Below, piece by piece: positions 1-64,000 of a stretch of 64,000 bases of DNA. Source of the stretch: a virus; the IMG/VR virus record IMGVR_UViG_3300025418_000011. The stretch is one strand, 5' to 3'. The translations under genes were made by a program, and so were the position numbers. The notes under the pieces were generated by a model that saw nothing but the letters and a program-made list of their open reading frames with translations, searched no databases and had not been told where the DNA came from. Within the stretch, counting starts at the first letter, position 1; each line of letters opens with the position of its first letter.

Positions 1-1
1 A

Positions 2-544
2 GACGTTGAGAAGGTTAAGTCGAAGTTCTCTTTCGATATTGTGTCGTTTGAGGTTAAGCTGCCCACGGAGTTTTCTAATGTGGACATACATACGGAAATT
101 GGCCGTGAGCAGGCAAACAACGAAGCAAAGGTTGCAGCAGCCAGAAAATACAGGGAGGAATATTCAAATCAACTCAGCACTCATATGAGCAAAATCAATG
201 AGTTTGTTGGCGATGTGATTGATACCCTGCGTTCAAAGGTTGTAGAGCATTGCTCTGTTGTGTTGGAAAAAATCTCCAAAAAGGAGGTTGTTTCAGAAAC
301 CAATATCAAGACGCTGATGAAGCACATCAATGAGTTTCGTGATCTTAACTTCATAGAAGATAAGAACATCGAGGCAGAGCTTAGCAAGGTTGAAAACCTG
401 CTTAAGGGAAATAAGGACCTGGCTAAAGACAAAGATGCCGTTAAAGAACTGCAGTCTATGCTTACTGGGGTAATCACAGAGGCTAAAAATGTTAGCGATG
501 TGGCTAACATCTCCGGGGAGTATTTCCGCAAGCTGGAAGTATAA
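2..544 (+). CDS. DUF3150-like protein, C-terminal part (5' truncated by window)
   Basis: Frame open from base 2 (DVEKVKSKFSFDIVSFEV...); helical C-terminus and neighbourhood (DUF1257, DUF2997) typical of DUF3150. Confidence 0.6.
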   Translation, partial: DVEKVKSKFSFDIVSFEVKLPTEFSNVDIHTEIGREQANNEAKVAAARKYREEYSNQLSTHMSKINEFVGDVIDTLRSKVVEHCSVVLEKISKKEVVSETNIKTLMKHINEFRDLNFIEDKNIEAELSKVENLLKGNKDLAKDKDAVKELQSMLTGVITEAKNVSDVANISGEYFRKLEV

Positions 545-545
545 T

Positions 546-875
546 ATGTTTAATAAAGAGGAGAATGTGTTAGACCTACCCTCATTTGATATGCTCTGGA
601 TCTCCTTTAGGGGGGATCCAGAGAACATATTTAGCTTAATAATTCCATATTGTGAGGTGAGCAACGGAGAGGTAAGAGCTATATCTCACGATAACATATC
701 AATACTCGCGAAAGAGGAGATGTTTGACATCCCTCCTGACGAGTTTAAAGAGATTATTGAAAATTCTCTAAACACCTGCTGGGAAGAACAGGGGTTTAAG
801 AGAAAAAAGATAATCAGATTAAGTGTGCAACCTGCAAAAACAAATAAAGTAATACAAATACCGATAAACACATGA
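546..875 (+). CDS. hypothetical protein
   Basis: ATG at 546 immediately after upstream stop; overlaps next ATG by 4 nt. Confidence 0.6.
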   Translation: MFNKEENVLDLPSFDMLWISFRGDPENIFSLIIPYCEVSNGEVRAISHDNISILAKEEMFDIPPDEFKEIIENSLNTCWEEQGFKRKKIIRLSVQPAKTNKVIQIPINT

Positions 876-1261
876 GTCATTCAGTAAAAATTAAAACAAA
901 GTTTAAAAACAAGCGATTGTTGCTTAATACATTCGAAAACATGGGTTGGAAGGTTGTAGAAAACCAGGTATGCACCACTTATCCCACAGACCCAAGCAGG
1001 AATGTGGTGCACCAATATGTAGCCCTGAACCCATCCCCTATGGGATATGATGTAGGCATAGATATCAATAGTGACGGTGAAGCACAGTTTACCTGCGACT
1101 TTTACGATTCATCTATCGCAAAACAGCTAGGTCATAACTTGCAATATATTAAACAGAATTATTCATTAGCTGAAGTAAAGCAGTTCATGAATGAGGAGGA
1201 TTTGAACTACAAAGTGGAAACATTATCCACAGGAGAATTAAAAATAATCGCAACCAAATAA
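872..1261 (+). CDS. DUF1257/Ycf35-like protein
   Basis: MSHSVKIKTKFKN...MGW...YDVG...CDFY...QNYS pattern. Confidence 0.7.
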   Translation: MSHSVKIKTKFKNKRLLLNTFENMGWKVVENQVCTTYPTDPSRNVVHQYVALNPSPMGYDVGIDINSDGEAQFTCDFYDSSIAKQLGHNLQYIKQNYSLAEVKQFMNEEDLNYKVETLSTGELKIIATK

Positions 1262-1279
1262 ACCCAACCAAAAACAAAT

Positions 1280-1543
1280 ATGAACAGCAACGAATTCGAA
1301 TCCATCTCAACGCAGCTCGAAAAGTCCATCGTGGAAACACTCTACAACGAGTGCCAACCATATCCACCCGCCAAGGTGTATGTTCACCGGCATACCCTGG
1401 TGCCTGAGAAGTCACCAGGTTGGGCCAGAGCTAAGGTTACGTATGTGGTGTATTGCCCAGGGGAGAAAACACACTCCGTAAATATTCGTTTCCAACACGA
1501 CAAAACCGGCAGGTTTATTCGTAACTCTATGCAATATGTCTAA
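1280..1543 (+). CDS. hypothetical protein
   Basis: 87-aa ORF with A/C-rich leader and C-ending codon bias. Confidence 0.65.
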   Translation: MNSNEFESISTQLEKSIVETLYNECQPYPPAKVYVHRHTLVPEKSPGWARAKVTYVVYCPGEKTHSVNIRFQHDKTGRFIRNSMQYV

Positions 1544-1733
1544 GAGTATTGTTTTCATTATAGATAAAACCGGCAACGTAAAAGTCGACAAGGTAGAGGG
1601 TTACGGATCCGGTTGCTTAGAGGCAACAAAACTCATTGAGGATAGGCTCGGTGGTGCTGAGGAAGGCACCAGAGAGATGACAGAGGAATACAATGAGCCT
1701 ATTCAAAACAAAGATAACCAAATAGAGTTATAA
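1536..1733 (+). CDS. DUF2997-like protein
   Basis: IVFIIDKTGNVKVDKVEGYGSGCLEATKLIEDRLG...TEEY pattern. Confidence 0.75.
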   Translation: MSKSIVFIIDKTGNVKVDKVEGYGSGCLEATKLIEDRLGGAEEGTREMTEEYNEPIQNKDNQIEL

Positions 1734-1734
1734 T

Positions 1735-2007
1735 ATGCGCAGCGTTATCTATATAGACAGCGAGGGAAACCTCTCTGGACTATCAGATAACCTTTTCGAC
1801 AAGCTTGCTACCCTCGGTCAGAGGGTAGTCAAGCGAGTCTCTAACATAGAATTCAATCCAAGAATCCAAATGTGGGAGGCAAAAGATCTAAAAGGGAATG
1901 TGATAGGAACACATCAATTCAGGGAAAAACTCATTGAGATAGAGAGAGACTACCTAAACACACAAATAGAAAATAATTATGGAGCGAATAATGACAAGCT
2001 TCCTTAA
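1735..2007 (+). CDS. small conserved protein of the DUF1257/DUF2997 module
   Basis: IYIDSEG...LG...KRVSNIEFN...QMWEA...F...E..IE.E pattern; adjacent to DUF2997. Confidence 0.55.
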   Translation: MRSVIYIDSEGNLSGLSDNLFDKLATLGQRVVKRVSNIEFNPRIQMWEAKDLKGNVIGTHQFREKLIEIERDYLNTQIENNYGANNDKLP

Positions 2008-2371
2008 AAAGGAAGAAATAATCAGAGGTAATGTTACCGAGGTATTAGCTGTGGAGTTAGTCAAGAACCGTAATGAAATCTATTATGTTTTTGAAAACTC
2101 TCTATGTGGACGCACGGGAAATTACAGCAAGACCGAAATATTAAAAGTTTGGATGGATGAGGAGCTAGCCAGGGACATGTATAATCTTTCCCTGGAGAAT
2201 AAGACATCCAAGGGGTATACATTTGTAGAAGATGGGGATAATCTATACGGCCTAGCCCATATGCTTGACTATACCCAAGAATATGTGGATAGTGATAATG
2301 CTGTCGCACCCGGCAGACCTAATACACAAAAGATAGTTTTCACGGAACAACACAGAAAATTAGAAGCATGA
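1991..2371 (+). CDS. hypothetical protein
   Basis: ORF with ATG at 1991; stop overlaps next ATG (ATGA). Confidence 0.6.
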   Translation: MTSFLKKEEIIRGNVTEVLAVELVKNRNEIYYVFENSLCGRTGNYSKTEILKVWMDEELARDMYNLSLENKTSKGYTFVEDGDNLYGLAHMLDYTQEYVDSDNAVAPGRPNTQKIVFTEQHRKLEA

Positions 2372-3462
2372 GATTTTTAGCAATATCCGACGAGCATTTG
2401 GGGAGTAAGCTGTATAACTTTCAAGAGCTAGAAAATGACTGCAGAGCTCTATTCTCTAAGACCATAGACTTGGCCATAGAGTTAAAGGTAGATTATCTGG
2501 TTAGCGTGGGTGATCTTTTCGACAACAACAAGCCATCGTCAGAGACCATAGACTTTGTGGCCTCAGAGCTACGCAGGCTGCGCTCGGCTAGTATACGCCC
2601 ATTAGGTATTGCTGGAGACCACAGCAAGCCTGTGGATGGAGTTACATGGGAAAAGATCGCAGGATTCGATCCTATAAATTCAGAGCCTGAGTTTGTGGGA
2701 ATAGACTATAATGATAATCCGCAACATGTGATAGATTTATTGAATCAGGAATTAAACAGCAGACCCACAAACTCTGTTAAGTTTATATTCCTGCACCAAC
2801 AAGTACCAGAGCTATTCTTCTTTATCTCCGAAAAGAAAAAGGTTTCTATCAAAGATATAGATTTCTCCAACCAATGCGGGTCTATACAAGCCATATTCTT
2901 GGGAGATATACATAAGAGACTGGAAATGTGGTATCATGACCCTGTTTGCGATAGAAAGATATTCGTTGGCTATTGTGGAAGTCTGGGTGTGACTGCCGCA
3001 GACGAAACAAGCAAAGACGGAATCTATTACTGGAATGAGGATAAACTGGATCTGGTAGAATATGAGCTGCCTAGGAAGTTCATAACACTGAATATAGATA
3101 AAGATAACATAGATAGCTTTGCTCCTTCTGAATATGCAAACTATATGTATGAGCAAAATCGTCCTGTGTTTCTTTGCAAATATACTTCAGAGGTATCCGG
3201 ACAGCTAGACAAGCTCCAGTTTTTGTACAAACTTGGAATAGTTAAATTCACCAGAATCAAGTTAGATAAAAACAATCAAGAAGAGTGCGTTAATATCAGA
3301 TCTGAGCTTAAAACCACAGACAGGATATCTCAAGTATTGCATGAGCTTACTAACGGTAAAGAAGAAGCTGATGCCTTATATAACACAGCGGTAAAGCTTT
3401 TAACAGAGGATGATCCAGCTAAAATACTGGACGAACTAAAAGCACAATTATTAATTAGCTAA
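2368..3462 (+). CDS. Mre11/SbcD-like (gp47-like) recombination nuclease
   Basis: Metallophosphoesterase motifs SDEHLG, GDLFD, GDH, LHQ, GDIH, YCGS; upstream of a Rad50-like ATPase. Confidence 0.9.
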   Translation: MRFLAISDEHLGSKLYNFQELENDCRALFSKTIDLAIELKVDYLVSVGDLFDNNKPSSETIDFVASELRRLRSASIRPLGIAGDHSKPVDGVTWEKIAGFDPINSEPEFVGIDYNDNPQHVIDLLNQELNSRPTNSVKFIFLHQQVPELFFFISEKKKVSIKDIDFSNQCGSIQAIFLGDIHKRLEMWYHDPVCDRKIFVGYCGSLGVTAADETSKDGIYYWNEDKLDLVEYELPRKFITLNIDKDNIDSFAPSEYANYMYEQNRPVFLCKYTSEVSGQLDKLQFLYKLGIVKFTRIKLDKNNQEECVNIRSELKTTDRISQVLHELTNGKEEADALYNTAVKLLTEDDPAKILDELKAQLLIS

Positions 3463-3463
3463 A

Positions 3464-3805
3464 ATGAAAAACACCACAGTTAAAAATTTGTTACCATCGA
3501 AAGATGTATACCTGCAGTTTGATGAAGAGGAATTGCTTACTTACGGCTGGGAGAAAGGGCAAAAATTCACTCTAGAGACCAGAGAAGACGGTTCTGTTGT
3601 TTTGAGGCCATACGTTAAACTAGAATTGGATTTATCGGAATTCCCTCGTGAAGTCCTGGAGTACTTTGTACGCATTTCTTGCGAGGAAGATAAGAGCGTT
3701 AATGACGTTATAGCTGACGTAATTAGCAGGGGGCTAGAAAAACTAGAGATCCCCAATAAACAAAACAGCAGCGAATCAAAACCTACCAAAAAGAGTAAAA
3801 AATGA
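3464..3805 (+). CDS. AbrB/MazE-like DNA-binding protein with possible C-terminal ribbon-helix-helix
   Basis: YLQFDEEELLTYGWEKGQKFTLETREDGSVVLRP; C-terminal EEDKSVNDVIADVI. Confidence 0.55.
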   Translation: MKNTTVKNLLPSKDVYLQFDEEELLTYGWEKGQKFTLETREDGSVVLRPYVKLELDLSEFPREVLEYFVRISCEEDKSVNDVIADVISRGLEKLEIPNKQNSSESKPTKKSKK

Positions 3806-4338
3806 GCCCAGATCTGGAGCAAAAATTAGTTGAAAACTACCCTGATTTCTTCAGCGGTAGAAACGAACCACTCACACAAAATCTAATGTCATTTGGTTGT
3901 GAATGTGGTGATGGTTGGTATGAGATTATAGATACCTTCTGTAAACTCACGCAGAATACACTCAAGTCCAATCGTAGATATGCTAAGTTAAAACCAGAAT
4001 ACTGTAAGGGTGATCAGGAATTCGATAAATATCCATCTCCTGTATTTAAGTTTTTACAGATAAAAGAAAAGTTCGGAACACTCAGGTTGTACTTTGATAT
4101 TACATATCCAACGCCTCCAGAGAATCACGACACTTTCGAAGAATCTTCAATAGATAAAATCTTCGACGAGGTATGGACAACAATCCACGCATATGAAAAC
4201 TATGCAAGCTACTTGTCTGGTAGAACTTGTGAGGATTGCGGTAAGCCTGGAAAAGTATATCAAGGAGGTTGGTTTAGAACACTATGCCCATGGCATGCGG
4301 AGCAATCAGGTAGATTAGAGAATGAAGAATTACCATAA
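3802..4338 (+). CDS. conserved phage hypothetical protein (Zn-binding)
   Basis: CECGDGWY...QIKEKFGTLRLY...TCEDCGKPG...TLC pattern. Confidence 0.7.
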   Translation: MSPDLEQKLVENYPDFFSGRNEPLTQNLMSFGCECGDGWYEIIDTFCKLTQNTLKSNRRYAKLKPEYCKGDQEFDKYPSPVFKFLQIKEKFGTLRLYFDITYPTPPENHDTFEESSIDKIFDEVWTTIHAYENYASYLSGRTCEDCGKPGKVYQGGWFRTLCPWHAEQSGRLENEELP

Positions 4339-6395
4339 TGGAACTTAAAAAACTAACACTTAAAAATTTCAGAACACACCGTAAGTTAGAGATAGACTTT
4401 AAGAGTGGAATAACTGGGATTGTTGGAAATAACGGCACAGGCAAATCCAGTATTGTGGAAGCCATAATCTTTCTGTTCACGGGGGAAGGTTATGGTTTTA
4501 AAGGTGATATGCTTTCTGTAGGTGAAGAATCTGGCTATGTTATGGGTAACATAATGATTGATGGAAAAGAGGCAGTGTTAGAGAGACACCTCGACACATC
4601 AAAGGTTAACTTTAAATATGACGGAATCACCTATAAAAAGTCAGGAGAAGTTGCCGAGATATGGGATAAGCTGTTCCAAATAGATAAAAATATATTTAAA
4701 AATATCGTTGTGGCCAGACAGGGCGATATTGCATTGCTTTTCTCTGGTGATAACTCTGTGAAAGAAAAGATATTCCAGAAGATATTTCTAGTACCTAATA
4801 CCACAAAGGTAAGAGACACAATATGGAATAAATATATCAAAACCGCTCCTCCTGAATATCCGCTATTGGACGAACCCGCCATACTGCAGGAAATAAAAGA
4901 TATTTCAGAAAGTTCCGCAGATATTAAAAAGACGTTAGATACGCTTGATCCCGACCTTTCTGGCACACATGCAGACTTGATATCTAGATTAAAATATTTA
5001 GACTCCTGTAATCAGGCAGAAGCAGAAAGGAATGTAATTTCTGAAAAAATCGCAGAGTTAGAAAATAATAAACTAGATATTTGCGAAGAAATTAACAAGA
5101 TAGACACAAAGCTTAACTCTGTGGACATCTCTGATATAACTGAAAAGCTGCAGGAGTTGAAAGCCTCTAGACCGCTCTATGAGAATAAAAAGCAGTTAAC
5201 GGATTCTTTGGTTGCTTCTAATAACAAAAAACCCGAAGAAGTACCGCAAGAAGAAATAGCTAGGTTAGCTACCCTCAGGGAGAATCTGAATAAACTAAAA
5301 ACAGAATATGATGTTCTGGCTAAAGACTACAATGACGCTATCCAAACGGTAGACAATTATAAGTCCAAGGGGTTGTTAGACGTGGATAATTGCCCACATT
5401 GTGGGTCGGAATTAAAAGACATAGGCGTGTATATCGCTCATATGGCTGAAAAGGCAGAGGAGATTCATAGCAAGATTCAAGTTATCCAGAAAGAATACAA
5501 CGATATTTCGGTAACTATTAAGGACATAGAGTACAACAAGAATTTATTTGATAGTTGGAAAGCTGATAACGATAAGATATTGGCGGGTCTGGCTCCTTTA
5601 GAAGGTATATCTTTTGATCAAAATGACTATGAGATATACTCGGCAGTAGTTTCTCAATACAACTCCATGAGTTTAGAGAAACAGAAGCTGAGTCAGTCTC
5701 TGCCTTCTATAGAGTCCGGCATCTCTAGCCTAAATATCAAGAAGGCTACTTTGCCTGCATATGATCAGGTAAAAATCTCGATAGAGGTTGAGCAGGACGA
5801 TATACAGCAAAAAATAAATAATATTGTCGGAGCATTAGAAACCAGCAAAGATCTTCAAATAAAACTCGCCAATAATGAAAATATGATCTCCCTGAAAAGG
5901 GGAGAACTGGAAAGAAACGAGAACACCAAGAAACATAACTCCGCAAGGAATAAATATGTTGGTATTCTTAATGACTTGTATGAGATGCTTGCCACATCTC
6001 AATTTCCAAGAAAGCTTATACAGACATATAGCTCAAATGTTTCAGAGTATCTTTCAGAAAATCTAAGAAACTTCAATTTCCCGTATAGGGCAGAAGTTAA
6101 TGATAATTTCGGAATAGATGTTTTTGATGATCAGGGTAGAAAGTTACCTTCTGTGTCAGGCGGCCAGGAAATTATGATAGGTGTGGCATTGCGACTGGCA
6201 TTGCATTCTATGTTCGGAGAGGCTTTCCCTATGATGATATTTGACGAGGGATCGGTTCATCTTTCTCAAGAGTCAAAAAAGAATTATTTTGAAGTCATAA
6301 AGAACATGAATGAGATGAGTAAGCTAAAACAAATAATAATAATCGACCACGATGAAGATTTGATAGATGTGGTGGATAACACTGTAAAATTATGA
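4338..6395 (+). CDS. Rad50/SbcC-like (gp46-like) ATPase
   Basis: Walker A GNNGTGKSS, coiled coil with CPHC zinc hook, signature VSGGQ, Walker B MIFDEG, H-loop IDH. Confidence 0.95.
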   Translation: MELKKLTLKNFRTHRKLEIDFKSGITGIVGNNGTGKSSIVEAIIFLFTGEGYGFKGDMLSVGEESGYVMGNIMIDGKEAVLERHLDTSKVNFKYDGITYKKSGEVAEIWDKLFQIDKNIFKNIVVARQGDIALLFSGDNSVKEKIFQKIFLVPNTTKVRDTIWNKYIKTAPPEYPLLDEPAILQEIKDISESSADIKKTLDTLDPDLSGTHADLISRLKYLDSCNQAEAERNVISEKIAELENNKLDICEEINKIDTKLNSVDISDITEKLQELKASRPLYENKKQLTDSLVASNNKKPEEVPQEEIARLATLRENLNKLKTEYDVLAKDYNDAIQTVDNYKSKGLLDVDNCPHCGSELKDIGVYIAHMAEKAEEIHSKIQVIQKEYNDISVTIKDIEYNKNLFDSWKADNDKILAGLAPLEGISFDQNDYEIYSAVVSQYNSMSLEKQKLSQSLPSIESGISSLNIKKATLPAYDQVKISIEVEQDDIQQKINNIVGALETSKDLQIKLANNENMISLKRGELERNENTKKHNSARNKYVGILNDLYEMLATSQFPRKLIQTYSSNVSEYLSENLRNFNFPYRAEVNDNFGIDVFDDQGRKLPSVSGGQEIMIGVALRLALHSMFGEAFPMMIFDEGSVHLSQESKKNYFEVIKNMNEMSKLKQIIIIDHDEDLIDVVDNTVKL

Positions 6396-6619
6396 GTGAA
6401 CAAGAAAATAATATAAAACAAAACATCGCCTCTTTGATAATCACGACTGCGTCATTGTTTCATGCTTGGAACAGCAGAGACAAAAGTACAAAGTTAACAG
6501 ATATAGCGCAATCTACCGCTAACAGGGTATTGTCTGGCTCAAAACCGAACAATAATCCCAGCAAGCCAAAAAACAAAAACCGTGGAACACAAAAACCTAC
6601 AAAAGCTAAGAACGTATAA
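6392..6619 (+). CDS. hypothetical protein
   Basis: ORF overlapping upstream stop. Confidence 0.5.
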   Translation: MSEQENNIKQNIASLIITTASLFHAWNSRDKSTKLTDIAQSTANRVLSGSKPNNNPSKPKNKNRGTQKPTKAKNV

Positions 6620-6644
6620 CTTAAGCCCTACGGTTAGGGTTATT

Positions 6645-6773
6645 ATGTTCGTAGCAATTTATGTGGGATTGCTTTTAGATAAGCCCTATATAAATTTTAT
6701 ACTGGGTGGACTAGGAGGAATATTGATATACCCCATCATTGAAAGTTTCTTGAGAGAAATCATAGAGGATTAA
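6645..6773 (+). CDS. small membrane protein
   Basis: Two hydrophobic stretches; ATG at 6645. Confidence 0.45.
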   Translation: MFVAIYVGLLLDKPYINFILGGLGGILIYPIIESFLREIIED

Positions 6774-6774
6774 T

Positions 6775-8250
6775 ATGCAGATAGAAATAACCAGGTTTGA
6801 TGGTGGGTTGAGACTAAAGCCGTTTACTCCGTATATGGCCAAGTATCTCAAGTATCATCATAGAGAAATGCAGACTATACAATACAAACGCGACTGTGTG
6901 TTTGTAGAAAAGCTGCTGTACTCTTTGGATAGTGATGGTTATGCATTCACGTTGCCTGGGTTTTTCCATCAATTAACAGGGTTGATTCATAGGAATCATG
7001 ACACATATAACGTGATTGACCTACGGTCAGCCCTGCCCCCTGTGGATTGGGAAAGAATAAAACAGTTCAAACTTAGAGACTATCAGATACCGCTGGTGGC
7101 TGATTTGATAATAAAGGGAGAACAAGACAGTGGAGTAATCAATGCGGCGGGTGGAGTTGGTAAAACCCATATTGCCGCAGTTACTTACGCCGCGTGGAAT
7201 GGCTTAAACACAATATTGGCTATTCCGTTAAAAGAAGTAGTTAGACAAACCTACCAGAAGTTTAAAACATTTTTCCCTGAAAAGCATGTAGGTCTTGTTG
7301 GTGATGGTGTGCATGATGTTAGTAATGACATAACAATCACCACATTCAAAAGCCTCAAGAGTTGCTCACTGGAAAAATGTGAATTATTACTTGTTGATGA
7401 AATGCAATCCGCGGGTAGCCCTACATTTAAGAACTGCATGGAGGTTTTGCGACCTAAACGTGTGTTCGGATTTAGTGCCACCACAGAGGGTTTATTCAAT
7501 AACAGTGATAAGCTATTGGTTGGTTTGTTTGGTGAAGACTTGATTTACTTTCCATACACAGATGCAGAAGAATCAGGAGCTGTTGTGCCTGGGGTTGTGT
7601 ATATGTTAAATATGCCCAAAGACTATGTGTTTGGGGCATACTCATCTATAGAAACCAAGATAAAGCACGGCATCAAGGGCTGTGCTGTTAGGAACGAGCT
7701 GATTGGGCAGGTATGTACTAAGATACCAGAAGGGTGGCAAACTATAATATTTGTGGATCATGTGAAAGATCACTTGATTCCCCTATATAAATATTTACCA
7801 CCAGGTACAAAGTATTTACACAGAGAGTCTAGCAAAAAATCAGTAGGCTCTTTTGCACTAACAAACAAGCAGCAAAAAGATATAGCTCTGGAATTCGCTA
7901 ATAACGAATTTCAAAGATTAATTGCCACAGATGCCTTCAGGGCGGGTGTGGATATTCCTAACTGCAGAGTCGTGATACAGGGAGCAGGTGGATCATCAAA
8001 GGTCGAAGTACTTCAGGAAGCTTTGAGAGGCAGTAGAATACTTACCCAAGAGCAGATAGATAAGTTTGGGTTAACAGAAAAAACCCACTTTATCCTGATT
8101 GATTTTATGGATGACCATGACCCTGTGCTTAACGGAATGGCTAGAAAAAGAATACAGTATTACAAGGAGCAAGGCTGGAAAATAAACGAAGTTGATAGTA
8201 TTGAAGATATTGATTGGCATCAAACCAAGCATATCAAAAAAATCAGGTAA
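6775..8250 (+). CDS. superfamily 2 DNA helicase (UvsW/XPB-like)
   Basis: GGVGKT, DEMQ, SAT, ATDAFRAGVDIP, QxxxRxxR motifs. Confidence 0.9.
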   Translation: MQIEITRFDGGLRLKPFTPYMAKYLKYHHREMQTIQYKRDCVFVEKLLYSLDSDGYAFTLPGFFHQLTGLIHRNHDTYNVIDLRSALPPVDWERIKQFKLRDYQIPLVADLIIKGEQDSGVINAAGGVGKTHIAAVTYAAWNGLNTILAIPLKEVVRQTYQKFKTFFPEKHVGLVGDGVHDVSNDITITTFKSLKSCSLEKCELLLVDEMQSAGSPTFKNCMEVLRPKRVFGFSATTEGLFNNSDKLLVGLFGEDLIYFPYTDAEESGAVVPGVVYMLNMPKDYVFGAYSSIETKIKHGIKGCAVRNELIGQVCTKIPEGWQTIIFVDHVKDHLIPLYKYLPPGTKYLHRESSKKSVGSFALTNKQQKDIALEFANNEFQRLIATDAFRAGVDIPNCRVVIQGAGGSSKVEVLQEALRGSRILTQEQIDKFGLTEKTHFILIDFMDDHDPVLNGMARKRIQYYKEQGWKINEVDSIEDIDWHQTKHIKKIR

Positions 8251-8267
8251 ACTTCATTTGACTATGG

Positions 8268-8297
8268 TGGTGTGGTGGGTTAATTTCCATCACACCA
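8268..8297 (+). terminator. stem-loop between helicase and primase
   Basis: TGGTGTGGTGG / CCATCACACCA inverted repeat; no U-tract. Confidence 0.4.
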
Positions 8298-8314
8298 CAT
8301 CAAATACACACAAA

Positions 8315-9232
8315 ATGGTAAATAGCTACTTACTCAAAAAACTAAAAGACAGGTTTGGAAAAGCCAAGGGTGTGAGTGGAGGTAGCTACAGAGTATGCTG
8401 TCCTACTTGCGATCCCAAGGATTCGAAGAAGATGAAAAGATACATCTCTCCTGGGTGGGCAGTGAGTAATTGCTTTATTTGCGGGCAGATGCTCAAGGTT
8501 AGTGATTTACTCAAAGGAGACGCGCTAGAATTTCAATCATTCTCCTCTTCTGAGGTAGATCAGCAAGAAGATTATCCTCACGCCAAGACTCCACCATACA
8601 CAGATATCGTGGGCTTTGAATCACTAGATGAAAATCATCCAGCGGTGCAATTCTTAAAGAAAGACCATCTCACAAACTTTGAATATTACTTCTATCTGGG
8701 GGTAGGATACATACCTCAATCAGGAGGAATAAATATATCATTTGACTCTGGGTTCAAGATAAACACAGCAGAGAGCATACACTTTCCTATAATACACAGA
8801 GGAGAATATGTGGGATGGCAGCTCAGGTTTATTCCTGGAACATTCAACGGTGATCGCTTGCAGTATATGCGTTACCTCCATCTGTTTCCTAAAGGAGATT
8901 ATCTATTCAACTATGATGTGGCTAAAAAATTCGACCATGTGATAGTTGTAGAGGGGGCAAAAAAAGCTCTCAAGTGCATGAACGCCGTGGCTACATTAGG
9001 TAAGGGCATATCTTCTAATCAAAAACAACTCATACAGGAATGGAAAAAAATAACCATAATGCTTGATGGTGAAGATGCAACACAGGAAAAGGCCAGAGAG
9101 TTGGCGGAAGAATTCAATGCTAACGGCAGGAAGTGTATTAATGTAGATCCTAGAGACTATGGATTCTCCTCTCCTGACGAAGCAACCACAGAGGATTTAA
9201 AGAAAATCATAAAAGACATATGGACGAAGTAG
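8315..9232 (+). CDS. DNA primase (Zn finger + TOPRIM)
   Basis: CCPTCD...CFICG Zn finger; VVEG and LDGED TOPRIM motifs; likely start MVNSY at 8315. Confidence 0.85.
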   Translation: MVNSYLLKKLKDRFGKAKGVSGGSYRVCCPTCDPKDSKKMKRYISPGWAVSNCFICGQMLKVSDLLKGDALEFQSFSSSEVDQQEDYPHAKTPPYTDIVGFESLDENHPAVQFLKKDHLTNFEYYFYLGVGYIPQSGGINISFDSGFKINTAESIHFPIIHRGEYVGWQLRFIPGTFNGDRLQYMRYLHLFPKGDYLFNYDVAKKFDHVIVVEGAKKALKCMNAVATLGKGISSNQKQLIQEWKKITIMLDGEDATQEKARELAEEFNANGRKCINVDPRDYGFSSPDEATTEDLKKIIKDIWTK

Positions 9233-9762
9233 AAGATTCTGAATTGCGAGATTTAAAAGACAGACTAGAGAGTGAATATATCAGGCTGCGTTGTTTGGTG
9301 CAGCCTCACTATATCTATCATTCTGCTCCTGCATTTGAAAAAGCGTTTAAGAAAGCCGCTGTGTTCTGTAAGGCGCACAAAATAACCCCAGAACAATATG
9401 CTATTGCCCTATTGGAGAGCTTGGATGGGCATAGGGAGAATTTTTATCCAAGTTATTTTGGATCCACTTCAGCAAACCAAGTGGCTATAGATTATAGTAA
9501 AAATTTCAGCGTTCCATTAGAGGAACTGTATGAATATCAGAAAGAGATGCTAAGGCACATGGTGCTGGAGATGGGTAGAGATGCCGTATCTACTTTGTTA
9601 AATCCAAGGCTAAGATTTTATGCCTGGTTCAGAATACTAGCCACAAAAGAGCCAGTAAAAGAAATAATCGAAGCTTACAGTGAGGCAGCGCGGAAAGAGA
9701 TGACGGCCGAGCTCTTAACGTTTCTTAAATCCAAACAATTAGACGTAGAAAGAATACAATGA
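9220..9762 (+). CDS. hypothetical protein (between primase and helicase)
   Basis: 180-aa ORF overlapping both neighbours. Confidence 0.7.
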   Translation: MDEVEDSELRDLKDRLESEYIRLRCLVQPHYIYHSAPAFEKAFKKAAVFCKAHKITPEQYAIALLESLDGHRENFYPSYFGSTSANQVAIDYSKNFSVPLEELYEYQKEMLRHMVLEMGRDAVSTLLNPRLRFYAWFRILATKEPVKEIIEAYSEAARKEMTAELLTFLKSKQLDVERIQ

Positions 9763-11171
9763 ATAACGATATTTACAATGATGCGGATTTTATTGAACTG
9801 GTAATAAAAAATATTATCAGAGAGCCAAAGGTTTTTGCCCTGGCTAAAAACCTAAAAATCGTGCCTGAAGACTTTGGCGGAATAGATATATACAAGGCAT
9901 TTATACAAATCGCTCTGGAGATCAATGAAGCACCTATAAACGAAAAGTTGATGCTTATTAATCTGAAGAGCTATCTGAACAAAGGGGCACTAAGTAAAGG
10001 CCAAGAGGAACAGATAGGAGAATTCTACGGATGGATCTATGATGACAGTCCGCTGAATTCAGACTACATCATGGAACATCTGCCTAAGATGTTGAAGCAG
10101 CGTAGATTTGGGGCGATTCTTAGAACCGCAGAAAAAGATCCAGATAAGATTGCAGCTAGCTTGAACTCATTGGTGTTCGACTTTAAGGACGCAGCTATCA
10201 ACGAAGAGGAATTATCTTTCACGCCTTTCGACCGCCCTGTGTTCGGTAAAAAGAGAAAAACTTTCCCTACCGGGTTTAGAGAGATTGACGCGATAATCAA
10301 GGGACTGGGTGTTCAAGAGTTTGGAATGATCCTGGGTTACTCTGGTGGAGGCAAAACGGCAATGGCTGTACATTCTGCATTAGAGACATGTAAGCTAGGG
10401 CATAGGGTAATGTATCTGTCTATGGAAGAACCTGCAGAGCATATCATTGCTCGGTTCTATTCTAACTATTTTTGCGTGAGCTATTCTGACCTTCACCAGG
10501 GAAAAGCAGTAGCTGAGGCCGAGGTAATAAGTAAATGGAATGATATGACCGACGAGGAGCGTGAGGTTATGCGTAATTTGAAAGTTGAAAACTTAAAAGG
10601 CATAGCCATGACCGCCAAAGATATCGGAGCTTATCTGGACAGGTATGCAGAAAGAACAGGATTTATTCCGGAGGTTGTTTATATAGACCAGATGGATTAC
10701 ATGGAGCCCGCTGAAAGTACAGACGCATCTTGGGAGAAATACTCAAAGATAGCTTTCGAGGTAGAAGATTTATCAAACCACTTGATTAATGGGGAACATA
10801 AGTTTTCTGTATGGCTGCTTCACCAGGCCACTGGAAAGATGAAAGGCCACTTTACAAACGCAGAGATATCTGGATTCAAGGGAGTGATCAAGCCTGCAGA
10901 TATTGTGGTAGGTATAGGAAAGGACGGACCCGATGCCAAGATAGTTAATATTTTCTCTATCAAGGCCAGACACACAAAGAACTTCTTTGTTCCTCACAGA
11001 GCAAATATGGAATTTATGCGTTTTGATACATCCGATGTTGGTGGAGAAGCCAGAGAGCAAACAGAAATAGATTTAGTACCAAAGCTAACAGGTAAAAAAA
11101 ATAAATCTAGGTTTAATAACATACCTGACAAGCAACAACTATTGCCGTCAGCAGATGGTAAATTTTTATAA
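9759..11171 (+). CDS. DnaB-like replicative helicase
   Basis: GYSGGGKT Walker A, YLSMEE, VYIDQMDY, LLHQ, KARH motifs. Confidence 0.9.
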   Translation: MNNDIYNDADFIELVIKNIIREPKVFALAKNLKIVPEDFGGIDIYKAFIQIALEINEAPINEKLMLINLKSYLNKGALSKGQEEQIGEFYGWIYDDSPLNSDYIMEHLPKMLKQRRFGAILRTAEKDPDKIAASLNSLVFDFKDAAINEEELSFTPFDRPVFGKKRKTFPTGFREIDAIIKGLGVQEFGMILGYSGGGKTAMAVHSALETCKLGHRVMYLSMEEPAEHIIARFYSNYFCVSYSDLHQGKAVAEAEVISKWNDMTDEEREVMRNLKVENLKGIAMTAKDIGAYLDRYAERTGFIPEVVYIDQMDYMEPAESTDASWEKYSKIAFEVEDLSNHLINGEHKFSVWLLHQATGKMKGHFTNAEISGFKGVIKPADIVVGIGKDGPDAKIVNIFSIKARHTKNFFVPHRANMEFMRFDTSDVGGEAREQTEIDLVPKLTGKKNKSRFNNIPDKQQLLPSADGKFL

Positions 11172-11172
11172 A

Positions 11173-11379
11173 ATGACTACACAAAAAGATCACACATTCA
11201 TTATCAAATCACCTCCTACATATAATCCGGCAATAATATCAGTAGAGATACATCCAGAGGCTTCTCTTATAGAAGTGATGGACGCTTTTGAGAAATTCTT
11301 GATATCTGTGGGTTATATTTTACCAGAAGGAACAAAACTGGGATTTGAGTATGACCCACCACAAGCTAACCATATATAA
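11173..11379 (+). CDS. hypothetical protein
   Basis: Small ORF; FEKFLISVGYI pattern seen in small phage proteins. Confidence 0.55.
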   Translation: MTTQKDHTFIIKSPPTYNPAIISVEIHPEASLIEVMDAFEKFLISVGYILPEGTKLGFEYDPPQANHI

Positions 11380-11381
11380 TA

Positions 11382-14075
11382 GTGAACGAAAATAAAGTAG
11401 AAGTAAAACCAAGAGGAGGCCCTGGAGCAAAATACATGATTGTATTTTCTCACCCATCAAAAGACGATTTACAGGTCGGTTACTTCGGTAGGGCGGGAGG
11501 TTCAGCTAACGAAGTAATAGATGCCATAGAAATAGCGGAAATACCTATAGAAGAATGCTACTTCACGGCTATGGTGAGAAACGGAATAGGTAGCAAACCC
11601 AAACCCCCGGCAGAAGACATTGAGTTTTGGAGTGAAAAGTTAGACAAGGAAATAGAAGAGATAAAGCCAAAGATTATCATTAGCCTGGGTGCGGAGGTAT
11701 TCAAGAGAATGATGAAGACCAACATGAAGATGGGAGACTATGTTGGTGAGATCATAGATTCTCCTTATGGTAAGCTACTTGCAAATTATTCCGCAGGTAT
11801 GGTTACTGTGCAGGATCCTACAAAAAGACCTGAATTCCAGGATATCTTCATGCTGGCTAAGAAGGCTGTGGATAACAACCTCCAATATGATAAATACACA
11901 TATAAGATAGTTAATTCTCCTGAGGAGAACATAACTATTCTTAATGATTATATATCCAGGGGAATGTTCTCTATAGGTTATGACGCTGAGTGGTACGGAA
12001 GTAAATTCACGGATGATGAGGTGATGTATGAGTTTCAGTACTCGTGTGAGAAAGATGTTGCTGTGGTTCTTAACATAGCCCCTGACGGCGAACACGAGAA
12101 TCTTGAGCTACTGAACACCATGAAGCTCATTCTAGAGCATCCTAAAGCGGATAGATTGGGCTGGAACATCAGGGCTGACGATTTACGACTAACACATAGA
12201 GGTTTCAAACTAGCAGACGAGACAATGGGCTTTGACGGAATGAAGGCTGTGGCTTTCTATGATTCCAGATTATCCAAGGGGTTGGATACCGGCATTAAGA
12301 AGTTTACAAACTACACTCCTTACTATGTGCCATTCTACAGGAAAATGCGTGAGCATAAGTTACCCAAGAATGCGCTGGCCAAGATGAAGTTTTTCGAGCC
12401 TGAAGTGTACTATGACTATTGCGCTGGTGACGCTGTTTCTCACAGAGAGGCATGCCTGAACATGCGGGGTAATTTCCCTAAGCACTTATGGCGTTACTAC
12501 AGCGAGGTTTATCTTCCTCTCACAAACTACTTCCTGGATATGGAAAGCACAGGCATTCCCATAGACATGAAAGTTTTAAGAGAGATTACGGATAAATATG
12601 TTGAAAAGTATGAGAGCCTCAGAACCGAGATGGATGAATTCATGGAGAAAAACTTTGGTATAAAAGGATTTAATCCAAACTCTTCTCTACAGAAGAAGGA
12701 TTTCATGTTTAACATACTAAAGCTTACTCCGGCATATTATACAAAGGCAGGCAAATCACCCAAGCCCAGAGTATGGTATGAGAAGCAGTCACCTCAGACT
12801 CAAAGATTATTCTCTCCATCAACTAATGGTAAATCCTTGTCCACTATCAAGTTCGAGCTTGAGGAGGATATGGAAGAGAATGACTCAGAAGAACTGAAAC
12901 TGAAGCACAGGGCAGTAGAGCTATTGTTGAATATTTCTAGGATAGGTGTATTCGCTACAAAGTTCTTATCCAAGAAAGGCGTTACGTTAGACGAAGCTGA
13001 GCAGTTGGATGGAGAAGAAGCTGATGAAGACGAACCACTTAAACAGAGTTATTGGGCAGCTATTGCTGGTGATGGAAAAATCCATGCTAGCTTCTTCGAG
13101 CTACTAAAAAACTTCAGATCTTCTAGCTCACCTAATGTGCAGAATCCTGCTTCAAAGGTGTTGGCGCACATTCCAAATATCTTCGTACCAGGATATTCAT
13201 TAATGCCCACAGAAGAGCAGAAGAAACATAGCGATAAATTACCGGCGAATATAAGAAACATATTTTATTCAGGTGATCCAGATTATCATTGGGTAGAGCT
13301 AGACATTGCTGGTGCAGACTTGGCGATTATGGCTTTCCTCAGTGGAGATCCTAAATTCATAAGCGACATCAGGGCAGGTAATTTCCATCAAACAAAAATG
13401 AGGGAATACTTCCAAGATCCTGAACTATCAAAGAAAGATGTTTCTAAATACGTTATATCCAAGAGTATTACATTCCGGGTTTCATACACAGCAGGATTGG
13501 ATTATGCGGCTATACCTATTCAAGCTGAAATCTATGCAGAAAACGGATTGAGGGTTCCGCTAGAACTGATCCAATATGCTTTGGATACCTGGAAGAGATA
13601 TGACACATACATGGCTTATAGAGAAGCCTGTAATGCAGAGGTTAATGCACATGAAAGAATATCTAACGCAAGAGGCATGCAGTTATCCTATGAAAAAACA
13701 GATAACTTTGGTATAAAAGCAGGATGGTTGAATGAGAGTTTGGCTTTTCCTGTGGCTTCTGAGTTAGCTTTGTTTATGTGGGAAGCCTCTGTGAATGTGC
13801 GTAAAATATTGAAAGACGAAGGTTTATGGATGAAATATATTTATCCAGTAAACGTAGTTCATGATGCTAATTACTGGGTAGCTCACAAGGATCTCATGAA
13901 TGGTAACTACCTGCCAGAGATTCTTAGATATGTTTTCTGTGATTATACAAAAATTGCCACAGGAGATAATCTTGGTTGCGAGCTAGTGGTTAGCGACAGA
14001 TGGAAAGGTAAGAAAATATTCGAAAAAGAAACTGTTTGGAATAAATCCAAGCAAACCTGGGAATGGGCTAACTAA
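11382..14075 (+). CDS. family A DNA polymerase with N-terminal UDG-like domain and 3'-5' exonuclease
   Basis: Exo I YDAEW, Exo II GWNIRAD, Exo III YCAGD; RSSSSPNVQNP; motif A ELDIAGADL; motif B KSITFRVSY; motif C VHD; N-terminal PKIIISLG. Confidence 0.9.
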   Translation: MNENKVEVKPRGGPGAKYMIVFSHPSKDDLQVGYFGRAGGSANEVIDAIEIAEIPIEECYFTAMVRNGIGSKPKPPAEDIEFWSEKLDKEIEEIKPKIIISLGAEVFKRMMKTNMKMGDYVGEIIDSPYGKLLANYSAGMVTVQDPTKRPEFQDIFMLAKKAVDNNLQYDKYTYKIVNSPEENITILNDYISRGMFSIGYDAEWYGSKFTDDEVMYEFQYSCEKDVAVVLNIAPDGEHENLELLNTMKLILEHPKADRLGWNIRADDLRLTHRGFKLADETMGFDGMKAVAFYDSRLSKGLDTGIKKFTNYTPYYVPFYRKMREHKLPKNALAKMKFFEPEVYYDYCAGDAVSHREACLNMRGNFPKHLWRYYSEVYLPLTNYFLDMESTGIPIDMKVLREITDKYVEKYESLRTEMDEFMEKNFGIKGFNPNSSLQKKDFMFNILKLTPAYYTKAGKSPKPRVWYEKQSPQTQRLFSPSTNGKSLSTIKFELEEDMEENDSEELKLKHRAVELLLNISRIGVFATKFLSKKGVTLDEAEQLDGEEADEDEPLKQSYWAAIAGDGKIHASFFELLKNFRSSSSPNVQNPASKVLAHIPNIFVPGYSLMPTEEQKKHSDKLPANIRNIFYSGDPDYHWVELDIAGADLAIMAFLSGDPKFISDIRAGNFHQTKMREYFQDPELSKKDVSKYVISKSITFRVSYTAGLDYAAIPIQAEIYAENGLRVPLELIQYALDTWKRYDTYMAYREACNAEVNAHERISNARGMQLSYEKTDNFGIKAGWLNESLAFPVASELALFMWEASVNVRKILKDEGLWMKYIYPVNVVHDANYWVAHKDLMNGNYLPEILRYVFCDYTKIATGDNLGCELVVSDRWKGKKIFEKETVWNKSKQTWEWAN

Positions 14076-14076
14076 T

Positions 14077-14277
14077 ATGACCATCAAGAAAAAAACAAAA
14101 TTAGCAATTAGTAAAACTGAAGAATGCCCGTGCTGTGGAAGTGAAGACTTCTCTAGCTGGACGTGTAGGAATACAGCCGGAGATACCTGTGTAGTAACAA
14201 TGTGCAACAGGTGCAGCTACGAGGTATCAGACACAGTGAAAGAAAAACAAGAAGCAGAAGAACACATTCAATTTTAA
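14077..14277 (+). CDS. small zinc-ribbon protein
   Basis: CPCCG...CNRC. Confidence 0.6.
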   Translation: MTIKKKTKLAISKTEECPCCGSEDFSSWTCRNTAGDTCVVTMCNRCSYEVSDTVKEKQEAEEHIQF

Positions 14278-15011
14278 TGGCTAAAAGCTTACTAAGTTTA
14301 AAGTTATCAGAAAACAGGAAAACAAGATTCTTTAAAGAGCATAAGAATACTTTTGGGTTAAAAACAGGAGAGATTAATGAAGGTGGTACCTGTCCAGGAG
14401 CGACCAAGGGTAAAGAGGGTTGCTTGGATGTTTGTTATGCCTGCACCACAAGCAGGATATACAAAAACTACAAGAAGACAGAAGATTACAATACTTTCAT
14501 GTTACTCAACGCAGATTACTCACTAAAGGTTGAAATCCTTAGAAATACATTGTTGAAGTTTCTTCTTAACGGAGGATTCATGAAGCAGTATTTCCGCCTA
14601 CACATGGGTGGGGATTTCTTCAATGAGGAATATGCAAGAGCTTGGGCCCATGTTATGGAGGAATGGCCGCTAGTAAGATTCTGGGGATATACCAGATCCT
14701 TATTTGCAATACCTATCCTGGCTGAGGTAAAAAACATGTCTATCTATATTAGCTGTGACCCAGTTAACATAGATGCTGTGTTAGAGGCATATGAGCCGTA
14801 TAGAAATTATCCTAATGTGGCTATTGCCTGGATGGGAGATAACTTCCCCGAGGACAAAATAAATGACAGAAAATTCCTAACATGCCCCGCTGTAGCAAAG
14901 CAGTTAAAGAGTACAAAAGACTATGGTGCCTGTAGCAGATGCAGGGCCTGTATAGATAGAACTCTTAAAACAGGAGAATTGAGACACATACAATTTCCTA
15001 TCCACAGATAG
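14277..15011 (+). CDS. GP88-like Fe-S/radical-SAM-like protein
   Basis: TCPGAT...CLDVCYA, FRLHMGGDFF, FWGYTR, C-terminal CPA...CSRCRAC. Confidence 0.7.
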   Translation: MAKSLLSLKLSENRKTRFFKEHKNTFGLKTGEINEGGTCPGATKGKEGCLDVCYACTTSRIYKNYKKTEDYNTFMLLNADYSLKVEILRNTLLKFLLNGGFMKQYFRLHMGGDFFNEEYARAWAHVMEEWPLVRFWGYTRSLFAIPILAEVKNMSIYISCDPVNIDAVLEAYEPYRNYPNVAIAWMGDNFPEDKINDRKFLTCPAVAKQLKSTKDYGACSRCRACIDRTLKTGELRHIQFPIHR

Positions 15012-15066
15012 GAATAAACAAAAACAAAGCCTATCCATAGTGACCAGGCGCAACAAAACACACAAA

Positions 15067-15810
15067 ATGAAACTGAAGATAAACACCGCAAACATGCGTA
15101 CTGTAGAAGTTAATGGGCAAAAAGCCTATTGCGTTAGTGACTTGATCGACTGTGCCGGAATGACTCCCGTGAATACGTTCAAGAAAGACGGGGCGGTATT
15201 CATGTCCCGCGTTACTGTGGGAGGAGTTACCCGTAATCGTCAACTTGTTAATGTTAATGACGTGGATACATACAACCTACTCTGTGACCAAACAGCTGTA
15301 AAGACTGTGGAGGTAACACAGCAGAACATCACTGGAGGAACTTCCGTGAAGGTTGTTAATACTAACGATCAAATCGCTGAGGAAATCCCGACTGATGTAA
15401 TGCAGGATATTACTGCAGCTCGAGCACTACCCACTCCTCCTAAGCTCAGCCTGGAAGAGGTGCGTAATCATATCTCGTCACCAGAAGAAACCGCCAAGCG
15501 GAATCTCAAGAGTGAGATCAACAAGCTTGTGCATAAGGAGGCAATGAGGCAAATGAATGCCAAGCAGATCACTCCCAAGCAGGAAGAGGAGAATGATCGG
15601 TACGAGCATCGCACAGCCTACAAAGCATTGTACGCTCAGTTTGATCGTATTATGCGTATCGAATTAGGTAAGCAGGGATATACCTTAGAGGAATGTGGAC
15701 TAGGAAAAGCAAAAAACTATTCCGGTACTACATACATTGATCGTATCACGAATGCTGGCTACTTGGAGAACCTGCACATCGTGGCTCAAGCAATGTTTGA
15801 GCAGAAGTAA
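15067..15810 (+). CDS. putative DNA-binding protein (possible Bro-N-like N-terminus)
   Basis: MRTVEVNGQKAYCVSDLIDCAG resembles Bro-N start; rest unknown. Confidence 0.5.
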   Translation: MKLKINTANMRTVEVNGQKAYCVSDLIDCAGMTPVNTFKKDGAVFMSRVTVGGVTRNRQLVNVNDVDTYNLLCDQTAVKTVEVTQQNITGGTSVKVVNTNDQIAEEIPTDVMQDITAARALPTPPKLSLEEVRNHISSPEETAKRNLKSEINKLVHKEAMRQMNAKQITPKQEEENDRYEHRTAYKALYAQFDRIMRIELGKQGYTLEECGLGKAKNYSGTTYIDRITNAGYLENLHIVAQAMFEQK

Positions 15811-15811
15811 A

Positions 15812-16069
15812 GTGGATATTGATATCCATAAAATTGTAAGCGAGGTAAAGCCCTTTTTGTCAGGCGAGGCCAAATCAATAGAGGATGCTATAGAGTACCT
15901 TAAGAGACTTTTGGCTCACTACGAAAGTCAGCTACATTCAGAGCAGTCATTAACGGGTGGAGATAGTTCAGCCACCCTTCCAACAGCAGAAGCAGTTAAC
16001 GGCACTGCAGGAGATACTCAGGCATTGAGTACATCCCAGCCGGAAAGTAAAACAACAAAAGGTGAATAA
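15812..16069 (+). CDS. hypothetical protein
   Basis: GTG start 1 nt after upstream stop. Confidence 0.45.
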   Translation: MDIDIHKIVSEVKPFLSGEAKSIEDAIEYLKRLLAHYESQLHSEQSLTGGDSSATLPTAEAVNGTAGDTQALSTSQPESKTTKGE

Positions 16070-16123
16070 TCACCCCGCAGGTAAACAACAAAAACACAAC
16101 AACCAACCCAAAAACACGCAGTT

Positions 16124-16390
16124 ATGAACAAGAAATTCGTCGTCAAGATCTCCGACAACACGGGCCACACCGAGCTCGCAGACCAGACCATCGACCAGGC
16201 GGTTGATGCCATCACCTCCAAGGTTGCCTCTCATGCCCACTGGGTATGGGTTGATGGTCAGCTGTTTGAGTTCGACGGTAATGATGTTACCTCGGACAAG
16301 AACCGCGAGAAGCTCGCTACTCGCCTGGCTGCAGCAGAAGACACCAACATCGTACTCTCTGGTACTCTGGTTGGTGGCGCCTCTCTGTAA
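16124..16390 (+). CDS. ubiquitin-like (beta-grasp/ThiS-like) protein candidate with C-terminal GG-ASL
   Basis: 88 aa; N-terminal strands, helix, WVWVDG strand, terminal IVLSGTLVGG+ASL; JAB and ThiF genes 3-4 kb downstream. Confidence 0.75.
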   Translation: MNKKFVVKISDNTGHTELADQTIDQAVDAITSKVASHAHWVWVDGQLFEFDGNDVTSDKNREKLATRLAAAEDTNIVLSGTLVGGASL

Positions 16391-16404
16391 TTAGTCTGTT
16401 ATAT

Positions 16405-16436
16405 TGTGGGGAAGAGGTCCGATCCCTCTCCCCACA
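16405..16436 (+). terminator. strong stem-loop after the Ubl gene
   Basis: TGTGGGGAAGAGG / CCTCTCCCCACA inverted repeat; no U-tract. Confidence 0.55.
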
Positions 16437-16463
16437 CATCAAAAATAAACACACATACACAAA

Positions 16464-18536
16464 ATGGAAATATCACTTAAAAAATTTAATTCATTAGTAA
16501 ATAACTTTAATAAAATAAAAAAATTCGCTTCCGGTGGTAGTGTGAGGTTCGATCATGACTGGCAGAAGATGAACCATGGTATTCAGTATCCTTATGACCC
16601 CGCAGTGCGACTGAAGATTAGTGATCTGAAATTTAAAACACTCCAAGCTGCATGGAGTTACTCAAAGATGAGCAAGATCCCTGTGCAGGGTCTTGACATA
16701 GCTCCATTGTCAAAATCAAGAACAACTCCAGGAAGCGCTGGTGAGAGATTCTATTCAGACACCAGAGCAGATAAGGTAGACACCAAGGGAATTGTTAAGA
16801 AGCTCACAAAAACAAACGGCCAGGAACTGGCTAAAGCGTTTAAGAGCATGCGTTTCATCCCGAAGGAAGTACCTGATAGTCTGTATCTTCCTTTTATTTT
16901 TCAAAATGCTCCATTAGAAGTAATGGAGGGTGTGCATACCTATAGGCTGGTATACACCAATACACCACATTCGTCCTCTGTTTTGATTATTGGTAGAGAT
17001 GACGACGATATCTATGACTATCTCGACAAGGGATTTTTCATGATGGTGGTTAAAGAAGTCTCTAGTAATGGAAATGAAAAGCGGCATTTGGTAATCACGA
17101 ACCAACTGGATGTACATACCATGCATGTATTCCTACTGGTTACTATGGATGCAAAGCTTACCTCATTCCTCAAGGGAGGTTGCTTTATACACTCCAACGA
17201 GGCTCAAATGGTTAGGCTGAAGATGGAGAAACGTCTATCAGCAAGGCATAAGGTAAAGTATGATGAGCTCAGGGCCTATATAGAGAAAGACTATCAAAAC
17301 AATACCTCTTTGATTGTTATCAATAAGCTCATGACGGGAGAGATTGAGAAGACCAGTATCAACAATATCACTCTCACAAAAACTTCCGCCACATATGAGA
17401 ATCTAAGTCTGGAAGCTCCTGATTTACTTGATGTTATATACAACAAGATTAACTTCGGTGGAGAGTTCGATATATATTCTATAATAGAGGCATACTCAGA
17501 GAATACAAAAGAACAGGTGGATGAGAAAGAGGTGGCAGAGGGTACATACGAGTTCCCAGAGATAAAGATCAATGGATTCGCCGTGAATATCTGCAAGACC
17601 CACACAGGTGTAAGAAAGATTAATGGTAAGAGGATAAATGCAGCAGAGGTAGGCAAGGTACTATACAGGGCGAGCTGTCATCACAGTCTTGCCGAGTATA
17701 ATCTGTTTGTTGCCCGTATTAGCAAGATGAGCATCAGATGGCATGATGCTATCGCTAATGGTCTGCCTGTTAAAATGCACAGCGTTATTACCAGAGAGGA
17801 GTATAACTCCGAAGAGCCCAGCTCCACAGCCCCGGCAGTTAAATTCTGGATTGATCCAGCTGCCCGCTGTATCAAGATCAGGGTAGAAGGAGATGACGGA
17901 GGCAAGGTAAGCCTCGGAAGACTCATCACCAAGATAGACACGATCAACAAGAAAACCAATGACCGTTGGTCTAACAAGGCAGGTAAATCCCGTAGCTGGC
18001 GCTGGGCTCGTGAAGAGCTTGCAAAAGCTATCAAAGATTGCTGTACACATACCACAGTAACCAAGAACGAGGACGGTACTACCAATACAATAACCACAAC
18101 TTCTGTAACAGGAGAAGACATCAAGAAGATTATCGATGTTGCGGACGAAGCCAAGAAAAAGGCCATAGAACGCAGTAAAGAGTTCTTGAACAGTGCGGTT
18201 AAAGTCACAGGAGCAGAGCAGATTGAGTTCCTGGGTAAGAAAGCGTTCAAGGTTCAGGGCAGTCTGAGAACATATGCAATCGTTGTGGAAAATGCCAAGG
18301 TTTATGACTTCGATACAAAGCAGTATCGTTGCATTGTGAACGACGGGCATTTCCGTGGTGTTGGCTATGATGATATCGCAGCCAGACTGTATGTTCTTAA
18401 GAATGACTCTGTTATGCAGAAAAAGATCGGAACACTGCAAGGAGGAGCACAGCCTCAATATGAGAATGTGCATAACGACTACCAACCAGAAAGAGATGTA
18501 ACAGAAGAAATTATTGAGAAACTAGACTTGGCTTAA
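16464..18536 (+). CDS. large hypothetical protein in the Ubl locus
   Basis: 690-aa ORF; no family recognised; C-terminal beta-rich segment YRCIV followed by a helix. Confidence 0.85.
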   Translation: MEISLKKFNSLVNNFNKIKKFASGGSVRFDHDWQKMNHGIQYPYDPAVRLKISDLKFKTLQAAWSYSKMSKIPVQGLDIAPLSKSRTTPGSAGERFYSDTRADKVDTKGIVKKLTKTNGQELAKAFKSMRFIPKEVPDSLYLPFIFQNAPLEVMEGVHTYRLVYTNTPHSSSVLIIGRDDDDIYDYLDKGFFMMVVKEVSSNGNEKRHLVITNQLDVHTMHVFLLVTMDAKLTSFLKGGCFIHSNEAQMVRLKMEKRLSARHKVKYDELRAYIEKDYQNNTSLIVINKLMTGEIEKTSINNITLTKTSATYENLSLEAPDLLDVIYNKINFGGEFDIYSIIEAYSENTKEQVDEKEVAEGTYEFPEIKINGFAVNICKTHTGVRKINGKRINAAEVGKVLYRASCHHSLAEYNLFVARISKMSIRWHDAIANGLPVKMHSVITREEYNSEEPSSTAPAVKFWIDPAARCIKIRVEGDDGGKVSLGRLITKIDTINKKTNDRWSNKAGKSRSWRWAREELAKAIKDCCTHTTVTKNEDGTTNTITTTSVTGEDIKKIIDVADEAKKKAIERSKEFLNSAVKVTGAEQIEFLGKKAFKVQGSLRTYAIVVENAKVYDFDTKQYRCIVNDGHFRGVGYDDIAARLYVLKNDSVMQKKIGTLQGGAQPQYENVHNDYQPERDVTEEIIEKLDLA

Positions 18537-18549
18537 AAATCAAACTCCA

Positions 18550-18726
18550 ATGAAACGCGTTCCAAAAAATAAAAAAGTAAAGGCGCAAATAAAGATTGGT
18601 AATACCCATAGCAGGGAATTGATGGTTAGTAAGCTACTCAGTGTATTCAATAGAATCACAAATAATAGAATGTATGCGGAGTGTAAGAAAACAAACTTCG
18701 CGGATATAGACTATTACGGAAGATAA
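18550..18726 (+). CDS. small basic hypothetical protein
   Basis: 58-aa ORF MKRVPKNKK...YYGR read manually. Confidence 0.4.
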   Translation: MKRVPKNKKVKAQIKIGNTHSRELMVSKLLSVFNRITNNRMYAECKKTNFADIDYYGR

Positions 18727-18736
18727 AAGTAACCCA

Positions 18737-18761
18737 GGGGTGGGTGGTTATCACCCACCCC
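18737..18761 (+). terminator. stem-loop
   Basis: GGGGTGGGTG-GTTAT-CACCCACCCC perfect 10-bp stem. Confidence 0.55.
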
Positions 18762-18775
18762 GCAACTTTAATAAT

Positions 18776-19435
18776 ATGATCAAGAAATACGTAATCGATA
18801 TAGAGACAGAACCACTTGAAAAAGAAGAGCTTGCTCCGTTTGTTCCGGAGTTCAAGGCAGATAGCCGACTAAAGGATCCTGTTAAAATCGCAGAAGATCT
18901 TAAGTCCAAGGAAGTTAACTTCTACGAGAAGTCCACCTTGTCTGCACTAACATCTAAAGTATGTGCATTAGGCATCTGGGAAATTGGTAAAGAAGAGCCT
19001 GAACTGTATTGCGCTATGGCAGAAGAAAAGCTGATTAATATTTTCAGCGATCTTCTCACATTCAGCACAGACGCTAATGGTGCTTCTGGAAGAGCCTACG
19101 AGATAATCACATTTAACGGAAACAATTTTGATATTCCGTTTCTTTGCCGCAGAGGTCTGAAGTATGGTAATAACATGTTCACCAAGTTCTTCAGAACAGA
19201 TGGTGGCATTGGTTATGATTCCGGCCTTGTGGATCTAGCGGTTATGTGGGATTGTCGGCGCAAGGATTACACCAGCCTGAAAGAGTTGGCGTTACACCTT
19301 GGTGTGGGCGACAAACCAAAAGATGACAAGCTATTCTATCAGAAGTACTCAGAAAACCCAGAGGCCGCAAAAGATTATCTAAAGAATGATCTGATCCTCA
19401 CCAAGAAGATTGCGGAAAAGTGGGGCCTGGTATAA
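18776..19435 (+). CDS. DEDD 3'-5' exonuclease (PolB proofreading-like, stand-alone)
   Basis: VIDIETE, TFNGNNFDIPFL, YLKNDL motifs. Confidence 0.85.
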   Translation: MIKKYVIDIETEPLEKEELAPFVPEFKADSRLKDPVKIAEDLKSKEVNFYEKSTLSALTSKVCALGIWEIGKEEPELYCAMAEEKLINIFSDLLTFSTDANGASGRAYEIITFNGNNFDIPFLCRRGLKYGNNMFTKFFRTDGGIGYDSGLVDLAVMWDCRRKDYTSLKELALHLGVGDKPKDDKLFYQKYSENPEAAKDYLKNDLILTKKIAEKWGLV

Positions 19436-19881
19436 TGGGCATTATAAAAGAAATAAATAAAAAGTTATCCAGAGTTATTACGGGGGCAGCGATAAGCTGC
19501 CCCCTAGATAACGAGGAAGAGGGGGGAATAATACTCACCAAGAACGAAATTGATTTTGTTTTTGTTAAAGTAAAAAATCTCCATGCCGGTGAAGAAGTAG
19601 CCTATGGTCTTTATGTCACAGATCCTAAAGACTTTGGCGAGAAAGTTATATCTATGATAGGTAAGGGTTGGAATATGTATGCAAGCTTTCATACACATCC
19701 TCAATTCGCACCTACTCCTAGTCAGCTTGATTACGATAAATTATTCCAAGGATTCAAATATAATTACATATATTCTAAAAAACACAGAGCCTTTTCATTC
19801 TCTGAATGGTCACCACAAAAAGACCTTCATACATTTGTAATGGGTCTGGAAACACTACTACACATAACAAACAATGAATAA
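19435..19881 (+). CDS. JAB/MPN+ (JAMM) metalloprotease
   Basis: EEEGG plus HTH-PQFAPTP-S-QL-D, matching the ExnHxHx7Sx2D motif exactly. Confidence 0.9.
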   Translation: MGIIKEINKKLSRVITGAAISCPLDNEEEGGIILTKNEIDFVFVKVKNLHAGEEVAYGLYVTDPKDFGEKVISMIGKGWNMYASFHTHPQFAPTPSQLDYDKLFQGFKYNYIYSKKHRAFSFSEWSPQKDLHTFVMGLETLLHITNNE

Positions 19882-20470
19882 AATAAAGAAAATCGGAATT
19901 GCAGGTGCTGGCGGTATTGGTTCTAACTTATTGGCTATACTATTCGACTATGGATTTAATCGTAAGCAGTTCGATTACTCCAGTGTGGATGTTGATATCT
20001 ATGACGACGACACTGTGGATACCAGCAATCTTCTTCACCAAAACTACAAGATTGATGACGTTGGTCGCCCTAAAGTAAAAGTGCTAGAGGACAAATATGT
20101 GGTGAACGGCATTAATAAGTTCATGGATGAAAAGGACTTCAAGAAATATGATGTAATCTTCAGCTGCGTGGACAGTATGCAGTTCCGTAAAACCCTGTAT
20201 ACCTGGGGGTTTGAAAACAAGGACAAGGCTTTCTGGATAGATGGTCGTTGCACCAGCCGTCAAGGTGCTTTGTTTAATTCCAAGCTTCCAGAGGACGAGC
20301 TGAAGAAGTATATCAATGACGAGGAGATCCGGGGAGGTTGCTTGCTAAAGCACGAGAAAGAGTCAAACATCAGTCATACTCTTCCTACTGTTGTGGCAGG
20401 CATGATGGTTCAAACGTTCCTTAATTTCATAAGAGGAGAACGAACAGACAAGAAGCTGTTCATGATCTGA
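19874..20470 (+). CDS. ThiF/MoeB/E1-like adenylyltransferase
   Basis: GAGGIGS, DDDTVDTSNLLHQ, GRPKV, CVDS, WIDGR; candidate catalytic Cys in GGCL. Confidence 0.9.
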   Translation: MNKIKKIGIAGAGGIGSNLLAILFDYGFNRKQFDYSSVDVDIYDDDTVDTSNLLHQNYKIDDVGRPKVKVLEDKYVVNGINKFMDEKDFKKYDVIFSCVDSMQFRKTLYTWGFENKDKAFWIDGRCTSRQGALFNSKLPEDELKKYINDEEIRGGCLLKHEKESNISHTLPTVVAGMMVQTFLNFIRGERTDKKLFMI

Positions 20471-20790
20471 TGGATTATCAGGAAACAAACAAGCGCATCA
20501 TTGAAAATAAACTCAGGGAGTGCCTTGACAAGGTCTGCCAGAGACTACATATTCAAATAGATGAATGGAACATTGACGAAAAGCTCGCAGAGGCCATTAT
20601 TCGCGAGTGGAACAAAATTCCACTGGATTATTCTGGCTACCTGCGGTATTGGTTTAGTCAATATGACAACATATACGCAGTGGCAGAAGCCATGAGCACA
20701 AAACTAGGAGATCAGTACTTCCTTTTTACAAACCTGAACGAAGAAAATCCAACAAACATAAACAATAACCCACAAACAACACAAAATTAA
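20470..20790 (+). CDS. hypothetical protein
   Basis: ORF coupled to E1 stop (TGATG). Confidence 0.6.
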   Translation: MDYQETNKRIIENKLRECLDKVCQRLHIQIDEWNIDEKLAEAIIREWNKIPLDYSGYLRYWFSQYDNIYAVAEAMSTKLGDQYFLFTNLNEENPTNINNNPQTTQN

Positions 20791-20792
20791 TT

Positions 20793-21872
20793 ATGGCATA
20801 TATCAAACCTAGTCTTAAATTTGAGGGAGCTGAAACCGGCCAAGCCGTAAATACTGCTCCTTATATTCGTGAAAACGTAAGAAGGATGATCTTCAACAAA
20901 AACACCAATCAGCAAGGTGTTTATGTTTATTTCCTGAGCGGCTACAAGGCTGACTCTTTTGGTAATGGTGTATGGTACAAGTCTATCGACATCCGCGATA
21001 ATTTCGGGGATAAGTTCAAGGAGAAGTACTATGTTCCTAATCGTTATGAAGACCCTGCAGAGTATTTTGCAAATAATTACAAGGGTCTTGGTTATGCAGA
21101 TAACGATGAAGCAAACGCCACCGTTAATGTTAACGGCAAGCAGTTCAAGAAGTATCCGAACTTTGGTAGGATCACAAAGCGTCTGATCTTTAATGTTGTT
21201 TATGCTAATAACATTTCGGCGGGTGCTCATGTGCTGGATCTTCCTAGCTACAATGGTGCAAGCCAGATTCTTGAATGGATGGGCAAGCTGGATGTGTCCG
21301 GTAATCCTCGTCCTATGATCAATGATCCAGAGCGCGCACTCCCTGTGTTTATTCAGCTCAAGGAGAACAGCTCTAATCCTTGGTGCATTAATATCGAGAC
21401 ATCTCAGCCAGCTGTACTTCCTCCTGAACTCACGGAGTCAGAGAATCTGTATAACCTGGACGATGTATTGATTGTTAAGAGCAAGGAAGAAATCATTGCC
21501 AAGCTCAGGGATATGTATCCCGCTCAAATATTTGAGCATTGCATGGATGGTTTTCCTGGCCTTACTCGTAGTGCTCGCGTTCCTGGTATAGAGCGCACCT
21601 CAGGTGGAATTAATCCCCCTGTGGCGGCTCCTGTGGTTGCGCCAGCAGCCCCAGTTCAGGCTCCGGCAAGGATACAGCCAGTATTCTCTGGACCTATTCA
21701 GAAGGCCCAGATCGGTGCACCTATCAACACAGAAATTCCTTCTGCCCAGTCAAACCAGCAGGACCAGGTGTTTGCTGACCCAGGCGAAATCGACCTGAGC
21801 AAGCTTCCACCTAACCCTATGGCTAGACTTAATTCAAAAGAAGCAGCGGTAAACTTCCTATCTAGCAAATAA
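20793..21872 (+). CDS. putative single-stranded DNA-binding protein (gp32-like)
   Basis: Directly upstream of RecA; aromatic-rich core and Pro/Ala-rich tail; family not confirmed. Confidence 0.45.
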   Translation: MAYIKPSLKFEGAETGQAVNTAPYIRENVRRMIFNKNTNQQGVYVYFLSGYKADSFGNGVWYKSIDIRDNFGDKFKEKYYVPNRYEDPAEYFANNYKGLGYADNDEANATVNVNGKQFKKYPNFGRITKRLIFNVVYANNISAGAHVLDLPSYNGASQILEWMGKLDVSGNPRPMINDPERALPVFIQLKENSSNPWCINIETSQPAVLPPELTESENLYNLDDVLIVKSKEEIIAKLRDMYPAQIFEHCMDGFPGLTRSARVPGIERTSGGINPPVAAPVVAPAAPVQAPARIQPVFSGPIQKAQIGAPINTEIPSAQSNQQDQVFADPGEIDLSKLPPNPMARLNSKEAAVNFLSSK

Positions 21873-21879
21873 TTAAATC

Positions 21880-23070
21880 ATGGATATAGAAAAATTCCTG
21901 AACGGTATTAAGAAGGACTTTAAAAAGTCTTTCAAAGAAGAGGCTGAAAACCTAGAGCTGAACACAGTGGACAAGGAACTTCCTCCCACAGGAATTGTTC
22001 TAGATAATCCATTGATGGAGTATGTATTCGATCGTAGGTTTGTAGCCTACGGTCGATGCTACCTTATCTACGGAAAGAAGGGTTGTTCTAAGACCTCTTT
22101 TCTTTTCGAACTGGCTAAGGTCTTTCAGCGTCAAGGTGGTAAGTTTATATGGGTGGAAACAGAAAATGCTCCTGACTTCGACTATATGAAACGTCAGGGT
22201 GTTGATCCTGAGAATACCATATATCACAATCCAAAGTCGTTAGAAGAAGCCCTTACATTGATCAAGGTAATCATAGAGAACATTCCCAAGGCTGACCCTG
22301 AGGGCAAGATGCCTATCATGATTGCATTAGATTCTATTGCTGGTGCTGCTACCGACTATGAGCGTGAACAAGACACCATAGGAGACACCAAGGTTGGCGA
22401 GCATGCCAAACTTATGAGTGGATTCTACAGGCACATCATTCCTTATCTCGAGAGTGAGAAAGCTATTCTCGTGGTTACCAATCAGTTAAAAGAACAAATT
22501 GGTGGGATGACAGGGTTCGGTCAGGAAAAGCCAGAAGCCCTTATTGGTGGTGAAGCCCAAAGATTTAATTCTACCTACCAGTTTAAGGTAGCAAGAACTA
22601 AAGATATTGTGCTAGACGACCACGTAGGGGTTAAGCGCAAAGCCGGATCCACACATAGCCTGGTTGTAAAAAGAAACAAGCTTGGCCGAGAGGGGAATAG
22701 CCAAAAGGTAGAGTTTGATCTATACATCAACGGAGGTATTGATTGGTATACTCCATTGGTCAAACATCTAGGAGAAGTGTATACCTCTATCGTTGGAAAA
22801 ACAGGAGGATGGTATACCTGGAAAATTCCTGATATTAAATGGACTCCGCCGGATGGTGATGGCTCTGAAGTAGCTATCGATACAGATAAAAAATATCGTG
22901 ACCAAGATCTGGCTTACGTTATAATGAATAGTCCACAGGCAAAAGAGATTGTGAGAGAAGCATTTGGAATCCCAGATATGCCTGATCCGCAAACAGCTCA
23001 AGCCATCGAAGCTAAAAACAAGACCAGAAGAAAGAGAAAGTCTGATCTAGAAATAGATATGGAAAACTAA
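21880..23070 (+). CDS. recA: RecA/UvsX-like recombinase
   Basis: Walker A GKKGCSKT, Walker B IALDSIA, VTNQLKEQIG, GGEA motifs. Confidence 0.9.
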   Translation: MDIEKFLNGIKKDFKKSFKEEAENLELNTVDKELPPTGIVLDNPLMEYVFDRRFVAYGRCYLIYGKKGCSKTSFLFELAKVFQRQGGKFIWVETENAPDFDYMKRQGVDPENTIYHNPKSLEEALTLIKVIIENIPKADPEGKMPIMIALDSIAGAATDYEREQDTIGDTKVGEHAKLMSGFYRHIIPYLESEKAILVVTNQLKEQIGGMTGFGQEKPEALIGGEAQRFNSTYQFKVARTKDIVLDDHVGVKRKAGSTHSLVVKRNKLGREGNSQKVEFDLYINGGIDWYTPLVKHLGEVYTSIVGKTGGWYTWKIPDIKWTPPDGDGSEVAIDTDKKYRDQDLAYVIMNSPQAKEIVREAFGIPDMPDPQTAQAIEAKNKTRRKRKSDLEIDMEN

Positions 23071-23071
23071 A

Positions 23072-23257
23072 ATGACAGAGTATTTGGACAAACTGGCTAA
23101 GATAGCCCTGCTAATCAAAAAAATGGATTTGCCTGACTATCGAAAGTCAGTAAAACATAATGATGATTTACGTTGGCTGAAAAATAACCTCGAAACCAGG
23201 AATGGTAAGCATAAGAACTATGCAGAGGTTATGGCACTGATCAACGAAATGATCTAA
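23072..23257 (+). CDS. hypothetical protein
   Basis: 61-aa ORF following recA. Confidence 0.55.
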   Translation: MTEYLDKLAKIALLIKKMDLPDYRKSVKHNDDLRWLKNNLETRNGKHKNYAEVMALINEMI

Positions 23258-23293
23258 TCTTATAACCGGCAGACTAACCCACCTACATTATTA

Positions 23294-23794
23294 ATGCACT
23301 ATATAGGTATAGATAATGGCGTTACAAACAACGGAATAGGTGTGGTTAGTTCTGCTGGTGAAGGTTACTTGTTCAAACTGCCGGTTAAGAAAAACTTCTC
23401 TTATACAAAAAAAGAGAAAAAAATAACCAGGATCGACTATCCTAAGCTAGTGGAGACTTTTAATAAAATAAAAGATTTATTCCCGGGAGAGAAAATAGAA
23501 GCTGTGTTAGAACGCCCTATGGTGAACAGCACTAGATTCGCTGCTTCTATGAGTGCTATGCGGGCTGTGGAAGCCACGCAGATAGCTCTGGAAGCCTGTG
23601 ACATACCTTACTCTTTTATAGACTCAAAAGCCTGGCAGAGGGTATTGTTGTCCGCCGAAGCTAAAGGAGAAGAACTGAAGGCCGAGAGTCTAAAAGTAGG
23701 CAAAGAGCTTTTCCCTAAGCTACCTTTTAAAAAAGATGCTGACGGAATATTGATCGCTGAATACTCTAGACGAATGGCAAACCGAGTATTGTGA
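23294..23794 (+). CDS. RuvC-like Holliday junction resolvase
   Basis: IGIDNG, VLERP, KAWQ, DADGILIA RNase H-fold motifs. Confidence 0.85.
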   Translation: MHYIGIDNGVTNNGIGVVSSAGEGYLFKLPVKKNFSYTKKEKKITRIDYPKLVETFNKIKDLFPGEKIEAVLERPMVNSTRFAASMSAMRAVEATQIALEACDIPYSFIDSKAWQRVLLSAEAKGEELKAESLKVGKELFPKLPFKKDADGILIAEYSRRMANRVL

Positions 23795-23821
23795 AATACT
23801 CAAAACCCAAACACAAACACA

Positions 23822-24091
23822 ATGAAGAAAGCCAAGAAAAATTCAAATTGCAACGACACCAAAATAAAGCAAGAGATTAATTGCGCCATTCAGGAGCTCA
23901 TGGCTTCTGGAGACATCCCTAAAGTCAGGGGCAAGAAGCTTACTGTTACAGACGGTTCGGAGGTTCGCTCTATGGCCTCTAAGCTGGCCTGGTCCACTCG
24001 TCGTTTCAACGACCTTCTGGAGGATTACTCTGATCTTGTGGATAAATACCACGACCTCAAGCTCAGCGCAACCCTCGCAAAAGCTAAGTAA
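23822..24091 (+). CDS. hypothetical protein
   Basis: 89-aa ORF with C-ending codon bias, followed by a terminator. Confidence 0.65.
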   Translation: MKKAKKNSNCNDTKIKQEINCAIQELMASGDIPKVRGKKLTVTDGSEVRSMASKLAWSTRRFNDLLEDYSDLVDKYHDLKLSATLAKAK

Positions 24092-24115
24092 AACAATCCC
24101 AGAGATTGCCGAATG

Positions 24116-24156
24116 GGCCCACAGTGATTAATTTCGCTGTGGGCCTTAACTTTTTA
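24116..24156 (+). terminator. intrinsic terminator
   Basis: GGCCCACAGTGA / TCGCTGTGGGCC stem followed by TTAACTTTTT. Confidence 0.7.
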
Positions 24157-24169
24157 ATACCATGAATTA

Positions 24170-24922
24170 ATGCATTACGTACAACTTAACTTCCTAGGAA
24201 ACTATCTAAACAAATCAAATGATGAACAACTAAATTTATTTAATAAAGAATTATCTCCCACACAGAGCAAGAGAACGCCTACATATAGCAAGGTTGAAAA
24301 GTTTTTCTGCTCTCTGGATAGAGGTGAAATTAATAAATACACAGACTATTGGGAATCTGTGGCTCCCAAGACTAAGTCAGAAATGTTTCAACGCTGGTTG
24401 TTTGCATTTATGAGTGTGCACACTAGCTATAAATCTAATGTCACAGGATATAACGCAATCAAAGATTGGGAGGATTGGATATTGGATAAGCCAAAGCTAG
24501 GAAAGCTAATCCAGGATTCTGGAGTTGGGTTGCACAACAATAGGCTTAAATTCATATCCAGGTTTGCTGACGACTTCTGGGATAACTCTAAAGAATTCCT
24601 AAAGTCTCCTGATGAGAAGTGGACAGAGTACAGGGATAGGCTTATGGGTAGAGTGCTAGGTTTGGGACCTGCAAAAACTAGTTTTTCGCTAGAGATGTGC
24701 TTTCCTAACCAAGCATTCATCACCTGCCTGGACACTCATTTGTTTCAGGTTTACGGGTTAGATCAGGCAAAAGACATACGCCAATACGACAAGATAGAGA
24801 GCCATTGGCTAGATATGAGCAGAATGTGGAATATTCCGCCGTATATCGCCAGGTGTATCTTCTGGGATCGTAAGCAGGGTAAAGAAGACAGCAGATACTG
24901 GAGCTATGTACTCGAAAACTGA
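24170..24922 (+). CDS. HhH-GPD DNA glycosylase/lyase (Ogg-like)
   Basis: HhH motif LGLGPAKTSF and LDTHL with catalytic K and D positions. Confidence 0.7.
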   Translation: MHYVQLNFLGNYLNKSNDEQLNLFNKELSPTQSKRTPTYSKVEKFFCSLDRGEINKYTDYWESVAPKTKSEMFQRWLFAFMSVHTSYKSNVTGYNAIKDWEDWILDKPKLGKLIQDSGVGLHNNRLKFISRFADDFWDNSKEFLKSPDEKWTEYRDRLMGRVLGLGPAKTSFSLEMCFPNQAFITCLDTHLFQVYGLDQAKDIRQYDKIESHWLDMSRMWNIPPYIARCIFWDRKQGKEDSRYWSYVLEN

Positions 24923-25322
24923 GCTACCCCCAAAGGTACGGGTATATAGGAACCTCCATAAAAAACGTTGGAGTGTTCAACATAAAACAAAGAAAGGTTG
25001 GAGGGTGTGGAAACACACAGATGAAATAATTCTCGAGAACGCCGTACTCGATGTAAAAAATGCCGGCCGGGAACGTGTTATCTTCACAAAAAGAAAAAAC
25101 GTTCATGCCTTCGTTATAGGCGAACCTACATTCGTCCGTGGTTTGACGTTAAACTCACCGAGACCAAATTTTAAAAAAGAAATACCTATAACTTATAATC
25201 CTTATGACCATGCTACTTTTATAAATAAAAACACTAAAGAATATATATTTAACGCCAAAGAAATCTTGTTGTCCTTCTTACTAAACGAAGAAAATAAACC
25301 GGAAGTCTGGGCAAATCTATAA
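24906..25322 (+). CDS. conserved phage hypothetical protein
   Basis: KVRVYRNLHK...WSV...GRERV...KRKNVHAFV.G...ITYNPY pattern. Confidence 0.75.
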   Translation: MYSKTELPPKVRVYRNLHKKRWSVQHKTKKGWRVWKHTDEIILENAVLDVKNAGRERVIFTKRKNVHAFVIGEPTFVRGLTLNSPRPNFKKEIPITYNPYDHATFINKNTKEYIFNAKEILLSFLLNEENKPEVWANL

Positions 25323-25368
25323 AACTATTAGGCCATAGGGTCCGATCCCCTGGTGGTCTTAAATTAAT

Positions 25369-25914
25369 ATGCCACACAAAGATCCAAAAAAAAGAGCTGA
25401 GTACAGTAAAAAATACTATGAAGCTAATAAAGAAAAAAGAGATGAGCATGATAAAAAATACTATGAAGCTAACAAAGAAAAAATAGCTGCACGGAAGAAA
25501 AAACACTATGAAGCTAATAAAGCACAAATAACTGAGTGCAATAAAAAATATCGTGAAGCTAATAAAGTAGAACAAGCTGAGTATCATAAAAAATACAAAA
25601 AAGCTAATCCGGAGATAGTGGCTAGAAATAGACTAACAAGAAGAAATAAATTAAAAATAAGTGTAACTCAATCCCCTGAAGATAATTTAATCGTAAAGCA
25701 AATATACCTGTTAAGAGATAGGATAAACAAATGTGTTGGTATTCCAAGACTCATGCACGTAGACCATATAATTCCGGTATCAAGAGGCGGATCGCACACT
25801 CCAGGGAACCTGCAAATACTTCCAGCTAAGCTAAATCGTAAAAAAGGAGCAAAGTTAATAAATATATCAACTAATTTTCAAAATGAAAACACTAATACTG
25901 ATAATCCTGGTTAG
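25369..25914 (+). CDS. HNH homing endonuclease
   Basis: HVDHIIPVSRGGSHTPGNLQILPAKLNRKKG; N-terminal KKYYEANK repeats. Confidence 0.9.
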   Translation: MPHKDPKKRAEYSKKYYEANKEKRDEHDKKYYEANKEKIAARKKKHYEANKAQITECNKKYREANKVEQAEYHKKYKKANPEIVARNRLTRRNKLKISVTQSPEDNLIVKQIYLLRDRINKCVGIPRLMHVDHIIPVSRGGSHTPGNLQILPAKLNRKKGAKLINISTNFQNENTNTDNPG

Positions 25915-25996
25915 TCTTTTATCAGGCTGCTGGGCTATGAGTCCTCCAAGCGGGGTTGAAACAGGAGCGGCTCCTCTTTGGATGCCTAACAGATGA
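25883..25996 (+). CDS. small lipoprotein
   Basis: MKTLILIILVSLLSG-C lipobox; 37 aa, read manually. Confidence 0.5.
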   Translation: MKTLILIILVSLLSGCWAMSPPSGVETGAAPLWMPNR

Positions 25997-26142
25997 ATCA
26001 ATTAATATTCAACTATGTGATTATGTTGATGTATTTGATCAACGCAATCTGGTGGGGAGTTAAACTTAAATGGGCAGACTCCCTGTATTGGGTATTTGCA
26101 TTCGGTATAACCGCCTGCGTAACATGGGGCTATAAGAGATGA
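25993..26142 (+). CDS. small two-TM membrane protein
   Basis: 49-aa hydrophobic ORF; ATGA overlaps on both sides. Confidence 0.5.
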   Translation: MNQLIFNYVIMLMYLINAIWWGVKLKWADSLYWVFAFGITACVTWGYKR

Positions 26143-26295
26143 AAATACTTGAAAAGATAGACGATATCATAAATTTAATAACCATAGCTGTACTTGACCT
26201 CACTTTCAGAGAAAAGCACAGTTATCTAAAAAAAGAACAAAACCACAAAGAAACACAAATGAAAAACAAGGACACATATATCTGGGAGTTTTAAA

Positions 26296-26496
26296 ATGAA
26301 TATTTATCAACAAGACGATATTCCAGAGGCGGAATTCACGGTAAAGCCTCCAATCGCGCAGGTGGGGCCTAGATATATCTTTTCACCCACAGGAAATCCC
26401 AACGATTTTGCCATCGTGGTATTTTCCAGGCCTAACATAATAATCAGACTTCTTCAGAGGTTAATCCTTGGCTTCAGATACTACAGCGTAAAATAA
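26296..26496 (+). CDS. hypothetical protein
   Basis: ORF coupled to next start. Confidence 0.55.
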   Translation: MNIYQQDDIPEAEFTVKPPIAQVGPRYIFSPTGNPNDFAIVVFSRPNIIIRLLQRLILGFRYYSVK

Positions 26497-26951
26497 TGAA
26501 AAACTATATCACTGTTTGGAGAGATAAGGGACATACCAGGAAAAAAGTTCCAGGAGCAGATTTATGCGACGGATTACACTGGAGCGACGAGCGCTTGGTC
26601 TCCGGTGCTGAATATATTGTTAATATAAACCCATCACTCAGAACCGTGAGCGATAAGAAACAATTCTGCGCCAGTATTTCTGTGGGGCATAGAGCATATA
26701 CATACACAGGAAACATGTGGTATAGAGATCCACAAGATGGAACCAGATTACTGGGCAGAGATAGAAAAATATCCAGAGGATTGGTTTATGGTAGTGTTCA
26801 ACATGAGAATGACTTTGATATTCATGGTTATTCTGTTGTTGGTGTTCCTGTCTCAGAAGAAGTAATGCTAGGAGCTATGAGAGTTTTTCTTCTAGCAAGA
26901 ACAGAATTTACTAGTATATTTAGAGACGATGAAAACTTTGATAATCCCTGA
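26496..26951 (+). CDS. hypothetical protein
   Basis: 151-aa ORF. Confidence 0.6.
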   Translation: MKNYITVWRDKGHTRKKVPGADLCDGLHWSDERLVSGAEYIVNINPSLRTVSDKKQFCASISVGHRAYTYTGNMWYRDPQDGTRLLGRDRKISRGLVYGSVQHENDFDIHGYSVVGVPVSEEVMLGAMRVFLLARTEFTSIFRDDENFDNP

Positions 26952-27726
26952 TGTACACCAAAGAGTATATCAAGTAGAAAAGGCGCTTAATGGAGTAGAA
27001 TACGACAAGGTTGTTTTCTTGGGGGACTGGTTTGACTCCTTCTACCAACCTCCTCTTGTGTCTGGCTTCGAGGCTACTTGTATATTTTTAAGAGAATTAA
27101 TATCTTCTCACCCCAGGAGGGATGACTTCACTTTTCTTGTGGGTAATCATGATATTAATTATATTTTTAATAACACATCAGCCAGAGGACATAGGCATAT
27201 AAAGAACAATCATTACTACGCTTCTGGATACACTCAAAACAAGTGTGCGCATTTTAGAAAAACTTTTTTTGAGAATGGATTGAAGGATTCTTTCTTTATA
27301 GAGAATTTTAAAATCGCACACTTCGAGCAGGGGTGGCTGCTTTCGCATGCCGGTTTTATTCCTGAGAGTATACCTTACGGAAGAGATATAACTTGGCATG
27401 TGGATGTTTTGCTTCCTGATGTTTGGGAGAACTTCAGAAACATATACCACCCTAGAAATACAGCAATATGCTCTGTAGGAGTGGCTAGGGGAGGTAGAGA
27501 TGCCTTCGGCGGCCCCTTGTGGTTAGACTGGAATGATGAGATGTATGCTGACCCACTTGTGGGAAACCAGATAGTCGGTCACACAACATTGAGTCAGCCA
27601 GGTAATTATATACATGTAGGAGAGAACGAAAAAGAAACAGTATGCTGGAATCTTGACACATGCCTGCATTATGGAATATTGATTGATGGTGCATTCACTC
27701 ATCACAAATATTCTGAAATACCTTAA
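26929..27726 (+). CDS. calcineurin-like metallophosphoesterase
   Basis: PDVH, LGDWFD, GNHD, SHAG, GHT motifs. Confidence 0.9.
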   Translation: MKTLIIPDVHQRVYQVEKALNGVEYDKVVFLGDWFDSFYQPPLVSGFEATCIFLRELISSHPRRDDFTFLVGNHDINYIFNNTSARGHRHIKNNHYYASGYTQNKCAHFRKTFFENGLKDSFFIENFKIAHFEQGWLLSHAGFIPESIPYGRDITWHVDVLLPDVWENFRNIYHPRNTAICSVGVARGGRDAFGGPLWLDWNDEMYADPLVGNQIVGHTTLSQPGNYIHVGENEKETVCWNLDTCLHYGILIDGAFTHHKYSEIP

Positions 27727-38400: not shown

Positions 38401-41278
38401 TAATCCCTACACCAGTAGGTCCAATAGGTCCTGTAATCCCTACACCAGTAGGTCCAATAGACCCAGTGATTCCAACACCAGTAGGTCCAATAGATCCAGT
38501 GATTCCAACACCAGTAGGACCAATAGGGCCAGTGTCTCCCTTAGGGCCAGTGATTCCAACACCAGTAGGTCCAATAGGTCCGATAGACCCGGTGTCTCCC
38601 TTGGGTCCTGTAATCCCTACACCGGTAGGACCGATGGGTCCGATAGACCCAGTGTCTCCCTTAGGGCCAGTGATTCCAACACCAGTAGGTCCAATAGACC
38701 CAGTGATTCCAACACCAGTAGGCCCGATAGACCCAGTGTCTCCCTTGGGTCCAGTAATCCCAACACCAGTAGGTCCAATAGGTCCAGTAATCCCAACACC
38801 AGTAGGTCCAATAGGTCCTGTAATCCCTACACCAGTAGGACCGATAGGGCCAGTGATTCCAACACCAGTAGGCCCAATAGAGCCAGTGATTCCAACACCA
38901 GTAGGACCAATAGGGCCAGTGATTCCAGTAGGACCTATTGTACCAGTTGAGCCTGTAGGCCCTAGGATGGATGCAAAAGGTCCTTGGGGAGTAGATAAAT
39001 TCCCATTAGCATCTATAAGCACAAAGTTTAAATTACCAGAAGAGTCTACGGATATATTGTATATTCCTTGCCCTGTAACTCCAGTAGGCCCTGTGACACC
39101 TACTCCTGTAACTCCAGTTTGTCCAGTAGGTCCAAGTATAGATCCGCCAGGCACTATAAATGGTCCATAAACATTATTTAACCAGTCTATATAATTAACA
39201 TTTAAATTATAATTAGCATCTAGGTATATATTCTCTATACCCATACCTGTAACACCATAGGTTGTGCTAGTGACTGTTATCGGACCAATATTTAAAAACC
39301 CCGCTACGGATTGATAGTTAGGAGACGGAGCAATGTTATTATAAACCCATACATCTACAGGCCCGGTTGTTCCGCTTGCGGGTATATAATATGCATCGCC
39401 CAGTGTTTTAGTCGGCAAGCTAGAAAGCAATGAGGAAGCCGTTAATGACCCTTTTATAGTGAATGCATTACTTCCTGCTGCACCTTGAGAGCCTGTGCTT
39501 CCTGTTTTTCCTGTTGCTCCTGTTACTCCTTGAGGGCCCGTGCTTCCTGTTTTTCCAGTTCCGCCTGTACCTCCGGCGGGTCCTGTACCTACCACACCAG
39601 AAAGTCCTATTCCCCAATAACTATATGTACCTGTTCCAACAACCTGGAAAATTGAAACAGTCCAGCTTGTGCCTGCCATACTGGTTATAATACCAACCAT
39701 ATATTGAGTAGCAGAGCGGCTGAGTATTACGTAGTTTCCTACAGTAAATGCGGTTGGTCCTGCGGTATAAGAAACTACAAAAGTTTTTGTTCCTAGGGTT
39801 AATGATAATGCTGTTGTAGAAATTACTCCCGAATAACCTGCACCGGTATACCCTGTAATTCCAGTAGGTCCAATAGGTCCAGTGTCTCCCTTAGGTCCAG
39901 TAATTCCGATAGGCCCAATAGAGCCAGTGACCCCAACACCTGTAGCTCCAACAGGTCCAGTAGGCCCAATAGGCCCAGTAGGACCCATAGGTCCAGTTGT
40001 GCCTGTTCCTGTAATCCCTACACCAGTAGGACCGATAGGCCCAATAGGCCCAGTAGGACCCATAGGTCCAGTTGTGCCTGTTCCAGTAATTCCGGTAGGT
40101 CCAACAGGTCCAGTAATTCCAATAGGCCCAGTAGGACCCATAGGTCCAGTTGTGCCTGTTCCTGTAATCCCAGTAGCTCCAACAGGTCCAGTAGGCCCAA
40201 TAGGCCCAGTAGGACCCATAGGTCCAGTAATCCCAACACCAGTAGGACCGATAGGCCCAATAGAGCCAGTAATTCCAGTAGGTCCAATAGGACCCATAGG
40301 TCCAGTTGTGCCTGTTCCAGTAATTCCGGTAGGTCCAACAGGTCCAGTAATTCCAATAGGCCCAGTAGGACCCATAGGTCCAGTTGTGCCTGTTCCAGTA
40401 ATTCCGGCAGGTCCGATAGGACCAGTTGAGCCCGTTGGACCAATATCACCAATAGGTCCTGTGGGTCCCCGTATAAGTCCGACATCATCAAAACCATATT
40501 GGCCTCTAGGATTTGCAGTATACACCCATAGATGGCCTGCAATTAAATATGCATCGCCTAGTTGAGGATTACTTAAACCTGCAAGATAAGATAAATCAGG
40601 TAGAGTGGCTCTGATGGTGATTGATGTGCCTGCAGGTCCGGTAGATCCAGTAGGTCCTGTAGCTCCAACATATCCAGTTGCTCCGGTCGATCCTGTTGCT
40701 CCTGTTGATCCTGTAACACTAACGCCAGTGGCTCCCGTGACTCCCTTGCTTCCGGTAGAGCCTGCAGATCCAGTTGCCCCTGTAGATCCTGTAATTCCAG
40801 AAGTAATTGAAACTATTTCCCAGCCGTTAGTAGTTCTTACATATTGCCCGGCATCAGTAACATCGTTAACCGTAGCCATACTCCCTAACCCGGAAATATC
40901 ACTAAAAGATAATGTAACATCTCCCGTATGTCCGGCAACAGATGTGACTGAACTGTTGTTACCTAAAAAATTAGGAAGTTGAGTCCAATATGTGACTAAA
41001 TCACCATTTGGTAAATACCCATCAACATCTCTAGTATTCTGATTTCCTGACCAATATCGCCAGTATGTATTAGGGTAGTTTGTGCCTCCCACCACATACA
41101 CAATCATACCATCACTCAGCATTTTGCCAGGGATATCAGTTAAGTCATCTCCTGAATTTCCTGATATACTTCTTAAGCTTCCTCTTAAATCCGTATCAAG
41201 CACCACAGGGTCAAGACCATTAATGCTTACAATGGTTCCTGGAATGCTAAGTGCCTGTAGTCCTGTTAAATCGTCCAT
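35456..41278 (-). CDS. giant collagen-like tail fibre protein (1940 aa)
   Basis: Multiple Gly-X-Thr tracts, foldon-like motifs, C-terminal AYNAL...TTLYII motif. Confidence 0.85.
38230..38930. repeat. 33-bp coding tandem repeat ([11 protein letters not shown] units)
   Basis: Many degenerate copies of ccagtaatcccaacaccagtaggtccaataggt. Confidence 0.9.
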
Positions 41279-41279
41279 T

Positions 41280-44200
41280 TTACAATACGTAGAAAGTTAT
41301 AGTAGCGTTAGCTACCACCCTTATAGAGTAGAAGTTATAGTAGCATTGACCGTAAGAAGAATTCAAGTTAGAACCTAACGACTTATTCATATAACTTGTA
41401 ACTGTAGGTTGTTTTGGGCCAAACACAGGTAAAATCACCCAAAAGGAAGGTTGTATTGCCGAGGATGGAACGGCCCACCAAATAAATTCATCTTTATTGT
41501 TTGGAAGAGAATTTGTTATGTTTGTATTTGATAACGTTCTAGAGCCGTCGCTTAAAACATTAACAGGGTACGAAGAGTATTGTACGTTATTAGAATAATC
41601 CTGAAGTCCTGCTTGTGCATAGCTCACAGCCTGGTCTATGCTGTTTGATGTTGGTAATGTGAAATAAAATGATGGATATAATTTATTGTTAAAAGTAGCA
41701 TCATTATAATCATTAAGAGATATAGATTTAACAACAGAAGTCTGGCTGGGGCTAAAGTTGGCTTGAGGTAACCCATACAGATAATAATTACCATTAGCTA
41801 AAGAAGAAAGAGTTTGATTTGTAGGAGATAATCCTATGGTTTTTGGGGGGTTAGATATTGTGAATGTTCCTACGGTGTTTAAAAATGTAAAATTACTTTC
41901 TGAAGGACCAACAAGAAAACTAATTATTTGCTGTCCTGAAGTTATGTCTAAATTTTTCTGAGCAATACCAAACCAGAATGTTTTTGTATCTCCGGAGGAG
42001 TTTGTAACAGCTTGGTCTATATTTTTATGCGCAGGGTCTCCTGGAACTAAATTACCTGTTAAAGAAGTACCATTAACAAGATCTGAGTTTGCTGGTGTCG
42101 TGGTTGTTATTGGGAGAAATATATAAAAAGATGGGTACAAATAATAATCAAATCCAAAACCCTGGTAGTCGTTTAAAGACACCGATTTAACAACTAATGT
42201 TTGGGAGGCAGAGAAATTAGCTCCTGTTAAACCATAAAGATAATATCTTCCATCAATTAATGAAGATAAAGTTCCGCTTGTGGGGTGTAATCCTAGTGTA
42301 ACAGGACTATTAGGAGATTGGAAATTTCCTGTGAGGTTTAGGAATATAAAATTATTTTCTGAAGGACCTACGAAGAAAGTAACAATATTATTTCCAGAGG
42401 AATTATCTGTGAGATATTTAGATGCCCCCAGCCATAGTGTTTTATTACTACCTGAGGTATTCTGTACACTTTGATCTATATAAAGTTGTCCTGAATTTCC
42501 ACCTAATAAATTACCAGTTAAAGAAGTACCATTAACAAGATCTGAGTTTGAAGGACTGCTGGTGCTTGTGGGCAAGAAAGTATAAAAAGAAGGATACAAG
42601 TTATTATAAAAACCCGAAGAGTTAATATCGTTAGAAGAAACGGATTTAACAACTAATGTTTGGGAGGCAGAGAAATTAGCTCCTGTTAAACCATAAAGAT
42701 AATATCTTCCATCAATTAATGAAGATAAAGTTCCGCTTGTGGGGTGTAACCCTAGTGTAACAGGACTATTAGGAGATTGGAAATTTCCTGTGAGGTTTAG
42801 GAATATAAAATTATTTTCTGAAGGACCTACGAAGAAAGTAACAATAGCATCTCCTGAATATAAATTTAAATTTTTTGCTGCAATTCCAAGCCAAAATGTT
42901 TGTGCGGCTCCTAATGAGTTTGTAACTGATTGATCTATATAAAGTTGTCCTGAATTTCCACCTAATAAATTACCTGTTAAAGAAGTACCATTAACAAGAT
43001 CTGAGTTTGCTGGGGTTGTGGTTGCTGTTGGTAATAGTTTATAGAATGTGGGGTAAAGATTATTATAGAACCCGGTGGCCTGATAATCGTTAACAGATAC
43101 AGATTTAACAACTAATGTTTGTGATGGGGAGAAATTTGCCCCTGTTAAACCATATAAGTAATAATTCTCGTCCACCCATCCTGAGGAAACCAATGATGAT
43201 CTATTACTTGGATATAGCCCAACAGTGATAGGTGCGTTAGGAGATTGGAAATTTCCTGTGAGGTTTAGGAATATAAAATTATTTTCTGAAGGACCTACAA
43301 AGAACATGGCGATAGCTGTTCCTGCTGATAAATTCATGTTTCTTGCAGCCACACCAAACCAGAACGTTTGTGAGCTGCCTGAAGAATTTGTAACGGCCTG
43401 GTCTATGCTTATTGCTCCTGAGTTACCTCCTACCAAAGTTCCACTAAACGTGTTATTAACAAGATTAACTAAGTCTGAATTTGAGGGTGCATTTGTTGCT
43501 GTGGATAAAAGATTATAGAAAGAAGGATAATAAAACGAAATACCAAAAGATGATACATTTCGGGAGTTAGTAACCATAGCCATATCGTTGTTACTTCCTG
43601 TGGCTCCTGAAATTCCTGTGTACCATCCCCTGTATACATAAGAATTAATATTTATTCTAGGATAACTAGACGTATTTTTGTGTATTACGAAATTGAAAGC
43701 GCCTGAGCCTGATTGTCCTGAGCTAACTAAAGTAGATATATTTCCAGGAAAATTAGAATTAACAGAAGATAAATAATTTGATGCCGGAAAATAACCATCA
43801 TAATTACTTATAGAATAATTGTATGTACCTGAAGTATAGGGTTGTAGAAATATATTTCCGCTCAGGCTTAATGAAAAAGATAAGCTATTTGAAACATTAT
43901 TCCAATTTATTGTTGTGGATGGTTCGAGGGCTGTGTATGGGTTACCCCCGCTAACACCATTATAAAAACTGAATATAGGTGTTATTGTTACACTGCCCCC
44001 GGTCGTGGTTGTGCTGGTTGTTGTGTTATTGTACGGCAGTAGTGCTCCTGTAGCTCCAGTGAATGATTGATACCAAGTTTTACCTCCAGAGGTACCTGCC
44101 CCAAAAACCACAGAAGATCCATTATACGTCGAAACCTTAGAACCTCCTGCAAAGCTTGAAAAATTTATATATCCTGGGTTAGCTGTTACGCTTTGCACAG

Positions 44201-45056
44201 CTTGAATATATTCATTAGTTATTACTTTATCGTCCTGAACATTTACATAAAAAGAGTTTAAAGGAGTATCCCAATTTAAGGTTACACTAGGGAAATATAC
44301 ATAAAGCTTGGGAGAATAAGTGGATAGTATTAACGTAAACACACCACCTGATAATGAAACTATACTTATAGGTGCCCCATTATAAGAATTTAATGTAAGT
44401 GTTGCTCCTGTACCTGTAAAAATTAAATTTGATGAACCTGCGGGACCGGTGGGACCGGTATTTCCATCAGCTCCAGTAGGTCCGGTTATTCCTGGACCTG
44501 TTAATCCTGTAGCTCCAGTAACGCCGGCAGCTCCTGTAGCCCCAGTCGCACCTGTGGCTCCTGCAGTACCAGTAGATCCTGTTGAACCTGTGTAGCCTGT
44601 AGCTCCGGTCGCGCCTGTAATTCCTGTTGGCCCTATTGAGCCTGTTGATCCCATAGCCCCAGTTACGCCGACAGGTCCGGTAACGCCTGTAGCTCCAGTA
44701 ACACCAGTTGTACCTGTAGCCCCTGTGGCTCCTAACAATCCTGAATACTTTGACCAATATTGATCTAAATTAGATAAAGTGCCGTCGCTTCCTCTAGTCG
44801 CTGTGTTTATATACTGATAAAGAGTATTTCCAGTATATGCTATTCCTCCTCCTGTTGTATAACTTGACTCTAGGTATACAAGCATACCGTTTTCAAGTCT
44901 TTGTCCTGGAATATCTGTTAATTTATCTCCAGCAGCTCCGCTAATAGTTCTAAAACCTCCACGAATATCTGCGGAAAGCACTATAGGGGAAGTAACAGGG
45001 GGTTCCCATGTACCACTCCACGGATTTCGTGTTAACCCTGTGTAGTTAGAACTCAT
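41280..45056 (-). CDS. collagen-containing fibre/adhesin with tandem ~153-aa domains
   Basis: Short GxT tract; four YPSFY...FVGPSE...YYLYG repeats plus a divergent fifth. Confidence 0.85.
41700..43530. repeat. ~459-bp tandem coding repeats
   Basis: 42184-42387 matches 42643-42846 with one mismatch; offset 459 nt. Confidence 0.9.
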
Positions 45057-47296
45057 GATATTAAAAGATATAGTGCAGTGTTAGCCTGTATATTTATTCC
45101 GTATAAATTATATTTTTGACCTATTGTACCTAAGTTAACATATGTTTGAAAGTTAACAGAAACAGGCTGCGGATTACCTGAAGATGACCCTGATTTAAAC
45201 ACAGAGGGTTGTGTTACAGCTGAGCCGTCGACATTATCAACCACACCAAGCCAAAAAATTTGCTGAGCATTAACGGGGTTTGTTACTGTACCTGAAAATT
45301 GACATGTTTTATTACCTAGCCCTGCCTGATCTCCTGAGGTAGTTGTGTATACACCTGAATTAAATGTTGTTCCTGTGCCTCCGGAAGAAACTATAGTGGC
45401 TGCCGTGGGGGTTACACCAGAGGCTGTAAATAACCAAAATGATGGATATGTGAAAGACGCAGTGATAGGTTTGGGATTTGTTGATGGATTTAATGTAATA
45501 GTCGCCGTGGCTCCAGATACGTTTTTAGGTCTTGTTACTTTAGAAGTTAAACCTACGCTATCTTGACCGTTGTTTAGAGGAGTTATAGGGTTTTTTAGTG
45601 TTAACGTACCGCTTCCTAATGTACTGGATAGTGTATCTCCCGCAGTTCCTGATGTGACTGTGTGTTGTGCGGCCCCGGATAACCAGTTTACACCAACAGT
45701 ATAACCTAAAGTCGTATAAGACTGCAGAAAAGTATTTCCGGATATTCCTGTAAAATTTACATAGTTACTCACATCTGGCCATGTCACGGATATGGGTAAC
45801 GCCCAATTTGATGATGTTGCCCCATAAATATCTTTAAAATAAATTGTGCCTGCTGCTGATCCGCCTGAAGATGAATTTGAATTACTGTATATTGCTGAAT
45901 AGCCGGTTCCTCTGGTTGTAAAGGTTTGGCTCCATGTGTTTCCGGTTGCGGGAGCTGGAGATGGCCCAGGTGTTGAGAAGCCTGATAAAGGTCCTGTTAT
46001 TCCTGGACCTGTTATACTATCCACAGAATAAATATAATCACTGGTAATAAGTGTGTCATTAGTCACAGTTACAGTAAATGAAGTTATACTCTGATCCCAG
46101 TTAGGTGTGGCTGGATTTGTGGTTACACTAAAAGAAGGTGTAAATACTCCTAAGTTTAAAATAAAATTACCTCCCGATAAGCTAACGGATCGTACTGTTT
46201 GTAAAACACCATTAGAATTGTAACCCGTTAATGTTTCTGTTGTGCCTGTACCGCTGAAAACTAATCCCGATGTATTTGCAGGTAATGTTAAGTTTAAAAT
46301 AGGGTTTGATGTGCTTCCTGTTAATTGTGCACTGCCTGTAAGTCCTATTCCGGATATTGCTACATTTGAATTTACAGAAAGCGTAGGAGTTGCTCCAGTG
46401 TTACCTACGGAACCTGTGATACCAGTAGCTCCTACAGATCCTGTGGGGCCGGTAACACCAGTAGATCCAGGGTTTCCCGTTGGACCGGTGGATCCTGTGG
46501 GACCGGTAACACCGACACCGGTAGCCCCTGTTGGTCCCGTGGATCCTGTTGCTCCAGGTGCTCCCGTTGGACCTGTTGATCCTGTTATACTTGCTCCAGT
46601 TGCCCCTGTGTTTCCGACCGGACCTTGAACGTGCCCGGCATCAGTAAAACCATTATATGTACCGGTTCCCGATCCTCCCGTATAAACCCAAAAATCACCA
46701 TTAATTAGATAACTATCGCCTAATACATTTCCAGTTGCAGGTAAACTGCCTGTACTTCCCAAGGATCCTTTTACGGCTACAGAGGTGCCTGCGGGGCCAG
46801 TAGCTCCAGTAATTCCAGTGCCTCCTGTAGGCCCAGTGCTACCTGTGGGTCCAGTTGTGCCTGTACCAATAGGTCCGGTAGAGCCTGTAGGTCCTGTGAC
46901 ACCTGTGGGGCCAGTAGATCCTGTTGAACCTGTTTTTCCTGTAGTTCCAGCCGCCCCTGTATTTCCGGTGATTCCTGTTGGACCTATTGCGCCTGTTGAA
47001 CCAGTTGGACCTTGTAGCCCTACTATGGATATGTTCCATGTATTGTACGTACCTACGCCATAATAATTCGAAACAAGAACAGTCCAGATGTTTCCTGATA
47101 TATTTGTAATGGAACCTGCCACATAATAATTAACAGATCCAACTATGGTAGAAATTAATATATTAGAGCCTACAGCATATGCTCCTGTTTTGTTGACTGT
47201 TAAATTTATAGTAGAATTGGATGGAGGTATGGTTATGGATGTGGCGGATGTTACTCCATCATAACCCAATCCTACTGTATTACCGAAGAATGGCAT
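45053..47296 (-). CDS. collagen-like fibre protein (747 aa)
   Basis: GxT tracts; domains shared with the two adjacent fibre genes. Confidence 0.85.
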
Positions 47297-47298
47297 AA

Positions 47299-48429
47299 TT
47301 AGGCGTAAATAAGACTATAAGAGATACCAGAAACAGCTCCCTGTAAATAAACATATTGAGAAGCTCCAGGTAAAACCGGAAATTCATAGCCCATTCCAGG
47401 ACTAAGGGCCATCGCTTGAGAGGATGGAACTGTGGCGCTACCTGTAATAACGCTCAAATAAAGATTTCCTGCGGTTCCTGTATTTTGAATTACTAACATA
47501 TTAGACACGCTTGTGCCGGCAATAGCCTGAGCTCCACCTGGGGTTGTAACCGCCGTTCCCCCGGTAGTTGTTATGTTTCCTATAGGTATAGCGGAAGTTA
47601 TATTCCCACCCACGATTGACTCATACATTGGCGCATTAGATGAAGCCCCTAACCCTCCGTTGTTGGTTGAGAGATAGACAGACCCTATCGTTGCGGTTCC
47701 TCCAGCGAGAGCAACGGAACCACCCAGAAGCGAAGTTGTTAAATTACCTAAAGAATCTGTTTGTACATTTGTAGGTGTGCCATTGTGGTTCGCCGTTAAA
47801 GATACAGGTTGATTACTTTGATAAAAGTTACCAGAAACAGGTAAAGTACAATTGGCTGCTGACAACGTGACATTCCCCGCACTACTTAAGCTCTGTCCTG
47901 GAGCTAATGTTGCGTTTGTAGCTAAGGCTATTTCTGAGTTAGCTATATCTATTTTTAAATTTCCACTAACATCTGATTGGAGTGGATTTGTTGTTCCTCC
48001 GGTCAGTGTGGGTTTAAAAGTATTGTATACGGCAGCACTAGTTGCATTTATTGTGCCTGCAGCAACATTAACATTTAAATTACCGTGCTGATCTGCTTGT
48101 AGTGGGTTATTTGTGGAGCCGGCTAAAAGTGTTGGCGCGGTAGAACTATATGTGGTTACTGTGTTTGTTTGAATAACCCCATCATCATAAGAAATTGTAA
48201 ATTTAGAATAGTTTGTTAATCCTAAATAACTTGGAGGAGGCTGAAGAGTGAGTAACGTGTTTCCATTAGCTGTTGAATAACCAGCATAACCAACACCGTC
48301 AGCCAGCGAATAAAGTACTGTTCCTCCAGTGGCTACCAGTAATATTCTTTCAGGCGGAACAATTAAATTGTTAAAAGTTAATTGATTACTTGCCGCGTCG
48401 TAGGAATAATTTTGTAAAAATTGCTTCAT
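47299..48429 (-). CDS. putative virion structural protein
   Basis: Gly/Thr/Asn-rich beta protein in the fibre operon. Confidence 0.65.
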
Positions 48430-48881
48430 AAAGCTATCGCATAGGCTATAGCCTGATTATTGACTCTGTTTATGGCTTGCTGCTGCAGAGTGCTAACGGG
48501 TTTATTTATATCGCTAGTATTGTCTACATTACTTAAACCTAAATCTGCTTTTGTTAAAACCACAGCACCAGAATAGCCGTTAACAGAAGATACAGGACTT
48601 TTGAGTGGTAACCATGTGGGAGGCTGCCCCTGTGCAGTTGGTACATATACGTATAAAGTGCCTATAGATGAAACATATGCAAAATCCCCAGGAGCCGCTA
48701 CAAGCCCCGCGAGTACCTGGAGGTTATCAACTTGGTGTATAGCTGCTCCGTTGGTGATGAGGGAGGGGTCTATCTTACCAAGTGCGTTAAGCACGGGTAA
48801 TTTATAGGCATCAGCTTCACCAGCGCTAGTGAAAACCGCACCCTCAACACCTAAACGAGCTAAAATTATACTGTCGGCCAT
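48426..48881 (-). CDS. tail fibre-related protein
   Basis: VSSVNGYSGAVVLTKADLGLSNVDNTSDINKPVST tail-fibre repeat motif. Confidence 0.7.
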   Translation of the reverse strand: MADSIILARLGVEGAVFTSAGEADAYKLPVLNALGKIDPSLITNGAAIHQVDNLQVLAGLVAAPGDFAYVSSIGTLYVYVPTAQGQPPTWLPLKSPVSSVNGYSGAVVLTKADLGLSNVDNTSDINKPVSTLQQQAINRVNNQAIAYAIAL

Positions 48882-48951
48882 ATCCCTATATATTAGAGAT
48901 ATATAGCCCCACTAACAAGAGTAAATTGGTCTCTTTGAAGAGACCAATCAA

Positions 48952-49341
48952 TCAAGAATTAACAGGCTTCTGAGTATTTTGCATTTCTTCGGAATCTGCT
49001 TCATCGCCAGTATTATAATAATTAATTTCTTTCTCTGAGTAGAAACCGGGTTTTATTGGAGCTTCTTCGCCTTTTTCAACCGGAGTATCCTCAACTTCCT
49101 CGCGGTCAGAGCTACTGAAAATAGTTCTCACAGAGTCGTCATAAACCTTATCAACAAGCTTCATTTCGCTAGTTCCATGCTCTCCCATGAATATTCCCTG
49201 CTTTGGTTTTGTTGTGGAGTGCTCTACACAAGTCCATTGATTTTCAGGTACACCTAGCATAATAAGTGCTTCTACTCTAGCTTCAGGAATTTCTTTTCCG
49301 CTGACTACACAATAGTGTTGTTTGTTTGTGTTATTATCCAT
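48952..49341 (-). CDS. DksA/TraR-like zinc-finger protein (degenerate)
   Basis: CVVSGKEIPEARVEAL...CVEH versus consensus CxxCGxxIPxxRLxA...CxxC; acidic tail. Confidence 0.5.
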   Translation of the reverse strand: MDNNTNKQHYCVVSGKEIPEARVEALIMLGVPENQWTCVEHSTTKPKQGIFMGEHGTSEMKLVDKVYDDSVRTIFSSSDREEVEDTPVEKGEEAPIKPGFYSEKEINYYNTGDEADSEEMQNTQKPVNS

Positions 49342-51070
49342 TTTGTTGGGGTTGTTGTTTGCTATTGTTTAATCCTTGGCTTCTTGCTTGAGAAGTCATT
49401 TGATCTAATTGCGCCTTAACATTGGCATATAATTCTTGATCGGTGGCTTTTATTTCTTGAAGCTTTTCTCTTCTCTGCGCCCCATCAAGAGGGAATAACT
49501 GTTGTGCTATTTGCTGAGCTTTCTGAAGCGCGTCTTGAGGGGTAACTCCTCCGCCCTGTTGTGGCTGTCCTTGCTGCTGATTAAATATACTGGCCTCACT
49601 AGCTTGCTGAATCTGCTGTCTTTCGGCTTCTTCTGTTTGAATTTCCTTAGCAACCCTATCCTCATCGTTCTTCTTTCTAAGCTGATCCTCATAATCAAAG
49701 TTATAAAGATTGAGTAGTTCAGAACGAGCTATGGCGTTTGCGGAAACAAGCTGACCAATAACTCCCTTACGCTCTATGTCATCAGAGAACGTGATAGGTA
49801 TAAGGCTTATTTTTGCTTTAGGAAGCGAAAGAATTTTACCTATAACATCTCCGAGGTGATTCAATAAATGATTATAGTTTGTAGGAATTACATTCCACGA
49901 GTTTTCAAACAACCTTAATGCAGGACCGGCAGCCTCTGCCTTAAGAGTCATCTGGAAAAGTTCCACAGGAATATTAAGAGCATTAAGAATATTGTTCTTA
50001 TAATTCTCCATCATTTCCACAGGAGCCAGGTTTTTGCCTTCTCCTCCAAGCTGCTGGTAGTTTATAGGGAAAGGGAACTTGTGATATGCTCCTGGATCTT
50101 GTCTATGCTGGGTAATCATCTCATCCACAGTGGCACTCCAAAGGGCTCCATTTTGGTGTAAAATAGGATTCGCTGCACTATTGCTCTCTGTACTCATGGA
50201 AATGACCCTAAACGGGGCAATGTCTTCGTAGCATATCACTTCGTTGTATTTTTTGAGAGTCTGAAGCATGAACAAGTCCTCAAACAAGAACATGCAAGGA
50301 GGAATTGCTTTTCCGTCAGTTCTTATTGTGGAGGGGGTTTCAAGCTTCAGGTGCAGAAAATTCTTTGTGTTAAAAGAGAGCATCTTTTTTTCAAAGATAC
50401 AGTCGTATATAACTTTAGGTGTCTTCTTGCTATAGAACTTATTATTTTTTGATGTAACTTTCTTTATATACTGTTGAGGAATATCCCAAAAATATTCATA
50501 TTCTCCAGTAGTGTCTTCGTGCCTTATCTTGATTTCTTTAGCCGGCCAATGAACAACGTGAATTTTGTCTATGTCGGTGGATGGTTTGTCTACCACGGTG
50601 TGCTCTCCCTTGAAACCGCACTTTAAACATACCTTAGCATATCTACCCTTATTAAACTCAAAATTATTGAGCTTATCTATATTATCCACTCTACCGCACT
50701 TTGGGCACTGAAGGTTTCTATTGAAACCCTGGTTAACAGTTAAAAACTCGTTTCCGTAAGCCAAAAGATTCAACCCGCTAACAGATAGAATCTGTCGCCA
50801 CTTTAATTCGTCTAATACTGAAATATATTTTTCTTTAGCTTCGTAATCATCACATTCCACCTGAAGAGAAGTTATGAAATAGTTGGCAATTCTGCTCAAT
50901 GCCTGTTTATAGAAGCCATTCCTAAACAAGAAATGCTCTGCCCATAATAACTGCCCCTCAATATTAAGAGGCATATACTGCAAAGGAATGTTATAAAAAG
51001 GGTTAGAATATCTGTCTCTATACCCCAGACCTTCGTTGAAAAAATTTTGTGGTTGATTAGAATCTATCAT
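49334..51070 (-). CDS. putative portal protein with zinc-ribbon insertion
   Basis: Size 578 aa, LLAYGNEFL and ILNALNIP segments, Gln-rich tail, position at head of late block; CPKC...CLKC insert. Confidence 0.55.
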   Translation of the reverse strand: MIDSNQPQNFFNEGLGYRDRYSNPFYNIPLQYMPLNIEGQLLWAEHFLFRNGFYKQALSRIANYFITSLQVECDDYEAKEKYISVLDELKWRQILSVSGLNLLAYGNEFLTVNQGFNRNLQCPKCGRVDNIDKLNNFEFNKGRYAKVCLKCGFKGEHTVVDKPSTDIDKIHVVHWPAKEIKIRHEDTTGEYEYFWDIPQQYIKKVTSKNNKFYSKKTPKVIYDCIFEKKMLSFNTKNFLHLKLETPSTIRTDGKAIPPCMFLFEDLFMLQTLKKYNEVICYEDIAPFRVISMSTESNSAANPILHQNGALWSATVDEMITQHRQDPGAYHKFPFPINYQQLGGEGKNLAPVEMMENYKNNILNALNIPVELFQMTLKAEAAGPALRLFENSWNVIPTNYNHLLNHLGDVIGKILSLPKAKISLIPITFSDDIERKGVIGQLVSANAIARSELLNLYNFDYEDQLRKKNDEDRVAKEIQTEEAERQQIQQASEASIFNQQQGQPQQGGGVTPQDALQKAQQIAQQLFPLDGAQRREKLQEIKATDQELYANVKAQLDQMTSQARSQGLNNSKQQPQQNG

Positions 51071-51081
51071 AGTGTGAAGGA

Positions 51082-51249
51082 TTATTCGACAACCTCTGTA
51101 GGAGGTTGTTCAATCTTTTTTGGGGAATTCAACAAATTTTTATTAGCGGAGTCTGCTACCATAAATCCTTCTTCGTCGTAATACTCTGCATTTTTATCTC
51201 CATCGAAATCTGATTTTGATTCCTGGGTCAACATTCCGTACTTATTCAT
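51082..51249 (-). CDS. small hypothetical protein
   Basis: 55-aa ORF MNKYGMLTQE... read manually; overlaps upstream stop. Confidence 0.5.
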   Translation of the reverse strand: MNKYGMLTQESKSDFDGDKNAEYYDEEGFMVADSANKNLLNSPKKIEQPPTEVVE

Positions 51250-51853
51250 CTTCTTTTTTAAAGAGAATCATAGCTCTTTTGATATTGTCAGTCCAATCAA
51301 ATATAACGCCAGGGTAATAAACAGTTTGCGGCGTTTTATTTCTATATATGGTTAGTGTCTCACCTATCTTCGGCTCGAAAACAACATCGTCATCACTAGA
51401 GAAAATTAAAAGCATGGCTTGCGGGTGGTCTAATATATTTTCTACCTTTGCCCGCATCTTACCGAATTCGTTTTCAAAAATAACTGTTTCTAATTTAACT
51501 GGCATCTCTTGAGTGATATTATCTGTGCTCGCGGGGTAGGTTGTGGGGAAGGAAATATCTTCATGATTTCCCCAAAATGGATTGTTTTCATTTTCTGAGG
51601 ATTGATAACTCTTTGTTTTTACTTTCCCTTTAACCTTTTTATTCTTCTGCTGAGTGGGAGATACCAGTGGCTCTCCTCCTGACATTCTTACATCGTTAAG
51701 AATCTTGTTTTGCCTGGCCGCAATATCTTCTGCCTTGCCGGCTACTTTTACACCATCCGTTAGTCTTGACCCTGTTGAGCTATATACAGACTTTGTCGAG
51801 TCGCTATTACCAACAACTATATCTCCGGGTCTAAAATTTGTATCTTCTTGCAT
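51242..51853 (-). CDS. hypothetical protein (first gene of late block)
   Basis: 203-aa ORF. Confidence 0.7.
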   Translation of the reverse strand: MQEDTNFRPGDIVVGNSDSTKSVYSSTGSRLTDGVKVAGKAEDIAARQNKILNDVRMSGGEPLVSPTQQKNKKVKGKVKTKSYQSSENENNPFWGNHEDISFPTTYPASTDNITQEMPVKLETVIFENEFGKMRAKVENILDHPQAMLLIFSSDDDVVFEPKIGETLTIYRNKTPQTVYYPGVIFDWTDNIKRAMILFKKEDE

Positions 51854-51877
51854 AGTTTTATTTTGGTTGAGGGTTGC

Positions 51878-51970
51878 ACTGTACTCTAATTAAAACACAA
51901 GTCAAACGGTTTTTTGCAAATGTTGTTCTTGTTCGGGTTTAAACTTTAAGTTACCATAAAGCAAAGTCAA
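51878..51970. promoter_or_regulatory. divergent promoter region
   Basis: Minus strand: TTGACT-16-TACAGT (51878-51905) and TTGACT-16-TAAAGT (51943-51970); plus strand: weak TTGTTC-17-TACCAT. Confidence 0.5.
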
Positions 51971-51982
51971 ATTATATTTACA

Positions 51983-52450
51983 ATGGTTAATTTTACCTTA
52001 GCTAAAACCTCGTCTGAGTGGTTGCCAGATATTAACTCCTACAAAATGACTGTGGAGATAACTGCGGCTGTAGAGGCACCTAAAGAAATATTTGTGATCA
52101 AGAGAACTACGAATTATGTAAATGACCAATTTGACGATGTGTTCGCAGCTGTGGCCACACCAGCACAAATAGAAGATTTTCCTGTAAGTATCCCAAGACC
52201 AAACTCTTCATACTACAGAACCAATAAAGTTACCTTGGTGGTTAGAACCGCGGAAAGTATGCAGGCAATATTTGATTCTATGCTTTATGAGGTTAACAAG
52301 CTGGCGGTAGATCTGGATGCATTGCATAACGGCTTACTTACTACGGCTACCTATCAAATATCAGGAGCTATAACTACACTGAACAGTATACACATAGGAT
52401 CTAGTTCTTCCTCTACTATCCCATCTGTGTATAATGACGGTACTCCATAA
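51983..52450 (+). CDS. hypothetical protein
   Basis: 155-aa ORF. Confidence 0.65.
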   Translation: MVNFTLAKTSSEWLPDINSYKMTVEITAAVEAPKEIFVIKRTTNYVNDQFDDVFAAVATPAQIEDFPVSIPRPNSSYYRTNKVTLVVRTAESMQAIFDSMLYEVNKLAVDLDALHNGLLTTATYQISGAITTLNSIHIGSSSSSTIPSVYNDGTP

Positions 52451-52780
52451 ATGATTTACAAACTGCATGCTATCCAAAAGGGTAGAAAGAGATTTGAGAT
52501 TTGTGTAGACGAAGAAGATTACTTGCGGTATCGAGGAAAAAGATTACGTAGGTTAAGTGACGGTCGTGTTTATTTTTACAGTCACGGAAAAAGAAATTAT
52601 CTTCACCGTGAAATATTCAATTTGACAAAAGTGTGGGATAGAGTATTTTTTAAATCGTCAAATAGACAGGATATGCGCAAATCAAATCTAGCTCTAGTAT
52701 CTGTACCTGAAGCAAATAGAGGCAAATATTCTGTACAATTTCCAAAACATGGAAATATTAAACTCGGACAGTTTGCGTAA
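52451..52780 (+). CDS. degenerate HNH-endonuclease-like protein
   Basis: YLHREI...NRQDMRKSNL resembles LHR...VDHINxNxLDNRxxNL but lacks the His residues. Confidence 0.5.
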   Translation: MIYKLHAIQKGRKRFEICVDEEDYLRYRGKRLRRLSDGRVYFYSHGKRNYLHREIFNLTKVWDRVFFKSSNRQDMRKSNLALVSVPEANRGKYSVQFPKHGNIKLGQFA

Positions 52781-52849
52781 TAACTACCTGGCTGACACGA
52801 GCTTATAAAAAAAATCCAACCCAACCCAGACGGATTAAAAAATAAAAAA

Positions 52850-54367
52850 ATGCAAAACACAGAACTCTACAACACACTTGAAAAGTTAAAGGCACAAAAG
52901 AAGGGGATTCGCTCTTATCTCATGAAGCAGGGATATAAAGCAAAAGAGGCAGACAAAATTGTGAAGGCGTTTAACAGCACCAAGGATAAACCTGCCGCAT
53001 TTGCTAGAACAGCCTCAGAAAAAAATATTGATTTAGACATGCCCGCTGAGAGTGAGTCTTCCTGGAAGAGTGGCTTAAAGTTTACTAATAAATATGTCTA
53101 CAACAAAGAAGACGACAAATATGTGGTCTACCTAAAGGCAGCGAATGGTAATGTTGTGATTCCTGGATCTACCATGAGAGGTATTAAGGAGAACTATTCT
53201 AACTGGTATGGTAATCCTGGAACCATCGGTGAAATCTGCCGCAACTATCAGATTCCTAAGTCTTATTTCAATGAGCTAAAGCAGATCATGGGCTTTACTC
53301 ATAATTCAGAACCTTTTACAAATGAACAACTTATAGAGAAAGATGTAGATGAACTCACCACTGACGTTCTAGAGAAAAAGAAATTTCAACTACACCAGAA
53401 AGTCCAGAAGCAGAGCTGGCTAGAAACAGAAGAAGCTGCTCATCGTTGGTATGAATTCATAGAGGGTAGTTATAATCCTATGGAGGCTATGCTAAAGAAC
53501 TGGCAGCCTCCTAAGTATGTTCCTGCTCCTGCAAAGTCTGTTAGCGACAAGAAGCCCAAGGGTGATGAAACAATGCTTGTGGGTCTTTCTGACGTTCACT
53601 TTGGTGGGTATGCAGAGAAGCATCTCTCATATCGCAACAAAGGCACTAGCACAGACGAGACTGTTAACTCTATGGAGAACTATGCTCACGACATCAAGAA
53701 GACTGTGGAGAACAGAACCTACAGTTTCAAAGAATGCGTTGTTACCAGCCTAGGAGACATTCTTCATACTTCGGGTCAGGGGTTCACTGTTAAGGGTACT
53801 CCTCTTAGCTATGACTGCTTGAAAGAAGAGCAGTTCAACAAAGCCTTCAATTCGTTGGTAAAGTTTATTTATAGTATGTTAGACCTCTTTCCTAAAGTTC
53901 GTGTGAAGAGTGTTAAAGGAAACCATAATGACTTTGGTGATTATGTGTTGTTCAAGGCGCTAGAAGCTTATTTCAGAACCGAGAAACGTATTTGCTTCGA
54001 AGTATTCGAAACAGATCATGGACTGTTCAAGATCAACAATACCTTGTTTGTTATCTCTCATGGGTATAGTGCAGAATACAAGGGCAGAATCCCTGGCTGT
54101 GGTAAAGGCAGAGAAAGCTATATTGCTAACCTGTTCCTTGCTCATCCAGAGAGTCTTATTGGTGTTAAAACAAAGGTACTGCTTACCGCAGACCAGCACC
54201 ATCTAGAAGCCAAGGAATACGCAGAGTTTGATCATTATATGCTCAGCACCACAGTGAAAGGTGACAAGCATTCAGAGGCACTAGGTTTGAATAATGTACC
54301 TCGTCAAAGTTACTTCGTGGTAGATAACACCGGAGTTTCAGAAATCATCTACAGCTATATACGATAG
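52850..54367 (+). CDS. large metallophosphoesterase with N-terminal extension
   Basis: SDVHFG, GDILH, GNHND, SHG, DQHH motifs. Confidence 0.85.
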   Translation: MQNTELYNTLEKLKAQKKGIRSYLMKQGYKAKEADKIVKAFNSTKDKPAAFARTASEKNIDLDMPAESESSWKSGLKFTNKYVYNKEDDKYVVYLKAANGNVVIPGSTMRGIKENYSNWYGNPGTIGEICRNYQIPKSYFNELKQIMGFTHNSEPFTNEQLIEKDVDELTTDVLEKKKFQLHQKVQKQSWLETEEAAHRWYEFIEGSYNPMEAMLKNWQPPKYVPAPAKSVSDKKPKGDETMLVGLSDVHFGGYAEKHLSYRNKGTSTDETVNSMENYAHDIKKTVENRTYSFKECVVTSLGDILHTSGQGFTVKGTPLSYDCLKEEQFNKAFNSLVKFIYSMLDLFPKVRVKSVKGNHNDFGDYVLFKALEAYFRTEKRICFEVFETDHGLFKINNTLFVISHGYSAEYKGRIPGCGKGRESYIANLFLAHPESLIGVKTKVLLTADQHHLEAKEYAEFDHYMLSTTVKGDKHSEALGLNNVPRQSYFVVDNTGVSEIIYSYIR

Positions 54368-54379
54368 CTAAAAACGAGA

Positions 54380-54417
54380 TATACCCCCCAAGAGGTTTTT
54401 AGCCTTTTGGGGGTATA
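54380..54417 (+). terminator. terminator-like stem-loop
   Basis: TATACCCCCCAAGAGG / CCTTTTGGGGGTATA. Confidence 0.65.
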
Positions 54418-54465
54418 ATCTTTTAGATGAGAGACTCTTTTGTCGCCCGTCTTTTTAACTTTAAT

Positions 54466-54558
54466 AGTCCTATAGTTTAATGGCAGAACAGCACTCTTAT
54501 ACAGTGTAAGCGGGGAGACGCCTGCGTGGTGAAGGTTCGAATCCTTCTAGGACTACCA
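54466..54558 (+). tRNA. tRNA-Ile(UAU) with long variable arm
   Basis: Acceptor AGTCCTA/TAGGACT, anticodon arm GCACT-CTTATAC-AGTGT, 23-nt variable region, T arm GAAGG-TTCGAAT-CCTTC, A73, CCA. Confidence 0.85.
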
Positions 54559-54670
54559 ATTTTGGTAGTGAAGATTATGGTGCTCTCGATGGCAATTAGC
54601 ACAAACCTTCATAAATTAAATCTTAAATTTAAACTAACCATAAGTCAATAAAACAACCCCAATAAACCAA

Positions 54671-55090
54671 ATGAATAAACCCACAGAAACACGAAAGTTA
54701 TTAGGATATAAAGTTATTGTTCAACGCCTTTCAGGTGAATGGATTGATTGGTCGGGACATATATATGACGTATATCCAAAGGCTATGAAAGAAGTTTATA
54801 GCAACGAGTTTGAAAACTACAAAGAAGTCAAAATTGTAGAAGTTCATGAAATAGAACTCCAGGTACATTCACACAAACCAGAACCTAAAAAGATAGTTCC
54901 GAAAAGGTATAGCGTAGATAAAAAGTATGCATCGACAACAATGGTTGAAGATACTCTAGGAGGTTGGATTAAAAAAACTGACTATGATGAGGTTCAGAAT
55001 ATGCTTGCTGAGCTTATTCTCACCTTGGATACTCCTGGCAGACCTACGTTAGAACAAACAGTCCTACACGCAAAAAGGTATATCAAATGA
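54671..55090 (+). CDS. hypothetical protein
   Basis: 139-aa ORF. Confidence 0.6.
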   Translation: MNKPTETRKLLGYKVIVQRLSGEWIDWSGHIYDVYPKAMKEVYSNEFENYKEVKIVEVHEIELQVHSHKPEPKKIVPKRYSVDKKYASTTMVEDTLGGWIKKTDYDEVQNMLAELILTLDTPGRPTLEQTVLHAKRYIK

Positions 55091-55626
55091 AAAGAACATT
55101 CCTAATAGCTGATCTTCATTTCGGAGACAGCGATATGATAATCACCCTGGATGGACAATCACATCCTATCAGGCCTTTCAACAGTATAGAAGAGCACGAT
55201 CAGACACTCATAGACAACTGGAACAGCGTGGTAACTCACCCTAGCGATAAAGTCTATGTATTAGGAGATATAGCACAACGCCCAAAAGATATAGAAAACT
55301 TCGGTAAACTTATGGGTAAGAAAATCCTTATCAAGGGAAACCATGACATATACGGAGTTGAGAAGTATTACAAATATTTCAAAGACATTCGTGGTACTCA
55401 CCGGCTGGATAATGGTATTCTTATGAGTCATATACCTGTACATCCCGACGCATTCGGAAAAGCACATAAACTGAACGTGCATGGGCATATACACGCCCGC
55501 CAAGTAATGGAATTCAAGCTGGATAACTTAGGAAGAACTCCTGATCCTAGATACTTTTGTGTATCTTGCGAAAGAATAAATTACACACCAATAAACTTAG
55601 ACGAAATAAACAAACTAATTTTGTGA
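55087..55626 (+). CDS. calcineurin-like phosphoesterase (phage type)
   Basis: ADLHFG, LGD, GNHD, SHIP, HGHIH motifs. Confidence 0.9.
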   Translation: MKRTFLIADLHFGDSDMIITLDGQSHPIRPFNSIEEHDQTLIDNWNSVVTHPSDKVYVLGDIAQRPKDIENFGKLMGKKILIKGNHDIYGVEKYYKYFKDIRGTHRLDNGILMSHIPVHPDAFGKAHKLNVHGHIHARQVMEFKLDNLGRTPDPRYFCVSCERINYTPINLDEINKLIL

Positions 55627-56255
55627 AAAAGAAACAATACAAGAAAGTCACTGTTACCTTTGACGAGAGACATCTTCCTGTTATTGCTCGCGCATTGGAA
55701 GCATTCATGAGAATGCGTAGTGGGCAGATCGCTATGGCGCTGGATGAGTGTTATGCCGATAAGCAGACAAAGATGCTCAAGGATAAGAGCTATGATCACT
55801 TCAATGACAATCAGAACATTGAAACTATGATCAGAAGAGTTTATTTCAAGGAACTCTCTAATAATGCCGCATGGGGAGTTGGTCAGTATGGTTTTGGTGG
55901 AGAGGAAGCCTATATGATCTGGAAGACTCTTAGACAGTATATGGCATATGAGAGAAACGGAGGATACTCTGGTTCTGGTCGTGACTTTGATACTTGTTGG
56001 GGTTCTTATTCAGATGTTCCCAATCCAGTTGTACAAGGGTTTAGTACTAGAAAGTTCTTCAAAGCTCCGAAAAGTATTGCTAATAAACTGCTTAAACTTT
56101 TTATTGATAAAAAATATCAAGAATGTTACGATTTAATCGACAATAAGTGGAAGACTCTTCCTAGAGGTGACAAATATGAACTTGGATTTCATAAAGAAAA
56201 TGATGGAGTTGGTGTATGGGTAACAGCACCAAGAAAGAAAGAGGAGGGTTGGTAA
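55623..56255 (+). CDS. hypothetical protein
   Basis: GTG start at 55623 overlapping upstream stop. Confidence 0.7.
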   Translation: MKKKQYKKVTVTFDERHLPVIARALEAFMRMRSGQIAMALDECYADKQTKMLKDKSYDHFNDNQNIETMIRRVYFKELSNNAAWGVGQYGFGGEEAYMIWKTLRQYMAYERNGGYSGSGRDFDTCWGSYSDVPNPVVQGFSTRKFFKAPKSIANKLLKLFIDKKYQECYDLIDNKWKTLPRGDKYELGFHKENDGVGVWVTAPRKKEEGW

Positions 56256-56256
56256 T

Positions 56257-56436
56257 ATGATAAGCATTAACCATGAACTATATCACAAGAATTATGTAGA
56301 ACTCGCTAGAGCTATTATGCAATCTGGTGGTGATCCATTTACAATTTTGGAAAAGTATGATGAGCTTCTAATAGTTCTTTCTAATAATCTGATTACTATT
56401 ACAGCAGAGCATGATCACAGATTTTCTAATCCTTAA
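56257..56436 (+). CDS. small hypothetical protein
   Basis: 59-aa ORF read manually. Confidence 0.45.
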   Translation: MISINHELYHKNYVELARAIMQSGGDPFTILEKYDELLIVLSNNLITITAEHDHRFSNP

Positions 56437-56549
56437 TTAATATGAGTAGAGAATGCAGACATTGTGGCTTTGTTGCTGAATGAGCATCCGAAAGTTGCTG
56501 GTGGGGTGCATTATCCAATCCAGAAAATAAACCAACTCATCCAGAAAAT

Positions 56550-56849
56550 ATGAAGAAAAAAGAAAAGATTATTGAACTACTTGAAATGATTGTAAAGCAG
56601 AATGAAGAGATCATAAAGAATCAAAACATTTGGAGAACTCTTCCAACTGTTCCAGTACCTCCAAACATTGATCCTCATTTTGGAAAAGACATTCCTTATG
56701 TTCCATATAAAGGACCAGCCTGTGAAGTTATTCCAATTAGAGATGAAGATAATATCTGTGGTGGTGTTATAGTTACTAGAGAAATGACTCCAGTATATCA
56801 CAAATCCTATGATAGTACACTGACACCTTTACCTATAAAATTAGTATGA
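56550..56849 (+). CDS. hypothetical protein
   Basis: 99-aa ORF; N-terminus resembles that of 28142-28390. Confidence 0.55.
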   Translation: MKKKEKIIELLEMIVKQNEEIIKNQNIWRTLPTVPVPPNIDPHFGKDIPYVPYKGPACEVIPIRDEDNICGGVIVTREMTPVYHKSYDSTLTPLPIKLV

Positions 56850-57142
56850 ACAAATACAGTGACATTGTAAGTGATGGAGGAATGGATCCTAGAAATGAAT
56901 ATGAGAAGGAAAGAAATTCTCATCAGATGAATGAAGCAGCTGAAAAGATTAAAGGTCTTATTGACATCCAAAAGAAGAATGGCAACTATAACTATGATGA
57001 GTATATGTATGGTATGCTTACTGGACTAGAATGTGCTTATTATGTTCTTTTAGGAAAAGAGGCAAAGTACACAGAGAGACCAAAAGAGTGGTTGGCTGAT
57101 AGAGTTCCTAAAGACTTTGTACCAACAGTAGCTGAACAATAA
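56846..57142 (+). CDS. hypothetical phage protein
   Basis: GNYNYDEYMYGMLTGLECA pattern. Confidence 0.6.
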   Translation: MNKYSDIVSDGGMDPRNEYEKERNSHQMNEAAEKIKGLIDIQKKNGNYNYDEYMYGMLTGLECAYYVLLGKEAKYTERPKEWLADRVPKDFVPTVAEQ

Positions 57143-57143
57143 T

Positions 57144-57275
57144 ATGAAAGAAACAACGTTGATATTCTGTAAGTTGCTATTCGTAATTTCAATTTTCTCT
57201 ACGCTTTTAATCGGGCTAATGCCTCCTGTAATTCTTGCGATTAAGTGGTATTTCAAACTATGGGGAATTTCCTAA
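57144..57275 (+). CDS. small membrane protein
   Basis: 43-aa hydrophobic ORF read manually. Confidence 0.4.
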   Translation: MKETTLIFCKLLFVISIFSTLLIGLMPPVILAIKWYFKLWGIS

Positions 57276-57382
57276 AAAAACTTTGGAATCATCCAATTGT
57301 GGTATGGACAAGTTTGATTTTGCTGCTAGGTTTATTCTATCTAGAGTGCTACTTGTTGGCTCGCTAGAATAATTTTAACAAC

Positions 57383-57458
57383 GCCTGTGTAGTCCAACGG
57401 CAGAGACAAGCGACTTAAAATCGCTCCAGTGTCGGTTCGAATCCGACCACAGGTACCA
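57383..57458 (+). tRNA. tRNA-Leu(UAA), short variable loop
   Basis: GCCTGTG/CACAGGT, AGCGA-CTTAAAA-TCGCT, 5-nt variable loop, A73, CCA. Confidence 0.85.
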
Positions 57459-57465
57459 ACTTCAC

Positions 57466-57541
57466 GCGCTTGTAGCTCAATGGTCAGAGCAGTCGGCTCA
57501 TAACTGATTGGTTGGGGGTTCGAATCCCTCCAGGCGCACCA
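57466..57541 (+). tRNA. tRNA(CAU), probably Ile2 (lysidine-type); elongator Met not excluded
   Basis: GCGCTTG/CAGGCGC, GTCGG-CTCATAA-CTGAT, C4-G69, C29-G41, A73, CCA. Confidence 0.8.
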
Positions 57542-57545
57542 ATTT

Positions 57546-57617
57546 GTCCTCGTAATGTAGTGGTTAGCATACATCCCTTTCACGGATGGAGCACGGGTTC
57601 GAATCCCGTCGAGGATG
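57546..57617 (+). tRNA. tRNA-Glu(UUC), CCA not encoded
   Basis: GTCCTCG/CGAGGAT, CATCC-CTTTCAC-GGATG, T arm ACGGG-TTCGAAT-CCCGT. Confidence 0.85.
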
Positions 57618-57626
57618 CATTTAAAA

Positions 57627-57776
57627 ATGAATATCAACACACTTATCGAAAGATACGAGAAGCGGGTGGCGGAGAAGAAAAAACAGCAAGAGTATAATCC
57701 TAATGATGTAGTAGAAGGAATCATTGTGGCTCTTGAAGAAGTGGTAGAAGACCTAAAACAAATAAACACAAAATGA
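57627..57776 (+). CDS. small hypothetical protein
   Basis: 49-aa ORF read manually. Confidence 0.45.
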   Translation: MNINTLIERYEKRVAEKKKQQEYNPNDVVEGIIVALEEVVEDLKQINTK

Positions 57777-57985
57777 CCGAACATCAACAACTACTTGCTT
57801 TAGACGCAGCAATAGAGGCTTTAGATAACAAAGATATAATTTTAATGTTAACCAAAGCAAAAACTATCTTGAGCTTTATTTCGAGGAGAGTTATGGAAAC
57901 TCTACATTTGATAAACATCTAAAAGATCAGCTCGAGGCGGTTAAGCTATTGAGCAAAAATCCTAGAGTTTTCGGAGGAGGTTAAT

Positions 57986-58324
57986 ATGAAGCAAAGTACA
58001 CAGTATTTTCTTTTCTGGTTATTTATAGTCGCTGGAACTGTGCTGGAAAGTGTTGGCGATGTGGCTTTCAGATATGCCACGTTGAACAATAATGAATTAT
58101 TCCGTTGGGGTGGATTTATGGTGTATATTCTTGGCTCTGCCTCATGGGCTGTATCTCTTAAATACCACGAGCTCACAAAAGGGCTGGTGGTATTTATAGG
58201 ATTAAATGTGTTCATGGTAGCCTTAATGAGTAGATGGCTTTTCTCAGAGCAATTAACAAAAAATCAAATTATAGGAATATTTTTTGTACTCTTAGGAATA
58301 TTTTTTACAGAAATATATAAATGA
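57986..58324 (+). CDS. SMR/DMT-family 4-TM transporter-like protein
   Basis: 112 aa, four TMs, Glu in TM1 (VLESVGD), terminal QIIGIFFVLLG. Confidence 0.7.
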   Translation: MKQSTQYFLFWLFIVAGTVLESVGDVAFRYATLNNNELFRWGGFMVYILGSASWAVSLKYHELTKGLVVFIGLNVFMVALMSRWLFSEQLTKNQIIGIFFVLLGIFFTEIYK

Positions 58325-58539
58325 CAACAAAACAAAGACTAACAACTATAAGCACAGTAATTCTCGGTGTACTTGAAGACAAAACAGTACCTTCCGAAAT
58401 AACTAATCTCTGTGTTGAATTAAACAGAGCTATAGAAAATTGGATTAAAGCTGAACATAAAAACGACCTGACCGTTACCCCTGAAAAAATAAGTGAGGTA
58501 ATGCAAGAAAGTGGATTTCAAAAAGACAGACTTATATAA
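58321..58539 (+). CDS. hypothetical protein
   Basis: ORF overlapping neighbours. Confidence 0.5.
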   Translation: MTTKQRLTTISTVILGVLEDKTVPSEITNLCVELNRAIENWIKAEHKNDLTVTPEKISEVMQESGFQKDRLI

Positions 58540-58732
58540 GTTACTTCAATTGCTAAAAAAGGGAAGAACTCGTTGGTTTTTCTTTTGGATGAAGTGGAAG
58601 AGAGCTTACGACATACAAACATATGAAATTTTTTTAAACCATTCTAAACATCTGATATACTATGGGAATGCTTTAAACTATGTTTTATTAAATCCTGAAA
58701 AAAATAATGCTAAAGGCCAACATCACAGATAA
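58511..58732 (+). CDS. hypothetical protein
   Basis: ORF overlapping neighbours. Confidence 0.4.
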   Translation: MDFKKTDLYKLLQLLKKGRTRWFFFWMKWKRAYDIQTYEIFLNHSKHLIYYGNALNYVLLNPEKNNAKGQHHR

Positions 58733-58973
58733 ACAAAAGGCGGGGTTATACGTGGACTTTTATAAACTATATAAAACAGGTTCACCTAAGGGAACAGTTG
58801 GTCTTTCTGATACAGAGATGGCAATGAAGTTTGATCTTCTTATGAGAGAATTTTTAGCCGAACAAGAAACTTTTCCTGGACGGGAACGTCTACGTAGGCT
58901 AGGTTTCAAAATAGAAGAGCCTAAAAATGAAAGTAAAACAACTCATAGAGAAGCTACAAACGTTGGATCCTGA
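58707..58973 (+). CDS. hypothetical protein
   Basis: 88-aa ORF. Confidence 0.5.
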   Translation: MLKANITDKQKAGLYVDFYKLYKTGSPKGTVGLSDTEMAMKFDLLMREFLAEQETFPGRERLRRLGFKIEEPKNESKTTHREATNVGS

Positions 58974-59172
58974 GCTGTTGGTTTTAGTTGATGGTTATGA
59001 AGACGGATATCACAGCCCGGAAGATATAAGAAAAATATCTGTACATGGCCCTTATGAGGGAAAGCCGTATTGGGACGGTGAATATGAATTAAACAATCCA
59101 AAATATAATAGGAAAAATCCAATGCCTGATTTAGAGGCAGTGTATTTACCTAGATTCAGGGTAGATGGCTGA
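58927..59172 (+). CDS. conserved small phage protein
   Basis: MKVKQLIEKLQTLDPELLVLVDGYEDG pattern. Confidence 0.65.
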   Translation: MKVKQLIEKLQTLDPELLVLVDGYEDGYHSPEDIRKISVHGPYEGKPYWDGEYELNNPKYNRKNPMPDLEAVYLPRFRVDG

Positions 59173-59249
59173 GTTGGTCTAAGGCGCTCGACTTGAAATC
59201 GAGAGAACTTTAAAAGGTTCCGTGGGTTCGAATCCTACTCTACCCGCCA
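59159..59249 (+). tRNA. tRNA-Ser(UGA)
   Basis: GGGTAGA/TCTACCC, CTCGA-CTTGAAA-TCGAG, long variable arm, G73, CCA. Confidence 0.9.
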
Positions 59250-59258
59250 GTTTAAAAT

Positions 59259-59334
59259 GCACTCGTAGCTCAGAGGATAGAGCAGGGGTTTTCTAAACCC
59301 TTGGCCGCAGGTTCGAATCCTGCCGGGTGCGCCA
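59259..59334 (+). tRNA. tRNA-Arg(UCU)
   Basis: GCACTCG/CGGGTGC, GGGGT-TTTCTAA-ACCCT, CCA. Confidence 0.9.
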
Positions 59335-59338
59335 CTTT

Positions 59339-59412
59339 GGAACCGTAGCTCAATTGGTTAGAGCATCTCACTTTTAATGAGAGGGTTCTGGGTTCAAGTC
59401 CCAGCGGTTCCA
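59339..59412 (+). tRNA. tRNA-Lys(UUU), CCA not encoded (CAA)
   Basis: GGAACCG/CGGTTCC, TCTCA-CTTTTAA-TGAGA. Confidence 0.9.
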
Positions 59413-59426
59413 CAAACTAAAAACAA

Positions 59427-59630
59427 ATGAAACTAAATCAAACACCTGTATTAACACATTGGCAGTATATTGCATTAAAGCTAAGGCTAGTATTTTCAAT
59501 ACGTAATTTATGTATTTTTTACATAGCCGGCACTGTTCTATTTTTTACCTATTCACATATAATAAGAAAGTATTATGGTAGTCACCCAACTCCTATCAGC
59601 ATAGGGCTACAGCATACAGATAATCAATGA
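59427..59630 (+). CDS. small membrane protein
   Basis: One TM; overlaps uvsE start. Confidence 0.45.
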   Translation: MKLNQTPVLTHWQYIALKLRLVFSIRNLCIFYIAGTVLFFTYSHIIRKYYGSHPTPISIGLQHTDNQ

Positions 59631-60541
59631 ATACCAGACTAGGCTATTGCTGCATTTCATTAGGAGAGCACAAATCAACCTTTAAGACTATAACCCTAAC
59701 AAGAGCGGCAGAATTAGGGCTGGGATCAGAAGAGTTGAGAAATAAGTTGCATGGAATATGGAAGCATAATCTGGAAGAACATAACAGGGTGTTGCAATAT
59801 AACATGCTGAATAATTTTAAGTTATTCAGAATAAGTAGCGCACTGTTTCCATTGGCGGATCACATAAATTTCAGATATCTATGGACAGAGTTTATATCTG
59901 AAGAATTTTCTGATATATGGAATACAGCTAGGGTTACTACTGAGCTTTACTTAAAAGATGGAAGGCTAACCATGCATCCTGATCAGTTTGTAAGTTTAGG
60001 TAGTCCTAATGAAAATGTGAGAGCTAACTCAATAAATAATCTGGAGTTTCATAGTACCTTTCTTTCTCTTTTGGGTATACCTGTTAATAAAACTTGTCCA
60101 TTAAACATCCACCTAAGCAGCGGCAAAGACAATATAGCGAATTTAGACTACTTCAGGGAAAGCATAAACAGGCTTTCTTTTGGCGTTACTAACCGACTAG
60201 TGTTTGAAAATGAAGACAAAAGCTTCTGGACGTGGCAAAAAATCAGGAAATATTTCCCGTTGTTCCCTGTAACTCTAGACTTTCACCACAGAAACATAAA
60301 TAATGAGGGCGAGAGTGTAGAAGAGGCTGCGGCAAATTGTATATATTCCTGGGGGAGCTCTAGACCATTGATGCATATATCAGAAGGGAAAGCAGGCCCT
60401 GCAGATAGAACGCATCATGATTATGTTGAAGAATTGCCTGATGAAATAGTTAAAAAGTACAGTGTGGATTTAGAGGTAGAAGCAAAGAAAAAAAACTTGG
60501 CAGTTTTGAAGTTAAGAGATAAATATAAAGAATTAATCTGA
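59627..60541 (+). CDS. uvsE: UV DNA damage endonuclease
   Basis: LGYCC, FRISSALFP, MHPDQF, LNIH, FENED, DFHH, H.DY, EAKKKNLA motifs. Confidence 0.92.
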   Translation: MNTRLGYCCISLGEHKSTFKTITLTRAAELGLGSEELRNKLHGIWKHNLEEHNRVLQYNMLNNFKLFRISSALFPLADHINFRYLWTEFISEEFSDIWNTARVTTELYLKDGRLTMHPDQFVSLGSPNENVRANSINNLEFHSTFLSLLGIPVNKTCPLNIHLSSGKDNIANLDYFRESINRLSFGVTNRLVFENEDKSFWTWQKIRKYFPLFPVTLDFHHRNINNEGESVEEAAANCIYSWGSSRPLMHISEGKAGPADRTHHDYVEELPDEIVKKYSVDLEVEAKKKNLAVLKLRDKYKELI

Positions 60542-60771
60542 TGTACGTACCTACTAAAAACTTCCCGGAAACCCCAGACCAAGACATATATTGTGAAATG
60601 ACTGGAGAGAGTTATAGTTGGGTGGATGGGGATGATGTAAGTCTACTTCCACCACATCTCGCTCCTGGGGCGATAGAGAGACTACCAAACAGGTTTTATC
60701 AACACCCTAAAGTAATAAATAGCGGGAACCAAATAAAAGTATTGTTTGTTCCTATAACCCCTGACGCATAA
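60541..60771 (+). CDS. hypothetical protein
   Basis: Coupled ORF. Confidence 0.55.
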   Translation: MYVPTKNFPETPDQDIYCEMTGESYSWVDGDDVSLLPPHLAPGAIERLPNRFYQHPKVINSGNQIKVLFVPITPDA

Positions 60772-61424
60772 TGAGCTATATCTCGGTAATACATCCCACA
60801 AGAGAAAGACCAGAAATGGCTATCAAAGTAAGAGAAGCCTTCTTGAGCAGGGCTAAGCGGCCTGGAAATGTTGAATATATTTTTGGGTTTTCAGAAGACG
60901 ATGAGGGTAGTAAAAAACTTATAGGTTTTGACCATGTTATAACCCCCAAAAGAGATGACGGTCTGCCTACCACGGTACAGAACTCGAACGCCGCATTTAG
61001 TAAAAGTGTGGGGAAAGTAATTGTTTTTGGGGCGGATGACATAGATCCTCCTGAAGATTGGGACACTTCAATAATAGAAGATATTCCTGACCCGTCCCAG
61101 CCTGTGGTATTAGCTGTGGGTGATGGTTGTAGAGGGGATGGATTATTAACTCACCCTGTATTCACTAGAGTTGTGCCTGGTTTACTAGGCTTAAACGAAA
61201 ATGAGATGTTTTCAGGGGAATACGACCACCTGTATGTAGATAGAGAGTTTACACACAGAGCAAATAAACTAGGCATAATAAAAAGAACAAAACTCACGTT
61301 TAATCATATGCATCCATTTTTCGGTAAAGGACAAATGGATAATGTGTATGCTTTAGGAAATAACAATGAAAGCTATATCAGAGGAGAAAGAATCTTCAGA
61401 AGAAGAAATCCAGACGCACCCTGA
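60771..61424 (+). CDS. glycosyltransferase family 2
   Basis: ISVIHPTRER, GADD (DxD), YVDREFT, H.HP motifs. Confidence 0.8.
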   Translation: MSYISVIHPTRERPEMAIKVREAFLSRAKRPGNVEYIFGFSEDDEGSKKLIGFDHVITPKRDDGLPTTVQNSNAAFSKSVGKVIVFGADDIDPPEDWDTSIIEDIPDPSQPVVLAVGDGCRGDGLLTHPVFTRVVPGLLGLNENEMFSGEYDHLYVDREFTHRANKLGIIKRTKLTFNHMHPFFGKGQMDNVYALGNNNESYIRGERIFRRRNPDAP

Positions 61425-61620
61425 GAAAGGTGTAGAAATAAAAGAAACGGCCTTCTGGAAAGTGTGGAATGTCTTGAGAGAAACCGAGGAGTATTTTTTA
61501 AATTTGGATACTTCAAAGTTTTCAGAAGATCAAAAAGAAGAGGCCAACCATATCTTAGATAAAGTGAGCTGGGGATTGTGCCATATCACAACACCTATGC
61601 AAAAGCTCAAACACAAATAG
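61366..61620 (+). CDS. hypothetical protein
   Basis: 84-aa ORF. Confidence 0.45.
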   Translation: MKAISEEKESSEEEIQTHPEKGVEIKETAFWKVWNVLRETEEYFLNLDTSKFSEDQKEEANHILDKVSWGLCHITTPMQKLKHK

Positions 61621-61624
61621 TGGG

Positions 61625-61652
61625 TTGACAAACACCTCTATTGAGTTAGTAT
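61625..61652 (+). promoter_or_regulatory. sigma70-type promoter
   Basis: TTGACA-16 nt-TAGTAT, predicting a start near 61658. Confidence 0.6.
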
Positions 61653-61657
61653 GAATT

Positions 61658-61832
61658 TCTCCTACAGTCATAGTCGTCCTGCCCGGAGGTGGTTAGGCGC
61701 GCTCTGACTGTGACGGGTCTCCCTGAGAAGAGACTCTAGGGACAGCGAGTAATCGGGGCTTATCAGTTAACGCTAGCCACTCAGCTAGTATTGCTGCTCT
61801 AGGTCTTTACCCGTAGCTATGATTGTAGGAGA
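61658..61832 (+). ncRNA. rod-shaped structured RNA candidate (possibly 6S-like)
   Basis: 16-bp closing stem 61658-61673/61817-61832; inner stems 61688-61699/61771-61781 and 61705-61713/61760-61769; apical hairpins including a GTAA tetraloop. Confidence 0.6.
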
Positions 61833-61849
61833 CGCTAACACTTAAAACC

Positions 61850-62167
61850 ATGTTTAACTTATTCCCAACATTACTGGCATACGACCCATTAAAAGAATTT
61901 TTTGAAGAGCAGAGAGGAATATGGGTGTGGAGTAAAAACACTCCTGTAAAAAACGTAGAGGAATGGAATGAACGCCTCAAACTAGCCAACGGAGAATGGG
62001 ATGTTGCATTTTGGAAGCTCTATGAAGATTATGAGGATCTGATTTGTAATATCTCCCAACCAGACACAACCAAAGAAAGAGTGGCAGAGCTAGAAAAAGA
62101 ATTAGCTAAAAAGAATAAACAAATCACAAAGCTCAAAAGTGAAATAAAGAAATTAAAAGGTAAGTGA
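61850..62167 (+). CDS. hypothetical protein with C-terminal coiled coil
   Basis: 105-aa ORF. Confidence 0.6.
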   Translation: MFNLFPTLLAYDPLKEFFEEQRGIWVWSKNTPVKNVEEWNERLKLANGEWDVAFWKLYEDYEDLICNISQPDTTKERVAELEKELAKKNKQITKLKSEIKKLKGK

Positions 62168-62338
62168 TGAAACCAGCCCAAATAATACTAACGCTATCTA
62201 TCATTCTGTATATAGTTTGCTTTTTAGCTCTGTTAAAAGATTGAATGAGAAGATCAGAGCTAGACACAGTTAAAATAATAATAATTTCTATAGTAACAAC
62301 TATACTAATCGCGATACTTTTAAACTTAAAAGCAGCAA

Positions 62339-62923
62339 ATGATTACAAAAATTCAAGTTCAGGATATATACAAGACCAGGGAGATCTGCAATAACAAGCA
62401 TGATTGGAATGTTTTAATCTCTTTATACGACCCTGACAGCTTAGAAGATATAAAAGAATTAAAAGAAGCTAACATTAAAAACAACCCAGGTGTGGTGCAT
62501 CATGTGGAGGAGTTCAACGATTTAGATGAAACATGGATGTATAGAAAGCCCTTCACAGAAGAAGAGTTGGAGAGATGGATAGATGATCCTTATTTTAACG
62601 ACCAGAAGGGACCATGCTATAAAAATCTGCTCAATATCATAGCTGTGGGCAGAGAATTAAAGGCCATGGACGAAAGCTTTAATGTGTTGGTTCATTGCCA
62701 TGCCGGGGTATCAAGAAGCACAGCCACAGCAATAATTCTCAGATATCTCAATGGAATGACAGAGGAAGAGGCTATTATGGCTACATTTAAAGATAGGCGT
62801 TGTATGTGGCCAAATCAGTTGATGCTTAGGTTGGCAGATAAAATTCTAGATTCAAATTTATATCCTGCTATATTACTATGGAAAGAAGAGGAAAATAAAA
62901 AACCCTTCGGATCAAACTTGTGA
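62339..62923 (+). CDS. protein-tyrosine/dual-specificity phosphatase-like protein
   Basis: VHCHAGVSRSTA CX5R(S/T) P-loop; MWPNQLM. Confidence 0.85.
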   Translation: MITKIQVQDIYKTREICNNKHDWNVLISLYDPDSLEDIKELKEANIKNNPGVVHHVEEFNDLDETWMYRKPFTEEELERWIDDPYFNDQKGPCYKNLLNIIAVGRELKAMDESFNVLVHCHAGVSRSTATAIILRYLNGMTEEEAIMATFKDRRCMWPNQLMLRLADKILDSNLYPAILLWKEEENKKPFGSNL

Positions 62924-63064
62924 AAAAAAAGAAAAAGAATCTTCCAACGCATAAAACTTTCGGGGCAGCTATAGCAGCCTTCTGGGAGTCTAGAGGAGTT
63001 AGTTCTAGTCAGTGGCAGTTAAAAGGAAAAAAGATAATATACGGAAACAAAACAAAATAAACAT

Positions 63065-63208
63065 ATGGGTAAAGGATCATTTCCAAGAAGCAATAACACA
63101 AAAAAGTTCTGGGATAACTTTGACAACATTAAGTTCCAGAAAAAGAAAGATGAGCCTAATCTGAAGAAGACGTGCAAGAAAATCAAGAAAACGTACAAAT
63201 ACAAATAA
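63065..63208 (+). CDS. small basic phage protein
   Basis: MGKGSFPR...FWDNFDNI; 47 aa, read manually. Confidence 0.5.
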   Translation: MGKGSFPRSNNTKKFWDNFDNIKFQKKKDEPNLKKTCKKIKKTYKYK

Positions 63209-63222
63209 TCACTCCTCCTGGG

Positions 63223-63549
63223 ATGATGGGTCCAGAAGAGGGATATCTTGTTGAGAGTATTATCAGAGCAGTAGCAGAATATTATGCAAGTGATGGTGAA
63301 TGGGCAGACAAATATGGGCTCCATCACGAGGATAATCCTGTATTCTCCATGAAAAGCTATTGCTGGTGCGAGGAGGAGGATTGCCGTTGGTGTAAAGAAG
63401 ACGGAGAACCGAACTTTCACTACAAGCCTCTGGATCTGAAAGTATGGTGGTATAAGTACATAGGTAGAGACATGCACTACAACAAGGGGATATCTATTCC
63501 TGAGTGCGCGGATATGTTTAAAGCCTGCATAGACTACCAAAATAAATAA
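63223..63549 (+). CDS. hypothetical Cys-rich protein
   Basis: YCWCEEEDC...PNFHYKP...WWYKYIGR pattern. Confidence 0.6.
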   Translation: MMGPEEGYLVESIIRAVAEYYASDGEWADKYGLHHEDNPVFSMKSYCWCEEEDCRWCKEDGEPNFHYKPLDLKVWWYKYIGRDMHYNKGISIPECADMFKACIDYQNK

Positions 63550-63646
63550 CCCCCTCTCCGGGATATCACATATTATTTGGTATAGTAAATTGATGAGGGA
63601 AAATATGCCCTCTGCAGTTTAACCCTAACCAAACACATTAAAAATC

Positions 63647-63955
63647 ATGAGTAACCGGAGAAATCCGTTGGTAGCCAAACTAGAAATTCGCACAGAAAAA
63701 GAATGGCTAAATAAAATAAACAAACTTAGCGAAGATATCAGAAAGCCGGTAGCCTACCTTGTTTGGTGGGATTTCTTTGCAAGTCTTACTTATTATGAAA
63801 GAGCCAAGGGATTTGACAAATATATAAAACCTGATTCTACAGAATATCCACCAGAAAAGGTTATAACTAACCTTATTAGGGTTGGATATCCCAGAGAAAT
63901 GGCAGAAGCTAGGTTAAGCGGTAAAGGCGGCAGAATACATGCCACCAAAGACTAA
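63647..63955 (+). CDS. hypothetical protein
   Basis: 102-aa ORF followed by a terminator. Confidence 0.65.
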   Translation: MSNRRNPLVAKLEIRTEKEWLNKINKLSEDIRKPVAYLVWWDFFASLTYYERAKGFDKYIKPDSTEYPPEKVITNLIRVGYPREMAEARLSGKGGRIHATKD

Positions 63956-63964
63956 TAGAGAACT

Positions 63965-63990
63965 GGGGGAGTAAAATCCCCCTTTTCTTT
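63965..63990 (+). terminator. intrinsic terminator
   Basis: GGGGGA-GTAAAA-TCCCCC plus TTTTCTTT. Confidence 0.75.
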
Positions 63991-64000
63991 AGCTATTCCC

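What the first reader, a model, noticed from the sequence alone, without database searches (positions are those of the whole stretch)
16124..20470. Phage-encoded ubiquitin-like conjugation system (Ubl + JAB + E1 + large unknown)
Seen: one co-oriented locus between the DNA polymerase and the SSB/RecA genes encodes an 88-aa protein ending LVGG-ASL, a 690-aa unknown, a protease with a perfect JAMM motif, and an overlapping ThiF/E1-like enzyme. Known: Ubl/E1/JAB sets are the core of bacterial Bil/Bub-type and CBASS Cap2/Cap3 conjugation, which are host anti-phage systems, and of ThiS/CysO-type sulfur relays. Inference: this phage carries its own protein-tagging machinery inside its replication module. 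It could modify host or phage proteins, or counter host Ubl-based defences. No sulfur-acceptor enzyme (ThiG, MoaE, cysteine synthase, TtuA) is recognisable in the window, which favours protein conjugation over sulfur transfer.
Basis: partly seen in the sequence, partly recalled or inferred. Interest (0 to 1): 0.92.

Follow-up and report, generated by a model that had tools for sequence, protein, structure and literature searches.

The report
Phage-encoded ubiquitin-like tagging cassette
An uncultured large phage carries, among its DNA-replication genes, its own ubiquitin-style kit (a small Gly-Gly tag, an activating enzyme, a trimming protease and a big new cysteine protein that probably passes the tag on); I found such machinery described only in cells, mostly as anti-phage defence, and its target here is unknown.

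Summary
All four genes lie at the stated coordinates. Pfam places the protease in Prok-JAB and the E1 in ThiF, both above cut-off.

The 88-aa protein models as a beta-grasp (pLDDT 83). Its Gly-Gly is invariant in all relatives, followed by 0-5 variable residues, and some relatives carry a tandem di-Ubl in which each repeat ends in GG.

The four genes travel together in all 61 IMG/VR viral contigs whose flanks reach far enough. These span two deep clades with different gene order. The only genome-collection copies are on MAG contigs that look like phage genomes.

Five near-complete relatives encode no rhodanese, cysteine desulfurase, ThiG, MoaE, TtuA/MnmA or CysM-type partner.

Best reading (about 0.65): a phage-owned Ubl conjugation cascade, most like Bil (BilABCD) in parts and order but not a sequence member of it. 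The target and all chemistry are inferred.

This scan noted the same cassette before on related phage DNA. I found no paper describing it.

The parts
16124..16390 (+). Ubl: an 88-aa ubiquitin-like modifier precursor ending LVGG followed by a 3-residue tail (ASL)
16405..16436 (+). GC-rich hairpin directly after the Ubl stop codon, before the 690-aa gene
   Evidence: The region folds at -21.8 kcal/mol, z -2.4. An 11-18-bp hairpin with a different sequence stands at the same place in nearly all related loci. Many of those are followed by a U-run and so look like terminators. The copy in this window has no U-run.
16464..18536 (+). 690-aa protein: about 550 aa of unknown fold plus a C-terminal Cys domain; candidate E2 (or E2/E3 hybrid)
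   Evidence: The AF2 model has pLDDT 87. 95 homologous clusters were found, none with a Pfam domain. There was no whole-chain match in PDB by sequence or Foldseek. It is always linked to Ubl, JAB and E1. R161, D188, N387, G433 and C623 are invariant, and C405 nearly so, across both clades.
18141..18458 (+). C-terminal UBC/UEV/RWD-like domain (residues about 560-665) with invariant Cys623 (codon 18330-18332)
   Evidence: About 20 of 50 VIA-align rows for residues 560-665 are E2, UEV or RWD chains (VPS37A 4.3, Vps23 UEV 4.2, E2S 4.1, Ubc9 3.8, a Bub complex chain 3.3). The second look adds BRE UEV, kinetochore RWDs and a chain of a bacterial E1-E2-Ubl complex at 2.5. Secondary structure is helix, four-strand meander, Cys loop, helix. 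The Cys is present in 140 of 140 representatives within the motif Y-x-C-I-V ... D ... R..AL.ND. Pfam DUF7737 matches below threshold in 48 of 51 members.
18550..19435 (+). Interposed, non-core genes: a 58-aa ORF and a 231-aa RNase H-like 3'-5' exonuclease
   Evidence: RNase_H_2 matches at E 9.6e-7, with a weaker PolB-exo hit. The exonuclease is absent in many related loci, where the large gene abuts JAB.
19420..19881 (+). JAB/JAMM metallopeptidase (153 aa; alternative start at 19435)
   Evidence: Prok-JAB scores 30 bits against a cut-off of 25. E32/E33, H91, H93, P94, S101 and D104 are invariant. HxHP..PS..D is kept in the distant clade.
19874..20470 (+). Minimal E1 (ThiF-type adenylation domain, 198 aa), start overlapping the JAB stop
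   Evidence: ThiF scores 68.6 bits. The nearest NCBIfam models are PRTRC_ThiF and ThiF, both far below cut-off. The best solved relative by profile is the UBA3 adenylation domain (E 1.3e-4), then ThiF-type proteins, MccB, ThiF and UBA2. GxGGIG, DxD, N..Q, K, VD..FR and Cys156 in the crossover-loop region are invariant in both clades.

Best explanation
This is a phage-encoded ubiquitin-like protein-conjugation cascade.

Shown:
- A beta-grasp Ubl made as a precursor (GG-ASL here; naked GG, other short tails, or tandem di-Ubl in relatives).
- An intact JAMM peptidase.
- A minimal ThiF-type E1 with all ATP/Mg motifs and one universally conserved loop cysteine (C156).
- A 690-aa protein whose C-terminal domain has a UBC/RWD-like layout with an invariant cysteine (C623).
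- Inheritance of all four as one cassette in two deep clades of large uncultured phages.

Inferred mechanism:
1. JAB trims the tail (or cuts di-Ubl) to expose Gly85.
2. The E1 adenylates the Gly carboxylate and probably takes it as a thioester on C156.
3. The Ubl passes to C623 of the large protein.
4. The large protein's N-terminal ~550 residues choose the target, and may add a second relay Cys (C405).
5. The Ubl ends on an amine of a host or phage protein.
6. JAB may also reverse the mark.

The position in the replication and nucleotide-metabolism module suggests action early or midway in infection. The hairpin after the Ubl gene suggests the tag is made in excess over the enzymes.
For: - Ubl fold and invariant GG with variable tails.
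- Di-Ubl with GG after each repeat, which calls for an endopeptidase.
- JAB and ThiF above Pfam cut-offs, with intact motifs.
- The E1 profile is nearest to the UBA3 adenylation domain.
- The UBC/UEV/RWD fold is enriched among matches to residues 560-665.
- Cys623 is invariant in 140 of 140 representatives of a family with 415 clusters.
- The four genes are linked in 26 + 35 viral loci despite gene-order change and 24-30% identity.
- No other recognisable E2 was found in five relatives.
- No sulfur-relay partners were found in those five genomes, while ThiF was found once in each.
- Bil Ubls likewise sometimes carry 2-9-aa overhangs after the terminal Gly (bioRxiv 10.1101/2023.09.04.556158, read).
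Against: - No biochemistry exists and the phage is uncultured.
- No E2 HMM (UQ_con, Prok-E2_A or Prok-E2_B) matches, and there is no HPN motif.
- The only sequence match of the domain is the sub-threshold DUF7737, a domain of unknown function found with DUF4132 in bacteria.
- The E1 is unusually small. It lacks the N-terminal arm and the zinc/C-terminal region of MoeB/ThiF, and it has His for the usual Arg in NLxRQ.
- No target is identifiable.
Confidence: 0.65

Rival explanations
1. E2-less system. The E1 alone activates the Ubl and transfers it (as in archaeal SAMP/UbaA or Urm1/Uba4). The 690-aa protein is then not a carrier but the dedicated substrate or a scaffold that gets tagged, for example a replication-associated factor whose activity the tag switches.
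For: E2-independent Ubl systems exist (established knowledge of SAMP/UbaA and Urm1). The E2 fold call is weak. No E2 HMM matches. The large protein is strictly co-inherited with the Ubl and next to it in both gene orders. In CBASS the conjugated molecule is itself an operon-encoded protein (PMC10097602 abstract).
Against: A mere substrate would not need a cysteine invariant in 140 of 140 representatives inside a highly conserved motif, at the E2-like position after a four-strand meander. No invariant lysine appears among the invariant columns of the family.
Confidence: 0.15
2. Sulfur-carrier system. The Ubl is thiocarboxylated by the E1 (ThiS/MoaD/TtuB/CysO type) and delivers sulfur for a phage-specific thiolation of tRNA, DNA or a cofactor. 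The large Cys protein would be the sulfurtransferase, and JAB would only unmask the GG.
For: The Ubl-GG + ThiF + JAB triad is also the core of CysO/Mec+ and TtuB-type pathways (Iyer et al. 2006, PMC1779556). NCBIfam's next-best hits are ThiF adenylyltransferases. The large protein has two conserved cysteines. The cassette sits among DNA-metabolism genes next to an unusual polymerase.
Against: Five near-complete relatives encode no rhodanese, cysteine desulfurase, ThiG, MoaE, TtuA/TilS-type or MnmA-type PP-loop enzyme, or PALP enzyme, while controls and ThiF were detected. The E1 has no rhodanese domain. The large protein has no PP-loop or other sulfurtransferase family match. The UBC/RWD-like fold and polyubiquitin-like di-Ubl fit conjugation better.
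Confidence: 0.08
3. Counter-defence as the main role. The cassette exists to neutralise host Ubl-based immunity (Bil, Bub, type II CBASS). The JAB would strip host conjugates from phage proteins or CD-NTases, and the phage Ubl/E1/E2 would compete with or mis-tag the host machinery.
For: Host Bil tags a phage tail protein and CBASS needs Cap2 conjugation. The phage JAB's PADLOC matches are to CBASS-type JAB models (E 2e-5) and the E1's to Cap2 E1-E2 models (E 3e-4).
Against: A deconjugase alone would suffice, yet all four genes are kept in every locus over deep divergence. The cassette is embedded in core replication genes rather than in variable accessory islands. The PADLOC similarities are weak and generic. 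Hosts and their defences are unknown.
Confidence: 0.1

Closest known systems
Bil systems (BilABCD, types I and II), bacterial ISG15-like anti-phage conjugation (bioRxiv 10.1101/2023.09.04.556158; PMC10557695; summary in PMC11601603)
   Same: Both have four separate components in the same order: Ubl, E2, JAB peptidase, E1. Both have a C-terminal Gly that is sometimes masked by a short overhang. Both include Ubls with one or more beta-grasp domains. Both have cysteine-bearing E1 and E2.
   Different: This cassette is encoded by phages, not by bacterial defence islands. No PADLOC, NCBIfam or Pfam model links its Ubl or E2-like protein to Bil families. The E2-like domain is the tail of a 650-790-aa protein rather than a small stand-alone E2. 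The E1 is only 198 aa.
Bub ('6E'/DUF6527) pathways (PMC11601596)
   Different: Bub works through oxyester intermediates without catalytic cysteines and has a DUF6527 serine protease. Here the cysteines are invariant and no DUF6527 protein is present.
Type II CBASS Cap2 (E2-E1 fusion) / Cap3 (JAB) (PMC10097602)
   Same: Both have an E1 adenylation domain plus an E2-type Cys domain plus a JAB. The best PADLOC matches of the phage JAB and E1 are to these models.
   Different: There is no CD-NTase or effector here. The conjugated molecule is a dedicated beta-grasp Ubl. E1 and the E2-like domain are on different proteins.
PRTRC (ParB-related, ThiF-related cassette) of plasmids and ICEs
   Same: PRTRC_ThiF is the top NCBIfam hit for the E1 (E 2.5e-13). 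From memory, not tested here, PRTRC is a Ubl/E2/JAB/E1 set of mobile elements placed among DNA-handling genes.
   Different: The score of 49.9 bits is far below the 144.75 cut-off. No PRTRC A-F or ParB model matches any neighbour. tblastn found no relative in 72,556 plasmids.
ThiS/MoaD/CysO/TtuB sulfur-carrier systems with ThiF/MoeB-type E1 (and JAB in CysO/Mec+)
   Same: Both have a beta-grasp protein with C-terminal GG, a ThiF-family adenylating enzyme, and JAB unmasking.
   Different: No sulfur donor or acceptor enzyme was found in five related genomes. An additional conserved Cys protein with a UBC/RWD-like domain is present. Polyubiquitin-like tandem Ubl forms occur.
Lambda/T1 tail-assembly Ubl (TAPI) with JAB-NlpC/P60 protein K (Iyer et al. 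2006, PMC1779556)
   Same: This was the only earlier phage-borne pairing of a beta-grasp protein and a JAB that I found in the literature searched.
   Different: That module lies in the tail genes, has no E1 and no E2, and is a processing step in assembly rather than a conjugation cascade.

Membership tests
ThiF/E1 adenylation superfamily (Pfam PF00899) | HMM score above the curated cut-off, with the Rossmann GxGxxG and the Mg/ATP Asp motifs | tested here: met
   The score is 68.6 bits against a cut-off of 28.1. GAGGIG, D44/D46, N52..Q56, K67 and D100 are invariant. The profile aligns these motifs to UBA3. Variation: His replaces the usual Arg in NLxRQ.
ThiF/E1 adenylation superfamily (Pfam PF00899) | Catalytic Cys that forms a Ubl thioester (needed for E1-type rather than MoeB-type action) | not testable with these tools
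   C156 lies between the last Rossmann strand and the closing helix and is the only Cys invariant in both clades. Its role is inferred.
JAB/JAMM metallopeptidases (Pfam PF14464 Prok-JAB) | HMM above cut-off and a complete E..HxHx7Sx2D zinc site | tested here: met
   The score is 30 bits against a cut-off of 25. E32/E33, H91, H93, S101 and D104 are invariant.
Ubiquitin-like beta-grasp modifiers | Beta-grasp fold | tested here: met
Ubiquitin-like beta-grasp modifiers | Conserved C-terminal Gly(-Gly) exposed directly or after processing | tested here: met
   GG is invariant in 18 + 20 sequences of two clades, with tails of 0-5 residues. Tandem repeats each end in GG.
E2/UBC superfold (UBC, UEV, RWD) | Helix, four-strand antiparallel meander, then helices | tested here: inconclusive
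E2/UBC superfold (UBC, UEV, RWD) | Conserved catalytic Cys in the loop after strand 4 | tested here: met
   C623 lies 8 residues after the fourth strand and 13 before the next helix. It is invariant in 140 of 140 representatives.
E2/UBC superfold (UBC, UEV, RWD) | Match to an E2 sequence model (UQ_con, Prok-E2_A, Prok-E2_B) or an HPN motif | tested here: not met
   No such Pfam hit appeared in 51 full-length or 21 domain-only members, even at E<=10. None was found in five related genomes (the controls for these families were weak). There is no HPN before C623.
Bil (BilABCD) systems | Operon of Ubl, E2, JAB and E1 | tested here: inconclusive
   Ubl, JAB and E1 are met, in the Bil order. The E2 is supported only at fold level.
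Bil (BilABCD) systems | Sequence membership of the components in Bil families, and location in bacterial genomes as a defence system | tested here: not met
   The only PADLOC matches are weak CBASS-type JAB and E1-E2 models. All copies lie on viral contigs or on 211-226-kb MAG contigs that look like phage genomes.
Type II CBASS (Cap2/Cap3) | E2-E1 fusion protein next to a CD-NTase and an effector | tested here: not met
   The E1 stands alone at 198 aa. The neighbours are gp88-family, exonuclease, RecA-like and unknown proteins.
PRTRC system | ThiF above the TIGR03736 cut-off together with ParB and PRTRC proteins A-F | tested here: not met
   The score is 49.9 bits against a cut-off of 144.75, and no other PRTRC model matched. 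There was no plasmid relative.
ThiS/MoaD/TtuB/CysO sulfur-carrier pathways | Sulfur donor and acceptor enzymes encoded with the Ubl/E1 (rhodanese, cysteine desulfurase, ThiG, MoaE, TtuA/MnmA, CysM) | tested here: not met
   0 of 5 related genomes (four of them >=94% complete) matched any of the 7 families. Controls were positive and ThiF was found in 5 of 5. Use of host enzymes cannot be excluded.

The most novel reading that the evidence does not exclude
The 650-790-aa protein is a single-chain E2/E3 hybrid with two relay cysteines (C623 in the UBC-like domain and C405 upstream). The cassette would then be a virus-owned three-cysteine ubiquitin-type cascade, which large phages use during replication to tag host or phage proteins. 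That would be an offensive use of a machinery so far known in prokaryotes as anti-phage defence.
Probability: 0.3. Interest if true: 0.9.

Novelty: new variant of a known kind. Interest (0 to 1): 0.8.

Why it matters
In the papers I read, prokaryotic ubiquitin-type conjugation (Bil, Bub, CBASS Cap2/Cap3) is described only as a cellular weapon against phages. A complete, deeply conserved cassette owned by the phages themselves would reverse that picture. Here it is placed in the replication module and found in at least two old lineages of ~50-210-kb contigs, with 415 protein clusters at 50% identity.

It would mean that viruses of bacteria, like viruses of eukaryotes, use protein tagging to run infection. 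It would also make the origin and exchange of Ubl systems between phages and hosts testable.

The finding further points to a possible new E2-type family (the C-terminal Cys domain, weakly similar to Pfam DUF7737) and to a very small E1. Both are useful for understanding the minimal requirements of the cascade.

Tried and rejected
Searches that found nothing:
- blastn and tblastn against 50,697 GenBank phages found nothing for the locus or the E1. PolA found one marginal hit, and RecA found only hits of <=30% identity.
- tblastn of the E1 against plasmids found nothing.
- Sequence searches of PDB with the 690-aa profile and with its C-terminal domain found nothing meaningful. Single-sequence searches with E1 and JAB also found nothing.
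- Whole-chain Foldseek of the 690-aa model against PDB gave no match.
- BFVD gave only three unnamed viral proteins.
- Both ESM Atlas calls were uninformative because the Atlas's own model of this protein is poor. They did show that DUF7737 travels with DUF4132 in bacteria.
- I tried E. coli YehI as an example of DUF4132 + DUF7737, but it has no DUF7737 hit. I therefore could not check whether the Cys is conserved in DUF7737.

A1 found nothing.

Other negatives:
- Rfam found no intron family in the interrupted ThiF of L021.
- An MccB-like peptide-nucleotide role was considered and dropped. The substrate is a folded beta-grasp ending in Gly, not Asn, and a JAB and a Cys carrier are conserved.

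Full report
WHAT IS THERE

The window is a piece of a large, uncultured tailed phage. Upstream of the finding lie SbcCD-like, helicase, primase-like, DnaB-like and family A polymerase genes. Further on are collagen-repeat tail-fibre genes. The locus has no DNA or protein relative among 50,697 GenBank phages. Its RecA-like gene reaches only about 29% identity to cultured phages.

- 16124-16390: 88 aa, ending LVGG-ASL.
- 16464-18536: 690 aa.
- 19420-19881: 153 aa.
- 19874-20470: 198 aa, overlapping the previous gene.

Between the 690-aa gene and the protease there are also a 58-aa ORF and a 231-aa RNase H/PolB-exo-like exonuclease.

THE RECOGNISABLE ENZYMES

The 153-aa protein is a Prok-JAB peptidase above the Pfam cut-off, with a complete E..HxHx7Sx2D site.

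The 198-aa protein is a ThiF-family adenylation domain, well above cut-off.
- Its best NCBIfam matches, PRTRC_ThiF and ThiF, are far below their cut-offs.
- A profile of it aligns best to the adenylation domain of the NEDD8 E1 subunit UBA3 (E 1.3e-4). ThiF-type proteins, MccB, ThiF and UBA2 follow.
- It is a minimal E1. It starts at the Rossmann strand, ends just after the closing helix, and has His in place of Arg in NLxRQ.
- Over two deep clades the invariant residues are the nucleotide and Mg motifs and a single cysteine, C156, in the segment where E1 and ThiF enzymes carry their reactive Cys.

THE SMALL PROTEIN IS A UBL

The sequence evidence is stronger.
- In 18 relatives the Gly-Gly is invariant and is followed by 0-5 unconserved residues.
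- In a distant clade the protein (under 30% identical) mostly stops exactly at ...LVGG.
- In four loci the gene encodes two tandem Ubl repeats, each ending in GG, like a polyubiquitin precursor.
- The same pattern of occasional short overhangs after the terminal Gly is reported for BilA (bioRxiv 10.1101/2023.09.04.556158).

A stable hairpin follows the Ubl gene here. A hairpin of different sequence, often with a U-run, stands at the same place in nearly all relatives. This fits a tag made in excess over its enzymes.

THE 690-AA PROTEIN

It has 95 homologous clusters at 90% identity, none with a Pfam domain, and no sequence relative in PDB. The full-length model is confident (pLDDT 87) but multi-domain (pTM 0.52). 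Foldseek finds nothing for the whole chain.

The secondary structure fits the fold: helix 562-582, four strands, a loop, then helix 636-646. C623 sits 8 residues after the fourth strand.

A profile of this domain finds 415 representative clusters at 50% identity (142 at E<=1e-10). Almost all are 600-790-aa proteins with the domain at the C-terminus. The cysteine is present in 140 of 140, inside a conserved Y-x-C-I-V...D...R..AL.ND motif.

The only Pfam similarity is DUF7737. It is sub-threshold but present in 48 of 51 members. In bacteria this domain accompanies DUF4132. A second cysteine, C405, is nearly invariant across both clades.

THE FOUR GENES ARE ONE CASSETTE

- Eleven IMG/VR loci found with the E1, and 26 found with the large protein, all show Ubl, large protein, (optional exonuclease), JAB and E1 between the polymerase/gp88 genes and a RecA-like gene.
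- Thirty-five further viral loci were found with distant homologues of the large protein (24-30% identity). Every one contains all four genes, now ordered large protein, Ubl, JAB, E1. They are flanked by class II ribonucleotide reductase, a sigma factor, a standard PolA or an AAA protein.
- The genes therefore stay together through gene-order change and replacement of the neighbourhood. This is the signature of a functional unit.
- In 185,579 species genomes the large protein of the window clade was not found.
- The E1 was found only on three MAG contigs. Two of these are 211-226 kb, carry the complete cassette, and look like mis-binned phage genomes.

SULFUR RELAY OR CONJUGATION?

Five related genomes of 165-204 kb were searched six-frame. 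Four are at least 94% complete and one has terminal repeats.
- ThiF was found once in each.
- None of the following was found, although all rang in the control genomes: TtuA/TilS-type or MnmA-type PP-loop enzymes, rhodanese, cysteine desulfurase, ThiG, MoaE, or PALP enzymes.
- No separate E2 (UQ_con, Prok-E2_A, Prok-E2_B) was found either. The controls for those families were weak.

Together with the polyubiquitin-like precursors and the UBC-like Cys domain, this favours conjugation over sulfur transfer. Host enzymes could still complete a sulfur pathway.

MECHANISM PROPOSED

Shown: the parts, their motifs and their linkage.

Inferred:
1. JAB exposes Gly85.
2. The E1 adenylates it and probably holds it on C156.
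3. The Ubl moves to C623 of the large protein.
4. The N-terminal 550 residues select the target or provide a further relay Cys.
5. The Ubl is attached to a host or phage protein during the replication phase.
6. JAB may also remove it.

I put about 0.65 on a conjugation cascade with the large protein as carrier, 0.15 on an E2-less system in which the large protein is the substrate or scaffold, about 0.08 on a sulfur carrier, and about 0.1 on counter-defence as the main biological role (not exclusive in chemistry).

COMPARISON WITH KNOWN SYSTEMS

In parts and order the cassette is most like Bil (Ubl, E2, JAB, E1; PMC11601603). It is not a member by sequence models, and it is phage-borne rather than a bacterial defence.

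It differs from the other known systems as follows:
- Bub: this cassette keeps cysteines, whereas Bub uses oxyesters (PMC11601596).
- CBASS Cap2/Cap3: this cassette has a dedicated Ubl and no CD-NTase.
- PRTRC: it fails the curated thresholds.
- The lambda tail Ubl/JAB pair: this cassette has an E1 and an E2-like protein (PMC1779556).

Eight successful full-text searches and the Bil, Bub and Iyer 2006 papers gave no description of a phage-encoded complete cassette (reading). That is the limit of what I could check.

Earlier notes of this scan describe the same cassette on related phage genomes with the same reading. I reached my conclusions before reading them, and they agree.

LIMITS

- There is no biochemistry, no host and no target.
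- The E2 fold call is weak.

Noticed in passing
L021:9301-10475 (same contig as L010): In one relative the E1 gene is split after ...DDDTV, just before the conserved NLLHQ motif, by a ~1.2-kb insert. The insert carries a 323-aa ORF with two LAGLIDADG-like motifs. It is probably a homing-endonuclease intron or a split gene. No Rfam intron family matched.
   Followed up: partly
L036:4808-5428, L037, L073:4752-5402, L075:4771-5367: The Ubl gene encodes two tandem beta-grasp repeats, each ending GDL(A/V)GG, joined by a 3-7-residue linker. This is a polyubiquitin-like precursor in a phage.
   Followed up: partly
window:18740-19435: A 231-aa RNase H-like/PolB-exo-like exonuclease is inserted between the large gene and JAB. 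It is present in about half of the related loci and absent in the rest. Distant-clade loci instead often carry unrelated 230-270-aa ORFs between Ubl and JAB.
   Followed up: partly
window:16405-16436 and the Ubl-downstream spacers of L012-L037: A strong GC-rich hairpin follows the Ubl gene in nearly every relative, with different sequences. Most have a U-run and look like terminators. The window's copy has none.
   Followed up: partly
window:11382-14075: The 897-aa family A polymerase has essentially no tblastn relative among GenBank phages (one marginal hit). It is 52-86% identical within this uncultured lineage.
   Followed up: no
window:14202-15011: A GP88-family protein (PF17338, E 5e-29), of unknown function, is conserved directly after the polymerase in all window-clade loci.
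   Followed up: no
window:35456-47296 (- strand): Three very large consecutive genes (1940, 1258 and 747 aa) carry collagen triple-helix repeats. The largest ends in a phage tail-tip domain. They are presumably tail fibres.
   Followed up: no
L073 (RXKB01000001.1, 226,528 bp) and L075 (CAYMQQ010000001.1, 211,238 bp): Contigs deposited as parts of Dependentiae and Sediminibacterium MAGs carry the full phage cassette and have phage-genome size. They are probably phage genomes binned into MAGs.
   Followed up: no
L038:4169-6130 and 11120-13204; L064:3437-5422: In the distant clade the cassette lies between a class II (B12-dependent) ribonucleotide reductase and a sigma-70-type factor plus a standard PolA, or an AAA ATPase. 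This is again a nucleotide and replication neighbourhood.
   Followed up: partly
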